This document shows positions 1 through 37,841 of a stretch of 37,841 bases of DNA, in pieces. How positions within the stretch are numbered: position 1 is the first letter of the stretch; each line of letters begins with the position of its first letter. A model generated the notes under the pieces. The model made no database searches. It saw only the letters and a program-made list of their open reading frames with translations, and was not told the origin of the DNA. The translations under genes were made by a program, and so were the position numbers. The stretch is from a virus (taxonomy: Duplodnaviria; Heunggongvirae; Uroviricota; Caudoviricetes): IMG/VR virus record IMGVR_UViG_2850808358_000012, positions 1-37,841 of that record; one strand, 5' to 3'.

Positions 1-10376: not shown

Positions 10377-10715
10377 TTACCAGCCCGTAATGTAGTTATC
10401 GCCCGCGTAAATATTCAGCCCCATACCATCCCCGGTGACGCGGGAACTGGTCAGGCGTAACCCCTCGCCAAGTTCGACGCGCAGCGAGGCTTCCGCATTC
10501 ACTTTTTGTTCCTGCGGTTCCTTATCCGGGGCCGTCCATTTCTGATACAGGTCGGTTACAAAACCGCCCAGATACTCCCCGGCGACACTGCCCAGCGTGG
10601 CACCGGCAACCGTACCCAGCGGTCCGGCAAGGCTGCCAACGGCACCGCCGAGCCATGCACCGGCTGTACTGCCAATTGCGCCTGCTTTTTCATGGGTTGA
10701 CGCCTGCTCATCCAT
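10377..10715 (-). CDS. Small glycine-zipper protein (113 aa from MDEQ...)
   Basis: ATGA stop/start overlap with the upstream tape-measure ORF; GxxxG-rich segment [34 protein letters not shown]; the upstream part of the six-frame ORF (to 10874) looks out of frame. Confidence 0.45.
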
Positions 10716-12541
10716 CAGGACGGGGCAAGCTGGAGTGCCCCCATTACCGGGCCACCCAGACGTGACAACGCACGACCGGCACCTTTCCCCATCCAGCCCA
10801 GCGCCCCGGCACCTTTTGTCACAACCCGACCGATCGCACTGCCTGCAAGTTTGTTTCCGATACCGGAAAACCACCCGCCAACAGCACGCCCGGCATCAGC
10901 CAGCTTTCCGACCGTTCCCGTAACCAGTTGCCCGGCAGCACTGCCTGCAAGCCTGCTCAGAAGACCGGATTTACCGGGTAAAGGTAATGGTGCAGGCCGT
11001 GCCGTTACCGGTACGCCGGGTGGGGGTAATGCCAGTACAGGGCGTGGTGCAGGTAATGCCAGCGGCTGTGGCCCGGACAGCAATAACGGCTGGCGGGGTA
11101 ACAGCGGGGCCATTCTTCCGCCGCTCCGTCCGCGACGACCGCCGCCACTCCCGTAGCCACCAAATCCACGGGGCCAGTTGATGACAAACACACGCTGAAT
11201 GCCGGTGCCCTGCAACAGCGTCTCAGACGTCATGGCATCCGGCACCGGCAGACCTGCCCGCCCACGTTTGCGGTTCCGCATCCAGCGCCACATACGACGC
11301 CCGGTTTTAAACGGGTAACTGGCAACCTGCCACGAAGGTTTTGCCACGGCCCAGCCTGCTCTCAGGGCTTTATTGGCAAGCCAGACAGACACCAGAACAG
11401 CAGCCAGTTTTTTCAGGCTGGCAATATTCTGGTCAACCCATGCCAGCGCATCTTTACCCGGTTTCAGCCAGCGCCATAATTCCTGCGCCGCGATTTTTAC
11501 CGTTCTGAACGTGGTCAGAAATTTCTGACCAATGTTTTCTGCCAGTGCGTCAAGTTCCCCGGATTTATCCGCCATGTCGTGCCAGTTAAGTACCCGGCGC
11601 ATCTCGTTCTTGATTTCTTCAAAGGGGCCGCTGTTTGCCACCTTTGTACGAAACTCAAGCAGATTGCCCTCCATCTGGGCCATCATCCCGTCCCAGGAGT
11701 TCATGGCCGCCGCCTGTGCGCCTTTTGACTGTTCCAGTAAGATTCTGAACACCGTCAGGATGGATTTCAGGCCCAGTTTGCCTTTTTCACCCAGCTTACG
11801 GATTTTTTTCTCATCCTCACCCGTTGCATCTGCCAGCACCTTGTAAACGTTGATACCGTAACCGGTCAGCAGGTTGGCATCCGCCGCCGTGATTTGCTGA
11901 CGGGCAAACATCTGTTTGAACTGTAACGAAGCCCCCTGTGCAGTGGGTAAATCCCAGCCATGCATCGCGCCCTGGTTCTGTAGCATGGTGATGAACTGTT
12001 TTACCTGGGCATCAGTCATGCCAAACGCAGTTGATGTGCGGATCTCCTGCAGAACACCACCCAGCCCCCAGGTGGTTTCTTTTGCGTTCTGCTTCGCCCA
12101 CGCCATCATGGCCTGTGCTCTGGCCTTATCGCCGTGATAGAGCGAGTTCATGGCGATAATCTGCTGCTCACGCTGGGCGGCTGCACCAATAAACAGTTTA
12201 TTGGCGGTGTAACCCACGCCAGCGATACCCAGCGCCCCGGCTGACAGCATTCGGAATGTACGGGTTGACAGAGAACCCATTCTGTCAATGGCACCAGAAA
12301 CGCGCACAACCTCCATACGCAGGGCACGCAGGGAACTTTGTCCGCTACGGGACAGGGCGTTTATCTGGTTCGAATACTGGCGGGAACGCCGGGAAAGATT
12401 GCCATTAAGATCAATAATGACAGACGCTTTTAAGCGTTTCCCGGTCACAGAAATCTCCTGATTTAACGGTGATATTGAGAGAGGGTTTTCGCCTGCTGGC
12501 AGTGCCGGAAAAAGCGGGACAGCGGGAGGGACAAGGCCCAT
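10715..12541 (-). CDS. Tail tape measure protein
   Basis: 608 aa, between tail assembly chaperone and N-like gene; Gly- and Pro-rich C-terminal region. Confidence 0.7.
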   Translation of the reverse strand: MGLVPPAVPLFPALPAGENPLSISPLNQEISVTGKRLKASVIIDLNGNLSRRSRQYSNQINALSRSGQSSLRALRMEVVRVSGAIDRMGSLSTRTFRMLSAGALGIAGVGYTANKLFIGAAAQREQQIIAMNSLYHGDKARAQAMMAWAKQNAKETTWGLGGVLQEIRTSTAFGMTDAQVKQFITMLQNQGAMHGWDLPTAQGASLQFKQMFARQQITAADANLLTGYGINVYKVLADATGEDEKKIRKLGEKGKLGLKSILTVFRILLEQSKGAQAAAMNSWDGMMAQMEGNLLEFRTKVANSGPFEEIKNEMRRVLNWHDMADKSGELDALAENIGQKFLTTFRTVKIAAQELWRWLKPGKDALAWVDQNIASLKKLAAVLVSVWLANKALRAGWAVAKPSWQVASYPFKTGRRMWRWMRNRKRGRAGLPVPDAMTSETLLQGTGIQRVFVINWPRGFGGYGSGGGRRGRSGGRMAPLLPRQPLLLSGPQPLALPAPRPVLALPPPGVPVTARPAPLPLPGKSGLLSRLAGSAAGQLVTGTVGKLADAGRAVGGWFSGIGNKLAGSAIGRVVTKGAGALGWMGKGAGRALSRLGGPVMGALQLAPS

Positions 12542-12592
12542 TCCGGGCCACTTTTCAGAATGATGCCAATCGCTGTCGCCGCTTTCTCAATA

Positions 12593-13027
12593 TCATTCCG
12601 GCACCGCAGCCACTCGCCCCCGTTCTTGCGTCAGCGATGCCGCCACCGCCATGTCGCGCAGCTCCACTGCCAGCGACAGACGCTGGAAGTCATCGACGGA
12701 CAGCTTACGCATCAGCGCCAGTGATAACGGGCCTTTGAGGCAGCCCACACCGGCAATCTGACGGCGCAGCATTTCCAGTCCCATCAGGGACGGGGAACTG
12801 ACCAGCACCGGGCCTTCCTTGCTCATTACCACTTTTTCAGCCGCCATCTGGGCATCAATCAGATCGCCTGCGGTCAGTTCACGCAGCGTCACGTCATACT
12901 GCATTTCAGTCTCGTCACCGGTGCCGAACGGCAGGCCGTCTTTCAGTTTCAGCCCGCCGGACTGAAGTTCTGCCACAATGCTGTCATGCAGTTCCTGTGC
13001 TTCAGGACTTAAATTCATTTCGTCCAT
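12593..13027 (-). CDS. Tail assembly chaperone-like protein
   Basis: 144 aa, acidic, between tube and tape measure genes. Confidence 0.5.
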   Translation of the reverse strand: MDEMNLSPEAQELHDSIVAELQSGGLKLKDGLPFGTGDETEMQYDVTLRELTAGDLIDAQMAAEKVVMSKEGPVLVSSPSLMGLEMLRRQIAGVGCLKGPLSLALMRKLSVDDFQRLSLAVELRDMAVAASLTQERGRVAAVPE

Positions 13028-13036
13028 TGTTTCCCC

Positions 13037-13393
13037 TTATGCAATGCGTTTGCTTTGTTTTGCCATCAGTACCAGCGAAATTTCGCCGCCGTCGTTTTTC
13101 GGTTCATCTGCCTGCCAGGCATTCGCCATCATCCAGGTTTCACCGGTGTCTGCCTGAAACTCTGCCGTGATGTTTTCCCAGCCGATGATTTCATCCAGAC
13201 CGATATCACCACCGCCCGGAATTTTGCATTCCAGCTTTGCGGCGCGGGGTTTCCCTTTCCAGCCGTAAACCCGCGAGCCGGTCACTTCTTCACGGGTGGT
13301 GCCGGACGGCGTGAAGGAAGCACCTTCCATTGATTCAAGCTCCATGCCATTGACACGGATGTACGCCACCCCCTGACGCTGATTTCCTGCCAT
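13037..13393 (-). CDS. M: Tail tube protein (Mu M-like)
   Basis: 118 aa immediately downstream of the sheath gene. Confidence 0.65.
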   Translation of the reverse strand: MAGNQRQGVAYIRVNGMELESMEGASFTPSGTTREEVTGSRVYGWKGKPRAAKLECKIPGGGDIGLDEIIGWENITAEFQADTGETWMMANAWQADEPKNDGGEISLVLMAKQSKRIA

Positions 13394-13402
13394 AAATGCT
13401 CC

Positions 13403-14890
13403 TTACAGAATGAACTGGATCTGTGCCGCAAAGATGCGGAACTGGTTAATCAGGTTCGGGCCGCACAACACATCAAGACGATCCTGATCGGCTGTATTAC
13501 GCACGACATACAGCTCCTCTTTGAACGTGTCGAAGTCTTCAACCAGCCCGTCGTTTTCCCATTCTTCAAACAGTGCCAGCAACTCGGTCCGGATCACGGA
13601 AGGTGTCACCACCGCCTGACCGGTGGCAAAGCGGGTGCCATCACTTGCCAGTTTGTGGCGCGGGAATTTCTGTGTGATACGGGTTCGCAGCGAATAACGC
13701 AGATAACTCAGCGTGGCGATGGTGTTCACATTCAGATAAGACGGGTCACTGTCGCCGTACCTGTTCGTGCGGTACATTGTGATCATGCGTTCAATCTGCA
13801 TTTCACCGCCATCATTCACGTTAAACGTGGAGATGCCGTCAAACAGCAGCGCATTACGTTCTGACCAGGTGAAACGATCGCCCACCGCAGGCGGTAGCCT
13901 GCCGGGCAGCGTCAGCGTCTGGAGCGGACGTGCCGGGTCGATGGAAAGCGCCTGGCTGGCAACGGCACACAGTGTGGCGGCGTACAGATATGACGGTTCC
14001 GGTGCACCGGCAATCCCCATACAGGAGATCAGATGGTCATTACGGCTGACACCAAACGTGGAAATATCGCCATACGTGCCGGACAGCACTGTCACGGCAA
14101 AGCCATCAGCCTGATTGACCGGTCCCCAGCGTTCCTGTAATTCCGTGCGTAACAGGTTCAGGTTCGGTTCATCGGTATAGGGCATCACAATGTATTTGTA
14201 TTGCAGATCGCCCATCCCCGCGATACTGGCGCTGATATCCGGGTTGCCGTTTTTCCCGGTGGCGGCTTTGAATGCCGTAATAATCCCGTAAGGGGTGGTT
14301 TCACCCGCGTAATAGTTCCAGCGCACGTCCACGGCAGATAATGCACCAATAAATTTTGCACTCAGAACCACATTCGCATGGGTGTCATCATCTCCACTGT
14401 CTGCGCGAACTTCTGCCGTCACCGGTAAATCAGGCTGGCCTTTGATTCGGGCAACCAGCAGGTCAGCCAGCGCCGCTCCCGTTGCACCTGCTGCGACAGA
14501 TACCGCCAGTCGCTGACCGGCAATGTAAGTCACAAGCGAGCCGTTTTCGCCTGCCGTTCCTGACAGTGAAATTTCACCGACAGCAGCATTACCGGTGCCG
14601 CTCCCCTGCGGAATACACCACAGCTCCGCCACGCGGTTAGCGTTCAGGAATGCATCTGCCATCAGTGCCAGCATGGAACCCTGACCAAACGCCGCACTGG
14701 CCTGTGAGCCGGAACGGATACGGACAGGCACGTCTGGTGCCGCACTGGCTTTACTTCCGCTTTGCCCGAACATCAGCACGCGCTGACGGGGTGCCGGTGT
14801 TCCGCTGACGGCATTACTGTTATCAAATTCGATATACGTCAGAGGAACGCGAACATCTGACGGGATCGCGTTAAATGAAATATCGCTCAT
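13403..14890 (-). CDS. L: Tail sheath protein (Mu L-like)
   Basis: 495 aa, position and size. Confidence 0.7.
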
Positions 14891-15093
14891 TTCGATTTAC
14901 TCCGTTTTTTCGGCGCAGTGTCGGTATCATCCGCCGTGTTTTCGGTGCTCCCGACTTCAACCACATCACCGGCTGCAAGGCGACGTATCCAGAAACTGTT
15001 ACGGGGCTTTTCTTCTCCCTCAGACGCCAGTAATTTCATCGTGAGCGGGTCACGGATGGCTTTTCCCGCTGCGGGTTTAATTTTCAGCATCAT
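14887..15093 (-). CDS. Small head-tail connector region protein
   Basis: 68-aa ORF overlapping neighbours by 4 nt. Confidence 0.45.
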
Positions 15094-15625
15094 GATCCTC
15101 TTCCTGATTCACATTGATATGTGCGGCAAATTCCGGGGTTTCGTCCGGGAATTTCCAGGTCTGCCAGTGACGCTCGTAATCATCCAGCGAATCCATGTCC
15201 ACACCTGACGGCAACGGCGTGATGCCACTGAAATAGATGCCGTACAGTGCGACACCTGAATTACCCTGAGCACTGGTATACAGGTTCTGGACGCTGGTCA
15301 GGCGCAGGCCGGTAGTCGGGCCAAACGTCTGTCCATTCATCCCGGCAATCAGACGCTCAACAATCTGGTAAATCCCCGGACGGTCGGTCTCCCGACCATT
15401 CAGCATTTTTGCCACCACATAAAACACCCAGCGGCTTTCCACCTCACGGCGGGTGCGGCCTTCACCGCAGCCCAGCCACGCCAGATAAACAGACGGTGGT
15501 GCAATCAGGATTTTTTTTATTGCGGCATCAGACCAGGTGCCCGGATGCGTTTTGATTTCGCGTAACGTTCGCCCGAACAGCCCGCGAACGGTTTCAAGCA
15601 ACGCAGCTTCTGTCGTGGCAATCAT
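15077..15625 (-). CDS. Head-tail joining protein (Mu K-like)
   Basis: 182 aa, position. Confidence 0.5.
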   Translation of the reverse strand: MIATTEAALLETVRGLFGRTLREIKTHPGTWSDAAIKKILIAPPSVYLAWLGCGEGRTRREVESRWVFYVVAKMLNGRETDRPGIYQIVERLIAGMNGQTFGPTTGLRLTSVQNLYTSAQGNSGVALYGIYFSGITPLPSGVDMDSLDDYERHWQTWKFPDETPEFAAHINVNQEEDHDAEN

Positions 15626-16047
15626 CAGATGAATCCTCTCTGGTTACGGGAAAAAACAGCGGTATCAGATTTCACTTCCACCAGATTTTCGCTCACCGGT
15701 TCAGCGCCATGCGCGTCCGTTCCCAGCGGCAATTTTTCGTTAAGTACGTCATGCAGCCACTTAACGGCATCTTTATAACGTTGCGTGCACTGCTCGGTTG
15801 CCTGCGCATCACACAGGTAATAGAAGGCAATATCACAGCAGACGCGGGTCAGGGCGGCTGGCACAACAGATAACGGCAACGGATAACGCGGGCTGATATA
15901 GCTGTCGATAAGTGCACGGGCATCCTGTAACGCCTGTTCAACCAGGCTGTCATCCGGTTCGCCCGAATCGGTTTTATCCGATGTCAGCGCGTCCAGGCTG
16001 CTGCGCCGGTAACGCTTTACCATGTCGTCAAGAGTGGCATAGCTCAT
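15625..16047 (-). CDS. Head completion protein (Mu J-like)
   Basis: 140 aa, position. Confidence 0.5.
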   Translation of the reverse strand: MSYATLDDMVKRYRRSSLDALTSDKTDSGEPDDSLVEQALQDARALIDSYISPRYPLPLSVVPAALTRVCCDIAFYYLCDAQATEQCTQRYKDAVKWLHDVLNEKLPLGTDAHGAEPVSENLVEVKSDTAVFSRNQRGFI

Positions 16048-16087
16048 GCTTGTGCCTCAGCCAGCGCGGCTTTGATTTGCGCGCTGC

Positions 16088-16453
16088 TTACCGGTTCCCC
16101 AGCGCCGCACTGACGGCTTTCACTTTGGGTTCCCCCCCTGCGGTAAAGTGTTCCGGGTTTGCCTTATCCAGACCGGCAACGGTCGCACGGATACGGGCGT
16201 TCAGATCGCCCACACCCAGACCGTCCAGCCCCCCAGCCTCAGTGAGCGTTTCTGCTGACGATGCAGATACCACAGACAGCACGCTGTCGGCACGAATGAT
16301 CGCCAGTTGTTCTTCGGTGACTTCCACGGTGTTTTCGCCACGTGTAAAGGCGATTCCGGCGCGGCGGTAGACCGGACGAAGGCATTTAATAATCGCCGTG
16401 CAAGTGATGCGAGAAGTGTCCAGCCGTTGTGAATTAAGCGAAGTGCCTGACAT
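16088..16453 (-). CDS. Hypothetical head protein downstream of major capsid gene
   Basis: 121-aa ORF. Confidence 0.45.
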   Translation of the reverse strand: MSGTSLNSQRLDTSRITCTAIIKCLRPVYRRAGIAFTRGENTVEVTEEQLAIIRADSVLSVVSASSAETLTEAGGLDGLGVGDLNARIRATVAGLDKANPEHFTAGGEPKVKAVSAALGNR

Positions 16454-16488
16454 AACACATGCTCCTCCTTTTCCTTTAAATCAGGTTA

Positions 16489-16510
16489 AAAGGCGGTCTG
16501 AACCGCCTTT
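16489..16510. terminator. Hairpin immediately downstream of the major head gene
   Basis: AAGGCGG-tctgaa-CCGCCTT followed by T-rich sequence. Confidence 0.45.
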
Positions 16511-16519
16511 TAATGACGG

Positions 16520-17437
16520 TTACAGGTAGTCAGCGACAACCAGTTGCAGCTTGCCCTTCATCTCGTTGGAGACGGTGGTATTGCCATCCGCGAACAGTTC
16601 ACGGTTAAGCAGTTGCTCTGCGGCTTTTTCCAGCCCGACCGGTACAACGATATGCGTCGGCTTCAGGCCCAGCTTCTTACCGCCATCACCTTCAAAAGAT
16701 CGCATCAGTTGCCAGCCCTTCCAGAGGTTATCCAGCGTCAGATCGCCTTTTACCGCGACAGCCATCTGCCAGAAGCCGTAACCGGCAGCACGGCGGGCGC
16801 TGGCACCAAACAGGAACTCGTTATCCATAAAAACGTGGTCGTCATCGATACGGGTACGTGCGACCAGCTCCGGTTTGCGGCGCTCCTGGAAAATCAGCGG
16901 TTTGACTGCGCGGGAGCAGTCCAGCAGATAGAACGGCAGACCGCTGAAGCTGTCCTGCTCAACGATGTTGGAGGTATTAACCGCGCTGCCCGTGCCGTCC
17001 ACATTCGGATATACCGGATGCTCCTTGTCGAAGAAGTTCTGACCGTCATAGCACGGCTGGGTAAAGCCATCTTTCAGAAGTTTAAAAATCAGCTCATCCG
17101 GCTGAACTGCCGCAGAACGGCCCATCTCCTGAAAAATCGGCGCATAAATACCCAGATTGTCATCCTCGAAGTCATCACGGGAAATACCCACGGTGCCTTC
17201 AAACGTTTTATTGGCGATGGAGTAGCCATGCGCTTCCATTTGCTGAATGGTTCGCTTACCCACCCATTCTTTCAGGGTCGGGAATTTACCCAGCCAGCCA
17301 TAGGTATTACTGCGGGTGGAAGAGTTCACCACCATTGCAATTTTGTTGTACTGCGACGGGGCGTCTTCAAGACCGCCCTGAAAATCCTTACGCCAGGAGG
17401 TCATCAGGGCTTTAATGGATGCCGGGGTGACAATCAT
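16520..17437 (-). CDS. T: Major head subunit (Mu T-like)
   Basis: 305 aa, position after protease/scaffold gene. Confidence 0.75.
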   Translation of the reverse strand: MIVTPASIKALMTSWRKDFQGGLEDAPSQYNKIAMVVNSSTRSNTYGWLGKFPTLKEWVGKRTIQQMEAHGYSIANKTFEGTVGISRDDFEDDNLGIYAPIFQEMGRSAAVQPDELIFKLLKDGFTQPCYDGQNFFDKEHPVYPNVDGTGSAVNTSNIVEQDSFSGLPFYLLDCSRAVKPLIFQERRKPELVARTRIDDDHVFMDNEFLFGASARRAAGYGFWQMAVAVKGDLTLDNLWKGWQLMRSFEGDGGKKLGLKPTHIVVPVGLEKAAEQLLNRELFADGNTTVSNEMKGKLQLVVADYL

Positions 17438-18518
17438 TTTTCTTGTTCCTGTTTCATTTTCAGATACTCAGCCTCTGTAATGCCGAGCGCCTTCACTGCT
17501 GCCTGTTCATCAGCAGACAGCACCGCCACCGCCGTTTTTTCCTGCGACGGGATTTTCGCTGTGGTGGTCTGCATGGCAGATAACGCAGCGATGGGCTGTT
17601 TTTTCTCAAGCTGTGCCGACAGTGCCGCCACGCCAATCTGACCGCCAAGCTGTTCCAGGTAAGAGCGTTCGCTTTTGAAAATGCGGCCTTCCTGTTCCGC
17701 CTTGTCCAGAGCGGCGCTCAGGCTGGCTGTGGCGCTTTGTGCAGTCGCCTGTGCCAGTTCATCACGCAGGGCGTTGTAGCTTTCCACCGGGACGTATTTC
17801 GTCAGGTCAACGGCGGCTTTCTGTGCCTTTTCCAGTTCGGCAGACAACGCCGCCACTTTTCCGGCATCTGTTTCGAGCGCATCAAGCGCACTCAGGGCCG
17901 CGATGGCCTGTTCATCGGTGATGTCTGCATTTTCGGGGACCGTCACCCCAAGACGCGCAAGCAGCTTGCGCAGCGTTTCATTCATGGGTTTGTTCTCCTG
18001 TTGAAGGATGTCGGGAAGGTCTGCCGCCAGTGCGGTCAGCTTTTTCATGCCGGTGGCACCGGGGTCATTGGTCAGCGCAGCAAGGCGGATTTGCAGCACC
18101 GCACCGGTGGCGGTGTCATACGGAAAAACCGCAGAGAGATAACCAAATTCGCCGTCATCGATGCGCTGCTGGGCCGCCGCCGTCCAGCGTGGGTGGATAA
18201 ATAACCCTTCACCTTCACGCCACTGCATTTCATCGGCGTTAAACCAGCCAGCCGCGACGAGTTGTTCCGGGGCAATCCTTTGTCCTTACGTAGCTGGTTA
18301 TGCTCGTAATCAATCAGCACGTCCTGGTTGAGCGCGCGAACGCCTTCAACCAGACGCCCGGCAATCTCACCGTCGATGAACCACCCCTGACCGCCTGTCA
18401 CATCAAACGGACGACCATCACGGGCACTGAAATGACCGGCAGGCAATAGCTGGCACCAGCCGTCAGCGTCAATGGACAGCGCACTCAGTGCGGCAATGCC
18501 AATCGCGTGTTTTTTCAT
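17434..18518 (-). CDS. I: Head protease/scaffold protein (Mu I-like), frameshifted as sequenced
   Basis: Two overlapping ORFs (18072..18518 and 17434..18228). The protein-like reading switches frame between 18265 and 18285; one extra base in the G4 run 18269-18272 or the T3 run 18279-18281 restores a single ~361-aa ORF. Confidence 0.65.
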
Positions 18519-18714
18519 GTCCTGCTGCTCATCATGGTTTGTGAGCAGTCAGTTTGCGGGAGGTGCGGGAAAATCTGGGGTTATGCTATTTGAGTACTGG
18601 AGAAAGAAAGTGGAAGGAAGATAAAACGGGATTCATACACCGTTAAATACCGGTTTAAAAATCCCGTGGCGCGTTTTAAAAAATCTGTGCGGCTGATTTT
18701 ATGTCTGATTCCGT
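18519..18714 (-). promoter_or_regulatory. G-I intergenic region; putative C-dependent late promoter with nested hairpin
   Basis: No ORF over 17 codons. Inverted repeat ACGGGATT (18626-18633) / AATCCCGT (18660-18667). The sequence near the I start (ataacccc...aaccatgatg) resembles the mom promoter region. Confidence 0.4.
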
Positions 18715-19185
18715 TTATTGCCTCAGAGCGGCGCTGACGCGTTTTCTGATGGCATCAAAAATTTCCTGTTCCCCGGTCTTATCCAGCCCCATATAAGGAC
18801 GCGCAGGAACGCCTGCCGGGCGGGGTGCCATATCGGGTGTACCGCCCCACTGATGAATGGCAGCATAAATTTTTGGCGAACCAATCAGGGCATAATCCTG
18901 TCCATAATCGGTGGTAATGCTGCGTGCCAGATCGCCATGCAGGGTAAGAATACTGCCCGGAACAAAACCATGATCCTGACGCCATGCCTGCCACGAATCG
19001 CTCCACGCTTCCCAGCCTTTCCCTGTATCCGGGTCTGCCTGCCGTTCAAATGCCTGTTCCGTGGATGACAGCAGCGCCGCAGCCATCACACGGGGAATGG
19101 CGCGGTCACGTGTAATGGTTCCCAGTTCATCCAGTGCAAGCTGAATACGTCGCACATCCACGGCAACGTTCATATCAAGACTCAC
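18715..19185 (-). CDS. G: Virion morphogenesis protein (Mu G-like)
   Basis: 156 aa, position. Confidence 0.7.
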   Translation of the reverse strand: MSLDMNVAVDVRRIQLALDELGTITRDRAIPRVMAAALLSSTEQAFERQADPDTGKGWEAWSDSWQAWRQDHGFVPGSILTLHGDLARSITTDYGQDYALIGSPKIYAAIHQWGGTPDMAPRPAGVPARPYMGLDKTGEQEIFDAIRKRVSAALRQ

Positions 19186-19874
19186 TTATTCACCTCCACA
19201 TGCCCCTCCAGTATGTCAATCATCCCGTCAGCAATCGCGGCTTCAAGCGACAGTGCAGATACGCGGCTGATACTGACCAGCACATCCGCCCGGTCATTCT
19301 GTTTGCTGACAGCCTGCGATGTTCTGACCACAACTTTTGCAGTGCCGTCGCGGGTTGCCACAACATACAGCAACTGGTGGTTCTCCCTGTCCCACAATAC
19401 CGCCTGTGGTTTTGCCATCAGCGACGGCAGACGCTGTAAATCTTCCGGTTTCAGGGCGGCATCAGCAGTGGTCGCCAGACTTTTCCCGTTCATTACAAGC
19501 AAACGGGCTGGCATATTCCCGGTGCGCTGATATACGGCTTCAGCCACGGATCCCGTCATAAAACCCAGCGCCCGGATTTCATGACCGGCCTGACGTGATC
19601 CTGCCAGGCGTTTAAGCCAGAGGGAAAAAGCAAGCTGACGCTCCCGGCTGTTATTCAGTGTCTGCACAACCTGCTCACGCAGCTGCGCGTCGTGAATTTC
19701 CACCAGTTTTCGAATCAGTGCCTGATCCGTACCAAATGCCGCCGAACCAGGGTTATATGACCAGCCTACATCCGGCGTCATTTTTACCCGACCGTTGTCA
19801 AATGTGGTTGACGATGTGCGGAAAATCTCTCCGGTGCTTTCATCCGTACCGGCATCCACTTCGCGGGTGTTCAT
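19182..19874 (-). CDS. Head morphogenesis protein, C-terminal ORF (F-like, second part)
   Basis: 230 aa; ATGA overlap with the upstream ORF; this frame is open upstream to 19994. Confidence 0.5.
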   Translation of the reverse strand: MNTREVDAGTDESTGEIFRTSSTTFDNGRVKMTPDVGWSYNPGSAAFGTDQALIRKLVEIHDAQLREQVVQTLNNSRERQLAFSLWLKRLAGSRQAGHEIRALGFMTGSVAEAVYQRTGNMPARLLVMNGKSLATTADAALKPEDLQRLPSLMAKPQAVLWDRENHQLLYVVATRDGTAKVVVRTSQAVSKQNDRADVLVSISRVSALSLEAAIADGMIDILEGHVEVNK

Positions 19875-20536
19875 GAATGACGCACCATAACTGACCTGTA
19901 GCCCAGTTCTTTCATGCGGGCCGCAGACACCGCCCGGACGCGACAGCGGCAGTTCCAGCCATTGGGCGGGTAATGCGTCTGCCAGAAAATGTCGTCATAC
20001 CTGAAAACCATATTGTGCAGCCGCGCATGTTCCGGGCGTGTTCTGCCATCCATAACGGCAACATACTGCCAGTACGGGTACAAATCTGCGGTATTCATCA
20101 TCTGCGCATAACGTCCTGCCCCATACGCCGTACGGGTATTGACGTTATAAATGGTTGCCAGACGACGCGGACTGCCCAGCTCGATTACCTTTGCGTTTCC
20201 CTCTGCATCCACGATGATTTGTTTTCCCCACCATCCGAGTTTTTGCAACCGGGGGGCCAGTGTGCGGGTAAATTCCTCACGGGTGATGCCTTCACTGACA
20301 GCCCGCTCCACTTCCTCACGGATTGTGGTCAGGACATCCATCCGGGTGGCTTTGGCAACGGTAAAGGCGCGGGCGTGCGCGTCTGCCAGTTGTTCGTACC
20401 AGTTCCAGGTGATGTTGTAGCCTTTGGCGCGGAAATACGCGACAGCCTCCTTTGGCGGGAGGCGTGCGGCATACGCCAGATCAATGGTCTGCTGCGGCAT
20501 CCAGACGCCCCCATATATCGGCAACAAAAATGGCAC
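19871..20536 (-). CDS. F: Head morphogenesis protein with Mu F-like domain (first part)
   Basis: Motif DGRTRPEHARLHN...PPNGWNCRC typical of the Mu F / SPP1 gp7 family; start codon uncertain (M1 at 20536 or M13 at 20500). Confidence 0.6.
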   Translation of the reverse strand: MPFLLPIYGGVWMPQQTIDLAYAARLPPKEAVAYFRAKGYNITWNWYEQLADAHARAFTVAKATRMDVLTTIREEVERAVSEGITREEFTRTLAPRLQKLGWWGKQIIVDAEGNAKVIELGSPRRLATIYNVNTRTAYGAGRYAQMMNTADLYPYWQYVAVMDGRTRPEHARLHNMVFRYDDIFWQTHYPPNGWNCRCRVRAVSAARMKELGYRSVMVRHS

Positions 20537-22019
20537 GGGTCAGCATGTCGATAAGTTCTGCATCATCCATCTGCGGATATAATGAAGCGGCTTTGTTCAT
20601 GGCGGCTTCCGGGCCATCTTTCAGCACAGAAAGAATGACGGGTTTCAGCAGGGGATCAACCGAACGCTGCCAGTCTTCCGGTGAAACGCCCATCCGGTCG
20701 ATATCATCCTCCTGCGGGATATCATCAGCGGATAATGCGGCTTCTTTCTGCGGACCGTTATCCATGACGACCGGTTGAGCAGTAAACACGGCTTCATCAC
20801 CGACCGGCTGTGGAATATGGAGTTTTTCCTGTATCCATGAGACCGGAATACGCATTCCCGCCGCCAGTTTCGGAATGGCGTCAGACAGTGCCGTAATATC
20901 ACCCGCTTCACTGGTATCAAATACAATGCCCGGCAGGCGGTTAATATCAATGGTGCTGCCACTGTTCAGTGCCAGCAGGGGATAAATCAGATCACGGTTA
21001 ATACTGCGGGCAAGCTGGCCCACATCCGCGTTACGGATTTCCCGGCGAACCTCATCATGCACTTCACCCAGCGACCGCGCGCCTTTATCGCCAGCCTCTG
21101 TGGTCAGGGTGCCGCCCAGAATAGCTTTTGAAATCGCTTTTTCTGCCCAGCCAATCATCGCCATAAAGGGGTCTGACTGACCATCTGCGGCGCTCTGAAA
21201 ATCCAGCGTCATCCCCATCGGAATAATGCCACCGGCACGTCGCCCGATATCCATCACGGCCTGCATCAGCGTGGCTTTCTCACGGTTCGTGGAGCCGGTC
21301 GGATATTTACCAACGCGCATGGGGAGTCCGTAAATTTCCAGAAACTCTGCAAAATCACGCACGGAATAGTTTTTAAAAATAAAAGGCCAGATAAGCGTGC
21401 GCACAAGGCCATTGGTGCCAACGTACCCGGTGCGGGATTTGGCCCGGTGCATAAACCAGCCGAACGGTTGCAGCTCCAGCCCGTGATAAGACGCATCACG
21501 CAGGCGTAATTCGTTCAGATTGTCTGGGTTCGCGCAGAACAGCGCCGGATCGCGATGATGCAGCGCCACCGGTACGCGCATTTTCCCAAGCCACCCCCAT
21601 TCAATCTCCTGCATGGAATAGCCCTTGAGAATGGCATCACCGGCATCAAACAGGGCATCTTCAAACCACGCCGCATCATGCAGATATTCATTCAGCATGT
21701 CGGCGTCTTTTTTCTCCTGTGCGCTGGCATCACGTGCCGGAGCGATGCGCCATTCCAGCGCCTGAATGGCAAGCCGGCGTTTGCTCAGTTCGGAAAAAAG
21801 GTGGGTGTCCTTTTCTTCCATATCAAAGGCCAGGTCAGCCTGTGCGGTCAGATCACCGCGTTCGGCATCACGCAGCATCTGCGCGGCCCGGTTCGGCGTC
21901 ACACCACTGGAAGGATGCTCCTGCGTACGCTTCATGACCATTGCCAGCTCATCGCTGCGGGTCTGCATTTCATCGTCAAAATCAAACGGCTGCCCGGAAA
22001 TATCCAGAATACGGCCCAT
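20481..22019 (-). CDS. H: Portal protein (Mu H-like)
   Basis: 512 aa, immediately downstream of the terminase large subunit. Confidence 0.75.
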   Translation of the reverse strand: MGRILDISGQPFDFDDEMQTRSDELAMVMKRTQEHPSSGVTPNRAAQMLRDAERGDLTAQADLAFDMEEKDTHLFSELSKRRLAIQALEWRIAPARDASAQEKKDADMLNEYLHDAAWFEDALFDAGDAILKGYSMQEIEWGWLGKMRVPVALHHRDPALFCANPDNLNELRLRDASYHGLELQPFGWFMHRAKSRTGYVGTNGLVRTLIWPFIFKNYSVRDFAEFLEIYGLPMRVGKYPTGSTNREKATLMQAVMDIGRRAGGIIPMGMTLDFQSAADGQSDPFMAMIGWAEKAISKAILGGTLTTEAGDKGARSLGEVHDEVRREIRNADVGQLARSINRDLIYPLLALNSGSTIDINRLPGIVFDTSEAGDITALSDAIPKLAAGMRIPVSWIQEKLHIPQPVGDEAVFTAQPVVMDNGPQKEAALSADDIPQEDDIDRMGVSPEDWQRSVDPLLKPVILSVLKDGPEAAMNKAASLYPQMDDAELIDMLTRAIFVADIWGRLDAAADH

Positions 22020-23673
22020 TACCAGCCCCCTCGTTCAAACTGGTGATAATCATCAAAATCATCGTTATCAACACCATCACCACGGTGGCGTGGTGGCAGC
22101 GCCTGTATGCTGTCCTCGTCGATAACAAAACCATTCATATAAGACGCCCTGACAGCCATACAGAGCGCCACGGCAAAGTCGCCATGTCGTCGGCCTTTAC
22201 CGCCTTCGTCTTTTGTGCGCCCCTTATCAATCTGCGGAATACCTTTGTCCACCTTGATGTGGAGCAGGTCATCAAGTGTGGTCTGGTGCCGGGCAATCGT
22301 GATGTTCTGCGCTTCAAACTCGCCTTTCAGTTTCGGCATCCACTCCTGATACCAGGATGCGGTCAGATTCACACAGTCGATCATCTCCGGGCCATAAATC
22401 AGACGGGCGGCTTCTGCCAGATAACCGCCGTTACCGGTGGCATCAAATGCAGCGCCGGTAAAACGGGGCAAACGGGACAGAATGAATAAAAGGATTTGTC
22501 GCTGCTGGTCATAGGTCACATTACGCAGCTCCACGCGGAAACATTCGCGTTTGCGTAAGTCAGGCGTGATGGCAAGCGGCACAAACACCGTCAGGTCGCC
22601 ACGGCGTGCAAAGTCTTCGCCCAGTACGTGTTTATTGAGCGGCGACAGCGCATCGAGCAACGGGAGCAGCTCCTGTTCACACCAGTCCTGAACGATGCCG
22701 TGGCGCATTTGTGGTGTCAGCGATTCAAAATCGTCCGGGGCTTCAAAACGCAGAACCGGGATATCCCGCGCGGGTGTCATGGCAGCTTCAATCAGCACGC
22801 GTGACAGATAAGCGCCCCGGATTTTTTAGGAATGCAGCCGTATTCCTCGTCGGCGCTCTCTTTATTCGGCGCATTCCGGTACAGGCCATCACGCCAGGCT
22901 TTTTCCGCTTCCGGCGACCACGGCTGATTCGTGACGTAACAGATACGCCGGTACAACCCGTCAGCGATGGCATCATCCAGTGTGATGCGGTGAACGCTGT
23001 AATCCTTGCGCCCCTCGCGCGCATCCTGAATGTACTGGTTAAACAGGTTATCGACGCCGTTATGTGTCGATATGATGCGCACGCTGGCACCCCACATGTT
23101 TAGTGCAAAGGCCGCTTTCAGCAGTTCGTCCAGGGCTTCATGGAATGCCGCTTCATCAATCACCACGTCCCCCTGCAAACCACGCAGGTTAGACGGGCGG
23201 CTTGACAGCGCCTGTATCTTAAATCCGCTGTTCGGAAAGCGGATCATGTAGGTGAGGATTTCTTCTTTTTTGTCGCTGTCCCAGAAGGTCTGCTCCCAGA
23301 CGTCAGCCTTTGCCAGCTGGTTAAAGGCGCGGGCAAACAGGGCACAGGCGGCGATGTATTCCAGCGCCATTTCCTGACGGGAACCCACATAAAAGACGTT
23401 GCGACCACCGCGACGCTTCGGCTTTGCTGCCGTCATGACATTGCGGCCCGCTTCAGCCCATGTCAGACCGGTACGACGGGATTTTTCAGCGATGCAAATC
23501 TGGCTTTCATCCTCAAACCAGCGGCGCTGATAGCCCAGAAAAACCGGTTCATTGCGGGGCTGTGCTTCCCCGATATCGGTCACGATATTCACGCCGAGCA
23601 GTTCGGCTTCCTTACGCAGGTTGATTTTGCGGGGCGCATGAAGGGCTTTAAGTTTGCTTTCTCTGGTGCTCAC
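22019..23673 (-). CDS. Terminase large subunit, frameshifted as sequenced
   Basis: Two ORFs (22792..23673 and 22019..22798) in frames differing by 1 nt. The downstream frame is open from 22825; one extra A in the A6 run (plus-strand T6 at 22822-22827) restores a ~552-aa ORF. Confidence 0.7.
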
Positions 23674-23728
23674 GGGTGAAAAATCCGGTATAAATTTTCA
23701 GGCATTAATCAGTAAAAAAGAGGTTTTT

Positions 23729-23923
23729 ATGAAAGAGAAACTGACCATTGATCAAAAAATCGAAATTGCCCGGATAGCCGTGCAAATGTTTGAATCCACC
23801 CGGGCAAAAGGCGTTTCACTTGAGATCTCCTGTTCAGGAAAAGCATCAGTGGAAGAAAACACATTTAATGCTTTCTACAAAATTGTTGAAAAAACCGTTA
23901 TCGGTGAACCTGAGAATAACTGA
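23729..23923 (+). CDS. Small hypothetical protein (64 aa) on the opposite strand
   Basis: Strong SD (AAGAGG 5 nt upstream of ATG); AT-rich; converges on and overlaps the 3' end of the 23898..24095 ORF. Confidence 0.5.
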   Translation: MKEKLTIDQKIEIARIAVQMFESTRAKGVSLEISCSGKASVEENTFNAFYKIVEKTVIGEPENN

Positions 23924-24095
23924 TCACCTGGCCCGCTGTAGCCGGGCCATCCACCAGTTGCATAACCAGATACAGGGCCTCGGCCATAATTCGTGGATGG
24001 ACTTCCGGATCCTCATCAATCTGTTTTTTCACAACGGGCCACAGTGCCATTGCCAGTTCTGTTGAGGTTTTGTATTTAGTTTTTTCATCCGCCAT
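23898..24095 (-). CDS. Small hypothetical protein (65 aa)
   Basis: GAGGAG 6 nt upstream of the second ATG (MADEKTKYK...); AT-rich segment between gp27-like gene and terminase. Confidence 0.45.
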   Translation of the reverse strand: MADEKTKYKTSTELAMALWPVVKKQIDEDPEVHPRIMAEALYLVMQLVDGPATAGQVISYSQVHR

Positions 24096-24105
24096 TTTCA
24101 TCTCC

Positions 24106-24276
24106 TCAGGACAAAGTCCTTAGTTGTTTTATGGTCGTATGCCATGAATTGCCTGAAGCCATAGCCTGAACAAGCACATCCCGAATCTGGTGTATCAACC
24201 GGACATCAGACAATGTTGCAATCCTGAAGGCTTTTTTATGGGCACTGATTAGCTGTGCTTTGTAATTATTTTTCAT
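24106..24276 (-). CDS. Small hypothetical protein (56 aa)
   Basis: Distal part of six-frame ORF 24106..24471; starts 10 nt after the stop of the 24287..24877 gene. Confidence 0.35.
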   Translation of the reverse strand: MKNNYKAQLISAHKKAFRIATLSDVRLIHQIRDVLVQAMASGNSWHTTIKQLRTLS

Positions 24277-24286
24277 AACGTAACGC

Positions 24287-24877
24287 CTACGCTTTCCCCA
24301 GCAGTACATCACGGATGCGCTGCTCCAGTTCTTCGCTGATGCCATCCTGCCCGCGCAGTTCTTCACTGACGGCGTTTGCCGCTTCTTCTGCGAACGCCTG
24401 GCGGATTTCTTTCTCGCGCCGGTGGCTGGACATTGCTGTGGATTCCAGACGCTGTGCCGCCAGCATGGCATTTTTCAGCAGGTCAATATCCACGTCAGAT
24501 TCCGGGTTTTCGATTTGCCGCATCATGGCCTTAAAAAGCTGGCTGCGGGCCATTTCCAGAATCAGCTTTGTGGTTTCGCCCATTGGCTTGTCGCCAAGCT
24601 CTGCGGTCAGTGCTGACGTCATTTCACGCATCTGTCGCAGGTTATGGCCTACCTGCTCGACGTTCGTCGCGTAACGGTTCAGACCGGAACGGGAGAGTTT
24701 CATCTCATCCGGCAGGCCAGCGTCTTCAATCAGTGCGTTAATTTCTTCAAGAATACGGGCCTGTGGGATCGCCTTATCACGCAGCATTTCATGCAGCGTT
24801 TTACGTACGTTTTCCGGCAGTAAATCCACTTTTGAAGCCCGTCCCCGTGTTTTCCTGTCCATCACGCCTCCTGTCAT
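24287..24877 (-). CDS. Mu gp27-like protein, possible terminase small subunit
   Basis: 196 aa, position upstream of terminase large subunit. Confidence 0.5.
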   Translation of the reverse strand: MTGGVMDRKTRGRASKVDLLPENVRKTLHEMLRDKAIPQARILEEINALIEDAGLPDEMKLSRSGLNRYATNVEQVGHNLRQMREMTSALTAELGDKPMGETTKLILEMARSQLFKAMMRQIENPESDVDIDLLKNAMLAAQRLESTAMSSHRREKEIRQAFAEEAANAVSEELRGQDGISEELEQRIRDVLLGKA

Positions 24878-25164
24878 GCACGGGGACGCGGACGCTTGAC
24901 ACCGGCAATGCGGGCACGGCCTTCCGCCACATCCTGACCACGGGAGGTCAGCGTTACGACATAAAAGCCGCGCAGGTTTTCCACGGTGACCAGTTGCTGC
25001 TCTGCCAGCCAGTCAATCTGGCCGCGAACCACATCACGGGAAACGTTGTGTCCGTATGCATCCAGACAGTCCTGAAGGATGGATTCGTTGGCTTCGTTAT
25101 TGCAGTCCATCAGGGAACGCAGGATGACCAGACGACGGTCTTCGGTCAGAATATCGTTAATCAT
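24874..25164 (-). CDS. Hypothetical late protein
   Basis: 96-aa ORF in the late operon. Confidence 0.45.
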   Translation of the reverse strand: MINDILTEDRRLVILRSLMDCNNEANESILQDCLDAYGHNVSRDVVRGQIDWLAEQQLVTVENLRGFYVVTLTSRGQDVAEGRARIAGVKRPRPRA

Positions 25165-25481
25165 GAATTACTCCGGTTTACTGCGTTTTCAAGCAGCAGC
25201 TCCAGTTGATGGGAAAATGACTGCACCTGCCGGGACAGCACCCGGATATCGCCGGACAGCTCTGCAATTCGCAGGCGCATTTCGTGTACATCTTCTGTGC
25301 CAGGGATGCTGGCGTAGCGGGTTTCCATTTCGGTCATCCGGTTTTCAAGACGCTCCACACGCTCGGTGCTGGCAAAACTACGACGCATCGCCCAGACGGC
25401 CCCACCGGCGGCGACAGGCAACAGGTACAACAGGTAAGGCCATAACGCTAAAACTGAATCCATTATTCTGCTCCACGGCAC
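25161..25481 (-). CDS. Membrane-anchored coiled-coil protein (lysis-associated?)
   Basis: N-terminal hydrophobic segment (VLALWPYLLYLLPVAAGGAVWA) followed by a charged helix. Confidence 0.45.
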   Translation of the reverse strand: MPWSRIMDSVLALWPYLLYLLPVAAGGAVWAMRRSFASTERVERLENRMTEMETRYASIPGTEDVHEMRLRIAELSGDIRVLSRQVQSFSHQLELLLENAVNRSNS

Positions 25482-25657
25482 CAGTGGCAGTAGTTCGCCA
25501 TCGGCTGCTGTCTCAGCACATCAGGCCGCAGCTTACGACCGCAACCGGCGCACAATACAGGCGGGTCATACGCCGCCGGACGGGGAATATCACGGGTATT
25601 CCCCTGCCAGAGTTCAGCGAGCAGCAGCGCCACCGCCCGGTTCTGGTCTTCGTTCAT
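25463..25657 (-). CDS. Small zinc-ribbon protein
   Basis: 64 aa with CAGCGRK...CHWCRG. Confidence 0.4.
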   Translation of the reverse strand: MNEDQNRAVALLLAELWQGNTRDIPRPAAYDPPVLCAGCGRKLRPDVLRQQPMANYCHWCRGAE

Positions 25658-25955
25658 AAATTTCTTTCCTCCGGGTCTCCTGTTCCCGGACTGATGCCTT
25701 GTCGCGGTTGCACTGCCCGAGCGCTATCAGCAGGTCAGCATTCCAGAGCAGGGATGCTCCCCACGTCAGGGGCTGTGGCATGGGCGGAACGGGCGTTGCT
25801 TCCGTCAGTTCTGCATCAGTTTCGGGCAGGATCACCACCGATGGCACGGGTGCGTTTTTCGAGTTCCCGCAACCTGTCAGCAGCAACGGCAGGCACAGGA
25901 CGAGTGCTGCAATTGTCACCGGTAATGGCGGTTGTAATTTTTTGTTTTGCATCAT
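25614..25955 (-). CDS. o-spanin-like outer-membrane lipoprotein
   Basis: Starts MMQNKK...; signal peptide plus lipobox LLLTGC; overlaps the 3' end of the i-spanin-like gene in another frame; Pro-rich. Confidence 0.6.
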   Translation of the reverse strand: MMQNKKLQPPLPVTIAALVLCLPLLLTGCGNSKNAPVPSVVILPETDAELTEATPVPPMPQPLTWGASLLWNADLLIALGQCNRDKASVREQETRRKEIYERRPEPGGGAAAR

Positions 25956-26202
25956 GATGTTCTGTCTCGTCTGCCAGCCGCGCGGCACGATTTGCGGCAC
26001 GGATAGCGGAAAATACCTGCATCGTCTGTTCCTGACTGTGTAACAACCATTCAGCCGTGTTGCGGGCCTGTTGCTCCGTCTGTAATTCACGGCGCAGCGT
26101 CTGGTTATCGTGGCGGGTGCTGTCCAGCCTGTGCCACAACACCCCGGACAGAACGGCGGCAAACACGGCTGCCAGCAGTAAACTTTTACTGGCGAAGGTC
26201 AT
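25816..26202 (-). CDS. i-spanin-like protein
   Basis: N-terminal TM helix (SLLLAAVFAAVLSGVLW) then charged coiled-coil region; directly downstream of lys. Confidence 0.6.
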   Translation of the reverse strand: MTFASKSLLLAAVFAAVLSGVLWHRLDSTRHDNQTLRRELQTEQQARNTAEWLLHSQEQTMQVFSAIRAANRAARLADETEHHDAKQKITTAITGDNCSTRPVPAVAADRLRELEKRTRAIGGDPARN

Positions 26203-26704
26203 CCGCCCCCCTGATATTCCAGATAGCCATTTCCACTTCGCGACGGTTCATCAGTCCTTTCCATTTATGGCCTGCGGCAAACACCCAGCGGGCCATCTGG
26301 TCACGCGCTCCGGCGTAATCACCGGCATTGAGTTTTTTCAGCAGCGTTGATTTACTGAATGCGGTAACACCGGTGTTGAAAATAAACGTTGCCAGCGCCG
26401 TTTTCTGATATGGCGTCAGCGGCACCCTGACAAGACGATCGATTGCCGCATAAACCGGTTTTAAATCACTGTCGAGAAAAGCCATACACTCCGCATGGCT
26501 GTAACGGCGCATTTCGATATCCGGCCCGGTATGTCCCACACAGACCGTAAGCACACTGGCAATATCGCGGTAAGGCATATAAGCGATATTTTCCAGATGG
26601 ATCAGAGAATGACGGGTCATTTCCTGATAACCACCCACACCGCCACCGGCAATCGTTGCCGCCAGCAGTGCGGCTTTCAGTTTTTTTGGTATCCCCGCCA
26701 TCAT
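26186..26704 (-). CDS. lys: Endolysin, GH24 lysozyme with N-terminal SAR-like domain
   Basis: E-x8-D-x5-T catalytic motif (ENIAYMPYRD IASVLT) preceded by a Gly/Ala-rich weakly hydrophobic N-terminus (KLKAALLAATIAGGGVGGY). Confidence 0.75.
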   Translation of the reverse strand: MMAGIPKKLKAALLAATIAGGGVGGYQEMTRHSLIHLENIAYMPYRDIASVLTVCVGHTGPDIEMRRYSHAECMAFLDSDLKPVYAAIDRLVRVPLTPYQKTALATFIFNTGVTAFSKSTLLKKLNAGDYAGARDQMARWVFAAGHKWKGLMNRREVEMAIWNIRGADDLRQ

Positions 26705-26776
26705 GCTTCCCTGAAAAAATGCTCTGATGGCAGTCTAAAAAATCAGATGGCAGGTGCGGGATTATGGTGACAGGAA

Positions 26777-26800
26777 ATAACCGGCAGGATGCCGGTTATT
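26777..26800. promoter_or_regulatory. Palindrome overlapping the C stop codon; candidate C-binding site or terminator ahead of lys
   Basis: AATAACCGGC-aggat-GCCGGTTATT. Confidence 0.35.
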
Positions 26801-27218
26801 TCTGGCTTTCAGGTGAGAACAGATCAGGCTGATGACGTCGTGTATGCAGCTTTCTCTGGCGGGCAATAATCTGGTAGATCTGCGGCTGGGACAGGCGGTA
26901 CTGGCGACGCAGTTCTTCCATGTTACGACCATTGAACTGGCAGTAAAGCAAATCGTCGCGTAACGCGGTCAGGATCGTATCGCCGCAGGGGATGTAAAAC
27001 TGCCGCCCCCCCAGAAAACAGGACAGGGCAACGGCCTGTTTACGGGCAAGCTCACGGGGATTGCTGACGTTCTGGCGTTTCAGTTCGTTTTCCAGAACAT
27101 CAATCAGATCAACCACTGAACGGGGCCAGCGTGATTCCAGTTCCGGGGCCGGGATGTTATCAATATGCCCGATTAACTGGCGAATTGCCGGATCGTGTTC
27201 AAATAAATCATGCTGCAT
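26796..27218 (-). CDS. C: Late gene transcription activator C
   Basis: 140 aa; paralogous to the mor product (shared ...GG.Q.YIP.G...FNGRN..EL...Y motif); position upstream of lys. Confidence 0.8.
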   Translation of the reverse strand: MQHDLFEHDPAIRQLIGHIDNIPAPELESRWPRSVVDLIDVLENELKRQNVSNPRELARKQAVALSCFLGGRQFYIPCGDTILTALRDDLLYCQFNGRNMEELRRQYRLSQPQIYQIIARQRKLHTRRHQPDLFSPESQK

Positions 27219-27229
27219 ATTTTCCCCGG

Positions 27230-27349
27230 TTAACAGACAAAAAGATACACCACGGCACTGATGGTTATCAGAACCACAAGGGCAATCACTTTTATCGCAT
27301 TAATCAGCGTGGACGGCCCGAAACATTCATCACTGAATTTTCTGTACAC
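27230..27349 (-). CDS. Candidate 39-aa hydrophobic peptide upstream of C
   Basis: GTG start with AAGGA 8 nt upstream; product ...INAIKVIALVVLITISAVVYLFVC has one predicted TM helix. Below the ORF-track length cut-off. Confidence 0.3.
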   Translation of the reverse strand: MYRKFSDECFGPSTLINAIKVIALVVLITISAVVYLFVC

Positions 27350-27605
27350 AATATTTTTCCTTATAACGTTGACAGTGGTGAAGAATTTCCGGCATATCAA
27401 CTGACTGCCAGCCTTTCATGTAATAACTGCCGTGGGTGCCATCATGACCGGTATAGTCGCGGGGCGCAGGCCGTGGCCCACCGGCGACACGGTGCAAAAC
27501 CTCCTGACGCAGCCGCTCACGTCTGCCAAGATGAAAGGATGCATTCCAGCCTTTACCCATGATGATTTCCCCCGGTACGGTTATTCATCACAGGATATTG
27601 AGGAC

Positions 27606-27632
27606 GTAAAAAAAGCCGGATTAACCGGCTTT
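27606..27632 (-). terminator. Intrinsic terminator at the end of the early operon (after mor)
   Basis: Minus strand: AAGCCGG-ttaa-CCGGCTT followed by TTTTTTT, immediately after the mor stop. Confidence 0.65.
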
Positions 27633-27637
27633 ACTGT

Positions 27638-28027
27638 TTACAGAAGTGAGGGCTGGTACTGGCGGTATTTCAGCCGTCGCATCCGGCGAATGGCCTTGTA
27701 AACCGTATTGAAAGTGACACCATAACGGGTGGTCAGTTCGCTGACGTTGCGACCGTTAAAATCATTCCAGATACGCAAATCCCGAATCAGCGAGTCCAGA
27801 ACCTGACCGCGTGGAATGTAGACCTGACCGCCGCCCAGATGCTTACAGATAGCCACAACAATCTCCAGTGAATGGGCAGGATCAACACCCAGCCGGGACA
27901 ATTCCCCGCGTAGTAAATCGTTCAGCTCCGCCAGCAGTGCCGGAAAGCGTGACGTATCCTCTGCGGGATTGTCAAGATGTGCCAGGATGGTGTCATCCTG
28001 CAAATCACCAAATAAATCTTCCGTCAT
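27638..28027 (-). CDS. mor: Middle operon regulator Mor
   Basis: 129 aa, paralogue of C, last gene of the early operon. Confidence 0.8.
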   Translation of the reverse strand: MTEDLFGDLQDDTILAHLDNPAEDTSRFPALLAELNDLLRGELSRLGVDPAHSLEIVVAICKHLGGGQVYIPRGQVLDSLIRDLRIWNDFNGRNVSELTTRYGVTFNTVYKAIRRMRRLKYRQYQPSLL

Positions 28028-28575
28028 TGTGCCATCCTCCGTGTCTTTCTGGCATGGGCATAAGCCGCCGTCATGGCATCATAGCCGCGCAGTTCACGAC
28101 CAGACGGACTGACCGGCAATGGAATCCCGTGACGGGAAAAGGCTTCACGAATACAGCGGATGTGCCACTGTTTCAGGGTTTCAAGCACAACTTGCAACGA
28201 TTCTCCGTGGCACCAAGCCAGCGTGGAAACACCCTGTCCGCCATTACGTTTCGCCGTCAGGCGCTGAACATATTTATCCAGCGCCACATCACCGCCATCG
28301 GTAATAAAACCGTCTTCTGCCATCTGCTGCCAGACTTTGTATACCTTCTCGCGGGGAGTGACATGCCCCTTAAAGCGGCGACGTGGATGTTTATTCAGCT
28401 TCTTAAAGCCGCGTTCTTTCATGGCATCGAGCACCTGTTCCAGTTGCGTAACCGTAAGCTCGCGGCAACTGGTTTTGCCCGTTTTCTGCATCAGAAAAGC
28501 GCGGTAAGTGTCGTCGTCGAGTTGTAGCTCCCGACGGGCGACATGGATTAATTTAATCAGGGATGTGCGATTCAT
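28024..28575 (-). CDS. gemA: GemA-like early protein
   Basis: 183 aa immediately upstream of mor; N-terminus MNRTSLIKLIHVARREL... matches Mu GemA as I recall it. Confidence 0.7.
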   Translation of the reverse strand: MNRTSLIKLIHVARRELQLDDDTYRAFLMQKTGKTSCRELTVTQLEQVLDAMKERGFKKLNKHPRRRFKGHVTPREKVYKVWQQMAEDGFITDGGDVALDKYVQRLTAKRNGGQGVSTLAWCHGESLQVVLETLKQWHIRCIREAFSRHGIPLPVSPSGRELRGYDAMTAAYAHARKTRRMAQ

Positions 28576-28593
28576 GATCGTACCTCCGGAAAG

Positions 28594-28615
28594 AGGCGGT
28601 GCTGCAACACCGCCT
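28594..28615. promoter_or_regulatory. Perfect 8-bp inverted repeat with 6-bp spacer upstream of the gemA RBS
   Basis: AGGCGGTG-ctgcaa-CACCGCCT. Confidence 0.35.
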
Positions 28616-28644
28616 GAATTTACACATCAATCAGAGAGGATTTT

Positions 28645-28911
28645 ATGGAAAATAATGTACAACCTTATGATGTTGCAGGTTATGCGATTGCATCAGCACT
28701 GGTGCGCCTTCTGGTGAAGAAGGCGATCATCACCGCAGAAGAGGGCCAAGCCATTTTCAGCTCTTCAGCAGAGATTTTAAAAGATGCGCCTGCAATGAGA
28801 ACAAGCCGCCGCGAAAAACTGCAACTGTCAAAGATCATGGAAGACATTATCAGTTCGTTAGACCCAGATGCTGACGGATCTCAAAAGCCTCAAACACATG
28901 AGCGTCAGTAA
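28645..28911 (+). CDS. Hypothetical 88-aa protein on the opposite strand inside the early region
   Basis: Strong SD (GAGAGGA 5 nt upstream of ATG); AT-rich; 3' end overlaps the convergent 28850..29167 ORF by 62 nt. Confidence 0.45.
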   Translation: MENNVQPYDVAGYAIASALVRLLVKKAIITAEEGQAIFSSSAEILKDAPAMRTSRREKLQLSKIMEDIISSLDPDADGSQKPQTHERQ

Positions 28912-29167
28912 CAATATCCTGGTCTGATAACCCCAGCCTGCGGCGGATGTACTCCTCGCGGGCTGTTTCATTTTGCAGTGCCACTAATGTTTCCAGACGA
29001 TTCATTTCGCGGTTGATAATGTCACGAACTTCTCTGGCAGTGAGAGCGTGCTTAATACCATATTCAACGATAGCGCGAACACGTTCCAGCATCCTTTTTT
29101 CAGCCATGACGTTATCAATATTAAGGGGAGTAAATTTAGTTTCATTATCCATATTATTCACCTTCAC
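28850..29167 (-). CDS. Hypothetical early protein
   Basis: 105-aa ORF, AT-rich. Confidence 0.5.
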   Translation of the reverse strand: MKVNNMDNETKFTPLNIDNVMAEKRMLERVRAIVEYGIKHALTAREVRDIINREMNRLETLVALQNETAREEYIRRRLGLSDQDIVTDAHVFEAFEIRQHLGLTN

Positions 29168-29336
29168 AATTCATGCACGCCGTGTCATCGCCCATATCGC
29201 AGTGGTTGCATTTCAGCCCGCCACAATGAGGGCACTCTTTCAGATATTCAGGGGCTTCATTACCGCAGGTCGGACATGCCTGTTTCACCGTGGTGAATGC
29301 CCCCAGCCACGAATACGATGTTTCATTGTTTTCCAT
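29154..29336 (-). CDS. Small double zinc-ribbon protein
   Basis: 60 aa with four CxxC pairs (CPTC, CPHC, CNHC, CMNC). Confidence 0.5.
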   Translation of the reverse strand: MENNETSYSWLGAFTTVKQACPTCGNEAPEYLKECPHCGGLKCNHCDMGDDTACMNCEGE

Positions 29337-29856
29337 TGTTTACCTCCGCCTGTTTTTGCGCCCGAATAAATTCGTCAGAAAGGATTTCAGTCATGCGGCC
29401 TTGTGCGGGTGTCATCCCCGTCATGACGTAAACCACATCACCAACACGGAACCACTGGAGCGGCCCGAATATTGTTGCGCTGAAATCCAGTCCCAGTGCG
29501 GGTAAAAGAGCGTCTGTGCGGGCGTAAGTGACCGGAATATTCTCCTGCCATATTTTCGCCAGCTCTCTTGCCTGCTCCCTGAGATGAGCAGGTATCCGCG
29601 AAGTTCTGGGCCTGCAACTGTTACCTGATGCGGGCCGTTGTACGGTCCACAGCTCCCGCGAGAAGGGGCGCTCATCCCCCGAAAAATTCACGCCATGAAA
29701 ATGACGCCCACCAATACCTGTACTGAATACTGACCGGCAACCATAGCCCAGAACCTTATCAAGATGGCGGGCTTCTTCGCGTAGTTTCAGGCAGTCCGCC
29801 ATAAACTGCTCCCACGCCAGCAGTGCTGCGGGATTTGACGTTTTAAAAAACATCAC
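29323..29856 (-). CDS. Hypothetical early protein
   Basis: 177-aa ORF. Confidence 0.5.
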   Translation of the reverse strand: MMFFKTSNPAALLAWEQFMADCLKLREEARHLDKVLGYGCRSVFSTGIGGRHFHGVNFSGDERPFSRELWTVQRPASGNSCRPRTSRIPAHLREQARELAKIWQENIPVTYARTDALLPALGLDFSATIFGPLQWFRVGDVVYVMTGMTPAQGRMTEILSDEFIRAQKQAEVNNGKQ

Positions 29857-30383
29857 GCCACCTCCTGTGCTGCTTCGGGAGCCGTTGAGAAATCAAGAAT
29901 GAGATAGCGCAGGACGTGGTCGGTGATATTCCAGCCACTGGAACCACAAATAAAACGCCCCAGCCGGATATCGATATAAGCCATCACAAAACGGGGCATT
30001 CCCTGTTTGCACATTTCGTCATCCACTTCCGCAACGATGTAAACCGACTCGCAGGTCAGTACGCCTGTTGCAAATTCTTTTGCCAGTGCCGGAATGGCAT
30101 TGCCTTCCAGCCAGGGCAATGAGCGGCGGAAGGAACACCACGCGGCATCATCAACAGCAGGCTGCTCAGTTGCGTTTCGTCTTACAGGCTGCTCTGTACG
30201 GGGACGCGGTACGTCGTAAAAACCATTAAGTTCAGTCAGCATTCCGGCATCAACCGCATCACGCAGGAAGTACACCATTGCGGAGGATGGCATCTGCATT
30301 TTTTCAGCCAGAACCCCGCAGGTCAGGCGTCCGTAAGCCCGTAATAATGTGCTGACACCATTCAGAACTTTTGCATCAATCAC
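29853..30383 (-). CDS. Hypothetical early protein
   Basis: 176-aa ORF. Confidence 0.45.
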   Translation of the reverse strand: MIDAKVLNGVSTLLRAYGRLTCGVLAEKMQMPSSAMVYFLRDAVDAGMLTELNGFYDVPRPRTEQPVRRNATEQPAVDDAAWCSFRRSLPWLEGNAIPALAKEFATGVLTCESVYIVAEVDDEMCKQGMPRFVMAYIDIRLGRFICGSSGWNITDHVLRYLILDFSTAPEAAQEVA

Positions 30384-30386
30384 CGG

Positions 30387-30992
30387 TTATTCCTCCGTCA
30401 GTGCCACAAATTCAGAATGTTTAATGCGCTGGCATTCGGCGGGAACCGGTCCCTTCACTTCGCCAGCCAGAAGGTACACCGCAAACAAAATGCCGAATCC
30501 GTCACGGCCGTGGTGCATTTCCCACACTGATTTGATGTCAAACAGGTCAACGTCGGTAGCCACGTTAAGTTCATTGCACAGCCAGACCGGAAAATCCGGG
30601 TATTTTTCGAGCTGATTTTCACAGTCCCGGATGCGCTTCCCGTATTCACGGCCTGCCGGTATTGTCATATCCGGCATTGCCGCCCATAACTGAATATCGC
30701 CAATGAAAAGTGTTTTTGATTCAGTTACCCATCCTTCCGGTGGTAAACGGTTAAACCAGACACGCGTAACCCTCTCAGGCCCTTTGTCACCAGACAAAGA
30801 CACACCGGTTGCATTCACTGATTGCTGTAATAACGAAATAATCTCACCACGCTTAACATAAACGTCTTTCAGCCAGCGAATCGTATAAGCGTTAGCGGCT
30901 GTGTCACTCAGTTTAAAATAAGCACATGCTGTCATTTTCATTCTCTCCGGTTCTGATTCAGGCGCGAGTAGTCCCCTGACGCATCGCGCCAA
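30387..30992 (-). CDS. Hypothetical early protein downstream of gam
   Basis: 201-aa ORF; real start possibly at internal MKMTACAYF.... Confidence 0.5.
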   Translation of the reverse strand: MARCVRGLLAPESEPERMKMTACAYFKLSDTAANAYTIRWLKDVYVKRGEIISLLQQSVNATGVSLSGDKGPERVTRVWFNRLPPEGWVTESKTLFIGDIQLWAAMPDMTIPAGREYGKRIRDCENQLEKYPDFPVWLCNELNVATDVDLFDIKSVWEMHHGRDGFGILFAVYLLAGEVKGPVPAECQRIKHSEFVALTEE

Positions 30993-31033
30993 TAATTAAA
31001 AGAATGTGAATTAATTAAATATTAATGGTGGTA

Positions 31034-31558
31034 TTAAATACCGGCTTCCTGTTCAAACGGAATAATGGAAAAATCTTCAATTCCCGATTTAACCGTAATT
31101 CCGGCAACACCTGCGACCGCTTTCGGTTCCAGTAAAATCGCTTCCTTGTTGATTTCCTGCTTCGTGCGAATAAAGCGTTGCAGGCCAAGACGCTCCAGCG
31201 TTTCCATCACTGCATCCATACCACGAATACTTACTGATGGCGGGCGTTGACGCCATGACACATCGCCGGTGACAAGATTTGCTGTCTTCACTTTGCCGCC
31301 GTTCGTCAGTTCGTCGCGGTTCGCTTCACACCATCCCTGAACGCCTTTTGAAAGGGTTTCAATATCGGTTTTAATCGGTGCAATCCGGGCTGCAAATTTC
31401 TCCGTAATTTCCGCGATGGCATCATTCATTTCCGTTTCCAGACGTGATGCTTCGCGCTGTAAATCCCCGATGCGTTTAATATCGGTAATCACCGCATCGC
31501 GGTTTTGTGGCACATAAGCCGCTGCGGCACTTTTGATACGTTTTGCTGGTTTAGCCAT
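31034..31558 (-). CDS. gam: Host-nuclease inhibitor Gam (Ku-like DNA-end binding protein)
   Basis: 174 aa; MAKPAKRIKSAAAAYVPQNRDAVITDIKRIGDLQREASRLETEMNDAIAEITEKFAARIAPIK... is near-identical to Mu Gam as I recall it. Confidence 0.9.
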   Translation of the reverse strand: MAKPAKRIKSAAAAYVPQNRDAVITDIKRIGDLQREASRLETEMNDAIAEITEKFAARIAPIKTDIETLSKGVQGWCEANRDELTNGGKVKTANLVTGDVSWRQRPPSVSIRGMDAVMETLERLGLQRFIRTKQEINKEAILLEPKAVAGVAGITVKSGIEDFSIIPFEQEAGI

Positions 31559-31577
31559 AAATTAAAGCTCCTGTTAA

Positions 31578-31877
31578 TTAATATCCGCTGTATACAATGC
31601 TGGATACAGCTCGATTGCTTAATTCCATCTTTCGGGCAATGACATGAATATCCAGTCCTTCTTTATAAAGTTCACGACATAAATATTTGTCGTGTTCACT
31701 GATTCGGTATACACACAATGATATTCCGTGCCTTCTGGCATGTGCCCGGAGGGCGGTTGTGGCGACTTTCAGTTTTTCCGCCATTTCTTCAACGGTCATT
31801 TTCCCGACGTTGGCTTCGATAAATTCCCGGTCTTCGCGTGACCAGCGCTTACGATTACACTTCATGTCAGCCACCAT
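31578..31877 (-). CDS. Small early protein, possible DNA-binding
   Basis: 99-aa ORF. Confidence 0.45.
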   Translation of the reverse strand: MVADMKCNRKRWSREDREFIEANVGKMTVEEMAEKLKVATTALRAHARRHGISLCVYRISEHDKYLCRELYKEGLDIHVIARKMELSNRAVSSIVYSGY

Positions 31878-32321
31878 TCAGTACAGCAGAGGCTCGCGCA
31901 GTGATGCCGGAATATGCCGCAGCGATAACTGAACCGCTTTCAGGGCAAGCGAGGAATAACAGCAGCGCGCCCAGCCTTTTGCCATTAACCGGTAATCGCG
32001 CCAGATACGCTGCCACATTTCCCGGGCTTCAGGATCTGATGCGCAGATGTATTCCCGGTCCATGACGTACTCCCATAAATCCACGTTGAACGCACCGCCA
32101 AATGCAATGGCGCGGGATATGCTTTCGCCGCAATAACGCGCACAGATGCTGTAATGGTCGAAAGCAATCAGGTAAGTCTTTTCACCACAATCATCAACTT
32201 TCCGGGCGCAAATAAACTCGCGTAATTCACCACCGTTGTTATTGCGTTCCTGAATTCGGATTAATGCCTGAATTTCATTTCGGATTTTGACATTCATTGT
32301 CAGCGTTCCTTTCAGTGACAT
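31878..32321 (-). CDS. Hypothetical early protein
   Basis: 147-aa ORF, Cys-rich. Confidence 0.45.
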   Translation of the reverse strand: MSLKGTLTMNVKIRNEIQALIRIQERNNNGGELREFICARKVDDCGEKTYLIAFDHYSICARYCGESISRAIAFGGAFNVDLWEYVMDREYICASDPEAREMWQRIWRDYRLMAKGWARCCYSSLALKAVQLSLRHIPASLREPLLY

Positions 32322-32575
32322 GTTTTTTCAACAGCCATTTCAGTGACACTGCCACCTGTGATGACACCATCGTTTTTCAAAATCTCAATGGCTTCATGAG
32401 CTGACTCATTAATTATTTTCTGGCTTTTGTTAAGCACCAATAACGCCACCAGACCTGCAAGTGTAGCCTCATCCCCTTCCATTTCCACACTACCACCTAC
32501 CGCAATACTGGTGCGCAAATGCCGTCCTTTAGTTCCAGATACTGTATTTTTAATTTCAATAATTACCTTTGCCAT
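32312..32575 (-). CDS. Hypothetical early protein
   Basis: 87-aa ORF. Confidence 0.45.
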   Translation of the reverse strand: MAKVIIEIKNTVSGTKGRHLRTSIAVGGSVEMEGDEATLAGLVALLVLNKSQKIINESAHEAIEILKNDGVITGGSVTEMAVEKTCH

Positions 32576-32586
32576 TTTGTTTCTCC

Positions 32587-32841
32587 TTATTGATTCTGAA
32601 TAACTGCGCTGGCTTTTACCTTCGCGCCTTTTACCTGCTTAAAGAAAACTGCGCTGCACCACGGACAACATGCAAAGGAGTCCCATACTTCATTTTCTGG
32701 TGAGCATTGCGTCATAATTTGCTCTTTGCATTTGGGGCAATTAAATGCAGTCAGAGCCACATTGTTATTCTGTACCCGTTTAACCCATTCAATATATTTT
32801 TCAGCTTTAGTACACATCGTTATCTCCAGATAATCTGGCAA
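32587..32841 (-). CDS. Small zinc-finger early protein
   Basis: 84 aa with CPKC and CPWC pairs. Confidence 0.45.
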
Positions 32842-33047
32842 CCATTAAGACGGGCCGTCCATACAGAACGGGCCACCCCGGACTTATGCTCCATAATTCT
32901 GACCGCGCTTTTTACCAGTTCCACCGGAGGGTAAGTGATTTCAAGGATCGGACGCGCCACGCCGAGATATGATTCATTTACATGACTCCCGCGCGCCTGT
33001 AACCAGTTCTGCGCATCCGTTGCCATTTTTATATTTCGTGACATCAT
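32820..33047 (-). CDS. Small early protein immediately downstream of B (kil position)
   Basis: 75-aa ORF at the position kil occupies in Mu. Confidence 0.4.
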
Positions 33048-33997
33048 GATTTCGCTCTCCTTATACCCAACTGTTCCTGAACATCCACATCCTGATCCAG
33101 TTCTTCGTAAGCCTCACGCAGGTAATCTTCGTTAACACGTTTGCCTTTACCGTAAGCATTCATGGCAGCAAGACGTAATGTGTAAGTCATGGTGCGAATT
33201 GCACCTGGTTTCTGTGCAATCTCCAGTAAGAATTCCTGCTCTTTTTTGGCGGTAACATCCCAGGCTTCCGCAATCGCTTTTACATCGTTAACTTTGGGCG
33301 CTTTGATAGCCGTGCGTTTTGCTATGCGCGAAAACAGACGGGCAAACTCAACCGTTTTGCTCCCCCCCGTCATATTCGTGTAAAGATGGTGATTACCCAT
33401 CAATACCAGGCCAATACGGGTTGATTCCTGTAACAAACGAAGTTCTTCCAGCGCCGCAATATCAAGATGGTCTGCTTCATCTACAATAACCACCCCATGC
33501 GTTCCCCCAAGACGACGGCGCAATTCACGGGATAACGGCCCCTTGCAGCGTGGGATACCGTTCATTCCCAGCTCAAACGCCAGTTCCGTAAGACATTCCA
33601 GAACACTGACACGGGATGGTGCCATGGTGATCATCCAGACGTTATTATTGGTACGGCGATACTCTTTGGCTGCTTCAGATTTACCCACACCAGGATTACC
33701 GCAGATAACAGCAATACTCTCTGTCAGGCTGGCAAAGCGTATACTTGTCCAGATTTGTTTTACCGTCTGCGTTTGAACAAAACCAGGCAATTCCGGCAGG
33801 TCTGCGGCAGCAAGATAATCGTCAAGCCAGCACTTCAGTACCTGTGCGATACGTTCATTATCGCCGCTGTATTTATCGTTAATAAACGCACTGACAGTCC
33901 CGGTAGAAATATCACTCTCAATAGCAATTTGTTTAAAAGTGACTTTTTCACTTTCTACAAGTGTGCGTAGTTCTTCGCGAATATCAGAAATATTCAT
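33044..33997 (-). CDS. B: Transposition ATPase B (target DNA activator)
   Basis: 317 aa; N-terminal HTH-like region; Walker [10 protein letters not shown]; immediately downstream of the transposase. Confidence 0.85.
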
Positions 33998-34031
33998 CGG
34001 AGTAACCTCATAATTAAATTTTGTGTAAACG

Positions 34032-36137
34032 TTAATTAAACAGCTTTTTACGTCTTTTCTGTTCCAGAATATCCAGTGAATGATTCAGATATTCATCACG
34101 CTCAGCGTTGTATGCATTATCAAGCGTCTCCTCAGGAGCCTGAGGCTGAACTGTCACCACATTACCCACAGGGCGATAAACATTCCCCAGCCAGGGTTCT
34201 GTCGTTTTTTGTTCAATAACCTGAATACCTTCATCTTCAGCATCACGAATTTTTCCCTCAGCGCGTTTGCGCATTCCTTTAATACGCTGCTGCTGTTTGT
34301 GATATTCCGCACTGACAGGAAAGGCTGCGCGTTTATTGCCGTTCCATATCGCCTCACAAATAAAACTGCCATCCTTACGGCGCACTGTAATTCGCTCTGC
34401 ATCATGAATGTCATAGCTGATAAGCACTTTGCGACCATGTTCATCACGCAGCTCCGGCGCGTAATAAATATTCCCAAGCCATTTGATTTCGCAGCGTCTT
34501 ACCGGTCGTTCCACCATTGGGCGGAACATGTCGCGCAGCTCAAGATCACTCAGCCACTCAATTTCGGTGTCTTCTTCTGCCAGGCGTTTTTTTCTGAACT
34601 CTGTCGGGCTGTAATGCCGTCCGTTCGGTTTCATCGGCAGCTCAGAATGCGGGCGGTTGTTGTACCATTCCACGCCTTCACGAATAGCCTCAATAAGCTC
34701 CGCCCACGATGGCAGCTCGCGCATTGCCGCTTTCTGGCGGTCGTTCAGAGGCTTGTCCTGTTGCAGGGCGTTAAACGCTGAACGCAGATCACGGTTAAGT
34801 ACACGCAACGATTCCCGGTCAGCACCCTTGCCAAAATAGGTGCGATACCTCCTGGCTATACGCATCGGCAGTGTCCGGTTCAGGCGTTCAATAATGCCGC
34901 GTCCCTGTGGATTACCGGCAATACCGGTAGGGTGTTTAATCCCCAGGCGTGGCAGAATACCCACGACCTCTTTGTCCAGCATGTCAGCCGTTTCACCGGA
35001 ACCGTTATCCGAGTAATACAGGAACGGTTTTCCGTGGTTGCGAATGCCGTGCTGTATCGCACCGGCAACGGCGAACACGTTTTCGGCAAGGTCAAGACTC
35101 CAGCCAACAACAAACCGTGTTCCACCATCGATCACAAACGTGACTTCCGGTGAGAATGGACGCCCGTGGATCGGATGCGCACATTTCAGCTTCATACCGT
35201 GACCGTCACCAATCCAGACATAATTCACCGGCATAGCTGTCCAGTCGCGGCGGGTGAATCCTTCAAGCTGACGGTATTCACTGCCGGTAACGCGCCCTTT
35301 TTGTCTCACCACTTCCGGCAGTTTTTTCATGGCATACCGGACAACATCATAGGAAGGCATCACCTCCAGCATGTACGGTTCGTCCGCATGGCGACGCTGC
35401 CATTCTGCGACAAAATCCTCGTAGGCTTCTGACATGGGTCTGCCGTTCACCTGCCGATACTGCGCCAGAAATTCAGGCAGCCAGCTGATTTCTTCCGGTT
35501 TTATTTCGTCGCGTTTTCCCGGTGCCAGTAACAGCAGCCGTTCGGCGGCGTTCTGCGACTGGTTGTATTTCAGAACCCACTGGTAAAGTGGATCGCGGCT
35601 GATAGTACGATTAGCGCCACGTTTTGCATTGGCGTTAACTGCGGCCTGTTGCAGGCGCTCCGGCAGCTCACCTTTACGGGCTTTTTCAACAAGAAAGTTA
35701 ATGGCTTTCAGTCGCCCGAGGTTACCGGCGCTTTCCAGCTTCAGCACTTCCACCACCAGCGCAGCTCTTGCTTCAGATACCCGGCGCTGGTTTTCGGTCA
35801 GCGCATTCAGGCGTTCTTCCATCAGTTGTGGAGAACCGCGATATGCTTCGATTGCCTGGACAGCGTCAGGATTGCGTGTTTTTCTGGTAACAGCTTTCAC
35901 TTCAGAAACATTGTTCTCTGTAGCCACCAGCTGTTCCACATAGCGTTCACGCAGTGCCTTTCGTGTTATTTCAGGCAGACAATCAATGTGGTACTCAATG
36001 GCTTTTGTGCCTTCCCGACGGCGACTAACGTCACCAAGATCACGAGAAAAACGCTGTAACGCCTGTCGGATGCCTTTTGTGGTGGCTGGCATTCCTGGTA
36101 CGCCGAGCAGGTCATTTACGGTAACGTACGACTGCAT
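34032..36137 (-). CDS. A: DDE transposase A (Mu A family)
   Basis: C-terminus ...ERDEYLNHSLDILEQKRRKK matches the Mu A C-terminal tail. N-terminal domain aligns with Mu A domain I (GxP...G..KAIEY...LP.E.K) but is divergent. Start set at ATG 36137 (AGGAAGG 8 nt upstream) rather than the six-frame start at 36206. Confidence 0.85.
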   Translation of the reverse strand: MQSYVTVNDLLGVPGMPATTKGIRQALQRFSRDLGDVSRRREGTKAIEYHIDCLPEITRKALRERYVEQLVATENNVSEVKAVTRKTRNPDAVQAIEAYRGSPQLMEERLNALTENQRRVSEARAALVVEVLKLESAGNLGRLKAINFLVEKARKGELPERLQQAAVNANAKRGANRTISRDPLYQWVLKYNQSQNAAERLLLLAPGKRDEIKPEEISWLPEFLAQYRQVNGRPMSEAYEDFVAEWQRRHADEPYMLEVMPSYDVVRYAMKKLPEVVRQKGRVTGSEYRQLEGFTRRDWTAMPVNYVWIGDGHGMKLKCAHPIHGRPFSPEVTFVIDGGTRFVVGWSLDLAENVFAVAGAIQHGIRNHGKPFLYYSDNGSGETADMLDKEVVGILPRLGIKHPTGIAGNPQGRGIIERLNRTLPMRIARRYRTYFGKGADRESLRVLNRDLRSAFNALQQDKPLNDRQKAAMRELPSWAELIEAIREGVEWYNNRPHSELPMKPNGRHYSPTEFRKKRLAEEDTEIEWLSDLELRDMFRPMVERPVRRCEIKWLGNIYYAPELRDEHGRKVLISYDIHDAERITVRRKDGSFICEAIWNGNKRAAFPVSAEYHKQQQRIKGMRKRAEGKIRDAEDEGIQVIEQKTTEPWLGNVYRPVGNVVTVQPQAPEETLDNAYNAERDEYLNHSLDILEQKRRKKLFN

Positions 36138-36138
36138 A

Positions 36139-36390
36139 TCACGACACCTTCCTGATAAATCCATCGTTACGATACCGGCTGGGCCAGATGATTTCTGGCG
36201 GTACACCTATAGCGTCAGAAATTACGCGTTCGTATTTTTTGTTTGGTGTGCGAACTACCGCTTTCAGTGAATCCTGAGCATAACCAGCATGGAGTGAAAG
36301 CTCCCGGAAGGAAGACCACCCGTTATCTTTGAGCGCCAGCTGAATCTTCAGCGAAGGCCAATCGCGGTCACTATCTTCTCTTTGTCTCAT
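36139..36390 (-). CDS. ner: Ner-like DNA-binding regulator
   Basis: 83 aa; ...DAIGVPPEIIWPSRY motif typical of the Ner/Nlp family; first gene of the early operon. Confidence 0.8.
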   Translation of the reverse strand: MRQREDSDRDWPSLKIQLALKDNGWSSFRELSLHAGYAQDSLKAVVRTPNKKYERVISDAIGVPPEIIWPSRYRNDGFIRKVS

Positions 36391-36554
36391 CTTTCCTTTA
36401 ACCTACAAAATTACCCGCGCGGATATCCGGTCGGATATCCGTATGGATAAAGATTAAGATGCCAAAGATTCCTTGTAAAGGCTTCTTTGGTGTTTTTGTG
36501 GTTTATTTTTTAATTTCATTATTTATCAATGAATTAGATAGAAAGGAACCAAGA
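36391..36554. promoter_or_regulatory. Divergent early-promoter/operator region between ner and repressor
   Basis: Two palindromic GGATATCCG copies (36421-36429 and 36433-36441), 12 bp apart, plus a GGATA half-site. Confidence 0.5.
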
Positions 36555-37118
36555 ATGAGAAAAGCACCCCAAGGTTCTTTTCCTGCCGATGGAAAAGAAC
36601 CGATTATCGAAAGAATCTTTAGGTTAGTAGAACGATACCCTTCAAGAAATGCGGCTGCTCGGGCATGGGGGATCAATGAAGGCACTTTAAAAAATTATTA
36701 CAACAGGCGGGATTACGCACCGATACCACGCCCGCATCAGTTAAAAAAGATAGCAGAAAGCGAAAATGTTACCTTGGAATGGCTCATGACGGGAGAGGGT
36801 GATGTTGAACTAAAAGATTCCAAAGAACCCAAAAAAGAGAATGCGGATAATGTTGATGCTCAAATTCTAATGTTCTTGTCATTTCTTAAACCACAAGAAA
36901 AACAACAAGTAGCTGATGTTCTTGGGAGAAAAGGAGCGGAGCAATTACTCATTCTTCTGGATGAGCACATCCAAGAGTTGCACGCTCTAGTTGGAGTTCG
37001 TAGAGCCATAGCGTTAAGCCTTGGTAATTTGCCAGACGAAAAGGTTAGAGAGATTTACGCGTTGTCCGAAGCTAAGGGCGATCACTTAAATCTACCTCAG
37101 AAAGCAGCCAGCGCATAA
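36555..37118 (+). CDS. Repressor, CI-type helix-turn-helix (not Mu c-type)
   Basis: Start at the ATG with AAGGAA 6 nt upstream (six-frame ORF begins at 36459). HTH region ...AAARAWGINEGTLKNYYN...TLEWLMTGEG; transcribed divergently from ner toward the phage end. Confidence 0.65.
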   Translation: MRKAPQGSFPADGKEPIIERIFRLVERYPSRNAAARAWGINEGTLKNYYNRRDYAPIPRPHQLKKIAESENVTLEWLMTGEGDVELKDSKEPKKENADNVDAQILMFLSFLKPQEKQQVADVLGRKGAEQLLILLDEHIQELHALVGVRRAIALSLGNLPDEKVREIYALSEAKGDHLNLPQKAASA

Positions 37119-37242
37119 CCCAGTGCAAGTGCCTAGCTGTGCTAAAATTACATTGGTTTTGGCGCTTGCACCCATCAGCGCTATAATAAACACCTGAATC
37201 GTTTTTGAACGGTCTTTAAAGGCTATTGTAAGAACCTGTGAG

Positions 37243-37376
37243 TTATCTTGAATGTTTTATTGATATCGAACCGTTTAACATTTTTGGACTCGCTTTATCT
37301 TGAAAACCTTGAGTTCCTAACTTGTTGATTCCAATCTATTCCCGTCTTTTTTAATCTCTTCCCGGTTATCTTGAAT
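37243..37376. repeat. Three spaced TTATCTTGAA repeats at the repressor end; putative transposase-binding sites (L1-L3-like)
   Basis: Copies at 37243-37252, 37295-37304 and 37366-37375, the last contained in the terminal inverted repeat. Confidence 0.6.
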
Positions 37377-37379
37377 AAA

Positions 37380-37841
37380 TTACCTAGTCATATCCTTTTG
37401 GATGTCATTCTCCGGTGGCAACGGGGTGAAGCTCTTTATCACCTCCAGCAGCATCGTCTTTTGACTGTTCTTCAGGGATAAGGAGGTGCTGAAAGTGAAG
37501 GTCAGCAGCGTATCTCCACGCCGCTGGAATACGGCTATCTGGCTAATCCGCCCCTGATTCCCCTCATCTTCCGGACCGTTCCAGGAATAATCCAGCAGCC
37601 AGGCCGGGGCCTCTGCCAGAGTGATTTCCCGGCAGGCATGTTCGGTGTACCCATCAAGTTTGCCCTGGTACAGCGCCAGCGTTTCCTGGTACAGCTCTGG
37701 TGTCAGGGTTCCCTGTGGAACGGCTTCGCGGGTAATGACCAGGTTGATGCCACTGTTATCTGTGGACACCAGGACCTGCATTGACTGATCCTGCCATTGA
37801 GACGGCAGTTGAATGTGGCCTTCATTAAAAGTGAACTGCAT
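37380..37841 (-). CDS. Host DUF1795/DcrB-family protein, EagR-like T6SS effector chaperone
   Basis: 153 aa; N-terminal pattern F.EG.I.LP..WQDQS...SG.NLVITRE resembles DUF1795 proteins as I recall them; stop codon overlaps the 5-bp target duplication. Confidence 0.5.
   Translation of the reverse strand: MQFTFNEGHIQLPSQWQDQSMQVLVSTDNSGINLVITREAVPQGTLTPELYQETLALYQGKLDGYTEHACREITLAEAPAWLLDYSWNGPEDEGNQGRISQIAVFQRRGDTLLTFTFSTSLSLKNSQKTMLLEVIKSFTPLPPENDIQKDMTR

Follow-up and report, generated by a model that had tools for sequence, protein, structure and literature searches.

A Mu-like prophage appears in one viral record with its capsid protease gene divided between two open reading frames that lie in different frames, and the question raised by this locus is whether the interruption is a property of the organism, as a pseudogene or a recoded gene would be, or a property of the record. 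The record is IMGVR_UViG_2850808358_000012 (Caudoviricetes), and “the window” is used here for the whole stretch of DNA that was analysed, 37,841 nt in length. It contains a complete Mu-like prophage on the minus strand at approximately 997-37392, the late region of which is closest to that of SfMu (98.6% identity over 19 kb).

The identity of the interrupted gene can be established by standard comparisons. Over 17434-18518 the nucleotide identity is 98.1% to Mu, 98.8% to D108 and 98.3% to SfMu, and is 98-99% for Mu_3F6 as well. The gene is annotated as the capsid maturation protease in AF083977.1 and GQ357916.1, where the scaffold gene Z is nested in its 3' half. The order of genes in the window, G (virion morphogenesis)-I-T (major head protein), is the same as in the Mu and D108 annotation, and the stop codon of I overlaps the start codon of T in an ATGA at 17434-17437. 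The Pfam family PF10123 (Mu-like prophage I protein; Mu-like_Pro) is covered in two parts, from 1 to 58 by the upstream 148-aa frame and from 70 to 330 by the downstream 264-aa frame; when one C is added to the interrupted gene the product has 361 aa, 9 of which are different in Mu gpI, and its match to PF10123 extends over 1-330 of the 330 positions with 329 bits. The assignment to the Mu gene I protease/scaffold, which a sequence-only reading of the window had proposed, is borne out by the nucleotide identity of 98-99% and by this full-length match after repair. Judged from these similarities, the gene with its base restored is an unremarkable member of the Mu gene I family. The proteolytic activity of gpI in head maturation is predicted from family membership, and a sequence search of the PDB returned no solved homologue.

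The interruption can be traced to a single base. In a four-way alignment of the window with Mu, D108 and Mu_3F6 there is one 1-nt gap, at which the window has GGATTG-CCCCGG and the other three have GGATTACCCCCGG; the gene is 1085 nt long in the window, as compared to 1086 nt in all relatives. On the coding strand the window reads TTG CCC CGG where the relatives read TT(A/G) CCC CCG G. The position of the gap identifies the lesion as the plus-strand G4 run, which is the G5 run of the relatives minus one base (Table 1). The change of frame therefore lies where the sequence-only reading had placed it, between 18265 and 18285, as seen both in the two frames and in the single gap. That reading had allowed for a missing base in either of two runs, and the alignment with Mu, D108 and Mu_3F6 selects the G4; the T3 run at 18279-18281, which is identical in all relatives, is excluded. 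The neighbouring change from TTA to TTG is synonymous, and occurs together with an intact C5 in E. coli Z0117EC0098.

The native gpI frame resumes directly after the lesion, at 18268. The 264-aa fragment is a called gene in the GenBank chromosome CP026877.1, the gene caller of which made no call for the 148-aa fragment, and the 148-aa frameshift product had no exact match on record elsewhere. The nested gene Z has the ribosome-binding site AGGAG at 17995-17999, which is followed after 9 nt by the ATG at 17985 (AGGAGAACAAACCCATGAATGAA). Z lies downstream of the lesion and is hence unaffected by it; the Mu annotation likewise places the Z start inside gene I.

Table 1. Gene I, its fragments and nested gene, and the run-length lesions in the window (positions in the window).
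Feature	Position	Strand	Description
Gene I	17434..18518	minus	Mu gp32 homologue, by homology (capsid maturation protease with C-terminal scaffold domain)
Gene I lesion	18269..18272	plus	G4 (coding C4, codons CCC C/GG); G5 in relatives (Pro83-Pro84, CCC CCG)
5' fragment ORF	18072..18518	minus	148 aa: 83 native gpI residues, then 65 out-of-frame residues and a stop
3' fragment ORF	17434..18228	minus	264 aa counted from the first ATG; frame different from that of the 5' ORF
Scaffold gene Z	17434..17985	minus	Mu gp33 homologue, 183 aa, nested; own start and RBS
Terminase large subunit gene E lesion	22815..22818		C5 to C4; gene split, 293 + 259 aa; run intact in SRR6049580, PSSR01000001.1 and SRR8186600
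Head morphogenesis gene F lesion	19902..19904		C4 to C3; gene split, 221 + 230 aa; run length 4 in 22/22 relatives
gp35 lesion	16097..16100		C5 to C4 near the 3' end; 121 aa, 136 aa in relatives; run intact in 21/21
Tape measure gene lesion	10722..10725		G5 to G4; gene split, 690 aa in relatives; run intact in 12/12
Lesion in the RBS region just upstream of late activator gene C	27224..27227		C5 to C4, non-coding; run intact in 9/9
Host lesion, PAAR-Rhs toxin gene	755..758		C5 to C4 on the window strand (G5 run); paired with G7 to G8 at 800-807

A lesion that has been inherited as a pseudogene should recur among related sequences. The intact run is present in 13/13 phage records, in 43 complete E. 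coli genomes (in which all matches to a 70-nt query were of 71 nt), in 16 IMG/VR contigs (in which all matches were of 33 nt, so that the extra base is there) and in 9 metagenome contigs, and the run length was 5 at all 33 of the relative loci that were fetched. This extends to every case the comparison with the intact I genes of Mu-like phages that had been suggested as a check, the run being one base longer in all of them. The lesion is common to none of ~80 related records drawn from phages, complete E. coli genomes, IMG/VR and metagenome contigs, and it consequently does not have the distribution of an inherited pseudogene. Species-representative genomes were scanned once for the lesion site and once for a window-specific patch in gp45, in both cases with no match.

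The closest relatives provide a more exacting comparison. An exact look-up of the portal protein of the window returned four contigs: CP026877.1, the Logan assembly SRR6049580, PSSR01000001.1 and SRR8186600. The first of these, a 5.13-Mb chromosome (GCA_002950035.1), is 100% identical to the window over 10481-32019 (21.5 kb) and has the same split gene calls; on the strength of this match it is the source record of the window. SRR6049580 is 99.92% identical to the window over 19,389 nt. It has 10 substitutions, 7 of which fall in a 171-nt patch at the end of the contig and only 3 outside it, and exactly six 1-nt gaps, each of which is a G/C run that is shorter in the window. Its genes are whole, with 551 aa for E, 439 for F, 361 for I, 136 for gp35 and 690 for the tape measure protein. 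PSSR01000001.1 has a near-identical prophage in which all six runs are intact, and in SRR8186600 the run is intact at the terminase site. With one C added, gene I of the window is identical at 1086/1086 nt to the genes of SRR6049580 and PSSR01000001.1, so that the single uninterrupted frame that the window gene lacks is present in copies that are otherwise the same in every nucleotide. SRR6049580 and PSSR01000001.1 are independent assemblies, the former possibly from a different isolate.

The same comparison allows the changes on the window's own branch to be counted. The two substitutions that separate the window from both copies (10881 and 10883) are also present in other relatives, so the branch has acquired 0-2 substitutions, as against six run deletions, in 19 kb. 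Lesions of this kind are specific to individual records, since PSSR01000001.1 has, in its tape measure gene, a private -1 deletion of its own that affects another C5 run, and RM8082 has a frameshift from T6 to T5 in its lysozyme gene. A first analysis of private substitutions and dN/dS against 8 references was rejected because it was confounded by mosaicism, most of the changes that it scored as “private” belonging to a P/gp45 patch that is also found in the IMG/VR contig 2562617057_000010; it was replaced by the comparison with SRR6049580 and PSSR01000001.1. The lineage-specific changes in gene I comprise 4 non-synonymous and 0 synonymous substitutions, a ratio that speaks against a sequencing error as the cause of the split, though the intact copies share these changes.

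The gene I lesion has counterparts throughout the prophage. A gap census against five phage genomes, followed by checks against closer relatives, identified six sites that are private to the window, and across the late region, where identity is 98%, the differences from the five genomes that break a frame were all losses of 1 nt from G/C runs in the window; the census found no private insertions in the prophage. The sequence-only reading had described gene I as the second homopolymer-associated lesion in the window, together with the one in the terminase gene. The link between the two holds, but the count was too low, there being six private deletions in the prophage plus one host site within the window. 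Its suggestion that homopolymer frameshifts be sought elsewhere is answered by the five prophage deletions other than that in gene I, one of the five being non-coding, and by deletions in the host Rhs and vgrG genes. The non-coding deletion lies at the site that matches the RBS of Mu_21 in the Mu annotation. Two further short runs, A6 to A5 at the 3' end of the transposase gene A (34045-34049) and G4 to G3 downstream of mom (1118-1120), were considered as errors and rejected, the runs having the same length in independent assemblies of the prophage lineage.

Signs of decay other than run deletions were also sought in the prophage. None of the lineage-specific coding changes of the late genes creates a nonsense codon, and the prophage has no IS element and no larger private deletion. 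The gin gene is missing, but its loss is common to relatives whose late genes are otherwise intact and is therefore no part of a private decay.

The concentration of the deletions in particular runs can be evaluated over the 19.4 kb of SRR6049580. G/C runs of at least 4 make up 2.2% of the bases, and the probability that all six indels would fall in them by chance is ~1e-10. Among runs of at least 5, those shortened were 5 of the 22 G/C runs and 0 of the 68 A/T runs (Fisher p = 6e-4). If natural 1-nt indels are taken to be 1/10 to 1/5 as frequent as substitutions, in line with E. coli mutation-accumulation work, the binomial probability of at least 6 indels among eight events is 1e-5 to 4e-4. 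The prophage deletions are confined to runs of length 4 and 5, and 0/5 of the G/C runs of 6-7 are affected. The sparing of the runs of 6-7 and of the 68 A/T runs of at least 5 is not the simplest nanopore-type expectation, and to that extent it counts against an error in the record.

The host DNA on either side of the prophage was analysed in the same way, with look-ups of the tail fibre and MuB proteins extending the CP026877.1 sequence by ~6 kb beyond either end of the window. The prophage is flanked by a 5-bp direct repeat, which reads AAGGA in the orientation of its coding strand (the reverse complement of the window), and its insertion point, within a T6SS vgrG island, lies in the last codons of a DcrB/Eag-like gene, which is thereby parted from its PAAR-Rhs toxin gene. 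When the PAAR-Rhs gene is compared with those of E. coli C227-11 and M8, the stretch between the two run changes listed in Table 1 is out of frame and has a stop. The equal length of the host flank and the references conceals this +1/-1 pair, of which the +1 member is the only such change found in the record region. Outside the window, the PAAR-Rhs gene has two more -1 deletions, in a G6 run and a G4 run, and vgrG has a deletion from C5 to C4. The -1 run deletions occur at approximately one per 3-6 kb, in the host as well as in the prophage.

The host flanks also contain nonsense substitutions, with TGG to TGA twice in vgrG, CAA to TAA in cusC and GAA to TAA in Rhs, and they carry IS elements. 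The three run deletions outside the window sit in genes already broken by nonsense codons. None of 5426 complete E. coli genomes exceeds 98.7% identity to the host, which, judging from these features, is probably a Shigella with real genome decay; a literature search for the accession led only to neighbouring ones, CP026836 and CP026774, which are named as Shigella (PMC12817139). The nonsense mutations of the host flanks look genuine, which makes natural frameshifts plausible in that part of the record and weighs there against a purely technical origin.

The position and nature of the gene I lesion, its uniqueness among relatives, its six-fold repetition and the existence of intact near-identical copies are direct observations, and the explanation that very probably accounts for them is homopolymer under-calling in the assembly of CP026877.1, with base-calling or assembly as the presumed cause. 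Some G/C homopolymers in the consensus would have been called one base short; the C5 run that encodes Pro83-Pro84 of gpI would have become a C4, the frame would have shifted after residue 83, and gene callers would then register two fragments. The gene I of the real organism would most likely be intact, with 361 aa, identical to the copies in SRR6049580 and PSSR01000001.1 and with Z nested inside it. An assembly error is favoured because the near-identical copies have every run one base longer and every gene whole, and the occurrence of the same type of lesion at a similar density in host and prophage is what would be expected of a record-wide error. Each change is exactly one base in a homopolymer, the sites are many, mostly deletions and both coding and non-coding, and the runs have their full length in independent assemblies. 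The sequence-only reading had left the choice between systematic assembly error and a decaying prophage; the intact near-identical copies favour the former, and the absence of nonsense codons and IS elements from the prophage disfavours the latter.

The principal alternative is that the deletions are real, and that the prophage has become defective in I, E, F, gp35 and the tape measure gene by replication slippage in G/C runs, as part of a Shigella-like decay. Homopolymer slippage is a natural source of frameshifts, and the real-looking nonsense codons of vgrG, cusC and Rhs keep this explanation alive for the host genes, in which the run deletions affect reading frames that were already inactivated; it is also in keeping with the missing gin gene and with the fact that the longest runs are unaffected. 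In the prophage, however, it would require six frameshifts against 0-2 substitutions since the split from two intact copies (binomial p <=4e-4), all six of them deletions and none an insertion, with no nonsense codon, IS element or larger private deletion beside them, with no lesion shared by any of ~80 relatives, and with a gin loss that is not private. On balance real deletions are unlikely. If they were real, gpI would consist of 83 native and 65 foreign residues and its protease would be lost. The scaffold Z, having a separate start, would continue to be produced, but lack of the maturation protease would prevent viable heads from forming, and since E, F, gp35 and the tape measure gene are broken as well, the whole prophage would be dead. 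Even so, the finding would amount to a pseudogene of the ordinary kind, and the gene concerned is well known.

A more specific form of this alternative, in which a burst of real slippage at G/C runs inactivated a Mu-like prophage recently acquired by a Shigella-like host, while hardly any substitutions arose, is less probable again and is regarded as quite improbable. It would imply either a mutational process specific to such runs or selection for rapid disarmament of the prophage through its homopolymer tracts.

Programmed recoding, in which the ribosome or RNA polymerase would slip at the C4 run and so produce full-length gpI, has in its favour that, with a slip of -1 following CCC, the next codon read would be C-CG and the product would regain exactly Leu-Pro-Pro-Glu, and that Mu has an annotated programmed frameshift in its tail assembly chaperone gp41. 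Transcriptional slippage calls for a longer run than C4. The comparative data effectively refute programmed frameshifting, which the sequence-only reading had mentioned as evidence that could refute it and which is exceedingly improbable, given that TTG CCC CGG contains no X XXY YYZ slippery heptamer, that every relative, including the copies otherwise identical in nucleotide sequence, has gpI in one frame, and that a recoding signal cannot account for the same type of -1 lesion at five unrelated sites, one of them non-coding.

Homopolymer under-calling in CP026877.1 would have consequences mainly for quality control. Taken at face value, the record would point to a Mu-like prophage that is defective, five of its essential late genes being broken, and it would supply databases with spurious truncated proteins, namely gpI fragments of 148 and 264 aa and split versions of the terminase, F, gp35 and the tape measure protein. 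The pattern predicts run errors of this kind across CP026877.1 in numbers of the order of a thousand, and pseudogene counts made from the record would be unreliable without polishing.

Several known systems may be compared with the locus. The Mu tail assembly chaperone frameshift (gp41/Mu_56) resembles it in that two overlapping frames encode one protein of a Mu late gene, but the gp41/Mu_56 layout is conserved in all relatives, whereas the gene I split is not and has no slippery site. The defective Mu-like prophages and the pseudogenisation seen in Shigella are similar in that several late genes are interrupted and the host flanks have nonsense codons and IS elements; the difference is that the present prophage has neither, and almost no substitutions relative to intact copies.

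The residual errors of long-read sequencing bear a closer resemblance. One report states that the residual errors of long-read-only bacterial assemblies are mostly errors of homopolymer length (PMC8812927); homopolymer-length errors lead to frameshifts and fragmented gene calls (PMC9262707); and false deletions predominate, occurring most often after runs of 4-5 identical bases (PMC12007338). The window has in common with these errors the loss of one base after runs of 4-5, a density of about one per 5 kb, a large excess of deletions over insertions, and split open reading frames. It differs in that only G/C runs are affected, while A/T runs dominated the nanopore data of PMC12007338; a literature search gave nothing usable on G/C-run deletions in PacBio data. 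In its sequence features the split thus appears to belong to a known class of homopolymer assembly errors, and it would involve no new biology. The remaining comparison is with Mu gene I/Z itself, to which the locus corresponds in the G-I-T order, in the conserved internal start and RBS of Z, and in the full PF10123 match after repair, and from which it differs, in this record alone, by the lack of one base in the C5 run of codons 83-84.

Beyond the lesion in gene I, the prophage carries five further single-base deletions in G or C runs that are private to the window; each of these runs is one base longer in the two near-identical prophage copies, PSSR01000001.1 and the Logan assembly SRR6049580, and in every other relative. 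The deletions break four additional essential late genes, those of terminase E, F, gp35 and the tape measure. Private run deletions are also found in other public assemblies: in PSSR01000001.1 a C5 to C4 change at window-equivalent 11932-11936 splits the tape measure gene, and in RM8082 a T6 to T5 change at window-equivalent 26333 falls in the lysozyme gene, which is annotated there as 'frameshifted'. Record-specific run errors seem to be common among the database entries of this Mu-like prophage family.

Features of the prophage and its borders, by position in the window
Positions	Feature	Location or effect	Also in
755-758	G5 to G4 (-1)	PAAR-Rhs toxin gene (host, minus strand)
800-807	G7 to G8 (+1), adjacent C to T	PAAR-Rhs toxin gene (host, minus strand)
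992-996 / 37393-37397	junctions	5-bp target duplication
997-37392	prophage span
997-1005	right end	element terminus
about 1957-2521	loss of ~1.1 kb (Mu 34502-35613)	S' truncated	AAKB02000001.1
5945-9426	mosaic patch	P/gp45 baseplate region
10722-10725	-1 in G/C run	tape measure, split
16097-16100	-1 in G/C run	gp35, split
19902-19904	-1 in G/C run	F, split
22815-22818	-1 in G/C run	terminase E, split
23674-24286	insert relative to Mu, ~0.6 kb	small ORFs between terminase genes D and E	RM8082, PSSR01000001.1, SRR6049580
27224-27227	-1 in G/C run	upstream of gene C
30398-30952	insert relative to Mu, ~0.55 kb	182-184-aa ORF between gam and gp11	loci L055-L059
34032-34049	A5 run	3' end of transposase gene A	five independent assemblies
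37383-37392	left end	element terminus

Coding lesions are also present in the host DNA on both sides of the prophage. The PAAR-Rhs toxin gene, when compared with the E. coli genomes C227-11 and M8, has gained one G and, 45 nt further downstream in the gene, lost another, so that the 15 codons from the first site to the second are out of frame and include a stop; the part of the gene that lies outside the window (locus L052) contains two further -1 run deletions and a GAA to TAA nonsense codon. In the host DNA of CP026877.1 past the window end at 37841 (locus L058, 1-6600), vgrG has two TGG to TGA nonsense codons alongside a C5 to C4 deletion, and cusC has a CAA to TAA nonsense codon (Q177*); the cusR, cusS and DcrB-like genes are intact. 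Because identity to any complete E. coli genome is at most 98.7%, the probable host is a Shigella whose pseudogenes are genuine.

The prophage is integrated within the final three codons of the DcrB/Eag-like chaperone gene, which it parts from its PAAR-Rhs toxin gene. The target duplication found at both borders is AAGGA when read along the coding strand of the prophage and TCCTT along the plus strand of the window, and the insertion leaves the length of the chaperone unchanged, with a C-terminus of DMTR rather than DQPR.

Both inserts relative to Mu look like ordinary accessory-gene inserts. At about 50 positions the P/gp45 patch departs from Mu, SfMu and D108, yet its identity to IMG/VR contig 2562617057_000010 is 99.83%; the head genes of that contig have only 97.6% identity to the window. 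The patch looks like the product of recombination among Mu-like prophages. In the tail-fibre region, no gin invertase gene was found in the prophage by tblastn with Mu Gin, and the ~1.1-kb loss has removed one boundary of the G segment; together these indicate that the invertible segment is locked. The same gin-less, S'-truncated layout occurs in AAKB02000001.1.

The element ends are 5'-TATGACTAGG...CCGCGCTTT-3', as compared across the window and loci L043-L051 and L055-L059, and the left end has the same sequence at no fewer than ten independent insertion sites; Mu and SfMu, in contrast, have the canonical TG...CA termini. The prophage lineage has a diverged transposase of 698-701 aa and end repeats of the TTCAAGATAA type. 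The A5 run in gene A, which is A6 in the Mu, D108 and SfMu group, is natural in the lineage because five independent assemblies share it. As a result of the A5 run the transposase ends in RKKLFN, where that of the Mu, D108 and SfMu group ends in RKKAI. The C-terminal residues of MuA are the ClpX recognition signal, and the lineage may therefore differ at this signal.

Follow-up and report, generated by a model that had tools for sequence, protein, structure and literature searches.

The gene for the terminase large subunit (TerL) of a Mu-like prophage was found to be split into two open reading frames, and this split very probably reflects a homopolymer error in the consensus of a long-read assembly that was left unpolished, rather than a frameshift in the organism. 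The gene lies on the minus strand at positions 22019-23673 of the window, the whole stretch of 37,841 nucleotides that we analyzed, which comes from the 5.13 Mb record CP026877.1 (GCA_002950035.1). The dropped base is one of about ten that look identical and occur in this assembly alone, and it is therefore almost certainly a sequencing artefact.

The identity of the gene was established by a tblastn search with Mu gp28/E together with matches to PHROG_2 and to the Pfam family Terminase_6N. The search with Mu gp28 returned two segments, one covering residues 1-287 in frame -3 and the other residues 284-551 in frame -2, both 97% identical. Overall, the protein shares ~97% of its amino acids with Mu gp28 (AAF01106.1, AF083977), which is annotated as terminase large subunit. 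At the nucleotide level, the homologues in Mu, D108, SfMu and the Yersinia phage vB_YpM_Tongde are 96.9-98.7% identical over the whole gene (96.9% for Mu, 98.7% for Tongde) and occupy the same position between gp27 and gp29. The order in the window, with the small terminase gp27 (24290-24862), TerL and an intact portal gp29 (20481-22019) all on the minus strand, is that of Mu. PHROG_2, "terminase large subunit", matched residues 43-540 of either the frame-restored protein or the TerL of a near-identical prophage, L013 (E = 1.8e-46), and it also matched the N-terminal fragment of 293 residues (2.6e-33). Residues 63-232 of this fragment gave a weak match to the P-loop ATPase family Terminase_6N (25.3 bits against a cut-off of 22), while the full-length protein matched nothing in Pfam at E <= 0.01. 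In the C-terminal part, the PHROG_2 alignment reaches residue 540 and phrog_5909, another terminase large subunit family, spans residues 351-510; no Pfam nuclease-domain match was found on TerL for the RNase H-like nuclease expected there. The assignment as terminase large subunit, made before from the sequence alone, is thus well founded.

In Mu, Tongde and E. coli prophages the gene is a single reading frame of 551 residues and measures 1656 nt, one more than the 1655 nt of the window. The N-terminal frame in the window (22792-23673, minus strand, 293 residues) holds the ATPase part and ends with eight out-of-frame codons followed by TGA. The C-terminal frame (22019-22798, minus strand) corresponds to residues ~284-551 of Mu gp28 and extends over 259 residues from an internal GTG. 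The two registers are one base apart, and the single uninterrupted frame of ~551 residues that the window lacks was present in every other record examined. The sequence-only reading had described a one-nucleotide split that a single extra base would repair. Both points hold: one added base gives an uninterrupted frame of 551 residues plus the stop (552 codons).

The position of the lesion is a different matter. Alignment, indel lists and allele tallies placed it at 22815-22818 on the plus strand (~4,742,212-4,742,215 of CP026877.1), where the window has a C4 run and its relatives have C5, corresponding to G4 versus G5 on the coding strand. The coding strand of the relatives reads CCT AAA AAA TCC GGG GGC GCT, while that of the window continues after TCC as GGG GCG. 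The missing G belongs to the G5 run at TerL codons 286-287, and it is this shortage with respect to Mu gp28 that yields two reading frames. The adjoining T6 run (22822-22827, plus strand; A6 on the coding strand), to which the frameshift had previously been attributed, has its wild-type length: A6 is likewise present in every intact gene compared, those of Mu, Tongde and E. coli JCKP02 among them, which excludes the A-run as the lesion. An A7 tract, proposed at the time as the mark of an intact gene, likewise refers to the wrong run, the relatives carrying A6 together with G5. The insertion of one base restores the frame anywhere within 22792-22825, and an A added in the A-run also reopens it, with PKKIRGAY as the product, two residues off the conserved PKKSGGAY. 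A G added in the G-run instead gives 552 of 552 codons identical to the TerL of L013 (SRR6049580), and the TerL restored in this way matches Mu gp28 at 540 of 552 codons.

TerL is not the only gene affected. A tblastn search of all Mu proteins against the window revealed frame breaks in four further late genes, each with halves that are 93-98% identical to Mu. In plus-strand letters, gp30/F (439 residues) is split into 209 and 230 residues by a change from C4 to C3 at 19902-19904, the protease gp32/I (361 residues) is frameshifted by G5 to G4 at 18269-18272, and the C-terminus of gp35 is frameshifted by C5 to C4 at 16097-16100. In the tape-measure gene gp42 (690 residues), G5 is shortened to G4 at 10722-10725 (indel placed at 10726). 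A fifth site is intergenic, just upstream of gene C, where C5 has become C4 (27224-27227, plus strand). The same search found no nonsense codon in any Mu homologue of the prophage. Whereas the one-nucleotide split in TerL had been recognized from the sequence alone, its recurrence in four more genes of the phage and in genes of the host had been missed.

We then compared the window with Mu and Tongde, and with every locus sharing at least 98.5% identity with it, and listed the indels. Every isolated one-nucleotide indel in conserved sequence was a deletion in the window within a G/C run of 4-5; two more sites in the prophage, at 28597 and 1121, give a similar but less clear picture. Within the prophage, 5 of ~35 G/C runs of at least 5 had collapsed, against none of the 132 A/T runs of at least 5 (Fisher p = 3e-4), and the probability of seven randomly placed indels all landing in G/C runs of at least 4 is ~1e-12. 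A total collapse of G/C 5-mers is excluded, as 36 such runs remain in the window. The contexts of the deleted runs have no sequence or methylation motif in common (Dcm CCWGG and Dam GATC were considered, as an ONT-type cause), three of them being CCCCCGG. At a single site the run in the window is the longer one: the intergenic C5 between mor and gene 18 (27569-27573) is C4 in the near-identical prophages L043 and L045.

The prophage extends from 997 to 37392 on the minus strand, inverted relative to the Mu map, and is bounded by a 5-bp target duplication, TCCTT. The insertion lies within the final codons of a DcrB-related gene on an E. coli/Shigella chromosome, with a VgrG gene on one side and an Rhs gene on the other. 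Its composition is mosaic. Identity to Mu is 94-100% in the late and middle genes, while the transposase shares only ~27% identity with MuA and a Ner-like protein ~35%; no match to the Mu repressor was found in the prophage. At the ends (window 997-1090 and 34044-37392), ATTCAAGATA-type repeats replace the terminal transposase-binding sites of Mu, and the target duplication is still 5 bp despite these non-Mu repeats. The counterpart of Mu 34502-35613 is missing at window ~2086-2524, and tblastn gave no match for the G-segment invertase gin. There, only a truncated form of the alternative fibre gene S' remains, with U and U' both kept. With gin absent and S' truncated, tail-fibre switching should be locked. 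The relatives L050 and L051 likewise have only a resolvase fragment, or none.

An extra reading frame of 182 residues, not found in Mu, lies between gam and gp11 (30401-30949, minus strand) and has no precomputed Pfam family on record. Between gp27 and TerL, where Mu has 7 nt, an insert of ~600 nt (23674-24289) carries two small reading frames on opposite strands whose 3' ends overlap. One encodes 65 residues on the minus strand (23898-24095) and belongs to phrog_21398, of unknown function, and the other encodes 64 residues (23729-23923). Neither matched Pfam, and the protein of 65 residues appears in 522 blocks of the assembly collection. The insert is a candidate moron.

The same type of deletion was found in host DNA. 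In the left flank, outside the prophage, the Rhs/PAAR gene carries C4 in place of C5 at 755-758 on the plus strand (indel listed at 754), and this allele had no match among the 2117 E. coli complete genomes carrying that stretch. In 10 kb of host DNA to the right of the window in CP026877.1 (L009), cusA has gone from C4 to C3 and vgrG from C5 to C4, and these are the only two indels relative to an E. coli reference that is 98.5% identical. In total, we counted six to seven prophage sites and three host sites (Rhs, cusA and vgrG) over ~48 kb, giving a density of about one deletion per 4-5 kb in phage and host alike. Extrapolated, this amounts to ~1000 frameshifts per genome, a load that is not biologically credible. 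Four nonsense substitutions relative to the E. coli reference are also present in the host flank (L009, 1-10000), one in cusB, one in cusC and two in vgrG. These stop codons differ in kind from the homopolymer deletions and are consistent with a genuine decay of the Shigella type. In the Rhs/PAAR gene, positions 800-807 form a G8 run, which has the same length in O157 WS4202 but is G7 in E. coli M8; the Rhs gene of both genomes is annotated as frameshifted in RefSeq. Either the tract varies naturally or it poses a recurring difficulty for sequencing.

We next compared the window with independent assemblies. At every site the short allele is private to the CP026877.1 loci, and all other records with matching flanks are one base longer. 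For the TerL run, G5 was found in 26 loci from ~24 independent records and G4 in the CP026877.1 loci alone; in IMG/VR, the G5 allele occurred nine times and the G4 allele not once. The exact truncated product of 293 residues is encoded by one contig in the whole collection, that of CP026877.1. Near-identical prophages were retrieved through the intact portal, the small reading frame beside TerL, the tail tube and GemA, which gave more than 20 other assemblies. In these, TerL has 551 residues (552 in one), F 439, I 360-361 and the tape measure 690. None of the near-identical prophages with an intact TerL is proven to come from the source strain. Over 9.5 kb, one SNP and exactly three of these G/C-run indels separate the L013 prophage from the source. 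The exact junction between the prophage and the DcrB-related gene is also found in GCA_003572525.1 (L010), SRR1811640 and DRR015988, on junction contigs of 2.3-3.5 kb. Over 3516 nt, the draft L010 departs from the source only by C5 in vgrG, where the source has C4, and its identical Mu-host junction indicates the same transposition event as in the source. A scan of the GTDB species representatives found neither G4 nor G5, the E. coli/Shigella representatives there being without this phage.

These results bear on whether the deletion exists in the organism. Slippage during replication of the G5 run could have inactivated the terminase, with similar events in F, I, gp35 and the tape measure, an account that we consider improbable. 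Equally improbable is its corollary, that a Shigella-like host harbors a Mu remnant that is in decay and defective in packaging. The deposited sequence does carry the lesion, homopolymers and in particular G/C runs are natural hotspots of slippage and indels, the prophage has lost gin, and the host flank displays true-looking decay through nonsense substitutions. On the other hand, the prophage contains seven or more lesions of one single type and none of any other type, its A/T runs are untouched, and host genes bear the same lesion at the same density. All the lesions are private to one assembly, and at the one site that L010 shares with the source, in vgrG, this relative with the same junction has the full-length run. 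The indel:SNP ratio of 3:1 relative to L013 is the opposite of what natural and mismatch-repair-deficient mutation spectra display, and the ~1000 implied frameshifts per genome would be incompatible with a viable cell. As for the usual signs of genuine pseudogenes, namely lesions shared with clonal relatives and nonsense codons, no nonsense codon was found in any Mu homologue of the prophage, and the lesions are confined to CP026877.1 among the records with matching flanks. It is more doubtful still that a -1 mutational process specific to G/C homopolymers, or phase-variable slippage, silenced five morphogenesis genes of the prophage and nearby host genes in a Shigella/E. coli lineage; in that case, -1 slippage on the A6 run could perhaps supply residual terminase.

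The split gene might also be read as a functional two-frame TerL, in which -1 ribosomal (or transcriptional) slippage takes place on the A6 run just upstream of the lesion; we regard this as extremely unlikely, and no less so the regulated balance that it would entail between the full-length enzyme and a product with the ATPase alone. An A AAA AAT-like slippery stretch does lie 1-7 nt upstream of the lesion, and a -1 shift there would reach the downstream frame and open the frame of 551 residues. The arrangement resembles the programmed -1 frameshift of tail assembly chaperone genes in its two overlapping frames and in the A-rich slippery stretch near their junction, although the chaperone frameshift of Mu itself (gp41/Mu_56) is annotated as -2. 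Unlike these programmed cases, the TerL layout arises from a private one-nucleotide deletion and is seen in no homologue, all ~24 relative records examined having a single frame with G5. Because of this absence of conservation, a programmed frameshift was set aside. In addition, the stretch in frame 0 (CCT AAA AAA TCC) offers T AAA AAA in place of a canonical X XXY YYZ heptamer, and identical lesions occur where such a context is lacking, in four further genes of the phage and in genes of the host.

A consensus error agrees better with the pattern as a whole. Like unpolished long-read assemblies (PacBio RS II or ONT), the window has scattered one-base deletions in homopolymers of 4-5, in coding and non-coding sequence of both phage and host, which are absent from independent assemblies and create apparent pseudogenes. 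Unlike such assemblies, its deletions are restricted to G/C runs, with none among the 132 A/T runs of at least 5, and the platform to which the comparison refers is itself presumed. The accession next to it, CP026878, is assigned to Shigella dysenteriae 07-3308 from Kim et al. 2018 (a PacBio set), and from the adjacency of the accessions alone we infer that CP026877.1 belongs to a PacBio-only Shigella batch. Among long-read errors, homopolymer indels predominate and fragment genes (PMC12007338).

Under the consensus-error explanation, the assembler would have under-called G5 as G4 (C5 as C4 on the plus strand) at 22815-22818, and the same under-call would have affected about one in seven G/C homopolymers of the region, in phage and host DNA alike. 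The strain's reads would then be expected to show G5 at the TerL run. The real organism most likely encodes an intact Mu-type TerL of 551 residues, with a predicted N-terminal ATPase and C-terminal nuclease, which would act with gp27 and the portal gp29 in headful packaging. The sequence-only reading had left two outcomes side by side, a packaging-defective prophage or a homopolymer error; the private and recurrent deletions in G/C runs favor the error and make the defective prophage unlikely. For CP026877.1, any call of a "pseudogene", a "defective prophage" or a "frameshift" is suspect until the assembly is polished, including those for the five broken Mu morphogenesis genes and for cusA, vgrG and Rhs of the host. 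The apparent biology of the prophage is thereby reversed: as far as the sequence tells, its packaging and head-tail genes are intact, the missing gin being the exception.

Follow-up and report, generated by a model that had tools for sequence, protein, structure and literature searches.

The segment between the gp27-like gene and the gene for the large terminase subunit (TerL) of this prophage is, judging from its distribution and synteny, an optional three-gene cassette of Mu-like transposable phages, and its core is the convergent gene pair orfC/orfB. The best explanation of the pair, to which we assign a probability of roughly 45%, is that the two genes would work like Tab/anti-Tab of the Pseudomonas Mu-like phage JBD26, with orfC a candidate prophage-expressed inhibitor in a Tab-like position and orfB a candidate antidote in an anti-Tab-like position. 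This explanation is preferred because layout, dispensability and, above all, an asymmetry in the co-occurrence of the two genes fit its prediction.

According to the Tab-like explanation, the resident prophage would express orfC, whose product would stop related superinfecting phages at a late step, probably virion assembly or packaging. Upon induction of the prophage, the orfB protein supplied by the late operon would bind the orfC protein and neutralize it, and orfC itself would be shut off by convergent late transcription. The remaining gene, orfA, would be an optional third, late-expressed component. If this is true, transposable phages may generally use the terminase junction to house defence/antidote pairs, orfC would represent a new inhibitor family, and assembly-blocking prophage defence would extend beyond one Pseudomonas phage group (PMC10884400). 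Classical Mu lacks the cassette and would thus offer a ready-made sensitive test phage in E. coli.

An accessory cassette at the terminase junction

[quoted passage not shown] Its nucleotide identity with phage Mu is 89-97% over the aligned part, from about position 1070 to position 34125. The gene order is lysozyme, spanins, gp24-gp26, gp27 (PF11985), the three-gene segment, and then TerL, portal and MuF. The segment is missing from Mu, D108 and SfMu, in which the gp27 stop and the gp28 start lie 7 nt apart, and the comparison with Mu that the first-pass annotation had proposed thus makes it an accessory insert that canonical Mu does not have. That annotation had described three small ORFs of 56, 65 and 64 aa in a lower-GC stretch interrupting the late operon from the gp27-like gene to TerL. 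All three are present, the 64-aa one on the opposite strand behind a strong Shine-Dalgarno sequence (SD), and the GC content of positions 23674-24286 is indeed low (42.6%, against 52.3% for the window), at the 2.9th percentile among 613-bp windows.

Table 1. Coordinates of the cassette genes, their signals and the flanking genes in the window
Feature	Position	Strand	Details
TerL (Mu gp28/E), flanking gene	22019-23673	-	GTG start, no SD
Accessory segment relative to phage Mu	23673-24290		618 bp, about 43% GC
Direct repeat, left copy	23677-23691	+	15 nt, flanks orfC module; repeat search
Putative orfC promoter, -10-like element TATAAAT	23689-23695	+	-35 would fall in first TerL codons
orfC SD, AAGAGG	23718-23723	+	5 nt before ATG
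orfC	23729-23923	+	64 aa, acidic helix-loop-helix; opposite to late operon
Direct repeat, right copy	23887-23901	+	15 nt, 87% identical; repeat search
orfB	23898-24095	-	65 aa, acidic, three predicted helices; late-operon strand
GC-rich stem-loop, TGGCCCG-N7-CGGGCCA	23929-23949		Starts 6 nt after orfC stop, in orfB codons for GP..AGQ
orfB SD, GAGGAG	24102-24107	-	Overlaps orfA stop codon
orfA	24106-24276	-	56 aa, basic, pI 11.1; late-operon strand, directly after gp27
gp27 (Mu D, small-terminase-like, DUF3486), flanking gene	24287-24877	-	PF11985, E 1.4e-52
Host gene dcrB	37380-37841

A search of 5.8 billion proteins returned just 3-7 close relatives per protein, and the contexts of these relatives are uniform: gp27, an orfA-like gene, an orfB-like gene, a convergent orfC-like gene and TerL. 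Such A-B-C or B-C contexts occur in Mu-like prophages of Mixta intestinalis and Apirhabdus apintestini, in several metagenomes, including gut metagenomes, and in IMG/VR contigs. Among 24 species genomes with a gp27 homolog, the gap between gp27 and TerL is usually about 0, and only a subset has an insert. Among 5,426 complete E. coli genomes, a Mu-type gp27 is found in 44 and part of the cassette in 13: A-B-C in one, the orfA region only in nine, and a B-C pair of the SE11 type in three. orfB directly follows gp27 in the SE11-type loci, which lack orfA, as does locus L063. Profile scans of IMG/VR and metagenomes also place the B-C pair directly upstream of TerL in DUF1804-type phages, which have a D3112/B3-like small terminase (TerS), and one of these loci (L062) has an orfA-like gene too. 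What the first-pass annotation overlooked is that, by these comparisons, the segment is a conserved cassette with the same three families rather than random hotspot cargo. It also missed the likeness of orfB/orfC to the Tab/anti-Tab pair, the MuF-like identity of orfA and the stem-loop at the gene junction. The recurrence of the same families in this slot could also suit a phage-internal packaging role.

The cassette ends lack terminal inverted repeats and target duplications in a repeat search for a mobile-element origin. Direct repeats of 15 nt do flank the orfC module, and Tongde and locus L013 lack exactly positions 23695-23891, the orfC module.

Sequence comparison further shows that the three ORFs are protein-coding genes under purifying selection. 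Homologs of orfA, orfB and orfC with 32-70% identity occupy the same synteny, with conserved start codons and SDs. Pairwise dN/dS values are 0.26-0.66 for orfA and 0.15-0.45 for orfB; for orfC, pairwise dS is saturated and dN is 0.28-0.76. The first ten orfC codons (MKEKLTIDQK) carry many nucleotide differences, all of them synonymous, and encode an invariant peptide, which argues for constraint on the protein. For orfB, the reading frame extends to 67 aa if started at the ATG at 24101; the spacing to GAGGAG, however, suits only the second start codon, and MA... is the beginning of every homolog.

These data bear directly on the reading of the segment as non-functional filler made of chance ORFs or decaying remnants. 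Five apparent frameshifts elsewhere in the window could be taken to favor it, as could the omission of orfA from the RefSeq annotation of several genomes. However, the frameshifts are all 1-nt deletions in G/C homopolymers, which are typical of sequencing error. The apparent split in TerL is due to a 1-nt homopolymer deletion at 22814. With dN/dS below 1 and homologs retained in place with their starts and SDs, the filler reading is effectively refuted by the conservation data.

The convergent orfB/orfC pair

The strongest argument for a Tab-like system comes from which gene is found without the other. In none of the roughly 14 sequence types compared did orfC lack a convergent orfB. orfB is present without orfC in Tongde, and orfB is internally deleted where orfC is gone. 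This asymmetry, in which orfC needs orfB and orfB can outlive orfC but then decays, is expected of a Tab-like system.

orfC lies head to head with TerL, with start codons 55 bp apart, and tail to tail with orfB. The convergent pair was said to overlap at its 3' ends, and orfB and orfC do share 26 bp (23898-23923). Such an overlap, together with the obligate pairing of orfC with orfB, could also point to a toxin-antitoxin or addiction module, acting as type I through the 3' antisense overlap or as type II through the protein pair. The first-pass annotation had suggested a toxin/antitoxin cassette, and this suggestion is not supported. No toxin-antitoxin, PADLOC, Pfam or NCBIfam match was found. 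None of the proteins is a hydrophobic or transmembrane peptide (GRAVY about -0.3), and the partners lie on opposite strands and are not co-transcribed. Moreover, orfB has no promoter of its own, so that the lysogen, in which orfC should be made, would lack the "antitoxin". The closest analog in architecture, Tab, is non-toxic to the cell (PMC10884400). The type II variant is disfavored because the genes are convergent rather than operonic and match no known toxin-antitoxin family, and the type I variant because the proteins are hydrophilic, both overlapping genes are coding and under selection, and no Rfam match was found. A toxin-antitoxin role is therefore very improbable.

Several features suggest that orfC has its own expression signals. 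AAGAGG, GAGAGG or AAGGGG serves as the orfC SD in all 12 distinct loci, and each of the 12 has a promoter-like element 31-40 nt upstream of the orfC ATG, often as an extended -10 (TGnTAAGGT). In the window, the putative promoter combines a good -10 with a poor -35. In a simple sigma-70 consensus scan, no promoter was predicted for this region of the window, so the orfC promoter of the window is one that we infer. In the accompanying terminator scan, two terminator-like sites in the region were not above shuffle expectation. The same scans found no separate promoter or terminator for orfA or orfB, and we infer that orfB is co-transcribed with the terminase genes.

A GC-rich stem-loop marks the junction of the two genes and is probably an orfC mRNA 3'-end or stability element. 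It is present in 12 of 12 distinct loci, with a stem of 7-9 bp, a folding energy of -11 to -18 kcal/mol and a location 4-20 nt past the orfC stop. It ranks first among the simple hairpins of the region of about 715-770 nt in nine loci and second in the other three. In L048, L049 and L051, the stem has a different sequence, and its 3' arm lies in another codon register and encodes other residues. Retention of the hairpin despite the changed register points to selection at the nucleic-acid level. Furthermore, the stem has decayed in Tongde, which lacks orfC. Taken singly, the hairpin of the window is unremarkable (single-sequence z-score of -1.3), and loop lengths differ among loci such that MAFFT shifts the 5' arm in a fixed-column alignment. 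Neither strand has a U-tract at the stem-loop, which fits an orfC 3'-end or stability element that leaves the late transcript unterminated. A search of Rfam gave no match.

The arrangement around the TerL start also invites a different reading, in which the cassette is a phage-internal packaging or head-vertex module: late-expressed orfA and orfB would act on portal, MuF or terminase, and orfC or just its antisense transcript would tune terminase expression. Whichever of the two TerS types is present, the slot invariably lies immediately 5' of TerL, and the same families recur in it in place of diverse cargo. In the E. coli clade TerL lacks an SD, and the orfC transcript would be fully complementary to the untranslated TerL leader of about 225 nt on the late mRNA. 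Loci from outside E. coli carry an inverted repeat formed by the orfC SD region and an upstream arm, and late-strand RNA alone would contain both arms. A link to the portal is suggested as well by the similarity of orfA to the N-terminal part of MuF (see below), since proteins of the MuF family are loaded through the portal (PMC6316719, PMC12889711). However, Mu, D108 and most relatives package normally without the cassette, and the decay of orfB after loss of orfC is left unexplained. Selection on the orfC protein, with its invariant N terminus, also argues that its role is not merely that of an antisense RNA. We consider a packaging module unlikely; if the pair is instead a packaging regulator, Mu-like phages would have a new and optional means of controlling terminase.

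The proteins themselves give few hints of function. orfA, orfB and orfC are all hydrophilic (GRAVY -0.23 to -0.30), and none has a match in Pfam, NCBIfam or PADLOC. orfB belongs to phrog_21398 (E 5.9e-39), annotated as "unknown function", and alignment of its homologs shows a conserved motif, EALYLxMQxVxGPxxAGQ. A HMMER scan of 1.84 billion representatives collected 21 orfC-family clusters, all of which match phrog_25148, again annotated as "unknown function". Apart from two long multi-stretch matches, the clusters are stand-alone proteins of 61-86 aa, and the profile search of the representative library found no fusions that hint at a function. In the orfC family, the N-terminal helix is conserved (KLTIDQKxxIAxxA), the loop after it differs widely in sequence and length, and the second helix ends in an acidic EPE tail.

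Structure prediction agrees with this outline for orfC, for which AlphaFold2 (AF2) models two helices joined by a 14-aa loop; the AF2 models are of modest confidence, with pLDDT values of 66-68 (68 for orfB), and fold searches with them yielded no informative match. When PDB sequences were searched with profiles, only designed helical repeats and noise came back. A Rop-like or ribbon-helix-helix identity for orfC, considered from its sequence pattern, was dropped because neither profile nor fold searches support it. hhalign comparison with all window ORFs found no paralog of orfB or orfC.

orfA and the MuF protein

By profile comparison, orfA is a free-standing paralog of the N-terminal part of MuF (gp30). 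Its family can be aligned to residues ~44-96 of the MuF encoded in the window (hhalign probability 95.4%, E 1.8e-8), which is the sole match among 168 window ORFs, the next best having an E value of 0.011. Comparison of the orfA family with the MuF family gives a probability of 97.4% (E 1.1e-11). Weaker evidence includes a match to phrog_220, "minor head protein" and DNA pilot (E 3.8e-4), and a weak tblastn match to the MuF N terminus in Helicobacter Mu-like prophages. orfA itself falls below the Pfam threshold and matches no Pfam family, including PF04233, and a solved MuF relative was not found by sequence.

Compared with MuF, SPP1 gp7 and 80alpha gp44 (PF04233), orfA shares the motif W..L..AH..AF.VA ... 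R....A..EG.T.E.F. PF04233 spans MuF residues 71-200 and orfA is equivalent only to residues 44-96, which makes it the counterpart of the first helices in the conserved core of MuF. A complete MuF domain has ~110 aa, of which orfA, with ~56 aa, covers part only; it lacks the rest of the domain, including the region of the NCRC motif, and has no MuF C-terminal domain. The genes differ in place as well, orfA being upstream of TerL and the MuF-family gene following the portal gene. MuF-family proteins such as SPP1 gp7 and 80alpha gp44 enter the capsid via the portal and leave it together with the DNA at ejection (PMC6316719, PMC12889711, PMC5576092, PMC5512222). orfA may be a case in which part of a virion protein has given rise to an accessory protein.

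In most lineages (Mixta, L010, L040 and RM8082), the orfA stop overlaps the orfB ATG. In the window, orfA has a TGA seven codons earlier and ends inside the orfB SD, and this overlap of SD and stop codon suggests translational coupling of orfA and orfB. orfA is an optional third gene with an independent life, because it stands alone in nine E. coli genomes. Given its resemblance to MuF, orfA most likely has its site of action where MuF meets the portal, or serves as a decoy for that interface.

A decoy role leads to a more elaborate proposal, a two-layer defence and counter-defence aimed at the DNA-packaging vertex instead of the tail: 1) prophage-expressed orfC would bind the N-terminal helices of MuF, or their docking site on the portal, in superinfecting Mu-like phages, 2) orfB would be its dedicated late antidote, and 3) orfA would be a MuF-mimic decoy. 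A MuF-derived decoy that soaks up inhibitors would explain why orfA is found alone in some E. coli prophages. We regard the full scheme as rather improbable. Should it be true, it would define a second, sequence-unrelated family of assembly-blocking prophage defence, accompanied by a target-mimicry antidote.

The part of MuF that orfA resembles is fused to injected effectors in many phages (PMC5512222), and this raises the prospect of an anti-defence cassette, which the first-pass annotation had also named, in which small, late-expressed and possibly virion-borne orfA and orfB proteins inhibit host immune systems, like Acr loci. In favor of it, these are small accessory proteins that evolve fast, those of orfB and orfC have an acidic composition, and a position in the late operon would suit packaged proteins. 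Nonetheless, sequence, profile and fold searches gave no similarity to a known anti-defence protein or an Aca-type helix-turn-helix (HTH) protein: none of the three proteins matches an HTH or Aca family, and the sole PDB fold match to an Acr (E 8.3) is noise. Moreover, the same families recur here, whereas hotspots typically contain diverse cargo, and this reading accounts neither for the reversed orientation of orfC nor for its strict need of orfB. An anti-defence role is accordingly rather improbable.

Comparison with known systems

The first-pass annotation had likened the layout to that of a moron, and the likeness holds for orfC, which is on the opposite strand, has low GC and is equipped with a promoter-like element, an SD and a 3' stem-loop. 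It does not extend to orfA and orfB, which lack such signals and rely on late transcription for their expression. Like morons of the lambda bor/lom type and SPP1 ORFs 3-5 in the packaging module (PMC6316719), the cassette is inserted between conserved late genes, has a distinct base composition and is absent from close relatives. Unlike them, it comprises several genes conserved as a unit, not one autonomous gene, and its hairpin lacks a U-tract.

The cassette can be compared with a second kind of insertion in Mu-like phages as well, as both consist of small accessory genes within the late morphogenesis operon. In Pseudomonas Mu-like phages, acr-aca loci sit in the head operon, at the G/protease junction. 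The cassette differs in that it occupies the TerS/TerL junction, has no HTH aca-like gene and contains the same families instead of diverse cargo.

Tab/anti-Tab of JBD26 is the closest analog, and a literature search on the protein accession and on Mu-like accessory genes at the terminase junction returned nothing specific except the Tab paper. Tab is expressed from the prophage and stops tail assembly of invaders through the tape measure protein, and anti-Tab, encoded on the late strand right after TerS, binds Tab (PMC10884400). A phage with tab and without atab was unobtainable, the combination being lethal to the phage, whereas the double deletion is harmless and both genes are dispensable (PMC10884400). 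Tab is non-toxic to the cell, and homologues have been reported in close relatives of JBD26 only (PMC10884400; Patel et al. 2024, Nat Commun).

The two systems differ in sequence and in several details. hhalign gave a probability of 0.2% for the orfC family against Tab (YP_010299225) and 0.1% for the orfB family against anti-Tab (YP_010299224), and tblastn of orfB and orfC variants against phage genomes produced no JBD26-like match. With homology not found, orfB and orfC are not filed as members of the Tab and anti-Tab families. Tab and anti-Tab have 83 aa each, compared with 64 aa for orfC and 65 aa for orfB. The hosts here are enterobacterial and the small terminase is mostly of the gp27/DUF3486 type rather than the DUF1804 type, whereas JBD26 is a Pseudomonas phage. 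The segment also has a third gene, orfA, that is extra relative to Tab/anti-Tab.

The architecture, checked on the JBD26 sequence, is nonetheless shared. tab and atab occupy the same terminase-junction slot as the segment, which Mu lacks. tab is head to head with TerL at a distance of 30 bp, as orfC is head to head with TerL, and the tail-to-tail overlap of the pair is 47 bp, compared with 26 bp for orfB/orfC. The tab/atab region has a GC content of 56.6% against 64.7%, and GC is lower in the segment too. A stem-loop lies 19 nt past the tab stop, inside atab, just as one follows the orfC stop. All four products are small acidic proteins. tab lies opposite to the late operon and has its own promoter; orfC has this orientation and an SD, and the putative counterpart of the promoter would be the promoter-like element whose position is conserved in 12 loci. 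anti-Tab and orfB are both on the late strand. Finally, Tab/anti-Tab and orfC/orfB have in common that the inhibitor, or candidate inhibitor, is never found without its partner.

Apparent exchange within the orfC/orfB pair

In the small-gene cassette between gp27 and TerL, similarity between the window and Escherichia coli SE11 is uneven. Window 23660-23769, which covers the TerL start, the orfC promoter and Shine-Dalgarno (SD) region and the first ~14 orfC codons, is ~90-95% identical to SE11, whereas protein identity over the remainder of orfC and over orfB is only 32-48%. This drop in identity past the first ~14 codons marks a recombination breakpoint inside orfC, and the variable parts of the convergent orfC/orfB pair therefore appear to have been exchanged as a unit.

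Other differences between the window prophage and Mu

Further differences lie outside the cassette. Between gam and Mu gene 11, the window carries ~550 bp not found in Mu (30398-30952), a further accessory insert in the early region; most of an ORF with no Pfam match falls within it. Conversely, Mu 9463-9831, essentially gene 19 encoding a four-transmembrane-domain protein, is absent, with the junction at window ~27346-27348. At the left end, blastn gave no alignment to Mu for window 34125-37118 (transposase gene start, ner and repressor), and a 219-aa ORF there has a weak match to the CI-repressor helix-turn-helix (HTH) and no other. Together, these two observations suggest that the immunity region differs from that of Mu.

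Five genes (TerL, MuF (F), protease/scaffold gene I, gp35 and the tape measure gene) are split by 1-nt deletions relative to Mu, at window 22814, 19901, 18268, 16096 and 10725. Such interruptions could reflect decay of the prophage, but all five are isolated, remove one nucleotide and fall in G or C homopolymer runs, which points to sequencing or assembly error instead.

Features discussed in the window and in compared loci
Feature	Location	Strand	Length	Remark
ORF between gam and Mu gene 11	window 30387-30992	minus	up to 201 aa	mostly inside extra segment 30398-30952
Left-end ORF	window 36459-37118	plus	219 aa	weak CI-repressor HTH match, no other
Additional ORF, DUF1804-type	L048 3926-4399		140-157 aa	
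Additional ORF, DUF1804-type	L050 3966-4388		140-157 aa	
Additional ORF, DUF1804-type	L051 3929-4390		140-157 aa	
tab, phage JBD26	L067 3206-3457	minus		

Sequences flanking orfC and comparison with related cassettes

Outside the E. coli clade, the orfC SD region (AAAGAGGAC or AAAGAGGCTT) is complementary to an upstream arm of 9-10 nt. In compared loci L010, L040 and L048-L052, the putative orfC -35 and -10 elements flank this arm (e.g. GTCCTCTTT or AAGCCTCTTT). Both arms are altered in concert in L049 (CCCCCT with AGGGG), and the upstream arm has been lost in the E. coli clade. Both arms would be present only in late-strand RNA.

Where the small terminase is of the DUF1804 type, an additional ORF separates its gene from orfB, in the slot that orfA occupies in gp27-type phages; the product of this ORF has no Pfam match in L048, L050 or L051.

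The portions of PMC10884400 consulted, which describe Tab and anti-Tab (atab) of Pseudomonas phage JBD26, make no mention of a stem-loop after the tab stop. One is present 19 nt past that stop, inside atab (GCTCACCACC-N6-GTGGTGGGC, -14 kcal/mol), and its position parallels that of the hairpin at the orfC/orfB junction.

Follow-up and report, generated by a model that had tools for sequence, protein, structure and literature searches.

The window analysed here, a stretch of 37,841 nt, is a Mu-type prophage in reverse orientation with about 97.7% nucleotide identity to Mu across the region. Within its minus-strand early operon, a gap of 274 nt separates the gemA start (28575) from the gp14 stop (28850), and the plus-strand ORF that the original prediction had placed there was found at 28645–28911, where it encodes 88 aa from an ATG start. 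The strong Shine–Dalgarno (SD) sequence claimed for it is AGAGAGG (28633–28639, plus strand), which can be read directly 5 nt 5′ of the ATG. The ORF is divergent from gemA (gp16; 28024–28575, minus strand; Pfam GemA, E 1e-31), a gene annotated in the Mu records, with 69 nt between the two start codons. It is convergent with gp14 (E15; minus strand; phrog_6075), which has 100 aa from the ATG used by the Mu records (28850–29152) and the predicted 105 aa from a GTG at 29167 (28850–29167); the 3′ ends overlap by 62 nt, as had been noticed. The adjacent 60-aa double zinc-ribbon gene is gp13 (E14; 29154–29336, minus strand; phrog_5584), which has four CxxC motifs and weak matches to zinc-ribbon Pfam models. 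The description of this segment as AT-rich holds in direction only: its GC content is 0.468 (28576–29340) versus 0.523 for the window, but 18% of segments of the same size have a GC content at or below this value, which makes it unremarkable.

The 88-aa ORF is phage Mu gene 15 (gp15 or Mup15; NP_050619.1) and was already known, also under the older name “F-134” in the 1991 left-end record M64097. At the same locus, the window and Mu proteins are 98.9% identical (tblastn), with a single amino acid change (Q35 in the window versus K in Mu), and gp15 matches phrog_8747 over residues 1–88 of 88 (E 4.7e-60). RefSeq NC_000929 carries the gene as CDS Mup15 on the reverse strand, and comparison with this record shows that in Mu, too, it is flanked by gemA and gp14 and runs opposite to the early operon. 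The proposed comparison with the Mu early region thus identified the ORF as an annotated gene, so it is not a new observation. PGAP also predicts gp15 in E. coli genomes, and this stretch of the prophage is found in the E. coli strains W, KO11FL, LY180 and S17-1. Literature searches found no papers that mention Mup15 or gp15 of Mu, and no transcriptome data on gp15. The gene is said to have been annotated from the Mu genome paper onwards. Elsewhere the window prophage does differ from Mu, for example in a shorter mor–C interval.

Comparison of diverged relatives indicates that gp15 is a genuine, conserved protein-coding gene with an ORF far beyond chance expectation, because its frame, ATG and SD are kept in diverged lineages, its dN/dS is below 1 and its codon usage is gene-like. 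An open ORF of 79–119 aa occupies the same slot, on the same strand, in no fewer than ten diverged lineages (E. coli, Shigella, Salmonella, D108 and IMG/VR contigs); the Salmonella, Stx-phage-embedded and D108 lineages and five from IMG/VR all have one in the gp15 slot on the gp15 strand. Conservation across related prophages had been set beforehand as a test of the prediction, and the ORF is indeed kept in about ten diverged lineages, where it stays open despite nucleotide identities of around 60%. The distance from the gp15 ATG to the gemA ATG is 66–73 nt in all lineages, and an A(G/A)AGG motif is found 7–10 nt 5′ of the ATG in six lineages with diverged flanks. Four lineages could be aligned for dN/dS (the Mu-type window, a diverged E. 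coli prophage and two from Salmonella) and gave values of 0.2–0.4. Across the aligned lineages the gp15 frame contains no stops, versus one to seven in each of the five other frames. In the diverged E. coli prophage, gp15 retains 53% amino acid identity without gaps at 66% nucleotide identity, and among same-slot homologues amino acid identity ranges from this value down to about 14–16%. The codon log-likelihood ratio (LLR) of gp15 is +0.38 bits/codon, which is on a par with gemA, mor and gp14.

The two Mu reference records disagree over this interval: RefSeq NC_000929 has gp15, whereas the re-curated GenBank record AF083977 has Mu_54, a 55-aa ORF on the minus strand (28680–28847) that is antisense to gp15. 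It is very improbable that Mu_54 is the real gene on the early strand and the 88-aa ORF its antisense shadow, even though Mu_54 was the choice of the GenBank curators, shares the strand of the operon and, as coupled genes typically do, starts right behind its neighbour, with only 2 nt between the gp14 stop and its ATG. Codon-position analysis alone cannot tell the two apart because their third codon positions coincide, which gives them a shared periodicity and lends Mu_54 a lowish dN/dS as well; they were separated by stop codons, amino acid similarity, start conservation and codon usage. The Mu_54 frame is interrupted by one to three stops in every lineage across the 66 aligned codons, and its open part in Salmonella shrinks to 42 codons and has no ATG. 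Both its start and its end vary (55 aa, 61 aa or no ORF), its codon LLR is +0.03 bits/codon against the value of +0.38 for gp15, and in each pairwise comparison the gp15 frame exceeds it in amino acid identity and BLOSUM score. No counterpart of Mu_54 exists in D108, Stx-type and other lineages. We judge from these comparisons that Mu_54 looks like a spurious shadow ORF and that the conflict between the records can be settled for gp15, which matters because Mu is a reference phage. Barely credible, in our view, is a reading of the interval as non-coding control DNA (a gem promoter and 5′ UTR) with neither ORF translated. AF083977 does annotate a “semi-early promoter” across the gemA/gp15 interval, promoter scans for gp15 gave none (see below) and gene callers seldom report gp15, with about 11 clusters in 5.8 billion proteins; non-coding DNA is nevertheless hard to reconcile with an ORF of 79–119 codons whose ATG and SD are conserved in about ten lineages, with a dN/dS well below 1 and with a dedicated terminator.

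The gp15 family is small, fast-evolving and confined to enterobacterial Mu-like phages. A word-indexed protein search with gp15 alone retrieved only relatives that are at least 95% identical, and exhaustive HMMER searches were needed to reach those at about 50%; a collection with one genome per species gave no match to gp15, and profile searches with enlarged gp15 alignments contributed the D108 type and nothing else. A 1438-aa repeat protein (P0006) matched in the exhaustive HMMER search was judged spurious. Common to the family is a core of about 45 aa with two helices and a K-G-(I/L)-I-T-x-x-E turn between them; the tails are variable and acidic (pI of the proteins 4.3–6.1). In gp15 this conserved N-terminal two-helix core covers approximately residues 8–45, and the last 20 codons, within the variable acidic tail, overlap gp14. 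Mu gp15, the Salmonella protein and the 119-aa ORF of D108 all match phrog_32893 over the same core. The D108 ORF (phrog_38610) is unannotated in GQ357916 and differs from Mu gp15 by an N-terminal extension, while the Stx-phage-embedded and IMG/VR ORFs (79–91 aa) are related to phrog_32893. All of these resemble Mu gp15 in slot, strand, gemA spacing, SD, gp14-type overlap, embedded terminator and the core of about 45 aa, but they are only 14–25% identical to it and their C-terminal tails differ; several share an L-x-K-L-W-D-S motif that Mu gp15 lacks. D108 can thus be added to the phages with a gp15 homologue, which had not been annotated there.

Homology searches and structure prediction, as originally proposed, provided identities and PHROG matches for gp15, gp14 and gp13, but no fold or family match that gives gp15 a function. 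gp15 has no match in Pfam or NCBIfam, neither it nor its relatives match PADLOC defence models, and a PDB sequence-profile search with gp15 returned nothing below E 0.29. Its AF2 model reaches no more than moderate confidence (pLDDT 65); with this model, Foldseek found no match in the PDB and only Mu's own entry (Q38493) in BFVD. Pfam, NCBIfam and Foldseek against PDB and BFVD likewise gave no DNA-binding domain or fold (HTH or winged-helix regulator). A single-sequence AF2 model of gp14 features three helices (pLDDT 76) and matches no PDB fold. The K-G-L-I-T-x-E-E turn between two short helices does resemble the motif of SHOCT (PF09851 clan; PF22746 and PF20612), a domain with no established function (PMC3581485). 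The window gp15 does not match the SHOCT Pfam models, however, and the best score in the family, for one member against PF22746 (E 0.0014), is sub-threshold. A SHOCT assignment was rejected because scores are below the gathering thresholds (18.6 versus 27 bits; 12.6–12.8 versus 24) and most members have no match. The DUF2513-like genes found in the same slot were likewise rejected as homologues of the gp15 family (hhalign probability 6.9%).

Downstream of the gp15 stop codon, a hairpin (28934–28965) followed by the T-tract TTTCATTTTG (28966–28975) lies on the plus strand inside the gp14 CDS. We infer that gp15 has its own predicted rho-independent terminator (28934–28975), which would act only on the gp15 strand, because the hairpin is stable and T-tailed only on that strand and because it covaries. 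The calculated hairpin energy is −21.3 kcal/mol on the plus strand versus −17.9 kcal/mol on the minus strand. A hairpin with 6–8 T among the 10 nt that follow it was observed on the gp15 strand in 11 lineages, and in 10 of these 11 it is more stable on that strand. In the covariation analysis 94.5% of cells are paired, versus 37–51% in slid controls; the stem features three pairs with double changes, and its G·U pairs are strand-specific. TransTermHP also predicts the terminator in AF083977. For the start of the transcript, consensus and PWM scans of up to 260 nt upstream of gp15 in five lineages found no sigma-70-like promoter; the best PWM scores there are 4–7.5, and the window has 60 sites scoring at least 8. 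gp15 could possess an activator-dependent or atypical promoter. A consensus promoter on the early strand inside gp15 (28801–28774) was discarded because the diverged E. coli lineage does not preserve it. An Rfam search over 28300–29400 gave no match.

A second hairpin precedes gemA on the minus strand (28588–28615). It consists of AGGCGGTG-N6-CACCGCCT (28594–28615) and is followed by CTTTCC (28593–28588) and then by the gemA SD; in other lineages this tail is richer in T and reaches TTTTTTTT in Sal16. The loop varies, and compensatory pairs are observed in the stem (two in the lineage L064 and one in PhiR68_1). This hairpin is present in 27 of 27 gp15-like loci, is missing where co-directional genes or a DUF2513-like gene abut gemA, and is retained without gp15 in PhiR68_1 and in the deletion variants described below. 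These features suggest a terminator- or attenuator-like element on the early-operon strand, which marks the left boundary of a gp15/gp14 cassette. Sigma-54, leaderless and class-II-activator readings of the same dyad were rejected, since the spacing does not fit or the conserved SD demands a leader, and it is not a repeated operator because it occurs as a single copy in the window.

A rival reading is that the gp15 protein, its transcription or both regulate gemA–mor locally. gp15 might be a divergently encoded regulator whose target is the 69-bp gemA/gp15 control region; alternatively, the convergent gp15 unit and the hairpin might form a gate that limits Pe or leaky Pe/Pe* read-through into mor, so that lysogeny is stabilised or middle transcription is timed. 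The start codon spacing, strictly 66–73 nt in all lineages, would suit such a role, as would the conserved dyad midway between the start codons, which co-occurs with gp15-type loci. An early-strand hairpin and T-run right before the gemA SD (up to TTTTTTTT in Salmonella), the “semi-early promoter” annotated across the interval in AF083977 and the low-level Pe/Pe* transcription documented in Mu lysogens (PMC3820752) are also consistent with it. However, the hairpin persists without gp15 in PhiR68_1 and the deletion variants, and the covariation of its stem in L064 fits an RNA structure and not a sequence-specific operator. gp15 itself is acidic (pI 4.3–6.1), and neither a DNA-binding domain nor a DNA-binding fold is recognisable in it; plaque-forming phages without it exist, and purifying selection at the protein level implies that the product matters, not the act of transcription alone. 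Local regulation of gemA–mor is an unlikely explanation in our assessment.

Comparison with D108 shows that gp14 and gp15 are exchanged jointly as a two-gene cassette. Between D108 and the window, amino acid identity is 34% for gp14 and 16% for gp15, versus 97% for gemA and 93% for gp13; gp13 is a neighbour outside the cassette, because it and gemA are 93–97% identical between Mu and D108 while gp14 and gp15 are swapped. The accessory module of the original prediction is thus retained in part: gp15 is accessory and has its own predicted terminator, but the zinc-ribbon gene gp13 does not belong to the module. A gp14-type convergent partner always accompanies gp15-type loci, with an overlap of 20–62 nt, and the variant L035 has lost both genes. 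A natural 223-bp deletion (28630–28852) between ATCA repeats removes the gp15 SD, start codon and 68 codons but leaves gp14 and the gemA hairpin intact; its carriers are the Yersinia phages vB_YpM_3 and vB_YpM_23 and E. coli JCKP02. gp15 is dispensable for plaque formation, because such natural deletions occur in plaque-forming phages. Other Mu-like phages have an unrelated reverse-strand gene in the gp15 slot, or none. This distribution points to an accessory gene that is present, absent or replaced among close relatives, and its role is not central because the gene is missing from many Mu-like phages.

The same data could be read as evidence for a coupled gp14–gp15 module (an interacting, toxin/antidote-like or exclusion pair) whose mRNAs cross-regulate each other by antisense pairing, as about 130 nt at the end of gp14 in the early transcript would have their complement in the gp15 mRNA. 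Joint replacement between D108 and Mu, a convergent partner that is always there, simultaneous loss in L035 and a gp15 terminator that sits inside gp14 would all be accounted for. Physical overlap by itself, though, would force co-inheritance, and phages in which the 223-bp deletion drops gp15 and keeps gp14 are viable, which argues that gp14 is not toxic without gp15. No defence or toxin–antitoxin model matches either (PADLOC gave none for gp15 and a weak 0.005 match for gp14), and we consider a coupled module decidedly unlikely.

Morons, the lysogenic-conversion genes of temperate phages, have their own promoter and terminator and often lie in the opposite orientation to their neighbours. 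In the Pseudomonas transposable phage Fc02, reverse-strand overlapping genes (olg1/sie1 and gene 10) are expressed in the lysogen and exclude phages (PMC9936078). Like morons and the Fc02 genes, gp15 is small, opposes the lytic operon, overlaps an early gene, has its own predicted terminator and is polymorphic for presence and absence. Unlike them, it has no recognisable promoter, and its GC content is not distinctively moron-like. The Fc02 genes adjoin the repressor and have no sequence similarity to gp15.

With moderate confidence, we favour a reading in which the ORF is Mu gene 15, a real and dispensable accessory gene that resembles a moron, lies in the semi-essential early region and forms its own transcription unit. 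This region of Mu is largely uncharacterised (PMC3820752). Because the gp15 transcript opposes Pe in direction and has signals of its own, its synthesis would not depend on Pe. Expression would plausibly occur when Pe is silent or weak, either in the lysogen or before full early transcription, and convergent Pe transcription would turn gp15 down in lytic growth. The product would be cytoplasmic, small, acidic and helical, and its most likely mode of action would be binding to another protein, with gp14 or a host factor as the obvious candidate partners; an enzyme or a classical DNA binder would not be expected.

A stronger version, which we hold to be rather unlikely, is that the gp15 unit and two opposed terminators (the early-strand hairpin before gemA and the gp15 terminator inside gp14) constitute a convergent switch before gemA–mor, or that gp15, with gp14, represents a new and very small type of exclusion or defence cassette that is expressed in the lysogen. 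In the switch version, gp15 transcription and/or protein in the lysogen would block leaky Pe/Pe* read-through into mor, and strong Pe activity after induction would silence gp15 and open the gate. If either version were true, the sole reverse-strand gene of the Mu early region would be regulatory or protective and would have been missed in 40 years of Mu genetics. As it stands, the analysis reveals no new kind of system, but it does define a variable reverse-strand slot immediately upstream of gemA–mor, with a predicted terminator encoded within the frame of another gene.

Over 28500-29400 the window shares 97.7% identity with bacteriophage Mu (AF083977, NC_000929); identity with E. coli Mu-type prophages, phage SfMu of Shigella and the Mu-like phages that infect Yersinia is 97-99.5%. 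Because the phage sits reversed in the window, the Pe early operon lies on the minus strand, with gam (31034-31558), gp11 (29853-30383), gp12 (29323-29856), gp13 (29154-29336), gp14 (28850-29152), gemA (28024-28575), mor (27638-28027) and C (26796-27218). The 88-aa ATG ORF of the original prediction was recovered on the plus strand at 28645-28911, together with its strong Shine-Dalgarno sequence (AGAGAGG, 5 nt 5' of the ATG); the surrounding gap between minus-strand genes measures 274 nt, and the 62-nt overlap with the 3' end of a convergent gene, gp14, was also found. The adjoining 60-aa gp13 does have the four CxxC motifs of a double zinc ribbon. The description of the segment as AT-rich holds less well: GC content over 28576-29340 is 0.468, compared with a window value of 0.523, and 18% of windows of that size have a GC content no higher than this, which makes the label weak.

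Several features of the flanks were recorded alongside. The mor-C interval (27219-27637, 419 bp) holds one 76-aa ORF (27330-27560, minus strand), as in SfMu-type prophages, where Mu has E18, E19 and gp20 (792 bp), and the window phage is therefore a Mu/SfMu mosaic, not Mu itself. Between gp14 and gp13, SfMu and numerous E. coli prophages have an additional gene of 309 nt (1850-2158 in L009, which is SfMu; 2090-2398 in L004), seen as an insertion of 304 bp when compared with Mu and the window. The gp13 zinc ribbon also matches the C-terminal 57 residues of phrog_6418 (E 4e-33; family 231 aa), so that a larger phage protein also has this small protein as its C-terminal domain.

Comparison with the Mu early region identified the plus-strand ORF as exactly Mup15 of RefSeq NC_000929 (gp15, NP_050619.1), on the complementary strand. 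It is the putative 'F-134' of the 1991 left-end record M64097, is called by PGAP in E. coli genomes, is annotated as SfMu_16 in SfMu and belongs to PHROG phrog_8747. Since it is already annotated as a hypothetical Mu ORF, we have rediscovered a catalogued, uncharacterised ORF and claim no discovery. The gene is missing from the current, re-curated GenBank Mu record AF083977, where AAF01092, now version 2, denotes the 55-aa 'Mu_54' (28680-28847) on the early strand, antisense to gp15; the RefSeq and GenBank reference records disagree over which of the two is present.

Periodicity and dN/dS alone cannot separate these models, because the third codon positions coincide, and the comparison rests on related loci. 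The ORF is conserved on the same strand in related prophages, as an 88-aa ORF in a diverged E. coli lineage (53% protein identity, ungapped, at 66% nucleotide identity), an 86-aa ORF in Salmonella Mu-like prophages, a 79-aa ORF in a Mu-like phage lying within an Stx1 phage, a 119-aa ORF in D108 (L007, GQ357916; 1346-1705, plus strand of the locus), unannotated in its GenBank record, and in five more lineages from IMG/VR and GTDB contigs surveyed with GemA as anchor. Across lineages these ORFs lie on the strand opposite gemA, with 66-73 nt between the two ATGs, and an A(G/A)AGG Shine-Dalgarno motif stands 7-10 nt before the ATG in the six lineages checked. Where alignment was possible, in four lineages, the gp15 frame is free of stops, ranks first of the six frames in amino acid identity and BLOSUM score and gives a dN/dS of 0.2-0.4; the Mu_54 frame is interrupted by 1-3 stops in every one of them, and in Salmonella has just 42 open codons without an ATG. 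Codon usage was modelled on 23 long genes from the window phage: gp15 scored +0.38 bits per codon, comparable with gp14 (+0.39), mor (+0.29) and gemA (+0.21), and Mu_54 scored +0.03, and over the part of gp15 free of overlap the remaining five frames all fell below zero. Mu gp15 (E 5e-4), the Salmonella protein (2e-5) and the D108 ORF (5e-7) all match phrog_32893 over the same core, which unites very divergent versions in one family; the D108 ORF is phrog_38610, shares this core and is a distant gp15 homologue. Gp15 is thus very probably a real gene. Mu_54, judged from these comparisons, is its shadow; that it is the true gene, as GenBank has it, we regard as highly improbable, and a purely non-coding control region in this interval is scarcely credible.

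A second line of evidence comes from the 3' end. A hairpin at 28934-28965 begins 22 nt past the gp15 stop, within the gp14 reading frame, and is followed by the tract TTTCATTTTG; its predicted energy is -21.3 kcal/mol on the plus strand (z -2.5) and -17.9 kcal/mol on the minus strand, where the T-tract is lacking. This hairpin had already been flagged in AF083977 by TransTermHP. A hairpin and T-tract (6-8 T in the next 10 nt) follow the stop of every gp15-type ORF examined (11 lineages), and in 10 of the 11 G.U pairs make the hairpin stabler on the gp15 strand than on its complement, the difference reaching 12.5 kcal/mol. Stem positions pair in 94.5% of cells of the ungapped alignment of 11 lineages, against 37-51% with a slid partner, with compensatory double changes in three pairs and variation through G.U in four. 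The compensating changes in D108 alter gp14 residues (A-R-E-E-Y-I-R-R-R-L versus A-H-N-N-I-V-C-R-E-L). Taken together, the sequences are good evidence that a gp15-strand transcript is made and ends at this hairpin and tract.

Searches with the protein gave no significant match in Pfam, NCBIfam, PADLOC, PDB sequences, PDB folds or BFVD. The small gp15 family comprises about 11 clusters at 90% identity among 5.8 billion proteins (6 representatives among 1.8 billion), and its named organisms are only E. coli, Shigella, Salmonella and Yersinia-infecting phages. Members are 79-119 aa long and acidic to neutral (pI 4.3-6.1), and share the core [YF]-D-[VIL]-A-[GA]-[YF]-x-φ-A-[SG]-x-L-φ-x-x-L-φ-x-K-G-φ-I-x-x-x-E-[AG]-x-x-I. 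In the AF2 model (overall pLDDT 65) this core forms two helices, residues 8-25 and 31-45, at pLDDT 77-86; the helices after them are less confident and the tail is disordered. Inspection revealed no signal peptide or transmembrane segment. The sole hint, below threshold, is a resemblance to SHOCT at the K-G-L-I-T-x-E-E turn (E 0.0014; 18.6 bits, with the cut-off at 27); the SHOCT domain itself lacks an established function (PMC3581485). A fold match was also sought for the three-helix model of gp14, and none was found.

Natural variants point to an accessory gene, as originally suggested. A clean 223-bp deletion (28630-28852) between ATCA repeats is found in vB_YpM_3 and vB_YpM_23, both Yersinia phages, and in E. 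coli JCKP02; it takes the gp15 Shine-Dalgarno sequence, start codon and 68 codons and spares gp14 and the gemA-side hairpin; as carriers are plaque-forming phages, gp15 is unnecessary for lytic growth. Both gp15 and gp14 are lost from the IMG/VR contig L035, where a deletion (~1180-1428) joins gp15 codons 1-5 to sequence running antisense to the gp14 5' end/gp13 region. In a Salmonella Aberdeen prophage (L016, 4236-5444) the gp15 homologue has a gene for a 402-aa IS256-family (Transposase_mut) transposase inserted at its 3' end, which replaces the C-terminal tail and parts gp15 from gp14. D108 and the window share 97% identity in GemA and 93% in gp13, but 34% in gp14 and 16% in gp15; the convergent, 3'-overlapping pair is therefore swapped as one cassette, whose borders are the gemA-side hairpin and the gp14/gp13 junction. 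That the two genes form a coupled module with antisense cross-talk is an improbable reading.

The survey of 90 GemA-anchored loci found a gp15-type gene in 27 and, in 16, an unrelated 134-138-aa reverse-strand gene ('MKIDYDE...') in the same slot (~1020-1467, minus strand of the locus; L018, L019, L023-25, L037-38, L042, L046, L052, L060, L090-91, L093, L096, L099); the remainder have ordinary co-directional genes or deletions. The alternative gene starts about 31 nt from the gemA ATG, without a hairpin, has sub-threshold DUF2513 matches, and occurs in some phages whose GemA is 96-98% identical to that of the window; homology to the gp15 family was rejected (hhalign probability only 6.9%). Immediately 5' of gemA there is, then, a variable slot in which reverse-strand genes have settled repeatedly. 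Two Salmonella loci (L012, L013; 3052-3387, plus strand of the locus) have a second reverse-strand ORF, of 111 aa and without a family match, between a 63-aa gene and the gemA stop, so that reverse-strand insertions there occur on both sides of gemA.

Between the divergent gemA and gp15 start codons lies a hairpin, AGGCGGTG-N6-CACCGCCT (28594-28615), which occurs once in the window. On the early strand (28588-28615, minus) its T-run, CTTTCC in Mu and a much T-richer TTTTTTTT in one Salmonella prophage, passes straight into the gemA Shine-Dalgarno sequence; the element therefore resembles an intrinsic terminator or attenuator within the early operon, or the 5' stem of a gem transcript, and may serve as an attenuator, a 5' stabiliser of such a transcript or a module boundary. 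AF083977 annotates a 'semi-early promoter' over 28591-28657. This hairpin and the fixed gp15-gemA spacing would suit a local action of gp15 on gemA-mor, as regulator or transcriptional gate. The hairpin is present in all 27 gp15-type loci, in deletion derivatives and in PhiR68_1, a phage without gp15, and is absent where co-directional genes or the alternative reverse-strand gene abut gemA; its stem is nearly invariant around a variable loop, with compensatory pairs (two in locus L064, one in PhiR68_1). A local role is unlikely, given that the hairpin survives where gp15 is missing, that the stem shows covariation and that gp15 bears no DNA-binding signature.

Comparison shows gp15 to be an accessory gene with a terminator and ribosome-binding site of its own on the strand opposed to the early operon, travelling with gp14, and an independent, moron-like gene is the explanation we modestly favour. 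The main gap in this argument is that no sigma-70-like gp15 promoter was found within 260 nt upstream in any of five lineages. We propose that gp15 is transcribed independently of Pe, in which case it would be available in the lysogen, where Pe is repressed, or before Pe comes to dominate; convergent Pe transcription may dampen it in lytic growth, and its small, acidic, helical product could act by partner binding. This fits the moron pattern and the precedent of a Pseudomonas transposable phage with lysogen-expressed, reverse-strand, overlapping exclusion genes (PMC9936078), and is consistent with the low-level early transcription documented in Mu lysogens (PMC3820752). Expression mainly in the lysogen is possible, though we lean slightly against it.

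The present analysis adds comparative evidence for the RefSeq model and against the current GenBank model, a wider gp15 family with an unannotated D108 homologue, a covarying terminator inside gp14 and a variable reverse-strand slot before gemA-mor. The interest of gp15 is modest, and would rise if it were to gate mor expression or protect the lysogen, which we consider quite improbable.

Follow-up and report, generated by a model that had tools for sequence, protein, structure and literature searches.

Phage Mu is the textbook example of a lysogenic repressor and a transposase that bind DNA through a common domain and vie for a single operator/enhancer. The locus described here, at the left end of a Mu-family prophage, raises the question of what becomes of this arrangement when the repressor bears a head of another fold. 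The DNA analysed was a stretch of 37,841 nucleotides (IMG/VR virus record IMGVR_UViG_2850808358_000012), referred to below as the window, and the region of interest lies at 36139-37118 (Table 1). An initial annotation of this region, made from the letters of the DNA, had described a CI-type repressor on a Mu backbone, had read GGATATCCG palindromes as the operator region, and had proposed a modular exchange of the left-end immunity region with possibly different induction control.

Table 1. Features of the prophage and of its left-end control region (positions in the window)
Feature	Position	Strand	Details
Mu-family prophage, intact	997-37392		Reverse orientation; region 36139-37118 at its left end
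Target-site duplication TCCTT, 5 bp	992-996; second copy 37393-37397		Defined from the empty site
attR	997-1081		Terminus 997; three TTCAAGATA repeats at 1013-1021, 1035-1043 and 1070-1078
MuB gene	33044-33997	-	ORF and Pfam (Phage-MuB_C)
Transposase A	34032-36137	-	701 aa; start ATG 36137; DDE type
Left mosaic junction zone, 3' end of A	34125-34340		Mu-like DNA stops at 34125
ner homologue	36139-36390	-	83 aa; Pfam HTH_35, E 1e-13; phrog_769, E 4.6e-23; 35% identity to Mu Ner
GATA-type repeats, 12-bp spacing	36420-36452		CGGATATCCG at 36420-36429 and 36432-36441; degenerate TGGATAAAG at 36444-36452
Predicted early promoter Pe	36451-36479	-	-35 TTTACA 36479-36474; 17-nt spacer; -10 TAATCT 36456-36451
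IR1, inverted repeat CCAAAGATTCCTT / AAGGCTTCTTTGG	36462-36490		Proposed ner-proximal operator cluster, O2 analogue
IHF consensus TATCAATGAATTA	36524-36536	+	AT-rich stretch between the 9-mer clusters
c-proximal AAAAGAACC-like 9-mers	36542-36550, 36560-36568, 36573-36581, 36593-36601	+, +, -, +	Proposed O1 analogue
c repressor gene	36555-37118	+	187 aa; lambda/434-type head, linker, Mu/D108-type C-terminal domain; ends ..PQKAASA
c N-terminal DNA-binding domain, residues 1-85	36555-36809	+	Helices 17-25, 31-38, 42-50, 60-70 and 74-79
attL	37119-37392		Terminus 37392; TTATCTTGAA transposase-site repeats at 37243-37252, 37295-37304 and 37366-37375
Second IHF consensus, inside attL	37318-37330		

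An intact prophage and the extent of the exchanged block

The prophage is intact and recently transposed. Both window flanks, joined via a single TCCTT, were found as the empty site in E. coli HS, and in a comparison with about 2,000 E. coli genomes the host DNA on the right-end side stopped at 996. At the left end, six independent insertions diverged right after ..TAGTCATA (..GTCATA). The TTCAAGATA repeats, present in three copies per end and in inverted orientation, replace the Mu sites; those in attR are the inverse of those in attL and are not Mu-like. The TG..CA termini of Mu type expected at the prophage ends were not present, and an Rfam scan of the whole window returned no RNA family.

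Nucleotide identity to Mu, D108 and SfMu (89-97%) was confined to window positions 1070 to 34125; it begins inside attR, whose terminal ~70 bp are non-Mu. The element shows the features of a Muvirus, with collinear 89-97% identity to Mu across structural, lysis and early regions, a DDE transposase A together with an AAA+ B (assigned through the Pfam families Mu-transpos_C, rve and Phage-MuB_C) and a 5-bp duplication. As initially described, gam and com are near-identical to Mu, with 99.4% and 96.8% identity at the protein level; the corresponding values were 99% for Mor, 98.6% for C, 97.5% for Mom, 97% for Kil and 74.5% for B, and c gave no hit to its Mu counterpart. Within A, the last ~30 residues, which in Mu contact B and ClpX, are Mu-like, whereas the rest is only 27% identical to MuA.

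Four loci from Shigella flexneri and E. coli (L006, L007, L017 and L018) carry nearly the same c/ner/A (96-100%), with identities of 99-100% for c, 99-100% for ner and 98-100% for A residues 1-600, joined to a B that is only 38% identical and with a different A C-terminus; identity between the A proteins of the two backbones is 98-100% and drops to 75% past ~codon 600. Because the module occurs on another backbone and non-Mu repeats are found at both ends, the exchanged unit corresponds to a whole transposition-plus-immunity block with its cognate ends. As delimited by sequence comparison, this unit is c, ner, A to about codon 600-670, attL and the terminal ~70 bp of attR. The c-ner-A block and the end repeats are probably derived from another enterobacterial Mu-like lineage, and the right end through B is Mu. 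The modular exchange proposed at the outset is therefore upheld as a mosaic on a Mu backbone, but it reaches beyond the immunity region, taking in most of A, attL and ~70 bp of attR. There is also mosaicism within the block: E. coli FDAARGOS_943 (locus L001) has the same ner (98%), A (98%) and B with a c that is only 46% identical, and in the Yersinia phages vB_YpM_5 and vB_YpM_6 A is common from ~residue 195 only and the ends, ner and c differ.

Heads of the repressor and of the transposase

We placed the start of c at ATG 36555 because homologues of 187-191 aa begin there and an AAGGA lies 8 nt upstream. A longer ORF from 36459 (219 aa) was rejected, since the MRK.. position is where homologues begin, apart from some with a start further downstream. 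Over residues 2-184 the protein matched PHROG 3037 ('transcriptional repressor', Mu-like phages; E 1.3e-43, profile positions 3-188 of 189), a profile that also matches the repressors of vB_YpM_5, VW-6B and L001.

The N-terminal domain of c proved to be of the CI/Cro type, in agreement with the initial annotation. Pfam PF07022 (Phage_CI_repr) aligned to it over profile positions 3-63 of 65 with 17.7 bits (E 0.0047), which is below the gathering cut-off of 22 bits; the same family matched 15 of 19 homologues (E up to 0.01), the relatives P0034, P0039 and P0043 lay above the cut-off (26.4, 27.2 and 24.9 bits), and several relatives passed HTH_3. When the PDB was searched, a full-length repressor profile gave marginal matches only and an N-domain-only profile was required, which matched chains of XRE, the 434 repressor, SinR, P2 C, TP901-1 CI and 186 CI. 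In the AlphaFold model the domain consists of five helices (pLDDT about 85-91), of which helix 42-50, with GTLKNYYN, is the putative recognition helix, and a disordered linker follows at residues 87-97. By contrast, hhalign of the domain against a winged-helix profile, built from the repressor heads of Mu, D108 and relatives together with A I-alpha domains, gave a probability of 0.5%, and comparison with Mu and D108 c revealed no similarity in the N-domain. A five-helix Cro/C1-type HTH is thus present in c and the winged-helix head of the Mu/D108 c family is absent; the homology to the DNA-binding domain of Mu or D108 c that would have spoken against the initial reading did not appear.

The C-terminal half of c has a different affiliation. 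Residues 99-181 align with the C-terminal region of D108 c (31% over 86 aa, E 2e-8), residues 87-184 match the Mu c family phrog_7148 (E 6.5e-12), and residues 94-187 are 40% identical over 94 aa (E 1e-21), to the last residue, to the repressor of IMG/VR locus L069, a full-length homologue of D108 c with a Mu-type winged-helix head; the tails read ..KAASA in the window and ..KQASA in L069. The helical C-terminal domain and the tail of the Mu/D108 c family (PHROG 7148) are therefore present in the window repressor. An exhaustive search of a representative set with the C-domain recovered few clusters, whose heads were PF02316 (one of them in tandem) or PF07022/HTH_3. The window repressor is a domain hybrid, in which a lambda/434-type HTH head stands in place of the winged-helix head and the Mu-type C-terminal domain is kept. 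The designation CI-type accordingly applies to the head, but not to residues 94-187, and the swap lies inside the gene, at the level of the domain.

In Mu c, the C-terminal domain and the tail serve oligomerisation and stability control, and loss of the repressor goes via ClpXP and Lon. The C-terminal half of the window repressor is all-helical in the AlphaFold model. The suggested search for a peptidase S24 motif found no such domain, whose Ser-Lys dyad serves RecA-stimulated self-cleavage in repressors of the lambda CI/LexA type, in the window repressor (Peptidase_S24, E up to 0.1) or in 19 homologues (E up to 0.01), and 36139-37118 contained no LexA box. Given the absence of both and the retention of a Mu-type C-domain and tail, induction is probably Mu-like by analogy, operating through control of repressor activity and stability and not through RecA-driven self-cleavage, and the different induction control that had been thought possible is not indicated.

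Inspection of the N-terminus of A, also suggested initially, showed that the transposase has kept its winged-helix I-alpha domain: PF02316 was matched at E 5e-7, residues 2-65 matched the Mu c family phrog_7148 at E 6.9e-8, and the D108 c N-terminus was 36% identical to A over 67 aa. The heads of c and A are alike in L069, as in Mu, whereas in the window they are unlike.

The control region between ner and c

The ner-c control region comprises 164 bp and could be aligned almost gap-free in about 25 loci (E. coli, Shigella, Pseudomonas phage VW-6B, Sodalis, Pantoea, Cedecea and IMG/VR contigs). The GGATATCCG palindromes noted at the outset are present in it as CGGATATCCG, which occurs exactly twice in the 37.8-kb window, against ~0.04 expected for a 10-mer palindrome (an estimate from length). 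Across the about 25 loci the GATA-type repeats are conserved as GGATAWC/GGWTATC/GGATAAA, and repeats of the GATAAC/GTTATC type are kept across all c types. In L001, with the same ner and A and a 46%-identical c, the GGATATCC repeats are identical and divergence begins right after them. D108 has a perfect 11-bp Ner inverted repeat at the same position, and the Ner region of Mu lies there likewise. Because the repeats are unchanged in L001 despite the divergent c, occupy the Ner-site position of Mu and D108 and persist across c types, they are probably a Ner operator rather than the repressor operator that they had been taken for. The ner and A genes are adjacent, and linkage of the repeats to ner is indistinguishable from linkage to A.

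In 14 of 17 related loci, a sigma-70 match at the position of the predicted early promoter Pe ranked first, alone or in a tie; the -10 of Pe ends 59-60 nt ahead of the ner ATG. Its transcript is predicted to start at ~36444, and the beginning of the leader, from about +1 to +25, would then contain the GATA-type repeats. Visual inspection for the repressor promoter Pc gave no convincing sigma-70 match with a conserved position, and a generic scan of the control region came up empty.

Between the GATA-type repeats and the body of c lie AAAAGAACC-like 9-mers in two clusters. Of 12 matches in the whole window (up to 1 mismatch), 4 fall within 60 bp at 36542-36601, in a cluster that spans the c start codon and the first 16 codons and whose middle pair forms a second inverted repeat, IR2, with a 4-bp spacer. 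In the other cluster, IR1, the Pe -35 is situated at the junction of the left arm and the 3-nt spacer in the window and within the 7-nt spacer in most relatives, and the arms change symmetrically across loci, from ACCAAAAA/TTTTTGGT to ACGAAAAA/TTTTTCGT. The IHF consensus has two exact matches in the window, one between the clusters and one in attL, and an ATCAAT core is conserved in related loci.

In L001 and L005, where a later start of c leaves the 9-mers non-coding, their positions are unchanged, and in vB_YpM_5-type loci the coding and the non-coding 9-mers shift jointly to AAAAGAAAG. Retention of position regardless of coding status, together with this joint change, indicates a constraint at the DNA level, of which the disordered but conserved peptide KEPxGSFPxxGKEP at the N-terminus is probably a by-product. 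The plan of Mu is alike, with O1 CTTTTY sites within the first c codons, an IHF consensus, O2 over Pe and then the Ner region (operator/enhancer and IHF arrangement as in PMC3820752). The AAAAGAACC-like array, two clusters round an IHF site like the O1-IHF-O2 of Mu, is in our reading the better operator/enhancer candidate. We provisionally assign both clusters to c, since Pe lies under IR1, the start of c lies under the other cluster and the IR1 arms change symmetrically. Between L001 and the window, I-alpha is the same, c is different and the motif class is the same; between W-type and vB_YpM_5-type loci, both c and A I-alpha differ. These comparisons fit c as well as A I-alpha as the binder of the 9-mers.

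Proposed regulation, alternatives and related systems

We consider it probable that the window holds a Mu-family prophage with a foreign block in which a hybrid repressor acts on the 9-mers, Ner acts on the GATA-type repeats and derepression is Mu-like. In this scheme, c would bind the AAAAGAACC-like 9-mers and oligomerise via its C-domain. The IR1 cluster would cover the Pe -35 and spacer and the other cluster the c start, with IHF between them as in the O2-IHF-O1 of Mu, and c binding would silence ner-A-B and autoregulate c. Ner would act at the three GGATATCC-type repeats that follow closely on the Pe start, and derepression would proceed by loss of the repressor, the Mu route, without RecA-stimulated self-cleavage. 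As A keeps its I-alpha winged helix, an enhancer must exist; it lies most likely in the same control region and would no longer be readable by any domain homologous to that of the repressor. Because the IR1 and IR2 spacers differ and the layout mirrors the winged-helix-read sites of Mu, A I-alpha may read the same 9-mer array, alone or alongside c. These spacers (3 bp for IR1 here and 7 bp in most loci, 4 bp for IR2) speak against the proposal, given that a rigid HTH dimer could not bind them alike, and so does the PF07022 score below the cut-off. The putative protease induction route draws on C-domain homology and the Mu c-like tail.

An alternative is that Mu acquired a complete CI-type immunity cassette, in which the GGATATCCG palindromes would be the repressor operators and induction would be of the lambda-like SOS/RecA kind. 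The N-domain is indeed CI/Cro-like, dimeric HTH repressors usually bind tandem perfect palindromes, and SfMu, a relative by its D108 immunity, has been reported to be UV-inducible (PMC4406740). We nevertheless regard such a cassette as improbable: the repressor has neither an S24 peptidase nor a non-helical C-domain, its C-terminal half is of the Mu/D108 type, and 36139-37118 is without a LexA box. In addition, the palindromes are 100% conserved in L001 next to a 46%-identical c and the same ner and A, with divergence straight after them; the GATAAC/GTTATC set persists across very different c types; and the palindromes take the place that the Ner sites have in Mu and D108. It is also very unlikely, to the point of being hardly credible, that the element is a decaying remnant whose repressor is non-functional or an unrelated regulator captured at the left end. 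The 5-bp duplication is perfect and the empty site exact, the early genes are all intact, the same left end is seen in at least six independent insertions, 135 member sequences preserve c at 99-100%, and the plaque-forming Muvirus isolates vB_YpM_5 and vB_YpM_6 have the same repressor family (PMC10434027); set against this are the Mu TG..CA dinucleotides missing at the termini and the presence of the exact module in few complete E. coli genomes.

A further alternative concerns the reader of the 9-mers. The array could be the transpositional enhancer read by A I-alpha, with c recognising other sites (for example ACC-N-GGT cores or the AT-rich spacer) and blocking by overlap. The I-alpha domain of A is conserved and shares homology with the heads of Mu and D108, and the Mu sites read by I-alpha and c (CTTTTY..) have the layout seen here, with mixed orientation and two clusters round IHF, partly in the first c codons; the complement of the 9-mer itself contains CTTTT. 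Mixed orientations and unequal spacers suit a monomeric winged helix over a rigid dimer. Across types, the ACC to AAG shift of the motif coincides with a large change in the helix region of A I-alpha (ATTKGIRQALQR versus GSAQGVRYTIKK), and both types have STLNNY at the core of the recognition helix of c (STLNNYY in the ACC-type L050, STLNNYF in the AAG type). However, the first residues of c helix 3 differ consistently between the types (N-x-x versus P/S-F/Y-S), symmetric changes of the IR1 arms are typical of a dimeric binder, and IR1 lies over the Pe -35 and spacer, where a repressor is needed; moreover, both proteins may well bind. We judge this alternative to be unlikely and retain the 9-mers as candidate sites of c. 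We put forward tentatively, and as less likely than not, that the coupling of Mu is broken in this lineage, the domains with which repressor and transposase read the operator/enhancer being no longer homologous. Either two unrelated folds (a lambda-type HTH and the I-alpha winged helix) would have converged on the AAAAGAACC array, or the enhancer would be read on its own and repression of transposition would have come down to transcriptional control. The common C-domain would then serve as a portable repressor chassis open to unrelated DNA-binding heads.

The window repressor resembles c of Mu (Repc), D108 and SfMu in gene position and orientation, divergent from ner-A-B and next to attL. It further shares with them a homologous C-terminal domain, a short Lys/Ala-rich tail (..KAASA here, ..KKAV in Mu) and a control region in which a site cluster over the c start is followed by an IHF site, a cluster over Pe and then Ner sites. 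In contrast to theirs, its head is not the winged helix common with transposase I-alpha. The operator motif also differs, being of the AAAAGAACC or GGATATCC type here, CTTTTYNRTAA in Mu and of the AAATCA type in D108.

Further counterparts are the PHROG 3037 repressors of vB_YpM_5/6, of Pseudomonas VW-6B ('C repressor') and of Mu-like elements in Stx phages, which have the same two-domain architecture and c-ner-A synteny and whose identity to the window repressor ranges from 37% (vB_YpM_5) to 56% (VW-6B). vB_YpM_5 is likewise a Muvirus with a Mu-like late region and an A shared from ~residue 195. Unlike the window allele, the repressors of vB_YpM_5, VW-6B and the Stx elements represent different immunity alleles, and vB_YpM_5 has AAAAGAAAG-type sites and other end repeats. 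In these phages and elements the repressors are annotated as 'hypothetical protein' or named by position only, and the vB_YpM paper mentions C-repressor and Ner generically only.

The HTH head has parallels in other phages. In Pseudomonas phage Fc02 (B3 group), the head of RepC is a lambda-CI-like HTH, and its gene lies opposite a ner-like gene, with the pC/pE promoters between them (PMC9936078). RepC of the B3/D3112/Fc02 group also represents a lambda-CI-like HTH repressor facing a ner-like gene in a Mu-like transposable phage, a likeness by description, whereas the window c keeps a Mu/D108-type C-domain in a genome 89-97% identical to Mu DNA over most of its length. The five-helix HTH and the ..V(S/T)LEWL.TG.. 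C-terminal signature of PF07022 are shared with 186 CI, 434, P22 c2 and lambda CI. The C-terminal domain of 186 CI, however, is unrelated to that of the window c, and the lambda, 434 and P22 repressors have the S24 peptidase that the window c lacks. In open-access literature text we found no description of the hybrid repressor architecture or of its uncoupling from A I-alpha, which is weak evidence of absence.

From Pseudomonas phages it is already known that a transposable phage can carry a lambda-type repressor, and the advance made here is one of detail, not of kind. Most close homologues of the window repressor carry no functional annotation ('hypothetical protein'), and c-ner probes or primers derived from Mu, D108 and SfMu would be expected to miss the window allele. 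For SfMu, which has D108-type immunity, a survey of 38 S. flexneri strains yielded the mor-lysozyme PCR product only and not that of c-ner or gin-mom (PMC4406740), a result compatible with Mu-like prophages bearing alleles like that of the window. In the prophage described here, a close relative of Mu has swapped its repressor head for an unrelated fold and the transposase has kept its own head, while sister phages keep the coupled arrangement on the same C-domain. Together they offer a ready-made comparison of how much of Mu immunity is due to enhancer competition and how much to promoter repression.

Prophage termini and insertion site

The prophage ends read 5'-TATGAC.. on the left and ..GCGCTTT-3' on the right (window 997-1003 and 37385-37392), and therefore, unlike Mu, the prophage lacks the terminal TG..CA dinucleotides at both of these ends. 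Six left-end junctions of independent origin, together with the empty site and an exact 5-bp duplication, nevertheless establish where it begins and ends.

According to the flanks (window 1-996 and 37393-37841), the prophage is inserted in a T6SS-type island, and in E. coli HS a vgrG gene lies upstream of the insertion site. The neighbours are a DcrB-related gene on one side, whose last three codons are supplied by phage DNA with no change in ORF length, and a PAAR/Rhs-type toxin gene on the other, now 36 kb from its upstream genes, with the prophage in between.

Features of attL and the backbone

The coordinates of the features are collected in the table. The predicted promoter behind the repressor gene c faces out of the prophage, in the direction of attL and the DcrB-related gene of the host. 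The IHF consensus in attL, the second of only two exact matches in the window, is located between transposase-site repeats one and two, in the region that in Mu holds the HU site. Two segments have no counterpart in Mu; the backbone around them is Mu-identical.

Features of the attL side and segments absent from Mu
Feature	Position	Strand	Location
Inverted repeat, 11-nt arms	37123-33 / 37161-71		directly after the c stop (segment 37123-37187)
Sigma-70-like promoter, good match, TTGGCG-17-TATAAT	37159-37187	plus	in the segment with the inverted repeat, 37123-37187
Exact IHF consensus	37318-37330	minus	attL
Segments absent from Mu, ~0.6 kb each	23672-24291 and 30398-30952		one between the equivalents of Mu gp27 and gp28, one between gam and gp11

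Across the whole window, CTGTN8ACAG with at most one mismatch occurred 24 times against 10.9 expected, a count reached in 0 of 100 shuffles. All 24 matches were confined to the Mu-like backbone and none fell in the control region between ner and c; the excess is possibly compositional.

Mosaic patches and joint exchange

The MuB homologue (33044-33997) shares only 74.5% identity with Mu B, whereas the adjoining kil and gam are nearly Mu-identical (97% and 99.4%). Its identity to B of two other loci, L001 (E. coli FDAARGOS_943) and L019, is 100%. This pattern suggests that B is a further mosaic patch beside the junction in the transposase gene A.

In a 266-aa relative from the representative library (P0037), the same C-terminal domain as in the repressor is joined to two tandem Mu-type winged-helix heads, a third head arrangement on this chassis.

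The left end of the Yersinia phage vB_YpM_5, a Muvirus (L037 1560-1990), has end repeats (..AGTATCAAAT..) unlike those of the window and carries a AAAAGAAAG-type site array, but A is common to both from about residue 195 onward. Judged from these sequences, the differences fit a joint exchange in which the control region and the end repeats would have been replaced along with the N-terminal portion of A.
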